Below, in pieces: positions 1-58,167 of a DNA stretch of 58,167 nucleotides. Position numbers and translations under genes: made by a program. The notes under the pieces are model-generated. The model worked only from the letters and a program-made list of their open reading frames with translations. It was not told the DNA's origin and searched no databases. This DNA comes from Candidatus Omnitrophota bacterium (GTDB lineage: Bacteria > Omnitrophota > Gorgyraeia > Gygaellales > Profunditerraquicolaceae): positions 1 through 58,167 of the forward strand of contig JAKQWZ010000024.1 of assembly GCA_029561735.1 (NCBI GenBank). The letters run 5' to 3'. How positions within the stretch are numbered: position 1 is the stretch's first letter; each line of letters opens with the position of its first letter.

Positions 1-303
1 ATCAATCTTCTTCTTTAATTCAGCCTTGCTTATTGCGCCCACCACCTGGCCATGGACTTTTCCCTGCTTAAAAAACATAAGCGTAGGTATTGACATTATT
101 CCGTAATGAGTCGCGATTTTAGGGCTTTCATCTATATTTACCTTGCATACTTTTATTTTTTTGGCGTATTCTTTTGCTGCGTCTTCAATAAAAGGGGTAA
201 TCATTTTACAGGGGCCGCACCAAGGAGCCCAAAAATCCACTAAAACCGGAAGAGCGGACTCCAGCACTTCTTTCTTAAAGTTTTCATCGGTTAAATTGAT
301 CAT
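1..303 (-). CDS. trxA: Thioredoxin (3' end runs off the window)
   Basis: Not in the ORF track. Manual translation from ATG at 303 gives MINLTDENFKKEVLESALPVLVDFWAPWCGPCKMI..., with a WCGPC active site and SIPTL cis-Pro loop. A GGAG SD lies upstream. Confidence 0.95.
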   Translation of the reverse strand, partial: MINLTDENFKKEVLESALPVLVDFWAPWCGPCKMITPFIEDAAKEYAKKIKVCKVNIDESPKIATHYGIMSIPTLMFFKQGKVHGQVVGAISKAELKKKID

Positions 304-394
304 TTCTGTTTTTCTCCCTTATTTTAAATGAAGTTATGAGAAATATAGACACATACATTACCACAGGCATGACGTTTTTTCAAGGAAAAATGCG

Positions 395-1738
395 CTAAAA
401 CTTCGGCAGGTCTTTAAGTGCTTTTTTTATTTCACACAAAGGCAGGGCGTAGTTTTTCAGCTCGCCGCTCAAGAATTTATCGTAAGATGCCAGGTCAAGG
501 AACCCGTGTCCGCTAAAGCATACGACTATGCATTTTCCTTTTTTATCCTGCCTGGCAATGTCTATTGCGGCTTTTACTGCGTGTGAAGTCTCCGGTGCAG
601 GCACTATGCCTTCTGTCTTGGCAAAGATGATTGCGGCTTTAAATACTTCCAGCTGATTAAAGGCCCGTGCCTGGATCAGGCCGTTATCATGCAAAGCGCT
701 GACCAAAGGCGAACACCCGTGGTACCTTAGCCCTCCGGCGTGAATCCCGGCAGGCATAAAATTATGGCCCAGCGTAAACATCTTCAACAAAGGCGTCAGG
801 CGCGCAGTATCCCCAAAATCATAATCATAAATTCCTCTGGTAAGGCTCGGGCAGGCAGTAGGCTCAACTGCAATAATATTTAAAGCGTTATTTTTGATCT
901 TATCTTTTATAAACGGAAAAACAAAACCGCCGAAATTACTCCCTCCGCCGACACAGGCTACCAGATAGTCCGGCTTCTCCTCAAAGGCTTTAAGCTGTTT
1001 CCTGGCCTCCTGGCCGATTATCGTCTGATGTAAAAGCACGTGGTTCAAAACACTTCCTAACGCATAGTTAGTGTGCTTATTTTTGGCCGCTTCCTCCACT
1101 GCTTCGGAAATAGCAATCCCTAAGCTTCCCTGGCAATGCGGCTCTTTTTTTAAAATCATTCTGCCGCTTTCAGTCAACTCAGACGGCGAAGCAACCACAT
1201 CCGAACCCCAGATATGCATAAGAGATTTACGAAAAGGTTTCTGATGGAAGCTGACCTTGACCATATACACGCGGCAGGCAAGGGAAAAAGCATTACAGGC
1301 ATAGCTTAATGCCGCCCCCCATTGCCCTGCGCCTGTTTCAGTAGAAAGTTTTTTTATGCCGGCTTTTTTATTATAATATGCCTGAGCTACTGCAGTATTG
1401 GTTTTGTGGCTGCCTGTAGGCGATGCGCTTTCATCCTTAAAGTAAATCCGGGATTTAGTTTTTAAGAATTTTTCCAACTGCCTTGCCCTTCTTAAAGGCG
1501 TGGGCCGCCATTGGCGGTAGATATCCCTTACTTCATCGGGAATGCCTATCCAGCGCTTCCTGCTCATTTCCTGCTCTATAAGAGAGGCGGGAAAAATCGC
1601 GCTTAGGTCCTCTTTTTTCAGCGGTTTTCCAGTAGCGGGATTAATCGGCGCAGGCAAATCAAAAGGTAGGTCAGCAACGACATTATACCACTCCCGTGGA
1701 ATATCTTTTTCGGATAATATGGCTTTATATTCGTTCAT
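395..1738 (-). CDS. trpB2: TrpB2-type tryptophan synthase beta-like PLP enzyme
   Basis: [11 protein letters not shown]-lysine motif, [17 protein letters not shown] and HAGGLRYHG; 447 aa; no trpA adjacent. Confidence 0.92.
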
Positions 1739-1747
1739 GGCTCAATG

Positions 1748-2233
1748 CTACTGATTACTGCCGGAGCTCCAATTTCCTCCGGATGTTTTTTTCCACCGGT
1801 AATCAGTATTTGTAGTTAAATCGGTGTAGAGGCCGTTTTTATATTCAATGTTCACCGGCTTGTTATCTTTATCTAAAAGGCTGATATGCAGTAATAAGTC
1901 TTTTTCGGGGTCTATTTTTTTAAACCGGCTGGTAAACAACTTTGCTATCGTATCCATACCTTTTTGAAGATTCTCTTCACTGGCCAGTTCTCCCGGGCCG
2001 CTTAGGTATATATGCACTTTTAAAGTGCTCCTGTCATATTCCATCCTTTCAAGCGTATACGGGTTAGTACCTTGAGTAGAATTACGCCAGGCAGCAGTCC
2101 AATTAAGCAATTGCCATTCTATTTGAGGAATATCATAAGGATAAGTGTAGTCTCTCATAACTGCCTGTGCATCGCTTACCAGCACAAAACAAAATACAAA
2201 AGATAAAACCAGCAACATTAATCTTGCGCGCAT
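1748..2233 (-). CDS. Hypothetical secreted protein
   Basis: Signal-peptide-like N-terminus (MRARLMLLVLSFVFCFVLVSDAQA). ATG at 2233 follows a GGAGG SD. No recognisable domain. Confidence 0.7.
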   Translation of the reverse strand: MRARLMLLVLSFVFCFVLVSDAQAVMRDYTYPYDIPQIEWQLLNWTAAWRNSTQGTNPYTLERMEYDRSTLKVHIYLSGPGELASEENLQKGMDTIAKLFTSRFKKIDPEKDLLLHISLLDKDNKPVNIEYKNGLYTDLTTNTDYRWKKTSGGNWSSGSNQ

Positions 2234-2278
2234 AGACACCTCCGCTTTTTTTATATTATAACATTTTTACCAAATAAC

Positions 2279-3835
2279 TCAAGTATTCCTCATTACCTGA
2301 GAAAAATAACCGCCTGTCAAAGCGTCAAGGCTGGCAGTGAGTTCTTTAAGTTTTATTTCCTTGTCCAGGCGCCTGCGCCTATCCTCAATCGGCAGGTTCT
2401 CCAGCTCTAACTTTACCCGCTGGCGTTCAAAATATAATTTTGTCACTTCATCAAGTATATCATTGCGCAGCTCAACCATCAGGCGCGAACGCACGTCTAT
2501 GGATGCCTGGGCGTCATTCCAGATAAGCTCGCTTAAATCCCAACTCATGCTTATATCCCACTCTATAGCAGGGCTTCCTTTTACCAAGACATCATCTCCG
2601 TTCTTGGTGCTGGAACCGGTCTCCCAATGCCACAGGTCAGTTACATTCCTTCCGACGCTAGTGGTTATTCTGGGCAATATGGCTTTTTTAGCTGCGGCTT
2701 TCCTCCAATTTTTTATCTTTTCAGGCTGGACTTCGGCATATTTAATAGCAGCCTTCTGGACATCCTCTATATCAGGTCCATCCTTAAATTCATTTAATTG
2801 AATTAACCCGGAATATAGATTCTGCGGGGCAGAAAATGTGCCCCTGAATAACCCCTCCTTGCAGGCGGCAAAAATGTTTCCGTTATTGTCAAATTTTATT
2901 TCATATATCTTTGTTGACAGCAAATCAAGCGTAAGTTCGCGCCATCTGTCTTGCCTGCGCTCAAAAGCCCCGCTGCTGATTACGGCAACCGGATTATTCT
3001 GCTGTGAATAGGCCAGATAATAAACATCTTTTTCCAGCAACCCGTAATCATCCAGAAAATCCCAAGCCATTCCGGAATTTATGCTGACTGCCACACCTAC
3101 TGTTGTCGATGCCACCAGGCATTGAGGGCTCTTAGAGCTGACTGCCAGATGCCTGATCCCGCAGGCCCGCTCCACATGCGCTTCATGAATTTCTTCCTGA
3201 TCCAAGGCTTCCTCTTTGCCTATGGCAACATATACCTTTTCCCAGCTTTTTGCGCTGTCAATACTTTTCAGAATGCCTTCAGAACAAGCCATATAGACGG
3301 TTTGGGGCTCGGCCTCAGAATTAACTAAAGCGGCTATGTTGCTATTGCTTTTTACAGCAGTAGATTTTTGCCATGTGCGGCCAAGGTCGCGGCTTTCAAA
3401 TAATCCGGACGCAGTGCCCAATAAAACCCTTGCCTGAAGCCCTAACACTGCGCTGCACTGCCTCTCTAAATAGTTTCTTCCTTTAAATACCCGCCTCCAG
3501 CTATTGCCGCTGTCGCCTGAATAGTATAATCCGTTAGAAGTCGCCGCCCAAATGCGCCTTGCATCTTGGTAAGAAAAACAAAAATTATTTACTGAATTAT
3601 CCGCACCGGGCAAAACCAGGGCCATTCTCCATTTTTTTCCTCCGTCAACGCTTTTATAAATTGCCTTATTTGTCCCGGCAAGGATTACGGATGGATCATT
3701 TTTCCAAAGCAATATTGATTTTACCGGGCTTACCGGAGCACTGCTTAATTGCTGCCACTGGCCTTGATTGGCAAAACACCTGCCTGCCACGATCAAACCA
3801 AACATAGCTGCCAGCACCAAAGACTTTGTTTTCAT
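2279..3835 (-). CDS. Secreted BNR/Asp-box (YCF48-like) beta-propeller protein with C-terminal single outer-membrane-efflux (TolC-like) repeat
   Basis: ATG at 3835 follows AAGGAGG. Signal peptide MKTKSLVL..CFA. Repeated Asp-box motifs (SVDGGKKW, SGDSGNSW, SRDLGRTW, SIDSAKSW, SINSGMAW). The C-terminus has an OEP-like pattern (AILPRITTSV...ISMSWDL...EVTKLYF...LDALTGG). Confidence 0.7.
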   Translation of the reverse strand: MKTKSLVLAAMFGLIVAGRCFANQGQWQQLSSAPVSPVKSILLWKNDPSVILAGTNKAIYKSVDGGKKWRMALVLPGADNSVNNFCFSYQDARRIWAATSNGLYYSGDSGNSWRRVFKGRNYLERQCSAVLGLQARVLLGTASGLFESRDLGRTWQKSTAVKSNSNIAALVNSEAEPQTVYMACSEGILKSIDSAKSWEKVYVAIGKEEALDQEEIHEAHVERACGIRHLAVSSKSPQCLVASTTVGVAVSINSGMAWDFLDDYGLLEKDVYYLAYSQQNNPVAVISSGAFERRQDRWRELTLDLLSTKIYEIKFDNNGNIFAACKEGLFRGTFSAPQNLYSGLIQLNEFKDGPDIEDVQKAAIKYAEVQPEKIKNWRKAAAKKAILPRITTSVGRNVTDLWHWETGSSTKNGDDVLVKGSPAIEWDISMSWDLSELIWNDAQASIDVRSRLMVELRNDILDEVTKLYFERQRVKLELENLPIEDRRRRLDKEIKLKELTASLDALTGGYFSQVMRNT

Positions 3836-3918
3836 TTGCCACCTCCTTAAATATACGCATAACCTCTTGCCTGGCTTAATTGACGCAAGAGATGGCAAAA
3901 TCTAACAAAGTTTTTTTA

Positions 3919-3949
3919 CAAAAAGGGCTGGACAATTAAGCCCAGCCCT
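3919..3949 (-). terminator. Intrinsic terminator after the first minor-pilin cassette
   Basis: 8-bp stem AGGGCTGG/CCAGCCCT (3924-3931/3942-3949), followed on the minus strand by a T5 tract. Confidence 0.75.
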
Positions 3950-4022
3950 GGTAAACCAATCTTAAACAGAAATTAAAGTTTTACCTTACGCTAATAATAA
4001 TTCTTCTGCCGGCGCAATCTAT

Positions 4023-4973
4023 TTAATATAAATTATGCGCCTCTTTCCATAAAATCTTAGGCCTTGTATTACTCATGCCCAAATTCTGCACCCCGGTCAT
4101 ATAAGACGCTTCATATTCAAGAGTAATGCCTCCGCTTAGGGTAGCATTACCACCCACCCAGATCCCTCCGGTTACATTTAAAGCGCCCCCGCCACCCTTA
4201 ACAGTAAAATCTCCCTGAGCATAAATACAGCCGTCTACGCTTACATTTCCCGCTATTGTCGTATCGTATATCGTCTCTCCTCCTACCACAAAGAATCCAT
4301 GGACACTATCATTGCCCTTAAGGGTAAGCGGCCCTTCTAAAAAGACAACGTTAGGCACACCCGGAGCATACCAAAAAGAATCCGGGAAAGGCCCGCTAAG
4401 GTTATCCGCATCGTGATAATTTCCCTGCGCCTTGCTTAATTCGCGCAATTCGTCAAACTTAAGCTGGTCAAGTTGAGTAATTGAAGGATCGTACGTAACC
4501 GTCCCTGTTATATTATCCGGCGCAGGTATGATCGGCGGATTAGCCTCGCCAGCATAAATAACATTGCCATCTATAGAATAAGAGGTTCCGTTAATGGTAA
4601 TATCGCCTACTACAAAAAGCACGCCGCCATAATAAGGAATGCTTAATTCAATAATACGCTCTGCGCGGTTGGATATTTGCGATGGCACAAAACCATGAGA
4701 CCAGATAGTGGAAGCATCTACTATTTCAACGCTGTATTGGCCATGTGATAAAGATGTAAGCGGTATATTAACCGGTTTCCAATCATTGGCCTCCATCTGG
4801 ACTAAGGCCTGGCTCACGCCGGCCTCAGCCAGCCAGAATGCCCGGGTTGAATCAAGGTACCTGCTGGCAACATTGCTTTCAGAAACGCTGCCCATAAAAA
4901 ATGCAGCTCCTAAAATAGTCAGGACCGCTATTACAATATAGCAAATAATCAGGGCTATGCCGCGTTTATTCAT
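4023..4973 (-). CDS. PilX/GspK-like minor pilin with C-terminal beta-rich domain
   Basis: MNKRG|IALIICYIVIAVLTILG: class III signal lacking Glu5, typical of PilX. AFWLAEAG helix; GNVIY/GPLTLKG beta repeats. Confidence 0.8.
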   Translation of the reverse strand: MNKRGIALIICYIVIAVLTILGAAFFMGSVSESNVASRYLDSTRAFWLAEAGVSQALVQMEANDWKPVNIPLTSLSHGQYSVEIVDASTIWSHGFVPSQISNRAERIIELSIPYYGGVLFVVGDITINGTSYSIDGNVIYAGEANPPIIPAPDNITGTVTYDPSITQLDQLKFDELRELSKAQGNYHDADNLSGPFPDSFWYAPGVPNVVFLEGPLTLKGNDSVHGFFVVGGETIYDTTIAGNVSVDGCIYAQGDFTVKGGGGALNVTGGIWVGGNATLSGGITLEYEASYMTGVQNLGMSNTRPKILWKEAHNLY

Positions 4974-4975
4974 AC

Positions 4976-5449
4976 TTATTGGTTCCTCACTCTCACTTGT
5001 TCAATCAAAGAAAATGTAAGCAGGCGCGAATGAACAGTTTTACTTGCCACCAAAGTAATTTTTTGCAAAGGGATATATTCATTGGCGGACGAATTAAAAG
5101 AAAGAGGGGCGAAATACAAACCTGCTATATCATTGGCTATTACCTGGCCTCCGGGAGACCTGCGCAATTGGCCCGCAATCAGGGAATACGTGATATTATC
5201 TTCACCCGGCCTGTTAAAAGTAATACTGTTTCTATTTAAGTCTTTATCCGTTATTGAGATTAAATAAGCCTGCCTTATTTCCCTGACTAACTGGCTCATG
5301 CCCTGCCTTACCTGGCGCTGAAGATTAAGCGAAACCAGGTTAGTATCATAATTAATTTTGGCTATATTCAAAGCCCCGTAAATTCCCCCTATGATTAAGG
5401 TAAAAATCAAAAAAGCCACTAATACCTCTAATAAAGTTAATCCTTTCAT
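4976..5449 (-). CDS. Minor pilin (PilW/GspJ-like)
   Basis: MKG|LTLLEVLVAF prepilin cleavage/methylation motif. Confidence 0.85.
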   Translation of the reverse strand: MKGLTLLEVLVAFLIFTLIIGGIYGALNIAKINYDTNLVSLNLQRQVRQGMSQLVREIRQAYLISITDKDLNRNSITFNRPGEDNITYSLIAGQLRRSPGGQVIANDIAGLYFAPLSFNSSANEYIPLQKITLVASKTVHSRLLTFSLIEQVRVRNQ

Positions 5450-5919
5450 CGTTTTGAAATTAAAGTTTCTAATTCTAAGTACCTCGTATTTGAATTATGC
5501 CTGTCTTTCCAGCTGACCGTTATAATAACACCTAAAGGATTTGAGCTGCCGGTGGCAGCAGCAACAATTGTTTCGCTATTTAAGATACAGGGATAGGCAT
5601 ACGGAGAAGGGCAACCCAATCGGTTTCCGATTGTGGCAGAATTCCAGTTCCAACTGTTTAAATCTATTGTGCTAAGCTCGTTAACCCTTGCATATTCCAT
5701 TATGTCTTCCATTACAAATTCGGCATGGGCCATCGCGATGCTTTTATTGCGGTTTGCCCGGTCAAGAAGCGCACAGGTTATAAATACTTGTAAAATACCC
5801 GCGATAACAAAAGCCAGGATCATGACTGCTATAAGCAACTCCGGAAGGGTGAACCCTTTCAGGGAAGGCTTACTAACCTTATTAAATAAGCGGTCTTTTA
5901 AGGCTAATATTTTATCCAA
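5446..5919 (-). CDS. Minor pilin (PilV/GspI-like)
   Basis: KG|FTLPELLIAV prepilin motif. TTG start follows GGAG; 4-bp overlap with the next gene. Confidence 0.85.
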   Translation of the reverse strand: MDKILALKDRLFNKVSKPSLKGFTLPELLIAVMILAFVIAGILQVFITCALLDRANRNKSIAMAHAEFVMEDIMEYARVNELSTIDLNSWNWNSATIGNRLGCPSPYAYPCILNSETIVAAATGSSNPLGVIITVSWKDRHNSNTRYLELETLISKR

Positions 5920-6015
5920 GGCAAAGCTCCTCTTTATTATTAAAATATATTATAGACCGCTTACTTTACTATATCAATGATTTTTAAGAAGGGCTGTTGG
6001 AAAATTATACCCCGA

Positions 6016-8217
6016 TTATTCATCCAGCGAAAGCAGGTCCTTGCGGATCTCTTGGTATGCTGGGGTGTCTATCTTGCGGTAAATTTCCTGTGCAGACCTG
6101 AAAAATTCACGGGCCTTATTTTTCTGGTTCTTTTCTTTATACAGTAATCCCGTATTATGATACGCCCAGGCCAGCTCTTGAGGCGCATCTATTTGCTTGC
6201 ATAATTTTATTGTTTTTCCATACTGCTCCAAAGCCTCATCCGGGGCCCCCATCTGCGCATAGAGCTCTCCCAGCATATTGTAATCAGCTGCCAAGGCAGG
6301 CAGATTTCCACGGCTTTGGTCTATTTTTATGCCTTTATCGTAATATTCCAGCGCCTTTTTATAGTCTTTTTCAAAACTGGCTATCTCTCCCATATTAAAA
6401 TAGCAGTCGCTTAATTCATGGGGCAGCTTTAATTTAACAAAGAGTTTCCTGCTTTTCTCATAAAATTCTTTGGCAGAGGCATAATCGTCCTTATCAGTAA
6501 AAACATAAGCCATGCTGAAATAGTCGCAGGCAAGATTATATTTATGTTCGCGGGAATTCGGATGGTTACGGTTTATCTCGGAACTTTTAGCCAGCAATTC
6601 CAGCGCCTTACCGTGTTCCTGTTTATCCACATACCAAGTAGCCATTCTTCTAAGCGATGCTGCCTCATTTAATTTATCGTTATACTTCCTGCTTATTTCC
6701 AGGGCTTTTTCATAGAATTCCATGGCTTTCGGGTAATTGCCGTTATTATAATAAAGCCAGCCGATACCGTTATAAGCAATAGCCAGGTTCTTCATGTCGG
6801 CTTTCTTCTGGCTGTGCAGCGCGTAGTCAAAATAATATTTTAATGCGCGGTCAAAATCCCCCTGGCGCTGATAGACATCCCCTAATAAAGCATATGCCGC
6901 CAGATACCGCGGATTTCTATCAATAATCCTGTTTACTGTTGCGGCTGCTGCGGTATTATCGCCTTTCAAATACATGTTCCGGGCGCGCGTATATAAATAC
7001 CTGTCCGTAGGGCTGATCTCCCTTATTAGCAAAAAAGACAAGGCCAGGCCTGCGGCAATGCCGGTAACTGCCAGCGCCCTTAATAGCCCTTTTTTATGCT
7101 TATGCAATAGTTGGCTCAAAGATAAATTGAAAGCCTTATTCTTAGACTTAAAAACCCTGAAATCCGGGTCTCCGTAGAAAAGATAATTTGCCCAGGATAA
7201 CCCGGCTGCATTATCCTGCCGGAAAAGCTTCAAGCGGGCCTGCCTTACTGCTTCGCCCATGCTTTGGCCGTTTAATAAGCGGGAATAAAACTCCCGGGCA
7301 AATATCAGCGCCTGTTTATCCTCTATCCGCCTGGCCACGCCGATGTAATGTTTGACGCCGGAAAATAAAAAAGCCGCCGCCAGATTATAGGCCCTGGTCT
7401 GGTAATCTTCTCCGATAGATTCATTCTGCTGGCTCGCCGAATTACACGCATTAGAAAATACCAGATTCGGCAGGCAGTGCGAATGGCCCAAGGCAAGTAT
7501 GTCTTCAATGCTAAACCTGCCGTCATTAAGCACCCATCCGCTTTTTTCCGGCTCATCAGCGTCATATTCGCAATGGCCGGCAAAATGGACAATATCATAA
7601 TCTCTTAAAGTTTTTTTAACATATATGGATTCCACGCGGTTGGATTTAAAATCAACATGCAGGCTCTGGCGTTTTTTATCAAATTGATTTCTGATATTCA
7701 GCCCTTCCTCATACGCAGACTTAAGGTCATTGGTGGGATTTGCCAATATAAGCATCTTGATCGTACTGTTTATATCGCGGTAAAGCGCCGGAACAACATA
7801 TTCCTTTGTACGCACAAGCCGTCCGATATTAAACTTCAGGCACAAAAATTCATGCCCGTCAAACACCAGTTCCCAAGGAATATCAATAAGCTCTTCATCT
7901 AAAGATAAAGTCAGCCCTGTTGAGGCTGAATTTTTAAGCCGGTCTTTTATCTGGCGCGGCAGTAAATGGTCCCAAAGCAGCTGCGCGGTTTTTTGGAAGC
8001 TTTTTAACAAGTCCGGTTCCGGGTCATAACTTCGTTCTATCCTGTTGAGTATAGAGACCGTTTCGCGGCTTAACATCTTTATTTCATTAAAAGATACCCG
8101 TTGCTGCTGATAATGCCTTACTGTTGAAGATGTATCGTTTTGGCTGAAAATACAGAATTTCAGCGCTTCATACTGCTTAAAGACCTCCAGGATTAACCCG
8201 TCAGAAGCTTTTATCAT
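6016..8217 (-). CDS. CHAT (caspase/HetF-like) protease with one TM helix and C-terminal TPR repeats
   Basis: IPWELVFDG, catalytic His in DIVHFAGH and catalytic Cys in LVFSNACNS, WANYLFYGDP. TM segment ALAVTGIAAGLALSFLLI. TPR repeats (AYNGIGWLYY, CYFNMGEI, DYNMLGELY, AYHNTGLLY). Confidence 0.9.
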   Translation of the reverse strand: MIKASDGLILEVFKQYEALKFCIFSQNDTSSTVRHYQQQRVSFNEIKMLSRETVSILNRIERSYDPEPDLLKSFQKTAQLLWDHLLPRQIKDRLKNSASTGLTLSLDEELIDIPWELVFDGHEFLCLKFNIGRLVRTKEYVVPALYRDINSTIKMLILANPTNDLKSAYEEGLNIRNQFDKKRQSLHVDFKSNRVESIYVKKTLRDYDIVHFAGHCEYDADEPEKSGWVLNDGRFSIEDILALGHSHCLPNLVFSNACNSASQQNESIGEDYQTRAYNLAAAFLFSGVKHYIGVARRIEDKQALIFAREFYSRLLNGQSMGEAVRQARLKLFRQDNAAGLSWANYLFYGDPDFRVFKSKNKAFNLSLSQLLHKHKKGLLRALAVTGIAAGLALSFLLIREISPTDRYLYTRARNMYLKGDNTAAAATVNRIIDRNPRYLAAYALLGDVYQRQGDFDRALKYYFDYALHSQKKADMKNLAIAYNGIGWLYYNNGNYPKAMEFYEKALEISRKYNDKLNEAASLRRMATWYVDKQEHGKALELLAKSSEINRNHPNSREHKYNLACDYFSMAYVFTDKDDYASAKEFYEKSRKLFVKLKLPHELSDCYFNMGEIASFEKDYKKALEYYDKGIKIDQSRGNLPALAADYNMLGELYAQMGAPDEALEQYGKTIKLCKQIDAPQELAWAYHNTGLLYKEKNQKNKAREFFRSAQEIYRKIDTPAYQEIRKDLLSLDE

Positions 8218-8912
8218 GATTTAATATCCACTGAAATATCGGCTAAGCCGGAATCCTGTGAGGATACCTCAAGGCTGTATTTGCCCAAAAGTACGTGCTC
8301 AAATGTAACCGCTGTTTTATCAATAACGTAAGATTCTAATTCCGCGCCGGACTGAATAAGGCTCACCCGGCAGTCTTTAAGAAGTTTTAATGTCTTTTTA
8401 TTCCTGACAGAGACAGTAACATTAAAACAGCCGCGCGAACAGGAATCTATTTTTACCTCAACCCTGATATTATTGATATCCTTTACAATTAAAACGCTGT
8501 CCTTAAAATCCCTGATATTGCGCGAACGCAAGCCCTGCATCGGGATCATTTCCTGCCCCATAAGCACCTGCCCGTTTGTATAAATAAGCTCAAAGATCTT
8601 TTCGGCATTCTTTAATATTATCTCAAATAACCTGCCCTTTTCAGAATCTGCTATTAGTTTTAACTTTGCCCTGAGTTCCTGGGGCAAATTATAATTTTTC
8701 CCCCTGGCAACCCTTATCTGCGTAAGCAATACTTCGGCACAAAAAGAACAGCTTTGCAGATGGCTGCTGACTTCAAGGCTTTCAGGCCCTGAAAGTAAGT
8801 TTTGCGCAAAACAAGCCAGTATTTCTTCATCAGGATGGCCCTGCGGCATTTTAAGGCAAGGGCCGTTTTTTTTATAAAACATCTTTAATAATTTTGGAAG
8901 TTTTTCAGCCAT
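8214..8912 (-). CDS. Soluble zinc-binding (zf-HC2/ZAS) anti-sigma factor-like protein with C-terminal beta-sandwich
   Basis: HPDEEILACF...HLQSCSFC (HxxxCxxC). No TM segment. Follows the ECF sigma gene and has an ATGA overlap with the CHAT gene. Confidence 0.78.
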   Translation of the reverse strand: MAEKLPKLLKMFYKKNGPCLKMPQGHPDEEILACFAQNLLSGPESLEVSSHLQSCSFCAEVLLTQIRVARGKNYNLPQELRAKLKLIADSEKGRLFEIILKNAEKIFELIYTNGQVLMGQEMIPMQGLRSRNIRDFKDSVLIVKDINNIRVEVKIDSCSRGCFNVTVSVRNKKTLKLLKDCRVSLIQSGAELESYVIDKTAVTFEHVLLGKYSLEVSSQDSGLADISVDIKS

Positions 8913-8946
8913 ATTATAACCTCTGCCTAAAATAGACGCAAAAAGC

Positions 8947-9552
8947 CTATAAATCTAACATAAAACCTTTACCTTGCATACAGTCCCTAAGCTTAGCTGT
9001 GGCGCGGGATTTACGCATATCCAAAGCAGACCTTTTAAGCCTAAAAATTAATTCCAGTTCTCTAGATGTCGCCTGCTGATAGTAGGCCAACTCCATAAGC
9101 CTTAATTCATCCGGATCAAGCTTGAGCATACAGTCCTTAAGTTCAAGAAAAAGCTCATCGTCAGCCAGATTCTGCCTTGCGGATTTCAAGTTGCTTTGTA
9201 AAAACTCATGCAGGCTTGAACCCGTGCTATTTTCTTCGTCAAGTGACAACAAGGGCTTGGTTTTTCTCAAATAACTTATCACGTAGTTAACCGTAACCTG
9301 CCGCAGCCACGTGGCAAGCCGGCATCCGTTTCTGGCTTGAAAGGTCTTTAACTTTGCGAAATCATTTTCCGCCAAAAGCAGGAATATCTCGTGGCAAAGG
9401 TCCTGTGCATCTTCAGGCGTAAAAACAACACCAATTGATCTGGAAGTCCGGAAGATATACGAATAAATCAGGCGGGAATAGCGGTCTACAAACTGGCTCC
9501 AGGCATTTTTATCCCGGCAGGATATCCGCCGGACAAATTCCAGCTCATCCAT
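8947..9552 (-). CDS. ECF RNA polymerase sigma factor
   Basis: AWSQFVDRYSRLIY, DAQDLCHEIFLLL (region 2.2), LATWLRQVTVNYVISYLRK, and a region 4 HTH; 201 aa. Confidence 0.9.
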   Translation of the reverse strand: MDELEFVRRISCRDKNAWSQFVDRYSRLIYSYIFRTSRSIGVVFTPEDAQDLCHEIFLLLAENDFAKLKTFQARNGCRLATWLRQVTVNYVISYLRKTKPLLSLDEENSTGSSLHEFLQSNLKSARQNLADDELFLELKDCMLKLDPDELRLMELAYYQQATSRELELIFRLKRSALDMRKSRATAKLRDCMQGKGFMLDL

Positions 9553-9568
9553 GGCAAAACAGTCAGCC

Positions 9569-9853
9569 CTATTTTATTTTCTTTCTATGCTTATTATCAA
9601 GGACCTGCGCCTCAATATCAATAGATCCTTTTCTTTTAGGAGAAACGTCCATGCCGGAACTGATCTTTTTGACAAAAAACCATGAAGTTAATAAAAACAA
9701 AACGACAAGCGCCGCCTCTATAATCAGCCAGGTCAGCGGCTTAAAAAACATCCAGCCAAAAAAAAGGTTTAAAATGATTAAAAAAGGCAGGAAACAGCCT
9801 GTTTGATTAAGCAATACGAAGGAACCAAATGAGGGCCTACTTGTCTGCGGCAT
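9569..9853 (-). CDS. Small membrane protein
   Basis: Two hydrophobic segments and a basic tail. It fills the gap between co-oriented genes; the start is uncertain. Confidence 0.6.
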   Translation of the reverse strand: MPQTSRPSFGSFVLLNQTGCFLPFLIILNLFFGWMFFKPLTWLIIEAALVVLFLLTSWFFVKKISSGMDVSPKRKGSIDIEAQVLDNKHRKKIK

Positions 9854-10694
9854 GGAGAATCCTCAAAACCTCCTCTGCCTGTTCCAGTTTTTCTTTAAGG
9901 CGGTTATACTCCTGCGCCGAAATTCCTGCCCGGGCAGGGGTATCTGAGAGCTTCTTTAAAAGCGTTTCTTTTTCTTCCAATCTGGCTTTTAAAACTTCAA
10001 GGTCTTTATTCCGGGCGTCCTCTTTTTCTTTATATGCGGCAATTTCCGCTTTCAGCTCTTCAGATTCTTTTCTTAAGGTATCGGTTTCTTGCGCCACAGA
10101 AGGCTGTGGCTGCCGGGTTTTGAGCTCTTCCAGCGCATCTGCCTGTGATTTCAGGGCTGTCCTATATTCGTTTACCTGCGCTTCCAAAGCGGATATTTTA
10201 TCAGTAAGTTCAGCTGATTTCTTTTCCTGAAGGACAAGTTTATTTATTTTTTCTTCAAGCTGGTTTTTCAATTCCGACCTCGTTGAAAGCTCTTTTTCCA
10301 GCTCCCGCTCTTTATTAAAGAGTTTTTCTTTTAGAGCCTGCGTATCTTCGCCAACGGGCTGAGGCGCTTTCATCCTCTCGGCATTAATCTGTTTAAAGCT
10401 ATCCAGTTCGCCTTTAAGCTCTGTTTCTATCTTCTTTGCCAGCTCCAGCTGTGCCTGCAAAGAGCGGTGCTCCAATACAAGTTTCTGCGTTTCAGCCTCA
10501 AGGGCAATTATCTGCTGTTCCAGTTTTTCCGCTGCCATATCGCTGACTGCAGGCAAAACCGGCCTGCTAACGCTTTTATCAATGCGCTGCCCTGAAGAAA
10601 ATAACGGATTTTCTTTATCCAGGACGCTATAGGCAATAAGCCCCAGCGCTGCCAATGCGCATAAAAAAGACAGGACTAAAGGATTCATTTCCAT
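9837..10694 (-). CDS. Membrane-anchored coiled-coil protein
   Basis: N-terminal TM (LVLSFLCALAALGLIAYSVL) followed by ~230 aa of E/K/L/Q-rich heptad sequence. Confidence 0.8.
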   Translation of the reverse strand: MEMNPLVLSFLCALAALGLIAYSVLDKENPLFSSGQRIDKSVSRPVLPAVSDMAAEKLEQQIIALEAETQKLVLEHRSLQAQLELAKKIETELKGELDSFKQINAERMKAPQPVGEDTQALKEKLFNKERELEKELSTRSELKNQLEEKINKLVLQEKKSAELTDKISALEAQVNEYRTALKSQADALEELKTRQPQPSVAQETDTLRKESEELKAEIAAYKEKEDARNKDLEVLKARLEEKETLLKKLSDTPARAGISAQEYNRLKEKLEQAEEVLRILHAADK

Positions 10695-10696
10695 TT

Positions 10697-11080
10697 TTAT
10701 TCCAATTTTAATTTTTTCCGCAGCTCATCAGGCATTGCCTTGGGCTTTAAATCGCATCCTACGCAAACCAAAAGCGACTGGCCTCTGCAGATAAGCACAT
10801 CAGCCTGATTTCTTACTTCATGCTCAAAATTTAATTTCACGCTTGAAAAATCAATAATGTTGCTTGTAATTTTAAGCTCATCAGAGTAACGGGCGGGAAA
10901 TTTATAATCCACTTCCTGATGCGCCACAACAAACATCACGCCCTGCCCTGCAAGCTCTTTAAGCTGCAGGCCTGCTTTCTCAAAATGTTCAGTGCGGGCA
11001 GCCTCAAAGTATTTTAAGTAATTAGCGTAATAGACTACGCCGCCGCAGTCAGTATCATGATAATATATCTTTACTTTCAT
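10697..11080 (-). CDS. ybgC: YbgC/FadM-family acyl-CoA thioesterase (hotdog fold)
   Basis: YYHDTDCGGVVYYANYLKYFEAAR signature. Confidence 0.85.
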   Translation of the reverse strand: MKVKIYYHDTDCGGVVYYANYLKYFEAARTEHFEKAGLQLKELAGQGVMFVVAHQEVDYKFPARYSDELKITSNIIDFSSVKLNFEHEVRNQADVLICRGQSLLVCVGCDLKPKAMPDELRKKLKLE

Positions 11081-11459
11081 TTTTCTTCTCTATCCTGAAA
11101 TCAGAACCAAACACATTTAAATCCCTGTTAAAGTCGTAAACATCATTAAAATCTTCTGTTGAATCGCTTTCGTTTTTACTCATCAGCCCGTGGTCAATCA
11201 TATTAAAAACGATCGCGCCGAAATCAGCTGTCTTTTCAACCCCCCAGCTGTTGAATACCGTCTTGGTCAAGGGGCCGAATTGGTCCATCCCGAACCTTCT
11301 GATGCCCTTTACTAATTCCTGCCCGCTGACATGGCCTTTTCTACTCAAGTCTTTCTGGGTACGCGTTAACGCCAGCATCACAAATTCATACGCATCGGCC
11401 TTGTAACGCGGGTCTTTTTCAACTATCCGGCTTACTTTCTTATTAAAATCGGTTTTCAT
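11055..11459 (-). CDS. Minf_1886-family protein (Verrucomicrobia/Planctomycetes-type)
   Basis: DPRYKADAYEFVMLAL...HVSGQEL...QFGPL...WGV...DFGAIVFNMI pattern. Confidence 0.8.
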   Translation of the reverse strand: MKTDFNKKVSRIVEKDPRYKADAYEFVMLALTRTQKDLSRKGHVSGQELVKGIRRFGMDQFGPLTKTVFNSWGVEKTADFGAIVFNMIDHGLMSKNESDSTEDFNDVYDFNRDLNVFGSDFRIEKKNESKDILS

Positions 11460-11689
11460 GGTTTTATGATTTGGACTGCCTTAAACCTGCTTTTCAACCC
11501 CTTTACAATACTGATCCTTGATTTAGGCAGGCCGAAATAATCGCTTAGCAGTTCCTTTACAGCCTCATTTGCCCTGCCTTCTTTGGCCTGCGGCCTTACT
11601 TTGGCGTAATATTGGCTGTCGCTTATTTTCTCTAATTCTTCTTTTTTTGAATTAGGCCTGACTTTAATTGTCAACCTGTATACTTTCAT
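11456..11689 (-). CDS. DUF167/YggU-family protein
   Basis: IKVRPNSKK...EGRANEAV...IVKGLKSRFK pattern; 77 aa. Confidence 0.85.
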   Translation of the reverse strand: MKVYRLTIKVRPNSKKEELEKISDSQYYAKVRPQAKEGRANEAVKELLSDYFGLPKSRISIVKGLKSRFKAVQIIKP

Positions 11690-11722
11690 TTAATTTTATC
11701 ACAGATTATACGGCTTAGGCAA

Positions 11723-14700
11723 CTATTCTTTGCTTTCTTTTTCTTTTTGTTTTTGTTCCACGATCCCGGCGGCGATCTCTTTGGGGACCTGGCCGTATTT
11801 CATAAATTCCATGCTGGCGTTCGCCCTGCCGCTGCTTAAAGACCTGAACATTGTTGCATATCCGAACATCTCCGCCAAGGGGACCTCGGCTGCAACCACC
11901 TTTTGATTTGCCTTGGCTTCCATACTTAATATTTTGCCTCTGCGCGAACAGATATTACCGACTATGGCGCTGACAAATTCCTCCGGAGTTGTCACAACCA
12001 GCGACATATAAGGCTCAAGCAAAACAGGCTCGCATTTTAAAAAACCATGTTTAAAACAGTTGATCGCCGCCAGCTTAAAAGCTATATCCGATGAATCAAC
12101 TTCATGATATGATCCGTCAACCAGATTAACCCGGACATCAACAACCGGAAAGCCGGCAAAAGCCCCTTTTTGCATTGCCTCAACCAGGCCCTTTTCAACC
12201 GAAGGAATAAAATTCTTGGGGATAGCCCCGCCTCTTATACTATCAATAAATTCAAGCCCCTTGCCGGTTTCAGCAGGAGAAAGTTCAAATACAACATGGC
12301 CGTACTGGCCGCGCCCTCCTGACTGCTTAACATGCTTATACTCTTCAGTAACCGATTTTAATATAGTTTCGCGGTATGCGACTTTTGGCTGGCCGACTAT
12401 TGCTTCAACCCCGAATTCGGTCTTAAGCCTGTCTACAATTATTTCCAGATGCAGCTCGCCCATGCCGGTAAGGATAGTTTCTTTGGTCTCTTCATCGCTT
12501 TTAACAATAAAAGTTGGGTCTTCTTCCATTAAGCGGTTAAGCGCCTTGCCCAGTTTATCCTGGTCTGAACGGGTCTTTGGGGAAATGCTCAATGATACAA
12601 CCGGGACAGGAAATTCAATTGATTCAAGCAAAACCGGGTTCTCCGGGTCACAAAGCGTATCCCCTGTCATTGTATTATTTAATCCTATGGCCGCAACTAT
12701 CTCTCCGGCTAAAGCATATTCCTTGATCTCGCGCTGGTTTGCATGCATCTGCAATATGCGCCCTACGCGCTCTTTTTTATCTTTAGTAGAATTTAGGACA
12801 TAGGAACCTGCATAAAGGCAGCCGGAATATACCCTTAAATAAACCAGTTTTCCCATATGGGGGTCTGACTGGACTTTAAAAGCAAGCGCGGAAAACGGCT
12901 CGTTTACGTCAGGGGCCCTTTGGCAGGTCTTTTCAAAATCTTCCACATCATGGGCAATTACCGCAGGCAGGTCCAGCGGCGAAGGCAAAAACATAACCAC
13001 TGCATCCAGTAATTTTTGTACTCCCTTGTTCTTAAAGGCTGAACCGCATACAACCGGGACAATCCTGTTGGCTATTACGGCCTTGCGCATCCCGGCGATG
13101 AGTTCTTCAATTGTGATCGTATCCGGAGCCTCCAGAAATTTTTTCGTAAGGGCTTCATCGCAAGAAGCAACCTTTTCTACCAGTTCATGCCTGTATTTAT
13201 CGGATACTTCCTTATAATCTGCGGGGATCTCTTCAATTACAAAATCCTTGCCCATGCCTTCTTCCTGATAGATATATGCCTTCATTTCCAAAAGGTCAAC
13301 CACTCCCCGGAAATTTTCTTCCTGCCCCAGTGGTATTTCAATAGGGGCGGCATTTGCGCCGAGTATATCAGTTATTGATTTGACCACTGAAAAAAAGTCT
13401 GCTCCGGTACGGTCCATTTTATTCACAAAGGCAATCTTCGGCACATTATATTTATTTGACTGGTGCCATACTGTTTCCGACTGCGGTTCAACTCCCCCTA
13501 CTGCGCAAAAAACCGCGACTGCCCCGTCTAATATGCGCAAAGACCTTTCCACCTCAACAGTAAAATCAACATGCCCGGGGGTATCAATCAGGTTTATCCT
13601 GTGGCCCTTCCAAAAACAGGTAGTTGCCGCGGAAGTAATTGTAATGCCTCTTTCCTGCTCCTGCTTCATCCAGTCCATCTGGGCTTTACCGTCATGCACC
13701 TCGCCGATCTTATGCGATCTGCCGGTATAAAAAAGGATGCGTTCGCTGGTTGTGGTTTTACCGGCATCAATATGCGCCATTATGCCGATATTGCGCACTT
13801 TGGTCAGGTCCTGCTTTGGCAAATCTGACGGCTTCTTAGGCGCAGGCTCTTTAGCCGATTCTGCTTGTGGTTCAGGTTCAGGTTTATTCTCAGGTTCAGG
13901 CTCTTTAGCCGGTTCTACTTGAGGCTCAGGTTCAGGTTTTTTCTCGGGTTCAGGCTCTTTAGCCAAGGCTTCAGGCTTGATATTTTCAACAGGGGTATTC
14001 TGCGCTGGCTCCGCAGCAGCTGCCAACTGAATTGGTGCAGAAGCTTGAGCAGCCTCCAATTCTTTTTCAATCAACGTATATTCGTCATTTAATTTATTAA
14101 ATTCCTGCCTGAATTTTTCATGCTCTTTTTTAAAATCATCAAATTTCTCCTGTAAGGCGTCGTATTCCTCTTTAGAAATCCAACCGCTTTTTTCATGCTC
14201 TTTTTTTAAATCATTGAGTTTATCAACCTGCGCCTTTAATTCGCCTGTGCGGGCTTCCAGCTCCCTGCTAAGTTTTTCGCCCTGTGCCTTAAAGCTCAAT
14301 ATCTCTTCAGACTTTTTCCTGCCCTCTTCAGTAAGATTTTTAACCTGACTATCAAGCTCCTGGATTTCTTTGGACAGCCGGACATTCTTGGTAAAAAGGT
14401 CTTTAAGTTCCTTTTCTTTTTCTATGTATTTATTGCGTAAATCCAGATTTTCATCTTTAACCCGCTTTAGCGCTTCATCGCTCTTAGCCACCCACTCCTG
14501 CCTGCGCCTGACCTCTTCCTCAAGCTCGCTGTCGCGCGCTTTTATAGACTGGGAGGAACTTTGCAAATCTGTAAATTCTTTTTTGGTTTTTTCTAATTCT
14601 GCTTCAAGCGCAGATATCCTTGATTCCTGGCGAGTATATTGTTCCAGCTTTGTCGGAGGGATTATGTTTGGGGCAGTGGATTTAACTGGTTTAGTTTTTT

Positions 14701-14788
14701 TTCTTGATGTGCTGGAAGGCGGGCTCATCAGGCCAAAAATAGCAAGCCCTACGCCCAATAACAACAGGCTGGACAGCAGTATTATCAT
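11723..14788 (-). CDS. fusA: Elongation factor G paralog with a ~322-aa N-terminal extension (TM helix + coiled coil + Pro/Glu linker)
   Basis: [57 protein letters not shown] and [11 protein letters not shown] are all intact. The reading frame is continuous from an ATG that overlaps the upstream stop (ATGA at 14785-14788). Confidence 0.93.
13845..13964 (-). repeat. 54-bp (18-aa) tandem repeat encoding the AKEPEPExKPEPEPQxEx linker
   Basis: GGCTCTTTAGCC recurs at 13845, 13899 and 13953 (54-bp period). Confidence 0.85.
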
Positions 14789-15408
14789 TTAGGCTCCGAG
14801 CATTTAGAAGAAATCTGCGGCTTTATTACGCCGCCGGAGATTACAATCTTAAAGGCTTCGGTAACCGAAATATCCAAAAATTTAACTTCCTGCTTTGGGA
14901 CAAAAATAAGAAATCCGCTCAATGGGCTGGGGGTGTTAGGAACCAGGACAGAAATGAAATCTTTGCCCAATACAGAGTCCAAACAGGAAAAATCCTCATT
15001 AGTTACAAAACCCATTGACCATATCCCCTTTGAAGGATACTGGACAAGCACTACGCTGCGAAAACCATAATCCCTTTGCGAAGCAATAAAAGAAACAATT
15101 TGCTTTAATCCCGGGTATATCTTTTTTACCAGAGGCAGGCTGCCAAACCATTTTTCAAAGGGCAAAAGCAGGCGTTTGAAGAAAAGCTGGTTGGCAATAT
15201 AACCGACGAACAGCAAAATGCATGCGGCAATGATAAAACCAACGCCCGGGATATAAAAGCCGAGTTTGTTCTGCAAATAGGTGTTCAGGTACCGGCCCAG
15301 TATATTATCGGAAAAACGAAAAATAGCCAGAAGCACAATTATAGTTATAAAAACCGGGGATACTACAACTAAGCCGGTGATAAAGTATTTTTTTATTTTT
15401 TTAAACAT
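14785..15408 (-). CDS. DUF502-family membrane protein
   Basis: KYFITGL..., [31 protein letters not shown] motifs. Confidence 0.85.
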
Positions 15409-15409
15409 A

Positions 15410-16876
15410 TTAGATCAAAAACCTTCTTTTTTTAATCAAAGGGCTGCTGTTAATATTTTTTCTTATTTCAGGCGCAATACCCGGCTTGCCTAATTTGACA
15501 TACATATAGTTCTTATAGCCTTCTACTCCGGGCTGGTCAAAGGCATTGATATTTAGCAACTCGCCTTCAAAAGCAATACTCAACTCAAAGAAAAACAGTA
15601 ATCCGCCCCAATAGAAAGCCGAAACTTCAGGCAGGGTTATCGTGCAATTAGGCCTCTGCTGCCTTACCAGCGCCCATTCAGTGGCCTCTTGCGCCAGCTT
15701 AAGCAGGCCTGAATAGGATTTACCGGATATAATTCCGCAGTTATGCGGCAGCATAATATCGGAAATAAATTTATCTACGCGGATAAAAGTTATCGCCTTA
15801 TCATTCTGCCCCTCAATATTGTTCTGCTGAATAGAGTGGAGATCGGTTGTCCCGCGGCAGGCAACAGGTGTTATGCCGGTATTGACCTTGCGGTTTTTAT
15901 CCGCAACCCAGCGTTCTGTGCCTTCGGGTAAAAGTACAACCTTACGAGCGTATTTTTTTCCGATACTCTCGCCTAAAAGCTGGCAATACCAGTCAGCAGT
16001 AGATTTAAGCCCTTCTGAAAAAGGCATGAGGATACTGATGCTTTTGCCTTTTTTACGGTAAAGTATATAATGCAGGGCCGCGTTCAGGTAAGCCGGGTTC
16101 TTGAATATATCAGGACTGCTGCAACGTTGATACATCGCAGCTGCTCCGTTTAAAACCTGTTTTATATCCACACCTATCAGGCTCAAATGCAGTAACCCCA
16201 TATTAAATTCGGAAAACCTGCCGCCGACCCCTTTTAATAATGGCAGACTTCTAAAGCTTAATTTGTCCTTTGCCTGCTCCTCGGCAACAAGCCTGCGCAG
16301 AGAGCCGTGTTCAGGATCGGTTATAGCAACTATCTGCCTGCCGTAATTACGGCCAATAGATCTTTTCAGCCATTGACGGACAACTTCAAATGCTGCCTTT
16401 GTCTCGGTTGTCTCGCCTGATTTGGAAATAACAACCACAAAAGTTTTTTTAGGTTTAAGATTTCTTAATAAAACCGAGAGTGTCTGCGGGTCAAGGTTAT
16501 TGCCGTCAAAATATATCTTTGGCCGGCCCTTTCTTAGAGCCGGGAATTCGTTATAATAAGGCTGGCTTAAAGCATCCTGGGCTGCCTTAAGCCCCAGATA
16601 AGACCCGCCTATGCCCAAAAATAAAACAGATTCAAACCTTGATATCAGCCGCGACAATTGCAAAATCTTATCAATATCAGCTTTGCTTTGAAACGGCAGA
16701 TTCGCCCACTCAAGGCCTAACGCAACCCTGTCTGACTGTGAATCAAGGCACTTGCTCAAGTGTTTATGCGCTAAAGCCGCAGGCTTAAGCATAGACATAA
16801 GATCAGCCTCGCTGGCCCCATGCCTGCCTACGCTAAAAGAAAACATACTGTTAAAGTCAAATTTTATCTCTTTCAT
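15410..16876 (-). CDS. pgi: Glucose-6-phosphate isomerase
   Basis: LGIGGSYLG, ISKSGET, GGRFS, QLLGESIGK and FDQPGVE motifs. Confidence 0.93.
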   Translation of the reverse strand: MKEIKFDFNSMFSFSVGRHGASEADLMSMLKPAALAHKHLSKCLDSQSDRVALGLEWANLPFQSKADIDKILQLSRLISRFESVLFLGIGGSYLGLKAAQDALSQPYYNEFPALRKGRPKIYFDGNNLDPQTLSVLLRNLKPKKTFVVVISKSGETTETKAAFEVVRQWLKRSIGRNYGRQIVAITDPEHGSLRRLVAEEQAKDKLSFRSLPLLKGVGGRFSEFNMGLLHLSLIGVDIKQVLNGAAAMYQRCSSPDIFKNPAYLNAALHYILYRKKGKSISILMPFSEGLKSTADWYCQLLGESIGKKYARKVVLLPEGTERWVADKNRKVNTGITPVACRGTTDLHSIQQNNIEGQNDKAITFIRVDKFISDIMLPHNCGIISGKSYSGLLKLAQEATEWALVRQQRPNCTITLPEVSAFYWGGLLFFFELSIAFEGELLNINAFDQPGVEGYKNYMYVKLGKPGIAPEIRKNINSSPLIKKRRFLI

Positions 16877-16942
16877 AATTATCCTTTCTTGATTCTTTAT
16901 TTTATCACAACCCAGTCAATCTTCAATATTTTAATAACGGCA

Positions 16943-19429
16943 TCACTGAAATATGGCTTCGGTTACGCTTTTTATGATATCTACAACCGCGGTTTTAAAT
17001 TGATGCCTTGGTTTCTGCAAAGTCCCGGTAATAGTGATAACGCCGAATCTGCCGGCTGAGCCCATAATTGCGGTAGCTACATCTTTAAAGGTGCCGGTAA
17101 CCGGGATCATTTTATCGCTTACCTGCACATTGATTAAAGCATCAATAGCAGAATCAAACCCGATCCGGCATTTGCCGGTCAACTTTGCCAGATCGCTGTT
17201 CATTATGATGTTATCGGAACTGACTGTTTTGTTGTTGACTGTAAAAAAACAAGATGCTTCTTTAAAATCAATATTGGCAAAATCCTTGGCAAAAATAAGT
17301 TTTCCCATGCCCTGAAACAGGTTCAACTGCCATAATTTTCCGTTTATGATATTGATTTTACCCACCCCGTTTAACTTAGCTGCATCTTCTAACTCGCCGC
17401 TTAAGGAAACCTCCGAGGATAAAGAGCCGGCGATATCGTTTTTCTTAAGCGCGGTATCATTTTTTAATTCTTTAATCTCAACCCGGTCAATCCATGCCTT
17501 AAGGGTAAAGGGAAACATTTTCTTATTATAATCAATGCCAACACTTCCCTTTAGAGAGCCTGAATAAAGCTTTATATCAACAGGATCAATTCTGCCAAAA
17601 CCATTTTCCTGAAGATAACCTATCAAAAGATTGTCCGCCTTTAAACCGAACAAACGCACATCCTGGGCTTTTGCGCTGCCCTTGATATAACATGATTTAA
17701 TATTATTTAAATTCCCGGATAAAGAAAATTTCGTTGCCACAAACCCTGCGGGATTAGCCTTCTGCAACTGTTTGGGGAAAATCTTAATCAGATTATTCAG
17801 TGAGACTTTAGCGTTAACAACAATATCAGCTAAAGGGGAATCGCTGCGGCTGATATCAACGGTGCCGCTTAAGCTGCCTTCAGAATCAAGATACGCGGCA
17901 TTGCATTGCAATATATCCAATACCTTATTATTGAGCTTGAACTCTGAATTTACAGAAATATCCCTGGATTTCAGCTTTACAGCCACTAAAGGCGCTTTAA
18001 AGCCGGCAACTGACCCCGTACTTGTATAATCAATCCCGTCATAGTTAAATGCCGGCAGTTTCCATTCCAGAGAATCCTGAGTAAAATCAATTCTTCCGCT
18101 GACGCCTGTAAATGGTTTTTTAAAAGCTTCTGCGCTGGCCACCGCATTATTGAATTCAAGGGCCCCGTTTATCAGGGGGGGCGTACCGCTGGAGACCTGT
18201 GAACGGATAGTAACTGTCAGATTGGAATTGCCTTTAAGTTTTACCGGCAGAGAAAATTTTGTTATACTTTTTAATAAACCGTGCATATTCTCCAATTCAG
18301 GAGCAGCAAAAATCTGTATAAATAATTTAGGGCTTTGGAAATTATCAATTTTAAGTTTTGCTTTGGCAGGAATACCTAAAATATCAGCTGTTATATTATC
18401 GCTGGCAAGAGCTGATTCATTGAATTTTATAACTGCGGATAACCCCTTAAGCGTGCCTGCAAATTCAAGCCCCGAGACCATTGCATTATTGATACGTGAC
18501 TGGCCGGAGAATTTACATACCCTGTTTTGCGGATTATAGTTAAGGTCAATATTGGTCTTAGAATCAAAGTTGGCTTTAATATTGTCCTTGCTGATTCCGC
18601 AGCCGGAAAGTAAAGCCTCGGCTTTAAAAGCTAAAAGATTGTTTTTACGCTGCAAATTTACAGTTATATCTGCATTGCCGGAATCTGCAATAAGGCCGTA
18701 ATTACTGATATATTCGCGCAGTTCAGTTAACTGCAAAGACTTGCCAGTGAAACTTGCCGAAAGCTCCTCTTTGGGAATATTATAGATGCCTGCGGCGCTG
18801 ACCTGCTGCGGCTCCTTTGATGGAACATACAGTTTAAAGTTAAACTTTATTTCAGAAGGCAAAGATAAATAAACAGACGCATTAATATTATCCAGCGTCT
18901 TATTAATGGCAGGATTAAATGTGCTATCTTTAAAATATAAGGAGCTATTTCTTATATTTATTCTTTTGACAATAAGGTTAAAACCGGATACGGGCCTGAC
19001 CGGCTGTTTCTTTTGCGTAGCTTCCTGCCGGGGGGGCTGCTGCGGCTGGCCCTGCATATCAAAAAAGTCAGCGATATCAAAAGTATTATCAGGGCGCCTT
19101 TCCAAAAATACTTGGGCCTGCCTGATATTAATCCAGGGAATTATTATTTCTTTTTTTAAAAACGGCAGTGGTAAAAAACTGCAGTCGGCCTCTGAAAGCG
19201 ATAAGATAACCTGCCCTTTATCCGAGACCACCAGCCCTTTTATGACCAACCCGCGAAAAAAAGAGAATTCAACTTTATCCAGTTTTACTTCTTTTTTAGT
19301 CTGTTTGGTAAGGCCGTCAATTATCAGGGCCTTGACCTTGGCAGGAATGACAAATCTGTTAACGATAAAACTCGCGCAGGAAATAAAGACAACGGATATT
19401 AAAAGAACAAGCAAAATTTTCTTCAACAT
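16943..19429 (-). CDS. AsmA-like / DUF748 envelope-spanning protein
   Basis: N-terminal TM anchor followed by ~800 aa of beta-rich repeats ending in an AsmA-like C-terminal module (ITITGTLQKP). Confidence 0.75.
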   Translation of the reverse strand: MLKKILLVLLISVVFISCASFIVNRFVIPAKVKALIIDGLTKQTKKEVKLDKVEFSFFRGLVIKGLVVSDKGQVILSLSEADCSFLPLPFLKKEIIIPWINIRQAQVFLERRPDNTFDIADFFDMQGQPQQPPRQEATQKKQPVRPVSGFNLIVKRINIRNSSLYFKDSTFNPAINKTLDNINASVYLSLPSEIKFNFKLYVPSKEPQQVSAAGIYNIPKEELSASFTGKSLQLTELREYISNYGLIADSGNADITVNLQRKNNLLAFKAEALLSGCGISKDNIKANFDSKTNIDLNYNPQNRVCKFSGQSRINNAMVSGLEFAGTLKGLSAVIKFNESALASDNITADILGIPAKAKLKIDNFQSPKLFIQIFAAPELENMHGLLKSITKFSLPVKLKGNSNLTVTIRSQVSSGTPPLINGALEFNNAVASAEAFKKPFTGVSGRIDFTQDSLEWKLPAFNYDGIDYTSTGSVAGFKAPLVAVKLKSRDISVNSEFKLNNKVLDILQCNAAYLDSEGSLSGTVDISRSDSPLADIVVNAKVSLNNLIKIFPKQLQKANPAGFVATKFSLSGNLNNIKSCYIKGSAKAQDVRLFGLKADNLLIGYLQENGFGRIDPVDIKLYSGSLKGSVGIDYNKKMFPFTLKAWIDRVEIKELKNDTALKKNDIAGSLSSEVSLSGELEDAAKLNGVGKINIINGKLWQLNLFQGMGKLIFAKDFANIDFKEASCFFTVNNKTVSSDNIIMNSDLAKLTGKCRIGFDSAIDALINVQVSDKMIPVTGTFKDVATAIMGSAGRFGVITITGTLQKPRHQFKTAVVDIIKSVTEAIFQ

Positions 19430-19846
19430 TTATTCACCGATTATCTTGATCAGGACCCTTTTCCTTCTCTGGCCGTCAAATTCCGCGTAGAAAACCTGCT
19501 CCCATGGCCCGAAATCAAGTTTACCGGCAGTAACTGCCACTACCACCTCCCTGCCCATAATTGTCCTTTTTAAATGCGCATCGCCGTTATCTTCTCCGGT
19601 CAGGTTATGTTTATATTTATCTGCTCCGTAAGGGGCCAGTTTTTCAAGCCAAACGCTAAAATCCTGATGCAGGCCGGATTCATTGTCATTTATAAAGACG
19701 CTTGAGGTAATATGCATGGAATTAACCAAACAAAGCCCTTCCTTGATCCTGCTTTTAACCACAGCCTCCTGGACCTGCGCGGTAATATTTACAAAATCGT
19801 ATCTTTTTTTAGTGTTGAGCCAGAGATACTCGGTATATGATTTCAT
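19430..19846 (-). CDS. yjbQ: YjbQ/UPF0047 family protein
   Basis: [36 protein letters not shown] motifs. Confidence 0.9.
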
Positions 19847-19854
19847 GGAAAGGC

Positions 19855-20286
19855 CTATTGCTGCAGTTTAAGTTCGGTTTCTTTGGAGCCATCGTCAATA
19901 ATTACGCTGTCGGGATTTATCCTGATTATCTGTTTTCCCTGAATAGTATCACCGGCCTTTAGTATGCGCTCATTAATCATTGCCAAGGGCTGATTCTTAT
20001 CCCAGATTATGCCGACTAAACGAAGCGCCGAAGCTTTTTTTTCTGACAGGTATAACCTGCCGCTAAACGGATCCCTGCCCCACTCAGCTTCTTCAGCATA
20101 TTGGCCGGCCACTGGCATAACGGCCTTAGCCGGCTTGCCTGCCTGCGTAGGCGCAGAAACATTAGCAGCAATTGGCGTACCGGGCTTTTTCTTTCTGGCC
20201 GCAACTTTAATGCTGTTAACTAAGGCAAAAACAAATATAACGACCAGTAAAGCGGTAACAGCTATTTCAATCTTTTTTTTCTCCAT
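19855..20286 (-). CDS. GspB/PilP-like pilus/T2SS accessory protein
   Basis: TM anchor, RDPF motif and LVGIIWD...AMIN...GD.I C-terminal domain; follows pilO. Confidence 0.7.
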
Positions 20287-20288
20287 GG

Positions 20289-20855
20289 CTATTTCCCGGA
20301 TGCTTCCCTGCCTAAATAAACATTTACTTTTAAATTAATATCCAGCTTTGAACGGCCTTCTCCTGTGCCGGATACATTCAATGATTTTAAGATAATCAAT
20401 ATTGAATCATCGTGCGTCAATGAATTTAAAAAGTCTCCCAAAGACCGGAAATCTCCGGTCAGGACCATGGCCACCGGAATCTCATCTATCTCTAAACCGG
20501 CAATCTTGTCCTTAAGTACCTTTTTCTCCGCCAGCACAATATTTTTAACCTCAATATTAAATCTTCTGGCATTATCCGATATATAATTCATTACAGTTTC
20601 CGGGCGAAGCGGTAATTTTGAGGCAAGCCTGCCAAGATCTTTGTTAAGCTTGGCCACTACATCTGAAAGCTCCCTACCTTGAGCCATTCTGTTGATTTGC
20701 GCAATTTGGTCTTCTGTATAGTTAAGTTTTTGTTTAATCTGGTTAAGTTTTTTACTAGCCGGGGCATAGACAAAAATCCAGAAAAGCAGTATAAAAACAA
20801 GGGCGCCGGAGGCAATATAGATTATCTTCTGTTGTTGTTTTGTAAGTTGTTTCAT
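20289..20855 (-). CDS. pilO: Type IV pilus alignment protein PilO/GspM-like
   Basis: TM + coiled coil + ferredoxin-like domain (LP...E...IPVAMVLTGDFRSLGDFL). Confidence 0.8.
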   Translation of the reverse strand: MKQLTKQQQKIIYIASGALVFILLFWIFVYAPASKKLNQIKQKLNYTEDQIAQINRMAQGRELSDVVAKLNKDLGRLASKLPLRPETVMNYISDNARRFNIEVKNIVLAEKKVLKDKIAGLEIDEIPVAMVLTGDFRSLGDFLNSLTHDDSILIILKSLNVSGTGEGRSKLDINLKVNVYLGREASGK

Positions 20856-22465
20856 TCTAGTTTAAAATCCACCTGGAATTTAGAAACCGGCTGCGCCCCT
20901 ATTTGCGCCTGCTGCATGGAGGCAATATTTACGTCTTTAAGATAAGCAGTGGCATTCATTGCATTTACCAGTTTCCCCAATACTGCATCAGGATTGAGGA
21001 TATTGGTGATATGGCCGGTAATAACTCCTGTCTTGGCATCGCAGTCAATATTAAGCTCGTCAAAAAACAGCTCAGCAGGGGTAATATTGCTGAACCGCTT
21101 CAAAACCTTTCCTGCTTCTACGTCAGAATCCCTTAATCCGGAAATAAAATTATTAAATGAATCCAGCCTGTTTTTCAGGATTCTTACCTGAGAAATGACC
21201 TGCAGGTGCACAAGCGAATTGTCCAGCCTTTTTTGATAAACTGCAGTTGTCCCGGAAGCAAAGATAAAAGAAACCAGCAGCAATAAAAACGCTATTCCTG
21301 CCAGCCAGCGCAAAGACAACTTCTGTAAAGTTTCAATTTTTTCACTGCGAAATTCTGCCGGCAGGATATTCAGGCCTGAAGAAAACCCTGCGGCAGCAGC
21401 CACATCGCAGCAGCTCTCTTCCAGCAGTTCTTTGGAAACAGCCGGATCCGCACTGAATTTACCAATAAAATCCGCTGAACTAACTGGCAGAGAAAGTTCA
21501 GCAGACAGGAATTTGTCTAAATTTATAATCTTTGAGGCTTTTCCGCAGATATGAATACTCTGCGCCGGTCCGGATTTATACTGTGAGTCATAATAAAGCA
21601 GGGAACGTTTTATTTCCTGGGACAACCGTTCCAGCCCCGGGCGTAATAAAGAAATTATCTGCCCGGCCAAAGCCTTATCGCTATAAGATGAGCCTTCTAC
21701 AGGCACGCCATCCTCAAACAATACCTTATTAATCTGCTCATCTGTTAACTGGACTTTCCCGCTTTCCGTAATAAGCGTATCTGCCAGAAGCTGGCGGAAT
21801 TTAGATATGGACACAGGCAATTCACGGTAAAAATCAAAGTGATTATCTTTATATAAAGCAAAAAAACTGGATTCCTCCTGCAGGTCAAGTATAGCAATTG
21901 CGCCGGGATCATTGCGGGCAAGATATCTTGTTGCCATAGCCGCATAAGCCGAGGCCGCAGGTGTAACTGCCACACAGCTCAGGCCTGCCTGTTTAATTAT
22001 ATTTACCAGGGTTGTCAGCTTATCTGAATCTCCGGCAGCAAGGATAATATCCAAAAGCTCTGAACCGTCTTCCTTGGTAAGCTTTTTTAGAATCTGAAAA
22101 TCTATTGCGGCTCTGGAATTGTCAAAAGCTGCTTCATCCTTTATCTGCCATCTTATGGATTGGGCTAATTCCGCTTTAGGCAAAGCCGGCAGCTGCAGGC
22201 GTTTGATAATAAAAGTATTATTTGGAGGTATTAATACGGCTTTTTTTTCTGAAACAGAAATATTTTTCAGGAAATTCTGGAGGGATTGCAGAATAAATGA
22301 TTCGGGTTTTTCCTGAGGCAAGTCAAGGAGCTCTAATTTCTTTACCTTATAATCCTTAAGAGAAACACACAACAACTTTAAGCCGGAACTCAAATCAACC
22401 ACAATTAACGAATTCGGATTTTTGGAAAAACCTAGACTAAAATTATGCCTTAATTTTTCAAGCAT
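20852..22465 (-). CDS. pilM: PilM actin-like domain fused to a TM + PilN-like periplasmic domain
   Basis: IVVDLSSGLK, IIKRLQLP, EIKRSLLYY, ICGKASKI and LNILP, then a TM helix and a PilN-like C-terminus; 537 aa. Confidence 0.8.
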   Translation of the reverse strand: MLEKLRHNFSLGFSKNPNSLIVVDLSSGLKLLCVSLKDYKVKKLELLDLPQEKPESFILQSLQNFLKNISVSEKKAVLIPPNNTFIIKRLQLPALPKAELAQSIRWQIKDEAAFDNSRAAIDFQILKKLTKEDGSELLDIILAAGDSDKLTTLVNIIKQAGLSCVAVTPAASAYAAMATRYLARNDPGAIAILDLQEESSFFALYKDNHFDFYRELPVSISKFRQLLADTLITESGKVQLTDEQINKVLFEDGVPVEGSSYSDKALAGQIISLLRPGLERLSQEIKRSLLYYDSQYKSGPAQSIHICGKASKIINLDKFLSAELSLPVSSADFIGKFSADPAVSKELLEESCCDVAAAAGFSSGLNILPAEFRSEKIETLQKLSLRWLAGIAFLLLLVSFIFASGTTAVYQKRLDNSLVHLQVISQVRILKNRLDSFNNFISGLRDSDVEAGKVLKRFSNITPAELFFDELNIDCDAKTGVITGHITNILNPDAVLGKLVNAMNATAYLKDVNIASMQQAQIGAQPVSKFQVDFKLE

Positions 22466-22471
22466 TGGTCC

Positions 22472-22480
22472 ATTATATCA
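22472..22480 (-). promoter_or_regulatory. Extended -10 promoter (TGA-TATAAT) 6 nt before the pilM ATG; probable leaderless mRNA
   Basis: Minus strand reads TGATATAATGGACCA-ATG. Confidence 0.5.
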
Positions 22481-22499
22481 TAAAAAACAAGAAAACTTA

Positions 22500-24005
22500 T
22501 TAAATTCCGCTCCAGGAATCTGGGTCTTTAGTGGCAAAACCATCAAACCCTTCCAACGGAGGGTCTGGCAACGCATCAGGATTATAAGTAATATTAGCAT
22601 TATCTATATCATTACCGTTAAACCCGTTAATGATCATTGAGCCGGTGATATTGACCCTGTTGGCGTTGTTTGAGCCTTGGATATTTGTCCTGCCTAAATT
22701 ATTAGTATCACGCTGATAAATCAGGCCGACAACGCTGGCTGTATCAGTTATATCCAGCGTCGGAGTGCCCCTGCCGATGCTAAAAACATTACACGGAGCT
22801 AAAATAGTCCCTACGCTTGTCCCTGAATCCTCTATTCTTAATAAATTATTTGCAGCGCTTCCCGGATCATTCAAAAAAATAGCAGAATCGGTAATGTTTG
22901 CACTTGACTGAATTATAATCCGGCGCGCAGCCAGAATTTGCGCGCCATCAATATTAGTTGTATTGTTTCTAATAGTTATTTCCCCGTTTGTTGCGCCGTC
23001 ACTTTTTGAATACATCCGCACTCCTGCGTTCATAGTAACCGAGGTGTCATTCTGGGTGGAATTTATCAATATGTCCCTGCCGGCTATAAGCACGATATTG
23101 CCTCCTAAAGGAGAAAAAGTCAATGTGCCGGAATCCCCGTTTGCAGAATGAAGCAATATATCACGATTGGCTACGATATAGCCGTTTCCGCTGATAGTAA
23201 TGGTATTATTGGTATTAAAATCCCTGCAGCAGATTGTATTACCGGCTAAAACCAGGCTTACATTCTGATCTGTATCACTGCCGGAAACACAAGCAGCTTC
23301 ACGGCCGTCATAATCACTCATCAAAGAAGTATAGTAGGTGGCGTCAAAGGGCGGCGTGGAATGAGTAGCGGTAGATCCGGAAAAATCGGAAAAATAAGGG
23401 AAACTTCCAACATCTACTTGGGTATAAGTCCCCCCTCCGGAAATATTTTCTGTTGTAGGCCTATAAGCATTGCCATTTAAGACAGAATTTCCCGCCCCTA
23501 TGGTTGTCGAGCCGATTGACCAAAAATCACCGTTTACAGTAACATTGGTAAAAGTAAGGTTTGCTACATCCCTGCCCCAGAATAAAGCAAATTTAGTGGC
23601 TGAAGGCAGTTTCCAGGCCCGTTGAGCCATGGTTCGTTTTATTGTAACTCCGTTTGCTCCGGCAACATTACCTATAACAGAAACATCCATTGCCGTTGCA
23701 GTTGTGCTATCGGTTTGCGGCGAAGCTTTATTACTCAAAGTCACATCAAATGTTCCCGGCCCTAAAACAACTCCGGCTTGATCAACTTCTGCTGTCCAAT
23801 CATCCGTATCGCATAATCTCTGCATATACCAGTTAAGCCCTGCCTGAGCAAGGCCTAAAGCCTGGCTGGAACGCAGGTAATCCGGAGTTGAACGCGTAGT
23901 CACTGCCACCAAAGAAGCCAACACCGTACTTAAAGCAGCTGTTATCAACATTATCGCGATTACAGCCACAAGCAAGACACCTTTTTTATTATTTAAATTT
24001 TTCAT
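22500..24005 (-). CDS. Large PilX-like minor pilin with Asn/Gly/Thr-rich beta-solenoid domain
   Basis: KKG|VLLVAVIAIML lacks Glu5; QALGLAQAGLNW; 501 aa. Confidence 0.78.
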   Translation of the reverse strand: MKNLNNKKGVLLVAVIAIMLITAALSTVLASLVAVTTRSTPDYLRSSQALGLAQAGLNWYMQRLCDTDDWTAEVDQAGVVLGPGTFDVTLSNKASPQTDSTTATAMDVSVIGNVAGANGVTIKRTMAQRAWKLPSATKFALFWGRDVANLTFTNVTVNGDFWSIGSTTIGAGNSVLNGNAYRPTTENISGGGTYTQVDVGSFPYFSDFSGSTATHSTPPFDATYYTSLMSDYDGREAACVSGSDTDQNVSLVLAGNTICCRDFNTNNTITISGNGYIVANRDILLHSANGDSGTLTFSPLGGNIVLIAGRDILINSTQNDTSVTMNAGVRMYSKSDGATNGEITIRNNTTNIDGAQILAARRIIIQSSANITDSAIFLNDPGSAANNLLRIEDSGTSVGTILAPCNVFSIGRGTPTLDITDTASVVGLIYQRDTNNLGRTNIQGSNNANRVNITGSMIINGFNGNDIDNANITYNPDALPDPPLEGFDGFATKDPDSWSGI

Positions 24006-24501
24006 TTAATCTTCTTAAATTCTGCGGCCGGGTTGAAAATTGAAAAGGCAAAGTATTGCTTCCGGAAAATACGGTTAAATTAACCTGGATCCTCCGGATA
24101 TCAGTATTATTCGCAGATACAACAGGCACAGCAATAGCTGCCTCATTGTCATTAATATAGGTGTAAGTAAGCGCGGAAACATTATCACTTAAGCCGTCGG
24201 AATTACGTCTAAGCAGATTACCGCTTCTATCAAAAGTAATAGCATTACTGTTAATATCATTAAAAGTATACACTGAAGCATTTGCGGTGGTAACCGAAGC
24301 ATCGTCTTTTAGCCTACGCATCTCCCGCGACATCCTGTTCATTGCCACTATTGCCGAAAAAACCGCATTATCCTGAAATTGGCTGTTATAACTCCAGGCA
24401 TCCACTGTCTGCATAAGCATTGGCACTCCTATGCCGGCTAAAATACCCACCAGCACCATGACCATTACTACCTCAATCAGAGTAAATCCGTGTTTTTTCA
24501 T
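23989..24501 (-). CDS. Minor pilin (PilW-like)
   Basis: MKKHG|FTLIEVVMV motif; alternative start at 24513. Confidence 0.85.
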   Translation of the reverse strand: MKKHGFTLIEVVMVMVLVGILAGIGVPMLMQTVDAWSYNSQFQDNAVFSAIVAMNRMSREMRRLKDDASVTTANASVYTFNDINSNAITFDRSGNLLRRNSDGLSDNVSALTYTYINDNEAAIAVPVVSANNTDIRRIQVNLTVFSGSNTLPFQFSTRPQNLRRLNEKFK

Positions 24502-24502
24502 A

Positions 24503-24904
24503 TTACCAGTCATTAGCTAATATAGTAACCAGCGTATTTGTGCCGGACATAGTATTGTTTACTCTTACCTGAATTCTTTTATAATCAGTAGGCCCTGCAA
24601 CCGCTGTATCCAGGGCTCCGGCATTGACATATTCAACTACTATTTGCTTTGTATACGCGGCAAACGGCGCGGAAAATGCTACAGCAGCCTCTGATACGCA
24701 TAAAGAAAAACGTTCGGCAGTCACTCTCTCCATCTCGCCTTCGGCAAGAGCAACAGCAGTTGCCTGCGCCTGAGAAAAACCGTTTTGCTGCGCCATAACA
24801 GTAGCCACCAGTATTGCAAAAGGCGTAATGGTAATAGCAATAATGATCATTGACATTACCGCTTCAATAATCGTAAAACTCTTTTTATTACGTAAAATCA
24901 TCAC
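24503..24904 (-). CDS. Minor pilin (PilV-like)
   Basis: KKS|FTIIEAVMSM motif. Confidence 0.82.
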   Translation of the reverse strand: MMILRNKKSFTIIEAVMSMIIIAITITPFAILVATVMAQQNGFSQAQATAVALAEGEMERVTAERFSLCVSEAAVAFSAPFAAYTKQIVVEYVNAGALDTAVAGPTDYKRIQVRVNNTMSGTNTLVTILANDW

Positions 24905-25383
24905 TGCACCTTGCCTGTATTCCTAGTAATAGTAATTATAACGCTGCCCACCCCTCTATTTAAAGTAATAGTGCCGCTGCTTGCCAAAGGAGTTATGCCA
25001 TCAGAAGGCTCGCCCAAATTGTTAAATTCAAGCCTGTTTCCAAAAGTCGGGGAAGTAAAAGTTACGCCCTGAAAACTGGTATCAGTTGCAAAATCCACAG
25101 TAAAAGGCGAATTAGTCAAAGGATCCTGGACTATATTTGTGGTGTTCTGGCTATAAACCGAATAGGTTGAGGCACCGGGGTCAAAAATAACACCGTGATT
25201 AAGCTGCTGAGTAACTGCGAGGTTTTGCGCGTAATGTATATCTGTGATCAGCTTCCACTTTGCAACTTCAAGATTGGTTGAGGCCAGGCTTGAGGCTATA
25301 TCGTTAATAATAGCAATAGAGAGTATTCCGGTTATCAACAGGACCATTACCAGTTCAACAAGCGAAAAAGCCCTTTTATGCAT
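24901..25383 (-). CDS. Minor pilin (FimT/GspH-like)
   Basis: KRA|FSLVELVMV, DIHYAQNLA and LEFNNLGEP motifs. Confidence 0.85.
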   Translation of the reverse strand: MHKRAFSLVELVMVLLITGILSIAIINDIASSLASTNLEVAKWKLITDIHYAQNLAVTQQLNHGVIFDPGASTYSVYSQNTTNIVQDPLTNSPFTVDFATDTSFQGVTFTSPTFGNRLEFNNLGEPSDGITPLASSGTITLNRGVGSVIITITRNTGKVQ

Positions 25384-25389
25384 AAAAAT

Positions 25390-25398
25390 ATTATAACA
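25390..25398 (-). promoter_or_regulatory. Extended -10 promoter (TGT-TATAAT) 6 nt before the fimT-like ATG; probable leaderless mRNA
   Basis: Minus strand reads TGTTATAATATTTTT-ATG, with no SD. Confidence 0.5.
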
Positions 25399-25404
25399 CC
25401 TTTC

Positions 25405-26112
25405 CTATTTCTTTCTATATTTTTTGAGACAATACCAAGATAAAACTCCCATTATCCCCAGCCCGTATTTTATTCCGGCTACAGGGCCGACTTCCGAGGC
25501 TTCGGGAAAATAACGCGTAGGTATGGGTATTTCAACGATACGCATTTTTTGTTCGGCTGCCTGGACAAGTATCTGGGCATCAAAAAGGAAGCCGTCGCAA
25601 TTTTTCTGCCAGTCAACAGTCTCAAGGAATTTTCTGGAATAAGAACGCAGGCCTGTGTGATATTCAGAGAGCTTCTGACCTAAAACCGCATTCTGGCAAA
25701 AAGTCAGAAACCTGTTTGATATATATTTATATAAGGGCATTCCCCCTTCCAGCGCTTTTCCTCCTAATATGCGCGAACCTAAAACACAATCCGCTTTGCC
25801 CTCTTTTATCGGCCGGGCCATCTCGGGTATTTTAGTGGCGTCATACTGGTTATCCGCGTGCAGCATAACAACTACATCAGCCCCTCTTTTTAACGCCTCG
25901 CGGTAAAGCGTCTTTTGATTTGCTCCGTAGCCCATATTCTTTTCGTGCACCATGACTTCAATTCCCAGCGAACGCGCAAGCTCTGCTGTCTTATCTGATG
26001 AAAAATCATCACAAAGGATTATTTCATCAACTATATCTTTACGGATATCTGCAAATACCGTTTTTAGCGTCCTCTCTGCGTTATATGCCGGCATCACTAC
26101 TATAGTCTTCAT
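25405..26112 (-). CDS. GT2 glycosyltransferase (DPM1/ArnC-like polyprenol-phosphate sugar synthase)
   Basis: VVMPAYNAE, DDFSSD, NMGYGA, HADNQYD, GSR and TGLRSY motifs. Confidence 0.88.
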   Translation of the reverse strand: MKTIVVMPAYNAERTLKTVFADIRKDIVDEIILCDDFSSDKTAELARSLGIEVMVHEKNMGYGANQKTLYREALKRGADVVVMLHADNQYDATKIPEMARPIKEGKADCVLGSRILGGKALEGGMPLYKYISNRFLTFCQNAVLGQKLSEYHTGLRSYSRKFLETVDWQKNCDGFLFDAQILVQAAEQKMRIVEIPIPTRYFPEASEVGPVAGIKYGLGIMGVLSWYCLKKYRKK

Positions 26113-28466
26113 TTCTTCATCCTTAGTATCAGCAAAATAATTACAGCTGACAGTAAAGCCGCTGCCGCAATAGCCAAACCGATCTTAAAAGATACAGGGT
26201 TATAAACAAATACCACCTTATGATTTCCTATTGGCAGGCTTACTGCGCGCAGGCAATAATTTGCTTTATAGAGTTTCTGCTTTTTCCCGTCCACATAGGC
26301 TTCCCACCCCGGATAGTAATTATCCGCCAATATCAGGAATTTCTGCTCTCCAACTACCTGCGCCTCTATCTCAACTTTATTCGCCTCATATTTTACCACA
26401 TTCACATACTCTTTTTCCTTTAACTTGTGGCTTGTAGCTTGTGGCTTGTGGCTCTCGTCTGGCCCTTCCTCCAATATCACCAGCCTATCCGGCTTAAAAT
26501 CTTTTGACTTCAGCTTTGCGGCAATATCCAATTCTTTTTTTACCACTACAAAATCTTTAACTAAATAAGCCCGGCCCAAACAATCCTTATTTTCATAAAT
26601 ATAGGCGTTTATCCCTTTATTTACCAGTTTACAGTGTGGGTCTTTTATTTTATCAGGCGTAATAATATATTTTACATTAAGCATATTCAACAAGTTGGTA
26701 CTTGACGGATAAGGCGAGGTATCAATAATATTCATCACTTTTGAATAATTATCATTGTGTATGGACAAATATCCCCGGGACTGTTGTATGCCGTATTCTA
26801 TATGGCGGTTAGGGCAAAGGCTGTCAAGGGATGCGGCAAAAGCATTTTCATATGTGTCTCCTCTTAAGACCTCGTTCTCTTTAATCATTTTATAAGAAGA
26901 ATAGATACGGTGAAGCGTTTTATCTTTTTTTAAGAATGCTATATTAGAGGTCTCCCTGCGCATTATTTCAGCCGGCAAAGTCGGATTGACCTCAATATTT
27001 TTTCCTCCTAAGAGGTCCGCGAATATCAAGCCGATAATAACTGCGCCCAGAAAGGCTTTTCTCATTTTAACCATTGAGCCGATAAATAGAAATGTACAAC
27101 CCAGCACTATAAAAAGCAAAAGCCGCCTAAAATTAAACAGATCAACCATAAAAATCAGGAAATACTGGTAATTCAGGGAATCATTTCCCAGTTTTAGCCC
27201 TTTTATGAAATTATCGGCATAAGAATACAGCTGGAATTTGTAGATATACAGGGCCAAGAATAACAGGGCAGCCAAAAAAGCCGCAACAAACATTCCTTTG
27301 ATAAATTTTTTAAAAATATGGGATTTATTTTCAATCCTATTGCAATATTCCTGCCATCCTGCTCCGGCCAGAAACGAAAAAGAAACCGCGCTTATAAAGA
27401 AAAACTTTATAGGATAGCGGATCATATTAAATCCGGGCAGAAAGTCATAAAATATTTTATACAGCGGCGTAAAGCGGCCGAAAACCAATAGCAGGCCCAG
27501 TAGGAACATAAGCTTGAAAAAGCTGCTCAAATCATCCCTTCTAAACACAAAGGCAATAAGAAACAATAAAACCGGAATCGCCCCAAAATACGTCAAAAGC
27601 AGCCAATCCTGGCGTATCGGGTCTCCCAAATTAAAAGTGAGCGGCCCATAGAAGAACGGCATAATAAGATTCACCAAATCGCGCGGATGAAAGCTCCAGC
27701 AGGCAGCCAGATTATAATCAGTAGAAAGCCGGGTAGAGTGCCTGATTAGCTCCGCAAAAGGCAATATCTGGAAACTAAACAATAGCAGCATTAGCACTAT
27801 CGGGCTTATAAAAATCAGGCAGATCTTAAAAACGTCTTTTGGGACGGCAATTATTTTTAAAAGAGAATACACTCCCAGCAAAAAAACCGTAGCATACAGC
27901 GGAGTCGGCTCGCCTCCTAAAAACATTACACCCATAAAAAAAGCAGTCAAAAATGCGTAAACCGCCTTTTGAGATAGAAACAGCCGGTTAAAAAAAAGAA
28001 AAACCAACGGAAACCATATAGCTGAAGATAGCGTAGTGGTCAGATTGATCACGCCGATAAGATAGCCGCTAAACATAAAGACAACCGCAGATATAACTGC
28101 GGCAATGTGATTAAATTTCAGGTCCCTCATCAAAATATAGAAAAACATCCCGCCTAAGAATATATGCAGGATTATGAAAAAGTTAAAAGCAAAATTGAAA
28201 TTAAAAACCAGATAGACAAAACTCAAGGGATATAACACAGCTGATTGTAGCGCGGCAAATAGCGGATGTCCCGAAGACACATATTGATTCCAAAACGGAA
28301 AGATTCCTGATTTAATCTGCTCAAAAGCAAACATGCGCATGGGATAATAATAACGGGAAAGGTCGCGGAAGGAAAAAATACGATCAGAGAATAAAATATC
28401 CGAAAAATATATAAAAGTTAGAATTGCTAAAGTTGATACGGCTAGAATATTACGTAATGGTCTCAT
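26109..28466 (-). CDS. YfhO-family multi-pass membrane protein (GT-C fold glycosyltransferase)
   Basis: DLSRYYYP, PFWNQYVSSGHPL, RYPIKF; C-terminal LADNYYPGWEAYVDG and RAVSLPIGNH signature. Confidence 0.85.
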   Translation of the reverse strand: MRPLRNILAVSTLAILTFIYFSDILFSDRIFSFRDLSRYYYPMRMFAFEQIKSGIFPFWNQYVSSGHPLFAALQSAVLYPLSFVYLVFNFNFAFNFFIILHIFLGGMFFYILMRDLKFNHIAAVISAVVFMFSGYLIGVINLTTTLSSAIWFPLVFLFFNRLFLSQKAVYAFLTAFFMGVMFLGGEPTPLYATVFLLGVYSLLKIIAVPKDVFKICLIFISPIVLMLLLFSFQILPFAELIRHSTRLSTDYNLAACWSFHPRDLVNLIMPFFYGPLTFNLGDPIRQDWLLLTYFGAIPVLLFLIAFVFRRDDLSSFFKLMFLLGLLLVFGRFTPLYKIFYDFLPGFNMIRYPIKFFFISAVSFSFLAGAGWQEYCNRIENKSHIFKKFIKGMFVAAFLAALLFLALYIYKFQLYSYADNFIKGLKLGNDSLNYQYFLIFMVDLFNFRRLLLFIVLGCTFLFIGSMVKMRKAFLGAVIIGLIFADLLGGKNIEVNPTLPAEIMRRETSNIAFLKKDKTLHRIYSSYKMIKENEVLRGDTYENAFAASLDSLCPNRHIEYGIQQSRGYLSIHNDNYSKVMNIIDTSPYPSSTNLLNMLNVKYIITPDKIKDPHCKLVNKGINAYIYENKDCLGRAYLVKDFVVVKKELDIAAKLKSKDFKPDRLVILEEGPDESHKPQATSHKLKEKEYVNVVKYEANKVEIEAQVVGEQKFLILADNYYPGWEAYVDGKKQKLYKANYCLRAVSLPIGNHKVVFVYNPVSFKIGLAIAAAALLSAVIILLILRMKK
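26424..26453. repeat. Heptamer tandem repeat (CTTGTGG x4, one copy CTTGTAG) inside the YfhO CDS
   Basis: cttgtgg cttgtag cttgtgg cttgtgg ct; encodes SHKPQATSHK. Confidence 0.8.
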
Positions 28467-28513
28467 TTTTTGAAGTTATCCACAATGTAGAGCAGGCTTA
28501 AACCTCCTCTACT

Positions 28514-28548
28514 AAAAAAGCCCTGATTTTTGGTCAGGGCTCTTTTTT
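28514..28548 (-). terminator. Intrinsic terminator after the major pilin gene
   Basis: GCCCTGA/TCAGGGC stem (28520-28526/28534-28540), with an A6 tract on one side and a T-rich tract on the other. Confidence 0.8.
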
Positions 28549-28572
28549 AAAAACATTATAAATTAAACAATA

Positions 28573-28980
28573 CTAAAAAACGCTTGAGTCGGTTGTTGCT
28601 CCCCAAATGCTTCCGCTGGCAGTATGGTACACCCATCCTGCACTGGCAGCAGTAGCCCTGGTAGTTGCAGCTGTAGTAACAATAGTAGTGGCATCAGTAG
28701 AAACAGCTACAAACGGATTCGGAGGAACGCTTCCGTTAAGCATAACTCCACCGGAAGTAGTAGTCATATCAGTCAAAGCTGGAAATGTCGGCACGCCGCT
28801 TGTGGCTTCTTTTGCATACCAGATAGATATGCCGCTGCGTAATCCGCCCAATGCGCCTTTGCAAGCCGCAATCTGCGCCTGATTCTGCAAATTAAAAAAT
28901 GTCGGCACTGCAACAGCAGCCAAAATCCCCAAAATCACTATAACCATTACTAGCTCAATTAAAGTAAAACCTTTACGCAT
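28573..28980 (-). CDS. pilA: Probable major type IV pilin
   Basis: MRKG|FTLIELVMVIVILGILAAVAVP; strong GGAGGA SD; followed by its own terminator; 131 aa mature. Confidence 0.8.
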   Translation of the reverse strand: MRKGFTLIELVMVIVILGILAAVAVPTFFNLQNQAQIAACKGALGGLRSGISIWYAKEATSGVPTFPALTDMTTTSGGVMLNGSVPPNPFVAVSTDATTIVTTAATTRATAASAGWVYHTASGSIWGATTDSSVF

Positions 28981-29002
28981 CTGTCCTCCTCCATTAATAT
29001 TA

Positions 29003-29401
29003 TTACCAATTATTACGGCCCGGCGTCTCTGTCCAAACCATGCCGCTAAGTTTATTATATCTGTATTTGTTAAAAAACGGGTCTAAAAGCGCGCCATCCC
29101 TGCCTATCCGGACAGCCTTTAAATAACTTTCATATGTCACTGTACCATCGGGATTTGCGCGAGTCAAGCTCTTTTTTAACAGCTCTTTCAAATCAGGCGG
29201 CAGCTTGTTATTTATTACCAAGTAATGCTGAATAGCCATACGGATTCCGCTTAATTCATTCTGCAACGCCAAATCTTTAGCCACCTTGAGAGTTGTATTG
29301 GCATAAGCGGCAAAAATCCCCATCAGAATAAAAATAATGCAAGCGGTTACTAAAAGCTCTAAAAGCGAAAATGCCTTTACTGCGCGTTTTAGGTTTCGCA
29401 T
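29003..29401 (-). CDS. Pilin/pseudopilin-like protein (GspG-like)
   Basis: KA|FSLLELLV motif; LPPDL and LDPFFNKY segments. Confidence 0.75.
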   Translation of the reverse strand: MRNLKRAVKAFSLLELLVTACIIFILMGIFAAYANTTLKVAKDLALQNELSGIRMAIQHYLVINNKLPPDLKELLKKSLTRANPDGTVTYESYLKAVRIGRDGALLDPFFNKYRYNKLSGMVWTETPGRNNW

Positions 29402-29408
29402 CCGCTGT

Positions 29409-30623
29409 TTATGCCGGTTTAAACACTTTGATCAGATTCCACATCGGCAGGAATACTGCCAGAGCCAGAAGTAGTACCATAACTGCCAGAATAAATATAA
29501 GCAGCGGCTCAATATATGTAGTCAGGTTTTTGATCATATACCCTGACTCAAGGTCATAATAATCAGCTACGCTCAATAATAATTCGTCCACTTTTCCGGT
29601 CTGCTCTCCGACATAAACCATCTGAACCACTGCCTCCGGAAAAAGTCCGCTTATTTTCATTGGCTCGGAAATACCTTTACCCTGACTAACACTTGCCCTG
29701 ATATTCAGTATAGCCCGCGAAATTATCACATTGCCTGCGGTCTTAGCAGACAATTCCAAAATCTCAAGTATAGGCACGCCGCTCTTCATTAATATAGCCG
29801 TGATCCGGGAAAAACGCGACATAGTCAGCATAGTTACCAGCGGCCCGAATACCGGAACTTTTAAACGGATATTATCCCAAAGCGAACGGCCAAAAGGAGT
29901 TTTTAAGAATTGAATAAATCCAACTGTTATTCCGGCAACAGCGATTAAAAATACATACCAGTAATTCTGTATGGCAACGTTTATGGCGATTAATATGCGT
30001 GTAGGCAGAGGCAAGAGAGCATTAAAATGGCTATAAACAAGCGCAAAACGCGGGATAACAAAAGAAACTATGATCATAAACCCCACGCAAAGCACAAAAA
30101 AAGCAATCATTGGATAACGTGTAGCTCCTTTGATCCGGCTTTTTGTGTCCATATCCTGCTCTATCAAAGAAGCCAGCCGCTCCAGGATATTAACCAGATT
30201 GCCTCCGGATTCCGCAGCATGCACCATGCTGATATATATTTCGTCAAAAATCCGGATATGCTTCCTTAGGGCTTCGGAAAAACTTAAGCCTCCGCGGATA
30301 TCCCGGGCAATATCGTCTATAGTTTTTTTGAAAAAAGGATTTTTAGTCTGCGCGGAAATGGCAGTAAGGCTGGTCAACAAAGGCAGGCCGGCTTTTTGCA
30401 AAGCATAAAGCTGGCGGGTAAACCCGCTAAGCTCATACAGGCTGATACGCTGAAACTTTTCTAAAAAACCGGCAGTGGCGGAAAAATGCACCTCTTCAAT
30501 AGACACGGGGACATACCCCATTTCCTGCAATTTACTTGCAGCAGATGCGCTTGTCTCAGCCACTACTTCTCCTGAAACAGCCCTAGCAAATTTATCCCGG
30601 GCTTTATATTTATAGTTAGGCAT
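29409..30623 (-). CDS. pilC: Pilus platform protein PilC/GspF
   Basis: FTRQLYALQKAGLPL, AAESGGNL, VGEQTGK and EPLLI motifs. Confidence 0.93.
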   Translation of the reverse strand: MPNYKYKARDKFARAVSGEVVAETSASAASKLQEMGYVPVSIEEVHFSATAGFLEKFQRISLYELSGFTRQLYALQKAGLPLLTSLTAISAQTKNPFFKKTIDDIARDIRGGLSFSEALRKHIRIFDEIYISMVHAAESGGNLVNILERLASLIEQDMDTKSRIKGATRYPMIAFFVLCVGFMIIVSFVIPRFALVYSHFNALLPLPTRILIAINVAIQNYWYVFLIAVAGITVGFIQFLKTPFGRSLWDNIRLKVPVFGPLVTMLTMSRFSRITAILMKSGVPILEILELSAKTAGNVIISRAILNIRASVSQGKGISEPMKISGLFPEAVVQMVYVGEQTGKVDELLLSVADYYDLESGYMIKNLTTYIEPLLIFILAVMVLLLALAVFLPMWNLIKVFKPA

Positions 30624-30626
30624 ATT

Positions 30627-30836
30627 TTAGTTCTTTAATGTCCATGCCAAATATAATAATACCGCTGCCATTATTAAAAGCACAGCCCCTAAAGCCTTAT
30701 TATGTTTTATGGCATCACCAGAAGCTATTATCGGCTTATTCAAAATCTCTTCCATTTTTTTTAAATCCTTTTTATCCATCATAAAAATTACACCTAAAAT
30801 CAGGCAGATGCCGCCAAAGATTCCTAATATAAGCAT
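30627..30836 (-). CDS. Small two-TM membrane protein
   Basis: ATG at 30836 follows AAGGAGGAG; two hydrophobic helices. Confidence 0.7.
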   Translation of the reverse strand: MLILGIFGGICLILGVIFMMDKKDLKKMEEILNKPIIASGDAIKHNKALGAVLLIMAAVLLYLAWTLKN

Positions 30837-30854
30837 ACTTACTCCTCCTTGCAA

Positions 30855-32528
30855 TTAAGTCTCTTCGGTTACCCTTAAGACCTCTTCTGCAGTGGTTACG
30901 CCGGTTTTTACTTTTTCCATGCCGTCGTCGCGTAACACACGCATTCCCTGTTCAATGGCCTTCTTTTTTATTTCATTGGCTGATCTTTTTGCAGTAACCA
31001 TATTCTTTATTTCCTCGGTTACAGTCAATAATTCAAAAATACCCAGCCTTCCGGTAAAGCCGGTATTGCGGCAATGCATACAACCCTTGCCGCGAAAAAG
31101 CTCTATCTTTTGGGACAAGCCCAGATCCTTTATTATCTCATCGCTGGGAATATATTTTTCTTTGCATTTAGGGCAGACCACCCGCACCAGCCTTTGCGCC
31201 AATATCCCTATTACCGAACTGGCAATAAGAAAAGGCTCAACCCCCATATCAACAAGCCGGGTCAGAGAACTTGCCGCGTCATTAGTATGCAAGGTTGATA
31301 AAACCAAATGCCCTGTCAAAGACGCCTGTATGGCAATGTCTGCTGTTTCTTTATCGCGGATCTCTCCTACCATTATTATATCCGGGTCCTGCCTTAAGAT
31401 ACTGCGCAGTCCATTGGCAAAAGTCAACCCTGCCCGGGGATTAACCTGCGTCTGGCGGATAAGCGGTATTTCATATTCAACCGGGTCTTCTATGGTAATT
31501 ATATTCTTCTCAATAGAATTAATCGCAGAAAGCGCTGCATAAAGCGTTGTGGTCTTTCCTGAACCAGTCGGGCCTGTAACCAGCACTATGCCGTTAGGGC
31601 GGCGGACTAATTTATCAAATTCAACCAGATCCTTACTAGAAAAACCCAGCTCTTTTAGGCCCAAAATCACCGAGCTCTTGTCAAGTATCCTCATTACTAT
31701 ATTCTCGCCGTGCATAGTCGGAAAAGTAGACACCCTTAAATCCAAAGATTTGCTTTCCATCTTCAACTGGATCCTGCCGTCCTGCGGATTGCGTATCTCG
31801 GCAATATCCATCTTAGCCATTACTTTTACGCGCGAGGCAAGTGCGCTCTGCAGATGTTTAGGGATCTGCTGGACTTCATGCAGGATCCCGTCAATACGGA
31901 AACGGATAAGCACTTTATCGTCCGCCGGCTCAATATGGACATCCGAGGCTTTATCTTTAACTGCCTGCAGTATTATTAAATTTACAAGTTTTATTACCGG
32001 CGCTTCTTCTGCTGCGCCGGCAAGGCCTTTTACGGACTTTGCCGAAGCATCCATCTTCTCTTTAGTCATGCCTTTAACCAGCTCTTCGGCGCTGCCAATA
32101 GCCCCGTAATACTGGTCAATAACGCCCTGGATCATATCCGGCGTAGATAAAACCGGCTCTACAATGTCAAATTTACTCTTTATCCTGATCTCGTCCAAAG
32201 CCGCAATATCTTCCGGATCAGCCATAGCCACTGTCAGGCTGCTGCCGATTTTAAATAAAGGCACGGCTTTATATTTATTTGCCACAGCTTCAGGGACCAG
32301 CTTGATTACTTCCGGGTCAATAAGATAATCCGATAAATCTATAAAAGGTATGCCTAAAGAATCTGCGTAAACAGTAGCAATATCTACTTCAGAAATAAAC
32401 CCGAGTTTTTCCAAAGCCTTTTCCGTAGTCATACCGGTTTTCATTGCTTCTTCTTTGGCTTTATTAATCTGGCCTTCTGTAATTATGCCTTTTTTGATCA
32501 ACAGGTCCGCGCTTACTCTACTGCTCAT
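30855..32528 (-). CDS. pilB: Pilus assembly ATPase PilB/GspE
   Basis: Walker A GPTGSGKT, TIEDPVE, LRQDPDIIMVGEIRD, TGHLVLSTLH and a tetracysteine motif (CPKC...CMHC). Confidence 0.95.
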   Translation of the reverse strand: MSSRVSADLLIKKGIITEGQINKAKEEAMKTGMTTEKALEKLGFISEVDIATVYADSLGIPFIDLSDYLIDPEVIKLVPEAVANKYKAVPLFKIGSSLTVAMADPEDIAALDEIRIKSKFDIVEPVLSTPDMIQGVIDQYYGAIGSAEELVKGMTKEKMDASAKSVKGLAGAAEEAPVIKLVNLIILQAVKDKASDVHIEPADDKVLIRFRIDGILHEVQQIPKHLQSALASRVKVMAKMDIAEIRNPQDGRIQLKMESKSLDLRVSTFPTMHGENIVMRILDKSSVILGLKELGFSSKDLVEFDKLVRRPNGIVLVTGPTGSGKTTTLYAALSAINSIEKNIITIEDPVEYEIPLIRQTQVNPRAGLTFANGLRSILRQDPDIIMVGEIRDKETADIAIQASLTGHLVLSTLHTNDAASSLTRLVDMGVEPFLIASSVIGILAQRLVRVVCPKCKEKYIPSDEIIKDLGLSQKIELFRGKGCMHCRNTGFTGRLGIFELLTVTEEIKNMVTAKRSANEIKKKAIEQGMRVLRDDGMEKVKTGVTTAEEVLRVTEET

Positions 32529-32543
32529 CTTGCCTCCAGTGCC

Positions 32544-32912
32544 TTATTTTAAAAAATCTTTTATTTTCATCAACAGTAGTTCCGGCTCAAAAGGCTTGGT
32601 AATATAATCATCAGCCCCTACTTCCATCCCTACTTTTTTATCAGCTTCCAGAGCCCGGGCAGTAAACAAAATAATAGGTATTTTTTTGTATTTTTCGTCA
32701 AATTTAAGCATCCGGCAGACTTTGTAGCCGTCTATCTTGGGCAACATCAGATCCAAAATGATCAAATCCGGCATTTCTTTTTTTGCCACATCCAGGGCCT
32801 CTTTGCCGTCATAAGCAGTGAGCACCTGATAACCGTTTGCCTCAAGCCGCATTTTGACCAGCTCAACCAGCTGTGCTTCATCATCCACTAAAAGTATTCT
32901 CTTCTTAGCCAC
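32544..32912 (-). CDS. Single-domain response regulator
   Basis: LVDDE, ILDLMLP (phospho-Asp), TA and KPF motifs; GTG start after GGAGG. Confidence 0.92.
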   Translation of the reverse strand: MAKKRILLVDDEAQLVELVKMRLEANGYQVLTAYDGKEALDVAKKEMPDLIILDLMLPKIDGYKVCRMLKFDEKYKKIPIILFTARALEADKKVGMEVGADDYITKPFEPELLLMKIKDFLK

Positions 32913-32927
32913 ATTGCCTCCGTATAA

Positions 32928-33314
32928 TTATTTCTTGTACCTATCCGATACGCTTAAAGCAGAAACTACATGCTCAACTTCCCTTTGCAGGTCTCCGGTT
33001 TTGACTATATAACCGCAAGAGCCGAATTTTTCGGATAATTTAAACATCTCATCGGTTGAATAAGCGCTTATCATAAAAACCGGCAGTTTCTTGTCTTTTT
33101 TGCGTATCCGCTTAAGCACTTCCAGCCCGTCAATGCCCGGCGGAAGCATCACATCCAGCAATACAGCATCGGGCTTTTCTTTGGCAATCTTCTCCAATGC
33201 CTCAATACCGTTTTGGGCAGTTACCACTTTAAACCCATTAGCCTCCATGCGTATAGAAAATAATTCAAGAAAGTCAGGCTCATCATCTACAATCAGAACT
33301 GTTTTGTTCCCCAC
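32928..33314 (-). CDS. Single-domain response regulator
   Basis: IVDDE, LLDVMLP, SA and conserved Lys; GTG start after GGGAG. Confidence 0.9.
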   Translation of the reverse strand: MGNKTVLIVDDEPDFLELFSIRMEANGFKVVTAQNGIEALEKIAKEKPDAVLLDVMLPPGIDGLEVLKRIRKKDKKLPVFMISAYSTDEMFKLSEKFGSCGYIVKTGDLQREVEHVVSALSVSDRYKK

Positions 33315-33381
33315 TTTATTTCTCCCTTACTGCATTCTAACAAGCAAAACGAACCTGTCAATAGGATATATTAGGGTGGAG

Positions 33382-36300
33382 TTAAGCTTTGGCCTTTTTG
33401 ATCAGCTCATCCTCGTTACGCGCATCATCAGGATAACTTGACGCACCCATATGAAGCTTTATTTTGTCTTTTAGGCCTTTTTGAGCAAGATAATCAATAA
33501 GCGCCTGCTCTATCCTGCCTTCAACTCTCAACACATCATCTTTACTGCAATCAATCAAAACGATGATAATCTCGCCGGTATCTCTTATAACCATATCGCC
33601 TTCACGGCGCAAAGCGCTCTTTATTATTTGTTCTAGGGCTTTGAGCATACCGCGAACCTCTGTTTCAGGGATTTCTTTGCGCAGGCGGTTAAAGTCATCA
33701 AGAGAAACCATGAGCACCGACATCTTAAGGTTCTTTTTTAAAGCTTCGCTCATCCCCTGCTTAACAGTATCCTTGAATAATTCAGCCGAAGAATACTTGG
33801 GTAGATAAAAACTAAAAACGCTCCCCTTTCCAAGTGAGCTTTCAACCTTCATCTGCCCCTTGTGCAACTCAACTAATGCCTTGGCAATTGATAAGCCCAG
33901 CCCTGTGCCTTTTTCGCCTGCCCCGTCAATACGGGAAAATTGCTGAAATTTTTCAAATACCCGCGGCAGATCATCCGCAGATATCCCCGCCCCCGTGTCA
34001 GAAACCGAACACTCTATCCTGTCTTCTTTCTCTGAGCAGGAGATCTCAATGCCGCCTTTTTGAGTAAATTTATAAGCATTGCCGATCAAATTGGTTAAAA
34101 CCTGCACAATCTTATCCGGGTCAACATACGCTATAATAGGCTTATCAGGCAACTTTAATTTCAAACCCAGGCCTTTTTCGCCTAATCTAAGCTCAAAATT
34201 AGCAGCAGTTTTTCTGGCCAATTCATTTATATCCACAGGTTCACGTTTTAATTCAATTTTTCCCGATTCAATTTTAGAAATATCCAGAAGATTATTAATA
34301 ATACGGGCAAGCCTATCCATATTGTCCCGTGAAGTAAGCAGGATCTTGCGCTGCTGCGGATTGATCTTTCCCGGAATGCCGTCCAACACAAGGCTGACGC
34401 CTTCTTTGGTAATTGATAACGGAGTACGCAATTCATGAGAAACAGTTGAAACAAACTCTGACTTCAAAGCGTCAATCTCTTTTTCTTTGGTAATATCCCG
34501 CAAAATAACCACCGTGCCGATAGCCACCTTAGCCGCATTTTTGACCGGAGTAAGTTCACAACGCAAAAAATGCCCCTGATAATTAGTAGCTTCTTGGCTA
34601 ATAAACCGGCGGCTGGTAATACATTCCTGATAGGCATTATCCAGTTTCAACGCCTTAAGCCTGTTTAAAAGCGTATTGCTGTCTATTTCCTCGTTAAAAC
34701 CAAAACCGAGCATCCACCTGGCCTGCGGGTTAATGATAACGATCTTATCTGATTCATCAAGCATTATCACGCCTTCAGCCATGCTGACTACCATACTCTC
34801 CATTTTTAGCTTATCTGAAACTATTTCTTCACGGGATTTGATTAAAGCTTCTTCTGCGTGTTTGCGCTGAGTAATATCAAGGCTAAAACCTATTATCCCT
34901 ATAACGTTACCCTGGGTATCCCTAAAAGGAATTTTATCTGTCTGGACCCAAAGTTCGCCCTTGACTGATTTCATTGTCTCAATAATGCCGAATTTAGGCT
35001 TGCCTGTTTTAATAATTTCAAGATCATCTTTCCAATACCTTTGCGCCTCTTCAAGGCTGTAAAGATCAAAACAGCTTTTGCCTTCAACTTTATCTTTCGG
35101 CATGCCGACAGCATCTTCAAGCGCTTTATTAGTGCGAATAAACCTGTTTTCCTTATCTTTAAAAAATACCATTGCCGGAACCGAATCCAGGATTATCTGC
35201 TGCTCGTCTTTCTGCTTACGCAATGCCTCTGCCATTCTTACCTGTTCGCTGATATCGCGTACCGTAGCCTGAATAATATCCTTTCCCTTGTATTTTAATG
35301 CGGTAAGAAGCACTTCTGCATTAAAATCAGGCCCGTTTTTACGTTTATGGACCCAATTAAAATCATCATGGCCTGTTTCAAATGCTTTCTTAATGTGGGC
35401 TTTTGAAGCAGAATCGGAATCTTGGCCATCAGGCTGGAGCGCAGGGGAAAAAACAGCAGGAGATGTATTGATAAACTCTTTAACATCTTTAATGCCGAAT
35501 ATTTCTAAAGTACGCTTGTTACAATCAAAGAAAACGCCTTTTTCATCCAGCAGCATTAATGCGTCCCCCGAAGATTCATAAAGTGCCCTGAATTTCTCTT
35601 CGCTGTCTTTTAGCTCTTCCTGGATCTTCTTTAACACGCTGATATCTTTGGCAATATGCACTGAACCGGTTAATTCTCCTTTCTCGTCAAAAATAGGCGA
35701 AGTAGTGATTAAAAGCGGCATTCCCAGGTGGGCATCATCAACTTCTTCGGTATGCGGCTGTTGATCTTGCAAGGTCTTTTTAAAGGGGCAATTCATCCAT
35801 GGGCTGCCGGTCTTATGCATTACCTCATGGCACTTCTTCCCCTCAATATCTTCGGGCTTAAGCCCAAGGGCCTTGCACATAGCCTGGTTGACCTTAATAA
35901 TTATAAAATCCTTATTCTGAATAAAAACCAAATCAGATATAGCATCAAATGTATTTTCCCATTTTTGCGTAGCCTGAAAAGCCTGAACCTGAGCGGCCTT
36001 ACGTTCAATAATTTCCTTTTCAAGTAATTTATTTGCCGAAGCCAGTTCATCTGTGCGCTGTAAAACCATTAGCTCTATTTTTTCGGCTCTTCGTATTATA
36101 ATAAACATTACTTCTGCCGAGAGCGCAGTGAGCAATAAGCCGCATATTAATATCAGCCATGCCTGCCAGAAATTCCATTGGCTAAAGAATAACGGATTAG
36201 CCTCTGCCACTATCTTCCATTTTCTGCCTGCAACATCAAATTCGCTCTCAATGGAAAACTTATCAAGCGACTTGGCAAATAAGACTATAGGGCTCAAACT

Positions 36301-37137
36301 AACCGGTTTATCCGGCAGCGTTTCGTAATGATAGAGCAGGCTTTCATCAGGCAAGGCGCTTTGATCGTAAATACCTACATTGATCCCTGCCCGAGACAGG
36401 CCTGCCAGAGAATTCTCCAGAGTTTTTTTAACTTCAAATACCAAAGCCAGGAAGCCTAATAGGTTATCCCGCCTTTGAATACTTGAATTTAGAAGCGCCC
36501 CCTTGCGGTATAAAGGATAAAAAATAAGGCAAGAATAATTTTCTGTTTCTACTCCGATCCTTTTTGTCCTGGCAGTAATGGCAGAAGAGCCCGTATCCCG
36601 CGCCATTTCCAAAGCAGCAGCGCGTACTGGCTCTGAAAGAAAATCAATCCCAAAAGGAGTAAGATTATTGTCAATTGCTTCAATAAACGTCACCGGATAA
36701 TAATGCGGCTTTTCGCGGCTTCTATTTATACTGCCATCCGGATATAATTCAAGTATTTCAAAATCAGAAGAAATATCTTTCCGAACACTCTGTTCAAAAG
36801 AAAGCCTGTCTTTACCTTTAACTGCGGGTATCCAGAATAAAAAAGTAATAGAGTCCCTGAATTTAAATATATTATTAGCAAATAGCTTGAATTCTTTGCG
36901 GTTAACCGCTTCGCTGGAATCAAAGAAACTGGCAACAGAATATAATGTTTCAAAATGGTCATCTAACCTTACCCTGAAAAGATGGATCCTGTCTTCGGCC
37001 AAACGCTCAAACTCTTCTTTATGCTGCTTAACCTCCCATCGGATATCAATAAAAAACACTAAAAAAGACAAAAAAAGGCCCACAATAATAGCGCCTAAAA
37101 CATAAAATGAGATGCCTCTGGTATATTTATTCTTCAT
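33382..37137 (-). CDS. Membrane sensor histidine kinase: CHASE + multiple PAS + HisKA/HATPase + degenerate GGDEF
   Basis: CHASE (YYPVTFIE, AALEMARDTG) between TM helices; 3-4 PAS/PAC domains; VSHELRTPL; NLIGNAYKF; GTGLGL. C-terminal RREGDMVIRDTGEII and MGASSYP. Confidence 0.9.
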   Translation of the reverse strand: MKNKYTRGISFYVLGAIIVGLFLSFLVFFIDIRWEVKQHKEEFERLAEDRIHLFRVRLDDHFETLYSVASFFDSSEAVNRKEFKLFANNIFKFRDSITFLFWIPAVKGKDRLSFEQSVRKDISSDFEILELYPDGSINRSREKPHYYPVTFIEAIDNNLTPFGIDFLSEPVRAAALEMARDTGSSAITARTKRIGVETENYSCLIFYPLYRKGALLNSSIQRRDNLLGFLALVFEVKKTLENSLAGLSRAGINVGIYDQSALPDESLLYHYETLPDKPVSLSPIVLFAKSLDKFSIESEFDVAGRKWKIVAEANPLFFSQWNFWQAWLILICGLLLTALSAEVMFIIIRRAEKIELMVLQRTDELASANKLLEKEIIERKAAQVQAFQATQKWENTFDAISDLVFIQNKDFIIIKVNQAMCKALGLKPEDIEGKKCHEVMHKTGSPWMNCPFKKTLQDQQPHTEEVDDAHLGMPLLITTSPIFDEKGELTGSVHIAKDISVLKKIQEELKDSEEKFRALYESSGDALMLLDEKGVFFDCNKRTLEIFGIKDVKEFINTSPAVFSPALQPDGQDSDSASKAHIKKAFETGHDDFNWVHKRKNGPDFNAEVLLTALKYKGKDIIQATVRDISEQVRMAEALRKQKDEQQIILDSVPAMVFFKDKENRFIRTNKALEDAVGMPKDKVEGKSCFDLYSLEEAQRYWKDDLEIIKTGKPKFGIIETMKSVKGELWVQTDKIPFRDTQGNVIGIIGFSLDITQRKHAEEALIKSREEIVSDKLKMESMVVSMAEGVIMLDESDKIVIINPQARWMLGFGFNEEIDSNTLLNRLKALKLDNAYQECITSRRFISQEATNYQGHFLRCELTPVKNAAKVAIGTVVILRDITKEKEIDALKSEFVSTVSHELRTPLSITKEGVSLVLDGIPGKINPQQRKILLTSRDNMDRLARIINNLLDISKIESGKIELKREPVDINELARKTAANFELRLGEKGLGLKLKLPDKPIIAYVDPDKIVQVLTNLIGNAYKFTQKGGIEISCSEKEDRIECSVSDTGAGISADDLPRVFEKFQQFSRIDGAGEKGTGLGLSIAKALVELHKGQMKVESSLGKGSVFSFYLPKYSSAELFKDTVKQGMSEALKKNLKMSVLMVSLDDFNRLRKEIPETEVRGMLKALEQIIKSALRREGDMVIRDTGEIIIVLIDCSKDDVLRVEGRIEQALIDYLAQKGLKDKIKLHMGASSYPDDARNEDELIKKAKA

Positions 37138-37148
37138 TGAATAAGAAA

Positions 37149-37192
37149 AAACCCGTATTTTCTATTTTATAAAAAAATAGAAAAACGGGTTT
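37149..37192 (-). terminator. Long AT-rich hairpin followed by a T tract, 12 bp before the kinase start
   Basis: AAACCCGT/ACGGGTTT plus TTTTCTATTT/AAATAGAAAA arms; TTTCTT follows on the minus strand. Confidence 0.55.
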
Positions 37193-37290
37193 CAATAAGT
37201 TCAGCTTTGGGCCTAAACAAGCGGACCGTATAATAATACCCCCCCCTGATTCCTTACACTAATCTATACGCAACAATAAGTTATATACAT

Positions 37291-37318
37291 ATATTATATA
37301 ATATTGTGTTTTTGTCAA
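37291..37318 (-). promoter_or_regulatory. Candidate sigma70 promoter TTGACA-N16-TAATAT
   Basis: Minus strand reads cattgacaaaaacacaatattatataatat. Confidence 0.45.
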
Positions 37319-37366
37319 TGGAATAAGTAGGAATAAGCCAATTGAGGCCCCAATAATTACAATAAC

Positions 37367-39307
37367 CTATGCACGAATTGATTTGAGGAATTTCGCGAGG
37401 TCTTTCTTGTCGGCCTTGCTTAAGCCTGAAAATTCAATACCGACTTTATACTGCTTTTTAAAATGATTTTTCGGCTCTGCTTCGCTGATCCAGGCAACCC
37501 TGCCAACGAGTTCAAGATTTTTTTTCCGGGTTGGGATCTTCAGCCGGACAACCAGTTTTGAATCAGTGGGCATTCTCTTATCAGAAGTAAAACATAATCC
37601 GCCTATGGATATATCAATCCCTTTGCCGTCATTGCTGCCAAACTGCGGATGCAAAATTTCAATCTGCCCGCGATAAATAAACCTTGTATTACGCCTTTTG
37701 TTAGCTCCGATATTAATTTTCTGCATCCTGATATTAGCCGGTACGTTCTGTGCAAAACCCTTAAAAGATTCGGTTGGAAAATCAATTAACCCGATATTAA
37801 AGAAAATATTATTCATTCCGGATTTCTGAAGGAACCTGCCCAGCCGCGCCTTTAATGAACCTGCCAATCTGGATGCCTGGGCCGGGTGGCTTGCCACAAA
37901 AATAACCCCGCATTCGCCCTCTTTAAAATCAGATATAAATAGGCGGCAGTCTTCTGTATTGCAGAGCTCTTTCAATACCTGCTCAATCAGCTTAATTATC
38001 CTGTTGAGCAGCCTCTGGTTGCGCCTGCCCAAAATTGATTGGAATTCTTTGTACCGGATAATCTTGACATTTAAAAGATAAAGCGCAAAGCCTTTCTTAA
38101 TCAGATCATTTATCTTGCTGCGGTTATCTTTATTCAGGACATTTGCAGTATAAAGCCTGGGGATAGTAAAATAAAATTTACTGCCTACGCCGGGGACAGA
38201 GTCCACCCAGATATCGCCGTTTATAATTTTAAGCAGCTCTTTGACTATTGATAAACCCAACCCGATTCCCCTGTTTTTTCCCGCAGCAGTATTAGATATT
38301 TGCAAAAACCTGTCAAAAATCTTCTGCTGGTCCTGTTTAGAAATACCAACGCCGGTATCAATGACCCCAAACCTGACCTTATCTTCAAATATTTTTACCT
38401 CTACCTGAACGCTGCCTCCTTCTTCGGTAAACTTTAATGCATTATCTATCAGGTTTATTAAAATCTGGGTTAATCTTTCCGCATCCACAAATATGTTCAA
38501 ATGCCGGTTAAAGAATTTACAAGACAGGATGATCCTTTTTTCCAAGGCAATCCTGTTAAAATGCTCAATAAGCTCTTTTACCAGATCTTTGATATTAATA
38601 AGCGAATAACACAGCCTGATCTTGCCTTTTTCAATGCGGGATATTTCCAGCAATTCCTCTATTATCTTATTCAGCCTTTCAGTACTGTCCTTTGCTTTTT
38701 GCAAAATATTCTTTTGCGATGGGTTAAGCTCGCCCTTAACACCGTCCAGGGCCAGAGTAACCGCTTCTTTGGCTATTGCCAAAGGAGTCCGCAATTCATG
38801 AGAAACCACAGAAATAAAATCAGTTTTTAACCGGTCTATTTCGCGCAATGATTCCAGCTGCTTTTTCATCTTCTCGCCCTGCCTGCGCAAAGCTTCCAAC
38901 TGCTGGCGGTGGGTAATATCCCGGGTAATCCCTATTAAGCCGATAATCCGCCCCTTCTCATCAAAACGCGGCACCTTTGTCGTTGAAACATAATTATCCA
39001 CGCCGTCCGGCCGCGTCGCCCTTTCAACCTTATCAATTATTGGCTTGCCTTTTTCCATTACCATACGGTCGTCTTTAGCCATCATCATTGCGCGCTCGCG
39101 TGGAAAAAAATCAAAATCGCTTTTTCCGGATACCTGCCCCGGCTCAAGGCCCAAGCCGCGGGCATGCGCCTTATTTACATAAATAAGTTTTCCTTTTTTA
39201 TCCTTAAAATATATAACATCAGGTACATTGTCCATCAGCTCCTGAAAAAGAACGCATTTTACTTTAGATCCCAAGCTCGTGGATTTAAGTGGTTTCTTTC
39301 TGCTCAT
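37367..39307 (-). CDS. Cytoplasmic PAS histidine kinase with degenerate GGDEF-like and C-terminal PilZ domain
   Basis: PAS (NVPDVIYFKD), VSHELRTPL, NLIDNALKF, GIGLGL. PilZ motifs RRNTR (RxxxR) and DISIGG (DxSxxG). Confidence 0.88.
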   Translation of the reverse strand: MSRKKPLKSTSLGSKVKCVLFQELMDNVPDVIYFKDKKGKLIYVNKAHARGLGLEPGQVSGKSDFDFFPRERAMMMAKDDRMVMEKGKPIIDKVERATRPDGVDNYVSTTKVPRFDEKGRIIGLIGITRDITHRQQLEALRRQGEKMKKQLESLREIDRLKTDFISVVSHELRTPLAIAKEAVTLALDGVKGELNPSQKNILQKAKDSTERLNKIIEELLEISRIEKGKIRLCYSLINIKDLVKELIEHFNRIALEKRIILSCKFFNRHLNIFVDAERLTQILINLIDNALKFTEEGGSVQVEVKIFEDKVRFGVIDTGVGISKQDQQKIFDRFLQISNTAAGKNRGIGLGLSIVKELLKIINGDIWVDSVPGVGSKFYFTIPRLYTANVLNKDNRSKINDLIKKGFALYLLNVKIIRYKEFQSILGRRNQRLLNRIIKLIEQVLKELCNTEDCRLFISDFKEGECGVIFVASHPAQASRLAGSLKARLGRFLQKSGMNNIFFNIGLIDFPTESFKGFAQNVPANIRMQKINIGANKRRNTRFIYRGQIEILHPQFGSNDGKGIDISIGGLCFTSDKRMPTDSKLVVRLKIPTRKKNLELVGRVAWISEAEPKNHFKKQYKVGIEFSGLSKADKKDLAKFLKSIRA

Positions 39308-40938
39308 TTTTTGCTCACTCTAAGTATATACTCATTGCCTTCAACGTGAAGCTTCTCTATCTTAAAGCCATAGCCTTTAAAACGCTCAAGCGTGCTTACT
39401 ATGCCTTTAGAAACTATGCAATAAGTAATTTTCTGTTCTTCCAGAAATCTTCTTGCATTTTCGTCAGTGTCAAGCACCGGTATCGGATGCGGGCTGAAAA
39501 ATGGCTTACCACCTATAATAATAACCGCCACCGGCATATCCGTGCCAAACCTTACCCCTCTGACAAACATCTTTGAGCAAAGAATCCTTCCCTGCACTTT
39601 ATGATTTTTAAGCAGGTATTCACAGGCCTTTTTGCTGGAAACCGAGCTCAAATAACTGTTGCTGGAAAGAAAGGCAAAGCCGATAAGCATTGGAACAAAA
39701 AGCGAAATCAGGCAGATATTCAACATATACTTCTTCTTGATAATTGAGTAAACCATTGCAGCCATCAGCAAAAGCTCGAACCCGGCAAAGACATAGACCG
39801 GTACACGCGAAGGCACATAGTCCGGATACTTAAAAGAACCTATTATCAAGGCAAAAGGAAATAATATTAGCAGTACCCATAATCCGGCTGACAATACCGT
39901 TATAAGCTTTCTTTTGAGGGTTATGCAATCATCAAGAAAATCTGCGGTGATTATAGCCAGCGCAGGAAACATCGGCAGGATATAGCTGACCAGTTTGGAA
40001 TGAGCAAACTGGAATGCCAGAAACACCATGAGTATCCAGCTGGCTAAAAATAAATATACCGGAGCGGCTTTTGAGATGATTTTCTTAATCAGATGCCAAA
40101 AGGCAAATAAAACAAATAAAGACCACGGGAACATACAGGCAATTAATGAAAATGGGTAAAAATACCAGGTGTCATTGCCGGCATGCTCAGAAGCTAACAG
40201 GCGCCTGATATGGTCATTGACAAAAAACTCCCTTATAAAAATATCCCCGTATTTATGGTAAATATAGATGTACCACGGCAAAGATATTGCCGAAAATATT
40301 ACAACACCCGCTAAAGAGGCACGGCAGAATATAAAACTGATTTCTTTTCTTAATAACAAGAATAATATAACTGCGGCCAGCGGGATTATCAGCCCTAACG
40401 GCCCCTTGGTCAAAACCGCCAAGGCCGTAAAGACAAAGAATCCTATTATTGCCGGCGTCTTTCTTTTTTTATCAGAATATCCCAGATAAAACGATACCAG
40501 CGACAAAAGAATAAAAACCGAAAAAATCATGTCTGTAAACACCGTGCGGGTCATTCCCACGTAAAACCCTGCGGAAGACAAAATCAAGCCGGAAATAAAA
40601 GCCTTTCTGTTATCCTTAAATGCGGCAAAGGCCAGCAGGTACACTGCCAGGACCCCGATCATACCAAACACCGCCGGAAAAAATCTTGAGCCAAAACTGG
40701 TCACGCCGAATACCAGAAAAGAAACCCGCAGCAGCCAGTAAGTCAAAATCGGCTTTTCAAACTGCGGCTGGTCAAAAAGATACGGCACCAGCCACGTCTT
40801 TTGAGCAGCCATTTCCTTGGCTGTCTGGACATAAAATACTTCGTCAGGGTTAGTCAGGCTAAGGATTCCATTTCCTAGCATCAGATACACATAAGAAATA
40901 ACTAATAGAATCAAAATATTTTTAAAATTAATCCTCAT
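39304..40938 (-). CDS. ArnT/GT39 (PMT_2) lipid-linked glycosyltransferase
   Basis: PDEVFY, FEKPILTYW, SRFFPA, TDMIF, LTKGPLG, LPWY and SKLVSYILP motifs. Confidence 0.88.
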   Translation of the reverse strand: MRINFKNILILLVISYVYLMLGNGILSLTNPDEVFYVQTAKEMAAQKTWLVPYLFDQPQFEKPILTYWLLRVSFLVFGVTSFGSRFFPAVFGMIGVLAVYLLAFAAFKDNRKAFISGLILSSAGFYVGMTRTVFTDMIFSVFILLSLVSFYLGYSDKKRKTPAIIGFFVFTALAVLTKGPLGLIIPLAAVILFLLLRKEISFIFCRASLAGVVIFSAISLPWYIYIYHKYGDIFIREFFVNDHIRRLLASEHAGNDTWYFYPFSLIACMFPWSLFVLFAFWHLIKKIISKAAPVYLFLASWILMVFLAFQFAHSKLVSYILPMFPALAIITADFLDDCITLKRKLITVLSAGLWVLLILFPFALIIGSFKYPDYVPSRVPVYVFAGFELLLMAAMVYSIIKKKYMLNICLISLFVPMLIGFAFLSSNSYLSSVSSKKACEYLLKNHKVQGRILCSKMFVRGVRFGTDMPVAVIIIGGKPFFSPHPIPVLDTDENARRFLEEQKITYCIVSKGIVSTLERFKGYGFKIEKLHVEGNEYILRVSKK

Positions 40939-41686
40939 GCAGGCTCTCCTCTTGTATTTTTAAAAGCTCGGAAACAGTCACAGGCCGGTAACCCATTTCC
41001 CGCAGCTGCTCAACCAGCCGGAAAATAGCCCTCACTGTCTCTTTTCTGTCCCCGCCTTCCGGCTTAAAAACTCCTCCGCTGTCATGAAAAAGAATAATGT
41101 CTCCCGGGCGCACATGCTTTAAAACGTATTTTCTTAAAAACTGGTCATCAAACCGTACCCAGTCTTTGGTATTGATAGACCATAAGACAACGGTAAACCC
41201 CATATCTGCAATGAGGCGTTTTTCATTTTTGGAAAGCCATGCCTTGGGCGGGCGGAAAAGCCTGGTCTCTTTTCCGGTAACGCTCTTAATAATCTCTGCG
41301 GTATGCAAAATGTCGCTTTTAAGCCACTGGGGGTCTGAAAACATTATTACTTTGTGGCTGTAAGTATGCACCCCTACATCGTGGCCTTCGTTGGCAACGC
41401 GGCGGGCAATATCCGGGTATTTTTCAACATGCTCGCCCACCATAAAAAATGTGGCCTTGGCTTTTGATTTTTCAAGTTCAATCAGAATACGCGGCGTCCA
41501 ATCCTCTGACGGTCCGTCATCAAAAGTAATCGCAACCACTTTCTCATGGACATGTGCCCGGAAAAAAGTCTTCTTGCGCACAAAGACTGCCTGATCAACA
41601 AAGATAGTAAAAACAACAAACAGCAATACCGCCGCTGAAGAGGCCAGGCTTGCCCTAAAAATAAATTTTTTTCTGCTTTTTTTCAT
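40928..41686 (-). CDS. Polysaccharide deacetylase (NodB/CE4) with N-terminal TM
   Basis: TFDDGP, HTYSH, FRPP and LFHD motifs. Confidence 0.9.
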   Translation of the reverse strand: MKKSRKKFIFRASLASSAAVLLFVVFTIFVDQAVFVRKKTFFRAHVHEKVVAITFDDGPSEDWTPRILIELEKSKAKATFFMVGEHVEKYPDIARRVANEGHDVGVHTYSHKVIMFSDPQWLKSDILHTAEIIKSVTGKETRLFRPPKAWLSKNEKRLIADMGFTVVLWSINTKDWVRFDDQFLRKYVLKHVRPGDIILFHDSGGVFKPEGGDRKETVRAIFRLVEQLREMGYRPVTVSELLKIQEESLHED

Positions 41687-41784
41687 AAGGCTTATATTTT
41701 AACACATATAAATCCTGATGCAATGAAAAACGGCCCGCCGAGATTTTTGTTGCGTTATGCGGATTTTAGGGTAAAATTAAAAAT

Positions 41785-42516
41785 ATGCGGGCAAATATTA
41801 AATTTATCTCAATAAGCGCAGGAATAGTAATTGTTTTAGCGCTGATAATATTTGCCTACCCCCTGCCCCAGTGGTTAAATAGAAACCATAGAAGTAACTT
41901 ACGCGAGAGAATATTACGCGGGGTTGCCTGGTTTGATTTTGGGCCGCATACCAACCTGTCCGAGTGGGAAGAAAAGATTTTTCAGGGCAGGGTCCAGTAC
42001 TCTATTAAATCCGACAAAAAAGGCACCTATCTTGACGCCTACAGTAAAAACGCCGCATCAGGAATAATTTACTGGCTGAAGTTCTCTCCGGTATCCAACC
42101 CGATGGTCAGCTGGAAATGGAAAGTGGTAAAATTCCCGCAAAAATCTCCGGCTGTGCAAACAGATAACTGGTGGATTGAAAAAGATGACTACGCTGCCAG
42201 GTTTTATGTTATATTCCCCCGTTTCCCCTTTTTTAGGATGCAATGCCTGGAATATGTCTGGGACCAATACCTTCCGGCTGAAACTATAATCACCAATCCT
42301 AATTTCAGCAATTTAAAAATCATTGTCGCTGAATCCGGAATAAAAAACCAGGGGAAATGGGTAACTGTAGAACGCAATATTTATCAGGATTTTAAAAAGG
42401 CCTTTGGCAGTGCGCCGGGTGAAGTCGGAGCGATAGCAATTATGACCGACTCCGACAATTCAGCCAGCGTTGCCGAGGCGCAGTACAACGATATCGAGGT
42501 GGGATATGGAAAGTAA
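41785..42516 (+). CDS. DUF3047-domain protein
   Basis: WKWKV, DDYAARFYV, LEYVWD and AIAIMTDSDN motifs; N-terminal TM. Confidence 0.82.
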   Translation: MRANIKFISISAGIVIVLALIIFAYPLPQWLNRNHRSNLRERILRGVAWFDFGPHTNLSEWEEKIFQGRVQYSIKSDKKGTYLDAYSKNAASGIIYWLKFSPVSNPMVSWKWKVVKFPQKSPAVQTDNWWIEKDDYAARFYVIFPRFPFFRMQCLEYVWDQYLPAETIITNPNFSNLKIIVAESGIKNQGKWVTVERNIYQDFKKAFGSAPGEVGAIAIMTDSDNSASVAEAQYNDIEVGYGK

Positions 42517-42919
42517 TAAAAGAAGGCGCAAGTACATGGGCACACCGTTTCAAAACAAACTGCTTTTTCTGGTATTTGCTTCAGCGGTAATACCAGCGGC
42601 AATAGTCACGCTATGTTTATACTACCTTATTTTTAACACCCTTGCCTGGCAAATGGTCATCCCTGAATCAATCGCATACAACCTGATACCTGTCCTGCAA
42701 AAAGTAAACCTTATTCTGGCTATTGCTGTTCCGATAAGCCTGCTGATCATCTGGTTTATAGCGCTTGAGCTTTCCCACCGGGTAGCCGGCCCCCTCTACC
42801 GTTTGGAAAAAGAACTGGATGAAAGGATAAATAAAACCAAACACGGGGAGATCCGATTGCGGGAAAAAGACGAATTTAAATCCCTGGCCGGAAAGATAAA
42901 CAAATTAATAGTAAAGTAA
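42506..42919 (+). CDS. Two-TM protein with C-terminal HAMP-like domain and no output domain
   Basis: ATG at 42506 follows GAGGTGG; SHRVAGPLYRL...IRLREKDEF..LA..INKL pattern. Confidence 0.72.
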   Translation: MESNKRRRKYMGTPFQNKLLFLVFASAVIPAAIVTLCLYYLIFNTLAWQMVIPESIAYNLIPVLQKVNLILAIAVPISLLIIWFIALELSHRVAGPLYRLEKELDERINKTKHGEIRLREKDEFKSLAGKINKLIVK

Positions 42920-42931
42920 TTTAAATCCCGC

Positions 42932-44161
42932 TTAACGCAGGCACAATTTTAACAACTCCACAACACTAACCAGGTCCTTATCGCTTAGAAAAACACTTGT
43001 GGATAAAGTAATATGTCTCATCGCGATACTGCGGGCATTAGGGCAATCCCGCACCGGGACAATACCCCGCAGATAATCATAATCACAGACAGGCTTGGCG
43101 TAAATGCGGGAAAAACCTAGGCCTGAACTCTCCAGTTTTGGCAAGATCTTATCCCTCTTAACCGCATCTTCTATCAAACAGGTAATAAAAGGATAATTGG
43201 AAATACTCTCAGGCAATTCCGTAATTAATTTTACATTGTTCAACCGGCTTAACCGGTCTATATAGAACCGGGCTTTTGTCCTTTGCCTGCGGATATTTTC
43301 CTCCAGCCTGCCGAATTGCTGCAAGGCCAGCTTTTTCCTGAAATCAGAAATCCGGTGGACTTCAAAATCAGGACTAAACTCTTCAATCATAGCCTTAAGC
43401 GGCCTGCCTCTTAAACGCCAATAAATATTAGGAAGCCGGAAAATATACCAAAACCCCATGGGCCGGTAAAATGCCCAATACCCGAAGATCTCAAAAATCT
43501 TTAAAGCCTCATTAAATTTATTTTCATTGAATAAATTCCGGAATGCATCATCCAGTGCTTGGACAAATTTATCCCTGCGGGTTACGGCAATTCCGCCTTC
43601 ATACAGGGTCATGCCTTTACCGCGGCAAAGGCTGAAAAAAGAAAAATCCCCTAAAGAGCCGGACTGAATACCCTGATAAACCGCACCCATTGATTGGGCG
43701 CAATCCTCAATAATAAAAATGCCGTATCTTGAAGCAATCGCTTTTATCCGCTCCATATCCAAAGGCAAACCGGCAATATGCGCCACGGTTATTGCCAATA
43801 TATCGGTATTGTCAGAACAGGCCTTTTCCAGAAGCGCATAATCAAAATCAAACCTGTCAGGAGCGATATCGCAGACCTCAATTTTTAACCCGGCGCGGTT
43901 TATTGCCAAAGGCACAAGCGGGCAGACAAAAGACGGGATAATCACAGTTCTGCGCAAAGACAGTAATTTCAATGCCTCCAAAATAAGGAAAAAGGCTGCT
44001 GTTCCGGAATTAACTGCTTTTGAATACATCGCGCCAAGATAAGCGCTGAATACCGCCTCAAAATCGGGGTCAAATTTACGGGATTTGCCATACGAGGCAA
44101 TAATGTCGCCGAGATTTACAGGCCAGCCGGCAGTAGGGGGAATTTCTCTGATTATGCTCAT
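42932..44161 (-). CDS. DegT/DnrJ/EryC1/StrS (ArnB-like) PLP aminotransferase
   Basis: NSGTAA, IEDCAQSMG, GDFSFFSLCRGKGMTLYEGG (Schiff-base Lys retained). Confidence 0.85.
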   Translation of the reverse strand: MSIIREIPPTAGWPVNLGDIIASYGKSRKFDPDFEAVFSAYLGAMYSKAVNSGTAAFFLILEALKLLSLRRTVIIPSFVCPLVPLAINRAGLKIEVCDIAPDRFDFDYALLEKACSDNTDILAITVAHIAGLPLDMERIKAIASRYGIFIIEDCAQSMGAVYQGIQSGSLGDFSFFSLCRGKGMTLYEGGIAVTRRDKFVQALDDAFRNLFNENKFNEALKIFEIFGYWAFYRPMGFWYIFRLPNIYWRLRGRPLKAMIEEFSPDFEVHRISDFRKKLALQQFGRLEENIRRQRTKARFYIDRLSRLNNVKLITELPESISNYPFITCLIEDAVKRDKILPKLESSGLGFSRIYAKPVCDYDYLRGIVPVRDCPNARSIAMRHITLSTSVFLSDKDLVSVVELLKLCLR

Positions 44162-44250
44162 CTTTTAGGATTCGGTAAAATTAGGTATTGCCTTTATTTG
44201 TTTTTATTCTATAATAAAACATCACCGCATACAAGGAGTAATCTTTAAAA

Positions 44251-44676
44251 ATGCCTGCAAGCAAAAACATAACTTTTAAGCTTTTTCTTTTCCTTATCTC
44301 AACGGACTTCCTGGAAACATTCACCCATTATTGTTTTAAACGCAGCGCCATGCCCCAGTCCGGATTTCAGGTGCTTAATATCGGCGACGCTTTCATGTTC
44401 GCCAAAATAAGCGCCCTCTCGCCTTTTCTCTGGCTTGGCCTTTTATCGGTACTATTGACCTTTATTATCTGGTCAACCATCCTGACCAAAATAGACTTAA
44501 GCGTGGCAGTACCTATAGCAAGTTTCAGCTATGTATTCATACCTTTAGTATCAATGGTGTTCTTGCACGAAACAATCGGCCCCTTAAGATGGACAGGAAT
44601 AGCTTTTATCCTTACCGGCGTGATTCTAGTCTCATTATCCAGCAAAGAAAAAGAAAAGGAGGCCCAAACTCCATGA
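44251..44676 (+). CDS. EamA/SMR-type (ArnE/F-like) small transporter
   Basis: Four TM helices; KIDLSVAVP...FLHETIGPLRWTG motif. Confidence 0.82.
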   Translation: MPASKNITFKLFLFLISTDFLETFTHYCFKRSAMPQSGFQVLNIGDAFMFAKISALSPFLWLGLLSVLLTFIIWSTILTKIDLSVAVPIASFSYVFIPLVSMVFLHETIGPLRWTGIAFILTGVILVSLSSKEKEKEAQTP

Positions 44677-45053
44677 GGCCGGGAATAATTTTTATTATCA
44701 GCCTGATCGTGCTTGAAAATATATTTGATACTCTAAGAGAGCTTATCCTAAAAACAGCGATCAACAACCTAAAAATCGAACGTTATACAATAAAAAATAT
44801 CATCGCCTTTATACTCAAGCTTATTTCAAACCCGTGGATATACCTGGCGCTTTTATTTAGCACCCTTTCTCTTTTTCTCTGGCTATTCATACTTTCAAGG
44901 ATAGATCTCAGCCTTGCCTTTTCCCTTGACAGCATGCATTATATTTTTATTGCTTTTGCTTCCGGTTTGTTTTTAAAAGAAAAACTGGGGGCCTTGCGCT
45001 GGTTGGGGACCATTTCTATAGTAATAGGTATAGTATTAGTTGCGTTTAGTTAA
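44673..45053 (+). CDS. Second EamA/SMR-type (ArnE/F-like) small transporter
   Basis: ATG at 44673 (ATGA overlap, GGAGG SD); RIDLSLAF...FLKEKLGALRWLG motif. Confidence 0.82.
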   Translation: MRPGIIFIISLIVLENIFDTLRELILKTAINNLKIERYTIKNIIAFILKLISNPWIYLALLFSTLSLFLWLFILSRIDLSLAFSLDSMHYIFIAFASGLFLKEKLGALRWLGTISIVIGIVLVAFS

Positions 45054-46544
45054 TAACCCTAAGGCTTTTTCTGCCGCATCTAATCCTGAAACAAAACAAG
45101 CATGCACTCCGCCGCCGGGCTGGGTCCATGCCCCGGCTAAAAATAAACCCTTAACACATGTATCCTGGCTCAAGCGGTTGATTCCTGACTGGGCGACTGT
45201 CTGGGCAAATCCGTAAATAGCCCCTTGCGGCGAAAGGGTATAACGCTGCATGGTTATAGGCGTGGCTACCTCGGTTACTTCAATGTTTGCCCAAAGCCCG
45301 GGCAGAAATTTCTCCGCCCTCTGAATAAGTATTTTTGCCGCTTCTGATTTTTTCCGGGCATATTCCTGCGGATCTAATCCCTGCCAATTAGCAAATGAAT
45401 CCAACGCCATTATTAAAAGAGTGCCTTTGCCTTCAGGTGCCTGCGCGGGATCTAACTGAGAATGGTCAACAATGGCTATTGAGCAATTTTTATAATCACC
45501 TTTTTGGCTATAAGAGAAATTTTTATCATGGTCATAGCCGGAATTAACCGAAAACATAAACTGATCCATGCCCAGTTGTTTAGCCGGTTTACTTAAGCCC
45601 AGATAAACCTGCGTAGCAGAGATGGATTTTTCCAAAGCCTCAAGCTCAGGCCTAACCCTGACTTTAACGGCTTGGTCATCTATCAGGCAGTCAAAAGTGT
45701 TTAACCCGGAGGCATTTGAAATCACAGTCTTAGCTAAAAATTCTTCAGCCTTTTCAGTAACTACCCCCTTAACATTCTTGCCTCTAAAAGTAATAATCTT
45801 TTCCACGGTAGTATTAAATCTGACTTCAGAGCCGTTAGCGCGGATATCGCTGACCATAGCATCAAACAGCCGGGACATCCCGCCTTTTATATAAGCAGTC
45901 CGGTTATTATAATAGCCGTTAAAGATAATGAAAAAATACAGCGCTGATAGCCTGCGCGGGCCCAGCCCGGCAAATTTCCAGATATCGGTTATTATTCCGT
46001 ATAGTTTGTCGTTTCTTATATATTTTCTTATATAGTTTTCAGCTGTACAAAAGCAAAATTTTACCACCAAAGGAGAGATAAGCGGGGACAACAGCAGTTT
46101 AAGCCAGTAAGGAGCGGGAAACCGGGTAAACCTCCGCATCTGCCTTGAAAAATCCCGGACACGGCTGAATAAAGAATCAATGCCTTTTGCCTCTTGGGGA
46201 AAAAATTTCTTTAAGGCAGCTGAATAATCGTCAAGGTTAAAATTTGCCACAAAATCATGCTCGGGATATATCAGGCGGGAAAAATCTTTTAACTGTACAA
46301 AATCAACCTTCTTATCCAGCCCGTATTCATGAAGCAGGCGCATTAATTCTTCATCGCCGTAAAGAGCGTCTACGCAATGCACAGAAGATTCAAACATAAA
46401 ACCTTTCCGGCGAAATGTTGTAGCGTAACCTCCGGCAACAGGCTGCCTTTCTATCAAAAGGACTTTCCTGCCTTCGCAGCTAAGCTTATATGCCGCGGCT
46501 AACCCGGCAACTCCGGCGCCTATGATTATAGAATCATATTCCAT
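45036..46544 (-). CDS. Phytoene desaturase (CrtI)-like FAD oxidoreductase
   Basis: IIIGAGVAGL Rossmann motif, GGYATTF, TPITMQRY, GAIYG and GAWTQPGGGV. Confidence 0.85.
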   Translation of the reverse strand: MEYDSIIIGAGVAGLAAAYKLSCEGRKVLLIERQPVAGGYATTFRRKGFMFESSVHCVDALYGDEELMRLLHEYGLDKKVDFVQLKDFSRLIYPEHDFVANFNLDDYSAALKKFFPQEAKGIDSLFSRVRDFSRQMRRFTRFPAPYWLKLLLSPLISPLVVKFCFCTAENYIRKYIRNDKLYGIITDIWKFAGLGPRRLSALYFFIIFNGYYNNRTAYIKGGMSRLFDAMVSDIRANGSEVRFNTTVEKIITFRGKNVKGVVTEKAEEFLAKTVISNASGLNTFDCLIDDQAVKVRVRPELEALEKSISATQVYLGLSKPAKQLGMDQFMFSVNSGYDHDKNFSYSQKGDYKNCSIAIVDHSQLDPAQAPEGKGTLLIMALDSFANWQGLDPQEYARKKSEAAKILIQRAEKFLPGLWANIEVTEVATPITMQRYTLSPQGAIYGFAQTVAQSGINRLSQDTCVKGLFLAGAWTQPGGGVHACFVSGLDAAEKALGLLTKRN

Positions 46545-46551
46545 AAATATT

Positions 46552-47388
46552 TTAATGGCTGTTCAGGAAATCAATTATCTCTTTGGCAACCCTGTCTTTA
46601 TCAAGGTCAATAGTAACCATATGGTAGCTGTTGGTTAATTCAATCAGCGCTTTATCTTTTGAACCGATATGGCTGTATACATATTTTGCGTTTTTAATGC
46701 TAGTCATATCGTCTTCTTTGGCGTGAATAATGAGGATGGGGCAATTTATCCGGGGCAATTCATTCTTAACCTGCCTGGCTAGAATATGGTGCTGATAAAG
46801 GCAGGCCAGGGGGAAAAACGGGCTGCCGAACAGCAGGACCTTATTGTCAAATTTTTTAGCCAGAGCGCCTTTATAAAACCTTTCAATCTGAGAACGCAAA
46901 GACTCGTCTTTAAGCCCGTACGGCCAGCCTTCGCGGATATCAATCATATTACGCAGGACAGGTATATGCCAGACCAGGTCCATTAAGGCCTTGCCCTTAT
47001 GCAATGCCCAGCCGTCATAAAACAAAGTCGGCGCTAAAGCTATTAAGCCGCTTATCCGCTGCGGGTATTTATAAGCCAAATGCATGGACATAACCGCTCC
47101 CATGGATAAGCCTCCGGCAAAGACCTTGCGATAATCGTTATTCAGCCTTATTAAATCGTTTTCGCAGGCAGCGGCAATTTCCTGCCAAGTCACTTTCTTA
47201 AGCTCGCCTAAAGTACTGCAGTGCCGCGGCAGGGTATTGCACATTACACTAAATCCGGCCTTATTCAGCGCTTTTGCCTGATAACGCATCTCCGAAGGCG
47301 TTCCGGTGATGCCGTGGATCAAAAGCACTGCCTTGTCACTATTGCCTTTGAGGAAAAAATTGAATTTATTTGCTGGATTATCTTCCAT
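46552..47388 (-). CDS. Alpha/beta-hydrolase (esterase/thioesterase)
   Basis: HGITG oxyanion motif, GLSMG nucleophile elbow, EDDM Asp and SYHM His. Confidence 0.88.
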   Translation of the reverse strand: MEDNPANKFNFFLKGNSDKAVLLIHGITGTPSEMRYQAKALNKAGFSVMCNTLPRHCSTLGELKKVTWQEIAAACENDLIRLNNDYRKVFAGGLSMGAVMSMHLAYKYPQRISGLIALAPTLFYDGWALHKGKALMDLVWHIPVLRNMIDIREGWPYGLKDESLRSQIERFYKGALAKKFDNKVLLFGSPFFPLACLYQHHILARQVKNELPRINCPILIIHAKEDDMTSIKNAKYVYSHIGSKDKALIELTNSYHMVTIDLDKDRVAKEIIDFLNSH

Positions 47389-47434
47389 AATGGTTTTTAA
47401 TTATAGCACAAAACATGCTTAAATAAACTTTTTA

Positions 47435-47462
47435 TTGTCCTGACATATTTTTTTGCTATACT
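47435..47462 (+). promoter_or_regulatory. Promoter TTGTCC-N16-TATACT with TG extension, 6 nt before the GNAT ATG
   Basis: ttgtcc tgacatatttttttgc tatact acacct ATG; no SD. Confidence 0.5.
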
Positions 47463-47468
47463 ACACCT

Positions 47469-48665
47469 ATGCATTTAACAGCCAACCAGCTTAGCGTATC
47501 GCTGATAAGCTCCGCCCGGGGCATCCCCCAACAGGATTGGGATCGCTTATTCGGCGCTAATTGCCTTGACAGCCGCGATTACCATATCGCGCTTGAAGAC
47601 GCAAAAATGCCCGAATTTGAACTGAGGTACCTTACTGTCAGCCGCAACAGTTCTTTAATAGCGGTTTTTCCGTTTTTCATCATGGATTTCTCCTTTACTA
47701 CTATAATACAGGGGAAGATACAAAAAATTATCTTTGCATTACAAAAAATATTTAAAAATTTTCTTAAAATAAAACTGCTTTTTATAGGCTTCCCTACCAC
47801 AGAAGAGCTCTGTATAGGCATAGACAAAACCGAGGATTACAACATGCTATCAGAGCTGGCGCTGGATAAATTCATGCAGTTCATCAAAGAGAAAAAAATC
47901 AATAACCTGCTTTATTACAATGTAACCGCCAACCAGTCCGGATTGGCCGCCTTGCTGGATAAAAAAGGTTTTGTGCGCATGGAAAATTTTCCCAATGCCC
48001 GGTTAAAAATACGCTCTGATTCCCTGGAAGGCTTTATTCAAGGCCTGAGTAAAAATATGCGCAAGAGCCTTAAAAAGAAATTAAGGTTGTCCCACGAGGC
48101 AGGTGACCTGAAAATTGAAGTGGCCGAAGACATAAACGGGGCGTATCCTGATATCTACAGGCTCTATATGAATAATTTTAATAATTCAAACGTGCGCCTG
48201 GAAACGCTCACCCCTGAATTTTTTCAAAACATCTGCAGGAATATGCCGGGAAAAGCCAAAATAATCCTGACCCGCCATAACACTAAATTGGTGGCTTTTA
48301 ACCTGTGCATCCTTAATGATGATACCTTTATTGATAAGGTGATAGGGTTTGACGATGAAGCGAGCCGCAGGTTTAATCTTTATTACACTACATTCTGCTA
48401 TAACCTGGAGTGGTGCATAAAAAACGGTTACCGCAATTACCAGCTGGGCATAATTGATTACCACCCTAAAATCCGGCTGGGCGCAGAACTGATACCGCTA
48501 TATATCTATTTTAAATCAACAAAGCCCTTGATGAATTTTCTGGCAAAAAAACTTGCCCGGTTCATTGAGCCTAAGAATTTTGACCCCACCCTAAAGCTCC
48601 TTGCCCGTAAATCTGCCCAAAACAAGGCAGGCATTGTTCCCTCCGAAAGCCGAAGCGCTGTTTAA
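47469..48665 (+). CDS. FemAB-like / GNAT-family acyl- or aminoacyl-transferase
   Basis: IPQQDWD, LRYL..., LSKNMRKSLKKKL and YQLG...YHPKIRLGAEL pattern; 398 aa. Confidence 0.72.
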   Translation: MHLTANQLSVSLISSARGIPQQDWDRLFGANCLDSRDYHIALEDAKMPEFELRYLTVSRNSSLIAVFPFFIMDFSFTTIIQGKIQKIIFALQKIFKNFLKIKLLFIGFPTTEELCIGIDKTEDYNMLSELALDKFMQFIKEKKINNLLYYNVTANQSGLAALLDKKGFVRMENFPNARLKIRSDSLEGFIQGLSKNMRKSLKKKLRLSHEAGDLKIEVAEDINGAYPDIYRLYMNNFNNSNVRLETLTPEFFQNICRNMPGKAKIILTRHNTKLVAFNLCILNDDTFIDKVIGFDDEASRRFNLYYTTFCYNLEWCIKNGYRNYQLGIIDYHPKIRLGAELIPLYIYFKSTKPLMNFLAKKLARFIEPKNFDPTLKLLARKSAQNKAGIVPSESRSAV

Positions 48666-49820
48666 AGCAATATCCACCTGTTTTTTGCGGGCTTGATTAG
48701 GCACGCAATCTATATCAATCTGCGGATCAGGAGTTTCAAAATTTATTGTAGGAGGAATAATGCCTTCTTGAATAGCCATACAGCAGGCTATTGTCTCTAA
48801 TGCCGAAGCTGCGCCCATAGTATGCCCCAGCATTGACTTGATTGAACTAACGGCGATTTTCTTATAATTATCTCCGAAGATGTTTTTTATGGCCTGCCCT
48901 TCCTCCCTGTCATTTGCCGGAGTGCCTGTGCCGTGCGCATTAAAATAATCCACCTCTTGAGCAGATACTCCGCTGTGCTTAAGCGCATTGCTAATGGAGC
49001 GCGCAATGCCATCGGCCTGCGGAGCAGTCATATGGTGCGCGTCGCAACTTATTCCGTAACCAAAAAGCTCGGCATAGATATGCGCCTTTCTTTTCAATGC
49101 ATTTTCAAGGGCCTCCATAATTATTATGCCTGCGCCTTCAGCCACCATCATGCCTTTTCTGTTTTTATCAAACGGCTGGCATTTTTCAGGCGCAACTGCA
49201 AACATCCGGTTAAATCCGATAAAGGCTATCCGGGAAAAAGCATCAGATCCTCCCACCAGCATCATATCTGCTTGGCCTGAGCTTATCAGGTCGCTTGCAT
49301 AACCAGCGGCAAAATTTGCCGCTGCGCAGGCATTAGGAATAGTCAGATTAGGCCCTTTGAGGTTATATTCTATAGCTAAATTGGCGGATAAAACATTGCA
49401 CGGATAACGGCAGATAAGCAGCGGATCCACGGCATCAGCGCCTTTGCGTATCCAGGCGTCATTGAGGACTTCAAGCACCTGCGATTCTCCCATTGTCGTG
49501 CCAAGGCAAACCCCGGTTTTCTGTTCATCCAAATCAGAAAGCTTTAATCCGGCGTCAACAAGGGCTAGTTTTGCCGCACTGAGAGTAAATTGCGAAGCGC
49601 GCCCGAGCATTGCGGATTTTCTCCGGCTCATAAATCTTAAAGGGTCAAAATTCTTAATCTCCCCGCCTTTATGAGTTGGGAATGCGCTGGTATCCAAAGA
49701 TTCAATCCTGCTGATCCCGGACTTCCCCCGGATAAGCGCATTCCAGAAATCATCCTTTCCGATGCCTATAGAAGTGACTGCGCCTAAACCGGTGATAACT
49801 ATGCGTTTTTTATTTTGCAT
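48591..49820 (-). CDS. fabF: Beta-ketoacyl-ACP synthase II (active KS)
   Basis: RIVITGLG; catalytic Cys in NACAAAN; His in AHGTGT; His in KSMLGH. ATG at 49820. Confidence 0.9.
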   Translation of the reverse strand: MQNKKRIVITGLGAVTSIGIGKDDFWNALIRGKSGISRIESLDTSAFPTHKGGEIKNFDPLRFMSRRKSAMLGRASQFTLSAAKLALVDAGLKLSDLDEQKTGVCLGTTMGESQVLEVLNDAWIRKGADAVDPLLICRYPCNVLSANLAIEYNLKGPNLTIPNACAAANFAAGYASDLISSGQADMMLVGGSDAFSRIAFIGFNRMFAVAPEKCQPFDKNRKGMMVAEGAGIIIMEALENALKRKAHIYAELFGYGISCDAHHMTAPQADGIARSISNALKHSGVSAQEVDYFNAHGTGTPANDREEGQAIKNIFGDNYKKIAVSSIKSMLGHTMGAASALETIACCMAIQEGIIPPTINFETPDPQIDIDCVPNQARKKQVDIALNSASAFGGNNACLVLGRFTGKEL

Positions 49821-50250
49821 CTTCTTTGGCCACAAAGCTCAATTCGCCGGAAGCGACTTCTGTATCAGCGACAAAGGCTTGGGCTTTGACGATTGCGGCA
49901 TTAGAGAGGATCTTCAGGGGTTCAATAACCAGCTTTAGCTGGTCGCCGGGCGTGACCGGCCGGGAAAACCTCACTTTAACTGCGCCTAAATAATAAATCA
50001 TGTCCTTTTCTTTAAGAGAAACCTTGCTTTCGTAAAAAAGGATTATAGAAGCCTGGGCCATGGCTTCTATAATTAACACGCCGGGCATAACAGGCCTGCC
50101 CGGAAAATGGCCTCCGAAAAATTCCTCATTAAAACTGATATTCTTTATAGCGACTACCCTTTTCTTCGGCTCAAGCTCTAAGATGCGGTCAATCATTACA
50201 AAAGGAAAACGCTGCGGAAGTATTTTGAATATTTCCTCAATATTAAGCAT
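49810..50250 (-). CDS. fabZ: 3-hydroxyacyl-ACP dehydratase
   Basis: LPQRFPFVMIDR, GHFPGRPVMPGVLIIEAMAQ motifs. Confidence 0.9.
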   Translation of the reverse strand: MLNIEEIFKILPQRFPFVMIDRILELEPKKRVVAIKNISFNEEFFGGHFPGRPVMPGVLIIEAMAQASIILFYESKVSLKEKDMIYYLGAVKVRFSRPVTPGDQLKLVIEPLKILSNAAIVKAQAFVADTEVASGELSFVAKEDAK

Positions 50251-50497
50251 GGTTGTCCTTTTTAGCCAGATTTTCTTTTACTACGGCCAAGGTATCATTT
50301 AAAGTCTTAAATTCCGCAAGCTTCTCTTCGGGAATAGATATCTTATACTTTTTCTCTATAGCAGCCAGGATTTCCAGCGCCATCATAGAATCCATGCCTA
50401 AGTCCTCCACAAACCTGGAATCCGGCTTAATCTCATCCGGAGTTTTCTCCACTATCTGCGCTACTAAATCCCTTATTTGCGTATCAATATCCTGCAT
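50243..50497 (-). CDS. acpP: Acyl carrier protein
   Basis: DLGMDSM phosphopantetheine motif; acidic; 84 aa. Confidence 0.92.
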   Translation of the reverse strand: MQDIDTQIRDLVAQIVEKTPDEIKPDSRFVEDLGMDSMMALEILAAIEKKYKISIPEEKLAEFKTLNDTLAVVKENLAKKDNHA

Positions 50498-50524
50498 CTG
50501 TTTCCTCCTTAATTAGCGCCGCTG

Positions 50525-51274
50525 TTATATTTTTATGGATAAACCGCCGTCAACCACTATGACCTGCCCGGTTATAAAACCGGCTGAATCGCTAAGCAAG
50601 AATCTTACTGCCTGCGCCACCTCAATTGCCTTGCCAAACCTGCTTAAAGGTATATTGGCAAGCATTGCTTCTTTATATTCCGGCTTTAAAGCGCTGACCA
50701 TATCAGTATCAATAAAACCCGGGGCCACGGCATTTACCCGGATATTATAAGCAGCTGTTTCCCGGGCCAGCGAACGCGTAAAGCCGATTATCCCGGCCTT
50801 TGATGAAGCGTAATTAACCTGCCGGCTCAAGCCGGTCATGCCGCTGACTGAAGTAATATTGACTATCCGGCCGCTTTTCTGTTTTAAAAAAGTAACTATT
50901 GCCTGCCGAGAAACATTAAACGTCCCGGTCAAATTAGTGTTTATGACATCGCCCCAGTCCTCTTTAGTCATAAACATCAGGGCTTTATCACGGGTAATGC
51001 CGGCATTATTAACTAAAATGTCAAGCCTGCCAAAAGCCTCTTTAGTCTTTTCAATTAAGGCCTTGGCCTGCTCAAAATCCGATGAGTCAATCTTTAAAGC
51101 CAGGGCCTTTGCGCCTTTATTGGTTATCTGAAGGGATAATTCCCGTGCCAGGGCCTCGTTGTTTAAATAAGTAAAAACCACAGCCGCCCCTTCATCAGCC
51201 AGCATCAAAGCTATTTCTTTGCCTATGCCTCTTGAGGCGCCTGTGACTATGGCTACTTTATCTTTAAAAATCAT
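50525..51274 (-). CDS. fabG: 3-oxoacyl-ACP reductase
   Basis: TGASRGIG, NNAG and YASSK motifs. Likely ATG at 51274. Confidence 0.9.
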   Translation of the reverse strand: MIFKDKVAIVTGASRGIGKEIALMLADEGAAVVFTYLNNEALARELSLQITNKGAKALALKIDSSDFEQAKALIEKTKEAFGRLDILVNNAGITRDKALMFMTKEDWGDVINTNLTGTFNVSRQAIVTFLKQKSGRIVNITSVSGMTGLSRQVNYASSKAGIIGFTRSLARETAAYNIRVNAVAPGFIDTDMVSALKPEYKEAMLANIPLSRFGKAIEVAQAVRFLLSDSAGFITGQVIVVDGGLSIKI

Positions 51275-51278
51275 ATTT

Positions 51279-52520
51279 TCATCCTGCGAATTTTGAAATG
51301 ACCATTGCCGCATTATTGCCGTCCGGCCCAAAGGAATTTATAAGGACATTCTCCAGCTTTATTTGGCGCGGATTGCTCGGCACATAATCCAGCACGCAAT
51401 CCGGGTCTTTTTCCCGGTAGTTGATTGTTGCCGGGACCAACTGGTTCTCCAGCGCCGCTACTGCGGCTGCTGCCTGCATTGAAGCCGAAGCGCTTAGGCA
51501 TTCTCCCAGCATTGACTTAACCGCGCTAACCGGTTTTTTTTCTGCCTGCGCTGCAAAAACTTCCCGTATAGCGTCTGTTTCTATTTTGTCCGCATCAGGG
51601 CTTGAATTGGCCGAAGCCAGAATACAATCTATTTTTTCAACAGGCAGCCCAGCATTGCTTATAGCGCCGCGCATGGATTTTTTTAGCCCTTCTGCAGAGG
51701 CTTTATATTTATTTATCCTGTAAGGGGTAAAAGATACGCCTATGCCGGTAATCTCAGCTAAAATCCTTGCCTTGCGCGCCATGGCTGATTCCAGCCTCTC
51801 CAAGACCATCAGGCAGCACGCCTCTGCTAAAATAATTCCGTTTCGCCTTTTATCAAACGGACAGGAAATTTCCTCTGCCTGTGCCTTTATCCCGGCTAAA
51901 TATTTTGTCCGGTAAAGGCCCAAGAAAGTCTGCTCGGATAACTCCTCAACTCCGCCCGCCAATACAGCCCGGGCCCTGTTATTTTTCAGGTATTCGCAGG
52001 CATATGCAAATGCCTCAAGGCTGCTGGTAAATCCGGAGGAAATAGTGGCATTAAAACCTTTAATATTAAACCTGATAGAAACCTGGCTGGCCGGAGAATT
52101 AATTACTGTATTCGGAAAAAGCGCAGGATTGACATACTGCACGCCTTCTCTGATGGCTTCAGCATCAAAATCACTCATGCTCTTAATACTGCCAAGGGTT
52201 GAACCAATTGCTACCCCGATATCAACGCAATTTTCTTCAGTTATACTTAAAGCTGCGTCATCCAAAGCCATCTTTGCCGCGCAACTAGCTAATTTGGTGC
52301 TGCGGTCCATATTCCGCAGGCCTTTAGGCCCTAGAATATCCTGAGGGGAAAAACCGGATATTTCTCCTGCCAGTTTGGATTTATACCCTGAAGTATCAAA
52401 AAGAGTAATCGGCTTTATTCCGGATATTGATGCGCACATTGCCCTGCCAAAAGCATCTTTACCTGTTGCATTAGGGCAGATTACACCCATACCCGTAATA
52501 ACTATTCGCGTGTCTTTCAT
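51279..52520 (-). CDS. Catalytically inactive ketosynthase homolog (chain-length-factor-like)
   Basis: Full-length KS fold, but the triad positions read SGFTSS (Cys to Phe), ASANSS (His to Ser) and KSMLGE (His to Glu). Confidence 0.85.
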   Translation of the reverse strand: MKDTRIVITGMGVICPNATGKDAFGRAMCASISGIKPITLFDTSGYKSKLAGEISGFSPQDILGPKGLRNMDRSTKLASCAAKMALDDAALSITEENCVDIGVAIGSTLGSIKSMSDFDAEAIREGVQYVNPALFPNTVINSPASQVSIRFNIKGFNATISSGFTSSLEAFAYACEYLKNNRARAVLAGGVEELSEQTFLGLYRTKYLAGIKAQAEEISCPFDKRRNGIILAEACCLMVLERLESAMARKARILAEITGIGVSFTPYRINKYKASAEGLKKSMRGAISNAGLPVEKIDCILASANSSPDADKIETDAIREVFAAQAEKKPVSAVKSMLGECLSASASMQAAAAVAALENQLVPATINYREKDPDCVLDYVPSNPRQIKLENVLINSFGPDGNNAAMVISKFAG

Positions 52521-52559
52521 AATATTGAGTAATTATTATATTACCAATAAGGCTGCTTC

Positions 52560-53492
52560 TCAAGCAGATTCTAGGGCTTTAAGGATGGCAATATTTGTCG
52601 CCTGATTAATAGAGTTTATCTGTTGCGGCGATTTATTTTTCGCGTTATAGCCAGTTGGATGGTCAAGCCGGGATATAAGCGATTTAAAAATACTGCTGAA
52701 ACCCGGTTGCGAATATTCTCCTGTTATATCCAAGCCTACTATATCCAAATGGCCCCTGATTTGGCCCAACAATAACAATAACATGCTTAAGGGCATACGC
52801 CCTTCTTCCCAATTCGTGCAAGCCGCATCAGCGCTTAAACAGTCCTTATCTATGCTCACATAAGTTTTTCTGGCCTCAAGCCGCGGCAACAATTGAGGAA
52901 TAAGATTATCCGGGTTAATATTTTTCAGCTGATTCCAGTTTATAACGGTTGAAAATAATTTTTTTGTTAACCTGACTGACACATTGGGGGCAAGCCTGCG
53001 CAAAAAAACACGGGTCGGCTCATGTTCATAAGGATAAATTTCAATCCTGTTATCTTTAAGCCCGGATAAATTTGCGCTTTTGATAGCCGGCCAGGAAATA
53101 TCCTGTGAAGAAATACCCAATAATATTATTTTTTTAATATTCGGCTGTTCCAGCGCCCGGCTGACCCATGAACCACAGCCGAATTTCGGAGGCAGGATAT
53201 CCCAATCCGGATGGTGGTCAAATACGATCAGATTTAACGGTTCCTTAAATTGCTCCAAAAGCAGGCTGGTAACATTATGGTAATCTCCGGAACCAAGAAA
53301 TGTAACGGCATTTTTCAACTCCGGGCCTAATGCAGAGCTTATTGCTTGGCACGTTTTTCTATTCATCCACATCCGTGCATCTGAAGAAAACCGGGTCAGA
53401 TCAACTATGTGCGCAGAGTAACCGGATACAAGCTGTTCTTGCAGCAATAGGCTGTTATCAAAATTAAGTATCCGGGGGGTTTTTGAAAGCAT
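52560..53492 (-). CDS. Arginase/ureohydrolase-fold metalloenzyme
   Basis: GSGDYH, FDHHPD (DxHxD) and SIDKD (DxD) metal ligands. Confidence 0.8.
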   Translation of the reverse strand: MLSKTPRILNFDNSLLLQEQLVSGYSAHIVDLTRFSSDARMWMNRKTCQAISSALGPELKNAVTFLGSGDYHNVTSLLLEQFKEPLNLIVFDHHPDWDILPPKFGCGSWVSRALEQPNIKKIILLGISSQDISWPAIKSANLSGLKDNRIEIYPYEHEPTRVFLRRLAPNVSVRLTKKLFSTVINWNQLKNINPDNLIPQLLPRLEARKTYVSIDKDCLSADAACTNWEEGRMPLSMLLLLLGQIRGHLDIVGLDITGEYSQPGFSSIFKSLISRLDHPTGYNAKNKSPQQINSINQATNIAILKALESA

Positions 53493-53553
53493 TAAGGCGA
53501 GTTTTAATCCGTTTATGCTTACTGCTTAAATTAACCGGCTTTTGCCTGTGTTC

Positions 53554-54228
53554 TTACGCCAGCTTCCTCAAATAGCCCAACACATCGGCAAATCCGTTAA
53601 AAGCAATACAAAATCTTTTCTTTCTTTTAAGGAATTTCAGCAGGTATCCTTTTGCGAAAACTATACCGGCTTCCTGCGCCGGGCATACATCCGAGTGGCC
53701 GTCGCCGACATACATTAAGATTTTATCGCGGAACTCCTGTTTTTTCAATTGATTCTTCTTGCAGTGGCCGCATTTACCGCATTTATTATTGGAATACGGG
53801 AAAGACGGTATCACCTTAGAGCCGCTGAATTTAAGGGTATTGGCAAAGATCCTGACTCCCTTGATCCCGTTAGATTTTAATATGCGCCTGATGATAAATG
53901 AAAAACTATCACTTAAAATAACCGGGGTTATGCCTTTTTGTTTTAGAAATAAGACCAATTTATCAAAATCAGGCAAGAGCCTCACTGTGGATAGATACTC
54001 ATCCAGCTGCTGGGTAGAAATCCTGACTTTAGACAACTGCCTTTTCAGGCATTCTTTAGAGCCTATTTTTCCGGATTTCCAAAGCCTCTCGGTTTTCTCC
54101 CAATCCCTGCTAATTGAAAATCTTCTGATCAACCCGTCAAGGACATCAAACGTAGTGATAGTATTATCAAAATCAAAAAATATGCGGCTATCTGAAATCT
54201 TATGCAATCTTAAGGGCGGCTGCTTCAT
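53554..54228 (-). CDS. MtnX-like HAD-IB phosphatase
   Basis: FDFDNTIT motif I, SD motif II, CxxCGxCK cap and GDGHSD motif IV. Confidence 0.85.
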   Translation of the reverse strand: MKQPPLRLHKISDSRIFFDFDNTITTFDVLDGLIRRFSISRDWEKTERLWKSGKIGSKECLKRQLSKVRISTQQLDEYLSTVRLLPDFDKLVLFLKQKGITPVILSDSFSFIIRRILKSNGIKGVRIFANTLKFSGSKVIPSFPYSNNKCGKCGHCKKNQLKKQEFRDKILMYVGDGHSDVCPAQEAGIVFAKGYLLKFLKRKKRFCIAFNGFADVLGYLRKLA

Positions 54229-54267
54229 AATTGGAGTAATTATATATCAGGCAGGGCCTGTCCGCAA

Positions 54268-54301
54268 TAAAAAAAGCGCCTCCTGCCAAGGCAGGAAGCG
54301 C
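54268..54301 (-). terminator. Intrinsic terminator after the 54331-54825 gene
   Basis: Minus strand GCGCTTCCTGCC-TT-GGCAGGAGGCGC, then a T tract. Confidence 0.8.
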
Positions 54302-54330
54302 CTAAAACCTCCAGGGAGTTTATCAGCCAG

Positions 54331-54825
54331 CTACCATCTTAACAATGCGACCTTATACCCATCCTGCTGCGGTTTGTCTACCTTATATTCCGGCTTAACA
54401 GACGGCTCATCATAAGGAGATACCGGAAAAGTTGCCACATCAACTACTCCGGCTACACCCCGGGTGAAGCCTGAAGCTATTCCCTGGCCAAGGCCATACG
54501 TAATACCCCAAAACACGTTGTCCTGCTCAGAGACATCGGCTACATCCCGCGGTATATCGGTCCATGAAGTTACCGTATTAAGCACCCCGTCGCCTAATTT
54601 TTCTGCAGGGGTATTTGCCATAGAATCTTCTTTCACAGGATTTCCATTGATCGCCTTCAGGAAATCCGAATTGCCAAGGGCTTTATCCTGCTGTTTCCAT
54701 CCCGGCATATAATAGGTATTAAAGCCTGCCGCTGCCATTGCCTCAGGTTGCGCCCAGGCGCTAATATCTTTTAAGAACAAAACCGTTGCTGCCGCTATAC
54801 ACAAAATCAATAATGCCTTCTTCAT
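54331..54825 (-). CDS. Secreted/membrane protein with a TIGR04073 (exosortase-associated)-like domain
   Basis: Signal peptide; KLGDGVLN..TSW.DIP...G..YG.GQG...G..RG.AG..DVATFP glycine-zipper pattern; AGGGGG SD. Confidence 0.65.
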   Translation of the reverse strand: MKKALLILCIAAATVLFLKDISAWAQPEAMAAAGFNTYYMPGWKQQDKALGNSDFLKAINGNPVKEDSMANTPAEKLGDGVLNTVTSWTDIPRDVADVSEQDNVFWGITYGLGQGIASGFTRGVAGVVDVATFPVSPYDEPSVKPEYKVDKPQQDGYKVALLRW

Positions 54826-54848
54826 CTTACACCCCCTATTTTGCGATA

Positions 54849-54926
54849 ACCATTCGACTCTAAAACCCGGGCTATTAAGCCCGGGGCACCAGCTTGGGGT
54901 TATGCCAAGCGGCGGAGTCGAACCAT
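54849..54926 (-). other. Three-way-junction RNA structure in the 5' leader
   Basis: Outer stem TTCGACTC/GAGTCGAA (54853-54860/54915-54922) encloses hairpins CCCGGGCT/AGCCCGGG (54866-54885) and GCTTGG/CCAAGC (54892-54910). Confidence 0.55.
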
Positions 54927-54971
54927 AAAAAAGGCCCTAATTGTTGCCTGCCTGCGGCAAACCCTTAGGGC
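54927..54971 (-). terminator. Second leader terminator-like hairpin
   Basis: GCCCTAA/TTAGGGC outer stem with inner TTGCC/GGCAA stem, then CTTTTTT on the minus strand. Confidence 0.6.
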
Positions 54972-54986
54972 GCTTTTTGTACTTAC

Positions 54987-55017
54987 AAAAAATAAACCTT
55001 GAGGGACGCTCAAGGTT
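54987..55017 (-). terminator. Riboswitch expression-platform terminator
   Basis: AACCTTGAG-CGTCC-CTCAAGGTT (9-bp stem), then TATTTTTT. Confidence 0.85.
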
Positions 55018-55021
55018 ATCT

Positions 55022-55100
55022 CTTTTGGCAGCCAGGCTGCCCTTTACAGGGCCCTTGGCTTTGCGTCCCAAGATTGCTCTTGGTTTGCCGTTTCAACAGT
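55022..55100 (-). ncRNA. Cyclic di-GMP-I (GEMM-I) riboswitch aptamer
   Basis: Minus strand GGCAAAC-CAAGA-GCAA-TCTTG-GGACGCAAAG-CCA-AGG-GCCCT-GTAA-AGGGC-AGCC-TGGCTGCC. It has the GGCAAAC and GACGCAAAG consensus blocks, a GNRA-capped P2 and a paired P3. Confidence 0.88.
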
Positions 55101-55133
55101 ACTCCAAATTGTCTTTTCTTCTATTCCATTAAG

Positions 55134-55162
55134 ACTATAACATATATCCGGACAATTGTCAA
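55134..55162 (-). promoter_or_regulatory. Sigma70 promoter TTGACA-N17-TATAGT (TG extension) driving the riboswitch leader
   Basis: Minus strand TTGACA attgtccggatatatgt TATAGT, about 35 nt upstream of the aptamer. Confidence 0.8.
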
Positions 55163-55175
55163 GTTCAGGCAGGCA

Positions 55176-55538
55176 TTATCTTATATTATCCAGATAATCC
55201 CATCCCCAACCGACTAGTTTTCCTTTTTCAAGAACAATCGGGATAAGCTCATTTTCATCAATAATACCGTCATCGGTAACAACTTTAACAACATAATAAA
55301 AAACCTCATACATGCTGTCGGAACTGCGCAGCATAGACACGCGAAACGGATTGGCAATCGTCATATTGTTCCAGATAAACGGCTCAGTCCCCATTGTTTC
55401 CAAAACCTGCTCTTTAGTCATTCCGATTGATAATTTTTGCAGGTTTTCGCGGTTGGGTTTAAGCGTCCTATAAAGCGAAATAGTAGTGCACCCGGATATA
55501 AGCAATACTGCCATCAATAAACATATTTTTTTCTTCAT
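55176..55538 (-). CDS. Lipoprotein, DUF3192/BamE-like
   Basis: Lipobox LISGC; NRENLQKLSIGMTKEQVLETMG motif. Confidence 0.72.
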   Translation of the reverse strand: MKKKICLLMAVLLISGCTTISLYRTLKPNRENLQKLSIGMTKEQVLETMGTEPFIWNNMTIANPFRVSMLRSSDSMYEVFYYVVKVVTDDGIIDENELIPIVLEKGKLVGWGWDYLDNIR

Positions 55539-55618
55539 CTTTTGCCTCCGATAATGTTTAAGCCTTATTTATATTCCGGTATTATTATAACTCAATAATA
55601 AAGAAAACAACAAATATT

Positions 55619-57550
55619 TTAGGCATTATCCTTGATCTGCTTTTTCAGCGCCCTTATCCGGTCATTAATATCAGCCATCAGTTTCTGTAACTCCTCAACC
55701 CGCAGCATATATTCCTCCAGAGACGCATCATCCCTGTAGCCGCGCGGATTAGATATTGCCCGGGATTTCGCCAGTCTTTCCAGATTCAGTTTTTCCCTCT
55801 CTGATGCCAGTTCTTTTATCTGATTTTTAAGCAATGTGTTTTGCTCTTTGCGCAGGCGTTCCTGCTGCTTATGCGCCAAATCCTGCTGTTTTTTTAATAC
55901 TGCTGCCTGTGAAACTTTATCATGCGCAGGTCTTGGATGGGCAGCAGCCACAAAATGTTCGTAATCTGCGGATTTTTTCTTATCAAGGTAATAATCAAAA
56001 TTTCCCGCAAATGTCCTTACCTGCCCGGACTTTACCTCAAATACAATATTTGCCACAGAGCGCACAAAATGGATATCATGGCTTATAAAAACTATAGTGC
56101 CTTCATATTCGGTCAGGGCTTTTATCAAAGCATCTACCGCATCCACATCCAGATGCGTAGTCGGTTCATCCAGCAAAAGAAAATTCGGCGGCTTGATCAA
56201 AAGCTTTGCCAGGATTAACCTGCTTTTTTCTCCTCCGGAAAGAACCTTGACTCTCTTATCGGCGTCATCCCCGGTAAAAAGAAAAGCGCCCAATATCGTG
56301 CGGATTGCCTCCTGGGACATCAAACCCGGGGCAGCTGAATATGCCTCTTCCAGTACGGTATTTTCCAGGTTTAATACATCAGTGCGGGTTTGCGAAAAAT
56401 AACCCGCCTCAACATGGTGCCCGGTGATCCTTTCTCCGGAATCTATATCTATGACGCCGGCAAGAATCTTAAGCAAGGTGGATTTACCTGCCCCGTTTTC
56501 TCCGGCCAAAACCGCTTTTTGGCCTTGAGTTACTTCAAAATCAAAATCTTTATAAACCTGATTAGCCCCGTATGATTTTGATACCTTATTCAGGCTGACT
56601 ACGCGATGGCCGCTTTTACGCGTCTGGGGAAAATGAAAGTTCTTTATGCTTTCTCTCGGGTCTTTTAGGAGGACTACCTCTTCCATCCTTTCCAGTTCAG
56701 ATCTTTTTGCCCTGACCTGCTGCGCTTTATTGGGTTGGGCATGGAAACGGGCGATAAATTCTTCCAGCTGTTTGCGCTTTTTTTCCTGCTCTTTAAACTG
56801 GCGCAAGAGGAATATCCGCTTCTGGTCTTTTATCTGTTCGTAGTGCTGATAATTGCCCCGGACTTTGAAAATTGAACCGTTTTCCAAAATCAGAGTATAG
56901 TTAGTCACTTCATTCAAAAAGGCCTTATCATGGGAGATCATCAGAAAAGTGCCCCTGAATTGCGCCAGATATTCCTTCAGCCACAAAGCAGCATTCAGGT
57001 CAAGGTAATTCGTAGGCTCGTCAAGCAAAAGCAGGTCATAATCAAAGGTGAGCAGTTTACCCAGCAAAGTGCGCATCTGCCATCCGCCGCTAAGATCAGC
57101 CACAGGGCGGTTAAAATCTTCTTCTTTAAAACCAAGCCCGGCAAGGATTTTTTTAGCTTTATGCTCTAATTCAAAATAACCCAATACTTCCAGTTCATGC
57201 AGAATCTCCCCGTAGCGGCCTGAACCGGCTTTATTATCAGCCTCAAGCCTGTACTTTTCGGCCTTTAGGCGCATAAGGGTTGCATCGCCTTCTGTTAATT
57301 CAGCCAGCACTGTGTGCGCGGATTTAAAACTGGACTCCTGAGGCAAATAACCTATGCGCGTGCCCTTGATAACCTGCACACTGCCTGATGAAGGTTCATT
57401 ATCCTGCAGGATAATGGAAAAAAGCGTACTTTTTCCCGAGCCGTTCGGGCCGATAAGCCCGATCTTTTCGCCGCGGTTGATATTAAGATTCAGCCCGTCA
57501 AAAAGAATTTTTTTTCCGTAATTCTTAGAGAGATTTGATATGGAAATCAT
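55619..57550 (-). CDS. ABC-F family ATPase with C-terminal coiled coil
   Basis: Two NBDs (GPNGSGKST, LSGGW, LLLDEPTN; GENGAGKST, LSGGE, LLLDEPTT); no TM domain. Confidence 0.92.
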   Translation of the reverse strand: MISISNLSKNYGKKILFDGLNLNINRGEKIGLIGPNGSGKSTLFSIILQDNEPSSGSVQVIKGTRIGYLPQESSFKSAHTVLAELTEGDATLMRLKAEKYRLEADNKAGSGRYGEILHELEVLGYFELEHKAKKILAGLGFKEEDFNRPVADLSGGWQMRTLLGKLLTFDYDLLLLDEPTNYLDLNAALWLKEYLAQFRGTFLMISHDKAFLNEVTNYTLILENGSIFKVRGNYQHYEQIKDQKRIFLLRQFKEQEKKRKQLEEFIARFHAQPNKAQQVRAKRSELERMEEVVLLKDPRESIKNFHFPQTRKSGHRVVSLNKVSKSYGANQVYKDFDFEVTQGQKAVLAGENGAGKSTLLKILAGVIDIDSGERITGHHVEAGYFSQTRTDVLNLENTVLEEAYSAAPGLMSQEAIRTILGAFLFTGDDADKRVKVLSGGEKSRLILAKLLIKPPNFLLLDEPTTHLDVDAVDALIKALTEYEGTIVFISHDIHFVRSVANIVFEVKSGQVRTFAGNFDYYLDKKKSADYEHFVAAAHPRPAHDKVSQAAVLKKQQDLAHKQQERLRKEQNTLLKNQIKELASEREKLNLERLAKSRAISNPRGYRDDASLEEYMLRVEELQKLMADINDRIRALKKQIKDNA

Positions 57551-57558
57551 TTAAAAAC

Positions 57559-58167
57559 TTACCTGTTGAATTCTATTAAGCGGATAAAAGCGTCAGGCTT
57601 TATGCTATTAGCCCCGCTAAAAGGATAATCCAGCTCAAGCACGGTGAATAATATAAACGCAATAATAGCTGCCAATAAAATAGTCATAACTTTCTGGGTA
57701 TCAAAATTCTTAGTCCCGAATAAAAAACTGATCAACATTGTTATAACAGCACCGGATATCAGCGTAAACCACAATATAGGATGTACCCCTTCTTTGGCAT
57801 TAAGGAGGCGGACATTGCGGTAATCCAGCAGCTCATTTAATTTGCTGACAGATTCCTGCAGGTATATATCCTGCGTCCTGCCATTAGGCAGCATGCTGCT
57901 ATAAAAATTGCGTATCTCGTGCATCTTATCAGCGGCCATCCTGCTTGAAGAACCAAAACTCATTTTTGGCCATTCGTCTTTGACTATTGCTTTTGCATAA
58001 TCCCGCAGTAAGCCCCTGATTTTTAGTTGCTGGTGCTGTTCAAAAGCATCGGAATCGCTGTATAAAGAAGCAAGGCAGCTGGCCTCTTTTTCCACGCCAA
58101 GATTTACCCTGTCAAAATTCTGCCAGGTAACAATAACAACAAATGCCAGTATTACGGCATAAATCAC
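57559..58167 (-). CDS. DUF4239 (bestrophin-like) membrane protein, 5' end off the window
   Basis: IYAVILAFVVIVTW...EA..L, DEWP and LDYPFSG motifs. Confidence 0.75.
   Translation of the reverse strand: MIYAVILAFVVIVTWQNFDRVNLGVEKEASCLASLYSDSDAFEQHQQLKIRGLLRDYAKAIVKDEWPKMSFGSSSRMAADKMHEIRNFYSSMLPNGRTQDIYLQESVSKLNELLDYRNVRLLNAKEGVHPILWFTLISGAVITMLISFLFGTKNFDTQKVMTILLAAIIAFILFTVLELDYPFSGANSIKPDAFIRLIEFNR

What the first reader, a model, noticed from the sequence alone, without database searches (positions are those of the whole stretch)
54927..55162. c-di-GMP-I riboswitch whose aptamer is complementary to two tandem terminators
Seen: promoter, aptamer, terminator 1, terminator 2. Aptamer GGGACGC (55063-55069) is complementary to GCGTCCC in the terminator 1 loop (55003-55009), extendable with a 2-nt bulge. 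Aptamer CGGCAAACC (55082-55090) is complementary to GGTTTGCCG in terminator 2 (54955-54963). Established: the first G of GGCAAAC (G20 equivalent) indicates c-di-GMP rather than c-AMP-GMP specificity. Inference: the free aptamer disables both terminators and ligand binding restores both, giving a tighter double-lock OFF switch on an uncharacterised TIGR04073-like surface protein. One aptamer gating two terminators would be an unusual platform.
Basis: partly seen in the sequence, partly recalled or inferred. Interest (0 to 1): 0.7.

Follow-up and report, generated by a model that had tools for sequence, protein, structure and literature searches.

The report
c-di-GMP riboswitch with two gated terminators
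This is a genuine c-di-GMP-sensing RNA switch in an uncultured Omnitrophota bacterium, and its one sensor is followed by two stop signals that each carry sequence complementary to the sensor's ligand pocket, a design that recurs across this lineage and probably lets one sensor check each transcript twice.

Summary

**What is there**
- A consensus promoter (55162-55134, minus strand).
- A class I c-di-GMP aptamer (55099-55023). It scores 70.9 bits on RF01051, with the standard G20 and C92 and an A, not the variant G, at the third ligand-contact position.
- Two intrinsic terminators: T1 (55017-54987) and T2 (54973-54927).
- A TIGR04073 gene (54825-54331).

**Is the complementarity real?**
- Within this locus alone it is weak evidence. 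Dinucleotide shuffles reach a 7-mer 57% of the time and a 9-mer 6%.
- Relatives settle it. Among 125 related Omnitrophota leaders, 43 have tandem terminators.
- The complement of the aptamer core GGCAAAC occurs in 30 leaders. That is 18.5 times background (p = 2e-28), with covarying flanks.
- In 12 of the 43 tandem leaders both terminators match the aptamer, against 0 in controls.
- GEMM-I leaders from other phyla largely lack both features.

**Mechanism**
Stepwise folding shows each aptamer-terminator helix is the preferred fold just before that terminator's 3' strand emerges. The best reading is a kinetic OFF switch with two checkpoints.

**Precedent and limits**
A dual terminator has been published for Bacillus thuringiensis Bc1, but there T2 did not respond to ligand. 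I class this as a new variant of a known kind. The mechanism is inferred; no experiment or RNA-read data were available.

The parts
55134..55162 (-). Sigma-70-type promoter: TTGACA (55162-55157), 17-nt spacer with TG, TATAGT (55139-55134). Predicted start near 55127.
   Evidence: 11 of 12 consensus matches with an extended -10 TG. The start site is inferred from spacing.
55100..55127 (-). 5' leader ahead of the aptamer. It contains GACAAUUUGG (55113-55104), one copy of a TGACAAnTTG-like motif repeated in the same position in relatives.
   Evidence: Read directly. Function unknown.
55023..55099 (-). c-di-GMP-I (GEMM-I) aptamer. G20 equivalent at 55089; P2 hairpin CCAAGA-GCAA-UCUUGG at 55083-55068; GGGACGC at 55069-55063; A at 55062 (the third ligand-contact position, A47 in Vc2 numbering); P3; C92 equivalent within GCUGCC.
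   Evidence: 70.9 bits RF01051, 66.9 bits RF03167. The alignment shows A where the GGC-variant model has G.
54987..55017 (-). Terminator 1: stem AACCUUGAG / CUCAAGGUU (55017-55009 and 55003-54995), loop CGUCC, tail UAUUUUUU (54994-54987). GCGUCCC (55009-55003) plus AAGGUU (55000-54995) can pair with aptamer AAUCUUGGGACGC (55075-55063).
   Evidence: An identical T1, loop included, occurs in L102 and L010.
54927..54973 (-). Terminator 2: stem GCCCUAA / UUAGGGC (54971-54965 and 54940-54934), an inner helix GUUUGCC / GGCAAC, and a U6 tail (54932-54927). Its 5' half GCGCCCUAAGGGUUUGCCG (54973-54955) can form 18 bp with aptamer 55090-55082 and 55072-55063.
   Evidence: GTTTGCC in T2 recurs in relatives.
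54848..54926 (-). Very stable locus-specific structure between T2 and the ribosome-binding site. An outer stem UUCGACUC / GAGUCGAA encloses two hairpins; the second is CCCGGGC-UUAAUA-GCCCGGG followed by UUUU.
   Evidence: -42.7 kcal/mol, z = -5.75, 0 of 200 shuffles as stable. No homologue in 234 genomes of the order. Only a sub-threshold Rfam hit. Role unknown.
54331..54836 (-). Ribosome-binding site GGGGG (54836-54832) and the regulated gene (ATG 54825, stop 54331). It encodes a 164-aa secreted protein of the exosortase-associated TIGR04073 family.
   Evidence: 66 bits against a cut-off of 50. 12 of 29 TIGR04073 genes in relatives have a GEMM-I aptamer upstream on the same strand.

Best explanation
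A canonical c-di-GMP-I riboswitch acts as a kinetically controlled transcriptional OFF switch on a TIGR04073 surface-protein gene. It uses two intrinsic terminators in series that share one aptamer.

**Without ligand**
- The two strands that form the floor of the ligand pocket are free: 5' CGGCAAACC and 3' GGGACGC.
- As T1 emerges, its loop and 3' strand can pair with AAUCUUGGGACGC.
- About 45 nt later, the 5' half of T2 can form an 18-bp helix with CGGCAAACC...CUUGGG.CGC. This takes over the segment T1 was using.
- Each helix delays hairpin formation while the polymerase crosses the U-tract, so some transcripts read through.

**With ligand**
- Bound c-di-GMP locks both strands into the aptamer, and both terminators form.
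- T2 gives a slow-binding sensor a second decision point, which tightens repression.

**Shown here:** the aptamer class, the two terminator-like hairpins, the complementarities, their enrichment and covariation in relatives, and the order of the predicted folds.

**Inferred:** ligand binding, actual termination, and the direction and size of the response.
For: - **Aptamer.**. G20 and C92 are intact and the third contact position is A (G20 and C92 roles from PMC6140456).
- **Ligand source.** The genome encodes 8 GGDEF domain matches.
- **Terminators.**
- **Complement lengths, all 144 aptamers analysed.** An exact complement of at least 8 nt to the aptamer occurs in 23 of 115 first terminators (controls 1 and 2) and in 10 of 32 second terminators (controls 1 and 1).
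- **Core complement, 125 leaders of this aptamer subtype.** GTTTGCC, the complement of the core GGCAAAC, is in 30 leaders. That is 18.5 times genome background, p = 2e-28. Reversed and sense controls are not enriched.
- **Not a general terminator feature.** 24 of 203 leader hairpins carry GTTTGCC, against 11 of 4,309 hairpin-plus-T-tract sites genome-wide.
- **Covariation.** Helix extension into the variable flank beats all 2,000 permutations. Aptamer C or U pairs with terminator G or A, Fisher p = 0.011.
- **Tandem leaders.** A complement of at least 7 nt occurs in T1 in 19, in T2 in 24 and in both in 12 of 43. Controls give 2, 4 and 0.
- **Closest orthologue, L268.** T1 loop GAGTTTGCC matches aptamer GGCAAACTC, and T2 loop AGCTTTGC matches GCAAAGCT.
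- **Stepwise folding.**
  - AT1 is in the minimum-energy fold at transcript ends 55003-54999.
  - AT2 is in it at 54952-54936.
  - Each switches to the terminator only once the terminator's 3' strand is out.
  - The same holds for 65 of 77 terminators in relatives, including 23 of 24 T2s.
- **Lineage-specific.** In 79 GEMM-I leaders from other phyla only 2 carry GTTTGCC and 3 have tandem terminators.
Against: - Within this locus alone the matches are not significant: 7-mer p about 0.57, 9-mer p about 0.06.
- At equilibrium the terminator folds win. T1 beats AT1 by 6.8 kcal/mol and T2 beats AT2 by 4.1 kcal/mol. Read-through may therefore be small, and everything depends on kinetics that nearest-neighbour folding cannot show.
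- AT1 is favoured only over about 5 nt of transcription, and forming it means opening part of a stable P2 hairpin.
- The T1 loop match GCGUCCC is shared by only two other loci, which could be common descent. GCG[CT]CCC is enriched only 6.5-fold (6 occurrences).
- The leaders are not phylogenetically independent, although those with GTTTGCC span about 26 genera.
- In the one studied dual-terminator c-di-GMP-I riboswitch, Bc1, T2 did not respond to ligand (PMC11218506).
Confidence: 0.6

Rival explanations
1. Only T2 is gated through the aptamer complementarity. The T1 loop match to GGGACGC is chance or shared ancestry. T1 is then a partly efficient constitutive attenuator, or is controlled some other way.
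For: - A 7-mer complement is expected by chance in 57% of shuffles.
- AT1 is 6.8 kcal/mol worse than T1 and is favoured only briefly.
- GCGTCCC loops occur in just three loci.
- Most T1s in relatives pair with a different aptamer segment, UAAAGGCAA.
Against: - First terminators in relatives are clearly enriched for aptamer complements in general: 19 of 43 against 2 in the control, and 23 of 115 against 1-2.
- GCG[CT]CCC is 6.5-fold enriched in leaders.
- The pairing extends to 13 bp with a 2-nt bulge.
- An identical T1 loop is kept in a genome of a different family of the order, L010.
Confidence: 0.17
2. T2 is a ligand-independent back-up terminator, as reported for Bc1, and simply lowers basal expression. 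Its GGUUUGCCG segment is only part of its own inner stem.
For: - Bc1 precedent: T2 stays folded when c-di-GMP is added (PMC11218506).
- T2 is more stable than AT2 at equilibrium.
- GUUUGCC pairs with GGCAAC inside T2.
Against: - GTTTGCC is 18.5-fold enriched in these leaders and rare in other hairpin-plus-T-tract sites.
- 17 of 43 T2s carry an aptamer complement of at least 8 nt, against 0 in the control.
- The flanks covary with each leader's own aptamer.
- AT2 is the minimum-energy fold for about 20 nt of transcription before T2 is complete.
Confidence: 0.1
3. The complementarity acts after the transcription decision rather than on termination. In read-through mRNA the terminator segments unfold the aptamer. 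That would stop full-length transcripts from soaking up c-di-GMP, or set mRNA stability or translation.
For: The full-length leader's minimum-energy fold keeps the 18-bp aptamer-T2 helix (318-nt fold). A large extra structure lies between T2 and the ribosome-binding site.
Against: The complements sit specifically inside hairpins followed by U-tracts, positioned to compete with stem formation. This role is not exclusive of antitermination.
Confidence: 0.06

Closest known systems
Bc1 c-di-GMP-I riboswitch of Bacillus thuringiensis / B. cereus group (PMC11218506)
   Same: One class I c-di-GMP aptamer followed by two Rho-independent terminators within a single expression platform. The authors call this arrangement rarely seen.
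   Different: In Bc1, T1 unfolds as c-di-GMP rises, while T2 stays folded and masks the response. Here both terminators carry conserved complements of the aptamer core, the predicted logic is OFF at both, and the design recurs across many Omnitrophota genera. Sequence relatedness to Bc1 was not tested.
Single-terminator c-di-GMP-I OFF switches such as Cd1 of Clostridioides difficile, and the type aptamer Vc2 of Vibrio cholerae (Rfam RF01051; Cd1 and Vc2 details from my own knowledge)
   Same: Same aptamer family and ligand-contact nucleotides. Same predicted outcome: more c-di-GMP gives more termination.
   Different: Those have one terminator. Here there are two, and the antiterminator strands come from the 5' core (GGCAAACC) and the central core (GGGACGC) of the aptamer. 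A sample of 79 GEMM-I leaders from other phyla rarely shows either feature.
Tandem riboswitches with repeated aptamers (for example the Bc3-5 c-di-GMP-I arrays and tandem glycine aptamers; from my own knowledge and PMC12452182)
   Same: Several decision points in one leader, giving tighter or steeper control.
   Different: Those repeat the sensor. Here a single sensor is re-used by two terminators.
c-di-GMP-I-GGC variant (Rfam RF03167) and cGAMP-sensing GEMM-Ib
   Same: Same fold. cmscan ranks RF03167 first by E-value.
   Different: The window has A, not G, directly after GGGACGC, where the RF03167 consensus has G. It also scores higher on RF01051. It has G, not A, at the G20 position that defines GEMM-Ib (PMC6140456). 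It is therefore the canonical class.

Membership tests
c-di-GMP-I riboswitch (GEMM-I, Rfam RF01051) | Covariance-model score above the curated gathering score | tested here: met
   70.9 bits against 35, full-length match 1-87.
c-di-GMP-I riboswitch (GEMM-I, Rfam RF01051) | Two-hairpin architecture on a P1 stem, with a GNRA-type loop on the first hairpin | tested here: met
   The alignment shows P2 CCAAGA-GCAA-UCUUGG and P3 present. P1 is weak: U-A pairs and one non-canonical pair are flagged.
c-di-GMP-I riboswitch (GEMM-I, Rfam RF01051) | Ligand-contact nucleotides G20, A47 and C92 (Vc2 numbering) | tested here: met
   By alignment to the consensus: G at 55089, A at 55062, and C within GCUGCC. 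G20 and C92 roles are from PMC6140456; the A47 role is from my own knowledge.
c-di-GMP-I riboswitch (GEMM-I, Rfam RF01051) | Binds c-di-GMP | not testable with these tools
   Needs in-line probing, ITC or SHAPE. The genome does encode GGDEF domains.
c-di-GMP-I-GGC variant (Rfam RF03167) | Score above the gathering score | tested here: met
   66.9 bits against 59.
c-di-GMP-I-GGC variant (Rfam RF03167) | G at the ligand-contact position that follows GGGACGC (the middle letter of 'GGC'; this reading of the name is from my own knowledge) | tested here: not met
   The window has A there (GGGACGC-A-AAGCC), a mismatch to the model consensus. It is not filed under this variant.
Intrinsic (Rho-independent) terminators, two in series | G+C-rich hairpin directly followed by a U-tract | tested here: met
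   T1. T2: (-18.9 to -20.9 kcal/mol, U6).
Intrinsic (Rho-independent) terminators, two in series | Transcripts actually end at the U-tracts | not testable with these tools
Dual-terminator expression platform (Bc1 type, PMC11218506) | Two terminators after one aptamer and before the first gene | tested here: met
   Also seen in 43 of 125 related leaders.
Dual-terminator expression platform (Bc1 type, PMC11218506) | Common descent with Bc1 | not tested
   No Bc1 sequence was compared. The similarity claimed is architectural only.
TIGR04073 exosortase system-associated protein | NCBIfam score above the curated cut-off | tested here: met
   66 bits against 50, profile positions 2-75 of 75.

The most novel reading that the evidence does not exclude
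Omnitrophota have evolved a 'two-checkpoint' riboswitch platform. A single slow-binding c-di-GMP aptamer is interrogated twice on every transcript. Two closely spaced terminators each compete for a strand of the ligand-pocket helix and hand the shared segment from the first antiterminator to the second. This would lengthen the ligand-binding time window and sharpen the OFF response without duplicating the sensor. It would also be the standard control logic for a surface-protein and pilus regulon in these ultra-small bacteria.
Probability: 0.4. Interest if true: 0.72.

Novelty: new variant of a known kind. Interest (0 to 1): 0.58.

Why it matters
c-di-GMP-I riboswitches bind their ligand slowly and are thought to act under kinetic control. 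How a single aptamer makes a reliable decision in the short time before the polymerase escapes is therefore a real question.

A platform in which one aptamer gates two successive terminators would be a simple natural answer, and a compact design for synthetic biology.

The comparative signal reported here gives precise, cheap experiments: two predicted stop sites, two defined antiterminator helices, and naturally covarying positions to use for compensatory mutants.

It also links c-di-GMP to TIGR04073 surface proteins in Omnitrophota, a phylum with no cultured genetics.

Tried and rejected
- **Significance within the locus.** Shuffles show the 7-mer, and largely the 9-mer, could be chance. I therefore moved to comparative tests.
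- **Equilibrium antiterminator model.** Rejected. Enforcing AT1 or AT2 costs 6.8 or 4.1 kcal/mol against the minimum-energy fold. Only the stepwise, kinetic picture fits.
- **Filing the aptamer as the GGC variant** because cmscan ranks RF03167 first. Rejected, because the variant-defining G is an A here and RF01051 scores higher.
- **GTTTGCC as a general feature of terminators in this genome.** Rejected: 11 of 4,309 hairpin-plus-T-tract sites carry it.
- **GTTTGCC as a general GEMM-I platform feature.** Rejected: 2 of 79 leaders from other phyla carry it.
- **The structure between T2 and the gene as a known RNA, a repeat or a tRNA.**
  - No tRNA is called.
  - There is only a 12-nt match to a T-arm in the genome.
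  - There is only a sub-threshold Rfam hit, c4-a1b1 at 17.9 against 46.7 bits.
  - There is no homologue in 234 genomes of the order.
- **Literature.** Searches for tandem or two terminators with riboswitches found only Bc1. Nothing was found on TIGR04073 or on Omnitrophota riboswitch platforms.
- **First terminator finder.** It timed out and was rewritten.

Full report
**1. What is in the sequence**

Everything lies on the minus strand.
- A near-consensus promoter, TTGACA-17-TATAGT with an upstream TG, spans 55162-55134.
- About 28 nt downstream of the predicted start, Infernal finds a full-length class I c-di-GMP aptamer at 55099-55023. It scores 70.9 bits on RF01051 against a gathering score of 35.
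- It also scores 66.9 bits on the variant model RF03167 against 59. cmscan lists RF03167 first by E-value.
- The alignment shows A directly after GGGACGC, where the variant consensus has G. With G at the G20 position and C at the C92 position, this is the canonical class, not the GGC variant or the A20 cGAMP type. The roles of G20 and C92 are as described in PMC6140456.
- The genome carries eight GGDEF domain matches, so the ligand is plausibly made.
- The neighbouring ABC-F gene is 63-75% identical to genes in Candidatus Omnitrophota assemblies.

**2. The expression platform**

- T1 is a 9-bp hairpin (55017-54995) followed by UAUUUUUU.
- T2 is GCCCUAA...UUAGGGC (54971-54934) with an inner GUUUGCC/GGCAAC helix and a U6 tail.
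- The gene (54825-54331) encodes a signal-peptide protein that passes the TIGR04073 cut-off, 66 against 50 bits.

**3. The complementarities**

- Both pairings extend further than reported:
  - T2's 5' half can form 18 bp with CGGCAAACC...CUUGGG.CGC.
  - T1's loop and 3' strand can form 13 bp with AAUCUUGGGACGC, with a 2-nt bulge.
- The two aptamer segments are the two strands that pair with each other at the base of P2, next to the ligand pocket (structure line).
- The two antiterminator helices share nucleotides 55072-55063, so they can only form one after the other.
- Taken alone, this locus proves little. In dinucleotide shuffles a 7-mer complement arises 57% of the time and a 9-mer 6%.

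**4. Comparative evidence**

*How common the riboswitch is.*
- RF01051 is present in 140 of 151 genomes of the same family, with 1-14 copies each.
- The aptamer subtype seen here (GGCAAAC-N5-GYAA-N5-GGRCGCAAAGC) is in 106 of 204 genomes.
- I fetched 200 regions by coordinate, alongside loci returned by the searches, and analysed 125 distinct leaders of this subtype. Of these, 43 have two terminators before the predicted start codon and 71 have one. The median gap between the two hairpins is 15 nt.

*Enrichment of the aptamer complement.*
- GTTTGCC, the reverse complement of the invariant core GGCAAAC, is in 30 of the 125 leaders. That is 18.5 times genome frequency, p = 2e-28.
- Its reverse, and the sense word, are not enriched.
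- GTTTGCC is in 24 of 203 leader hairpins, but in only 11 of 4,309 hairpin-plus-T-tract sites across the genome. The odds ratio is 52.

*Covariation.*
- Pairing extends into the variable nucleotides after GGCAAAC more with a leader's own aptamer than with permuted ones; 0 of 2,000 permutations reach the observed value.
- The first variable position covaries. Aptamer C goes with terminator G (5, with 0 A). Aptamer U goes with A (13) or G (6). Fisher p = 0.011.

*Both terminators.*
- In the 43 tandem leaders, an exact complement of at least 7 nt to the aptamer's 5' half is found in T1 in 19, in T2 in 24, and in both in 12. A reversed-aptamer control gives 2, 4 and 0.
- Most pairs target overlapping parts of the 5' strand: UAAAGGCAA for T1 and AGGCAAACU for T2.
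- The window instead uses the 3' strand for T1 and the 5' strand for T2.
- The closest orthologue, L268 (JBAZGN010000001.1), does the reverse. Its T1 loop GAGTTTGCC matches GGCAAACTC, and its T2 loop AGCTTTGC matches GCAAAGCT.
- A T1 identical to the window's, GCGTCCC loop included, occurs in L102 and L010.

*Specificity to the lineage.*
- Among 79 GEMM-I leaders from other phyla, 2 carry GTTTGCC and 3 have tandem terminators.
- The leaders with GTTTGCC come from 29 genomes in about 26 genera. They are still not fully independent, so the p-values overstate the case.

**5. How it most likely works**

- At equilibrium the terminators win. Enforcing AT1 costs 6.8 kcal/mol and enforcing AT2 costs 4.1 kcal/mol.
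- Folding the transcript at successive lengths gives a different picture.
  - AT1 is in the minimum-energy fold when the transcript ends at 55003-54999.
  - The 18-bp AT2 is in it from 54952 to 54936.
  - Each gives way to its terminator only once that terminator's 3' strand is fully out.
- The same behaviour appears for 65 of 77 aptamer-matching terminators in relatives, including 23 of 24 second terminators.
- This fits a kinetic switch.
  - Without ligand, the pocket strands are free to trap the nascent terminator.
  - With c-di-GMP bound, they are locked away and both hairpins form.
  - The result is repression at high c-di-GMP.
- T2 lies about 60 nt after the T1 stop. It gives the aptamer extra time to bind and a second chance to stop polymerases that escaped T1.
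- Ligand binding, termination and the direction of the response are all inferred.

**6. Rivals**

- T1's match may be chance or common descent, leaving only T2 gated.
- T2 may be an unregulated back-up terminator, as reported for Bc1.
- The pairing may serve to unfold the aptamer in read-through mRNA.

The comparative data argue most strongly against an unregulated T2. They are weakest for the specific T1 pairing in this locus.

**7. Relation to what is known**

- The aptamer is an ordinary member of RF01051.
- A dual terminator inside one expression platform of a c-di-GMP-I riboswitch has been described for Bc1 of Bacillus thuringiensis. The authors called it rarely seen and found T2 unresponsive to ligand (PMC11218506).
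- I found no paper on Omnitrophota platforms or on terminators matching the aptamer core. The library searched is incomplete.
- An earlier AI note from this scan proposed the same idea for another Omnitrophota genome. I treat that as a lead and tested the idea independently here.
- I rate this a new variant of a known kind.

**8. Other observations**

- TIGR04073 genes are a recurrent target: 12 of 29 in relatives have an aptamer within about 750 nt upstream on the same strand.
- The 79-nt structure at 54926-54848 folds to -42.7 kcal/mol with z = -5.75. It has no homologue in 234 genomes of the order and remains unexplained.

Noticed in passing
window 54848-54926 (-): A very stable three-way structure sits between T2 and the ribosome-binding site (-42.7 kcal/mol, z = -5.75). 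Its 5' end, GGTTCGACTCCGCCGCTTGGCA, reads like the T-arm and 3' acceptor end of a tRNA. Its last hairpin, CCCGGGC-UUAAUA-GCCCGGG, is followed by UUUU. No homologue was found in 234 genomes of the order, no tRNA is called, and there is only a sub-threshold Rfam hit.
   Followed up: partly
window 55104-55113 (-); L268 484-514; L015, L021, L022 leaders: Between the -10 box and the aptamer, relatives carry 2-5 repeats of a TGACAAnTTG-like motif about 8-11 nt apart. The window has one degenerate copy, GACAATTTGG. This could be a protein-binding site or a second promoter's -35 element.
   Followed up: no
L268 706-~975; also L015, L022, L028, L021: A conserved small ORF of about 88 aa, with the motif HRVITMLDR(D/E)ELxFLDKLGKDALFSTGHKLS, is often the first gene after these riboswitches. 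In L268 it sits between the riboswitch and the TIGR04073 gene. It is absent from the window, where the unexplained structure occupies that position.
   Followed up: no
L351-L380, L268: 12 of 29 TIGR04073 genes in related genomes, plus the closest NCBI orthologue, have a GEMM-I aptamer upstream on the same strand. TIGR04073 proteins therefore look like a standard c-di-GMP riboswitch target in Omnitrophota.
   Followed up: partly
L012 (G008:C47), L068, L076, L083, L087, L138, L140, L155: Several aptamers in the family read AGCAAAC instead of GGCAAAC, so they have A at the G20 position that marks cGAMP-sensing or bispecific GEMM-Ib RNAs. One of them, L012, precedes a TIGR04073 gene.
   Followed up: no
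own genome C65:12749-12840, C52:3083-3173, C60:22892-22970: The three other GEMM-I riboswitches of this genome use different platforms.
- C65: a long-range helix between the aptamer's 5' GCCGATAAGGG and a downstream CCTTTATCGGC, followed by a TCCCAAC...GTTGGGA terminator.
- C52: a terminator whose 5' strand is the aptamer's own 3' strand, which looks like an ON switch.
- C60: a single T1-like terminator ahead of a tiny basic ORF.
   Followed up: partly
window 55176-55538 (-): The gene just upstream of the riboswitch promoter encodes a 120-aa lipoprotein-like protein matching DUF3192, with a weak BamE-domain match.
   Followed up: no
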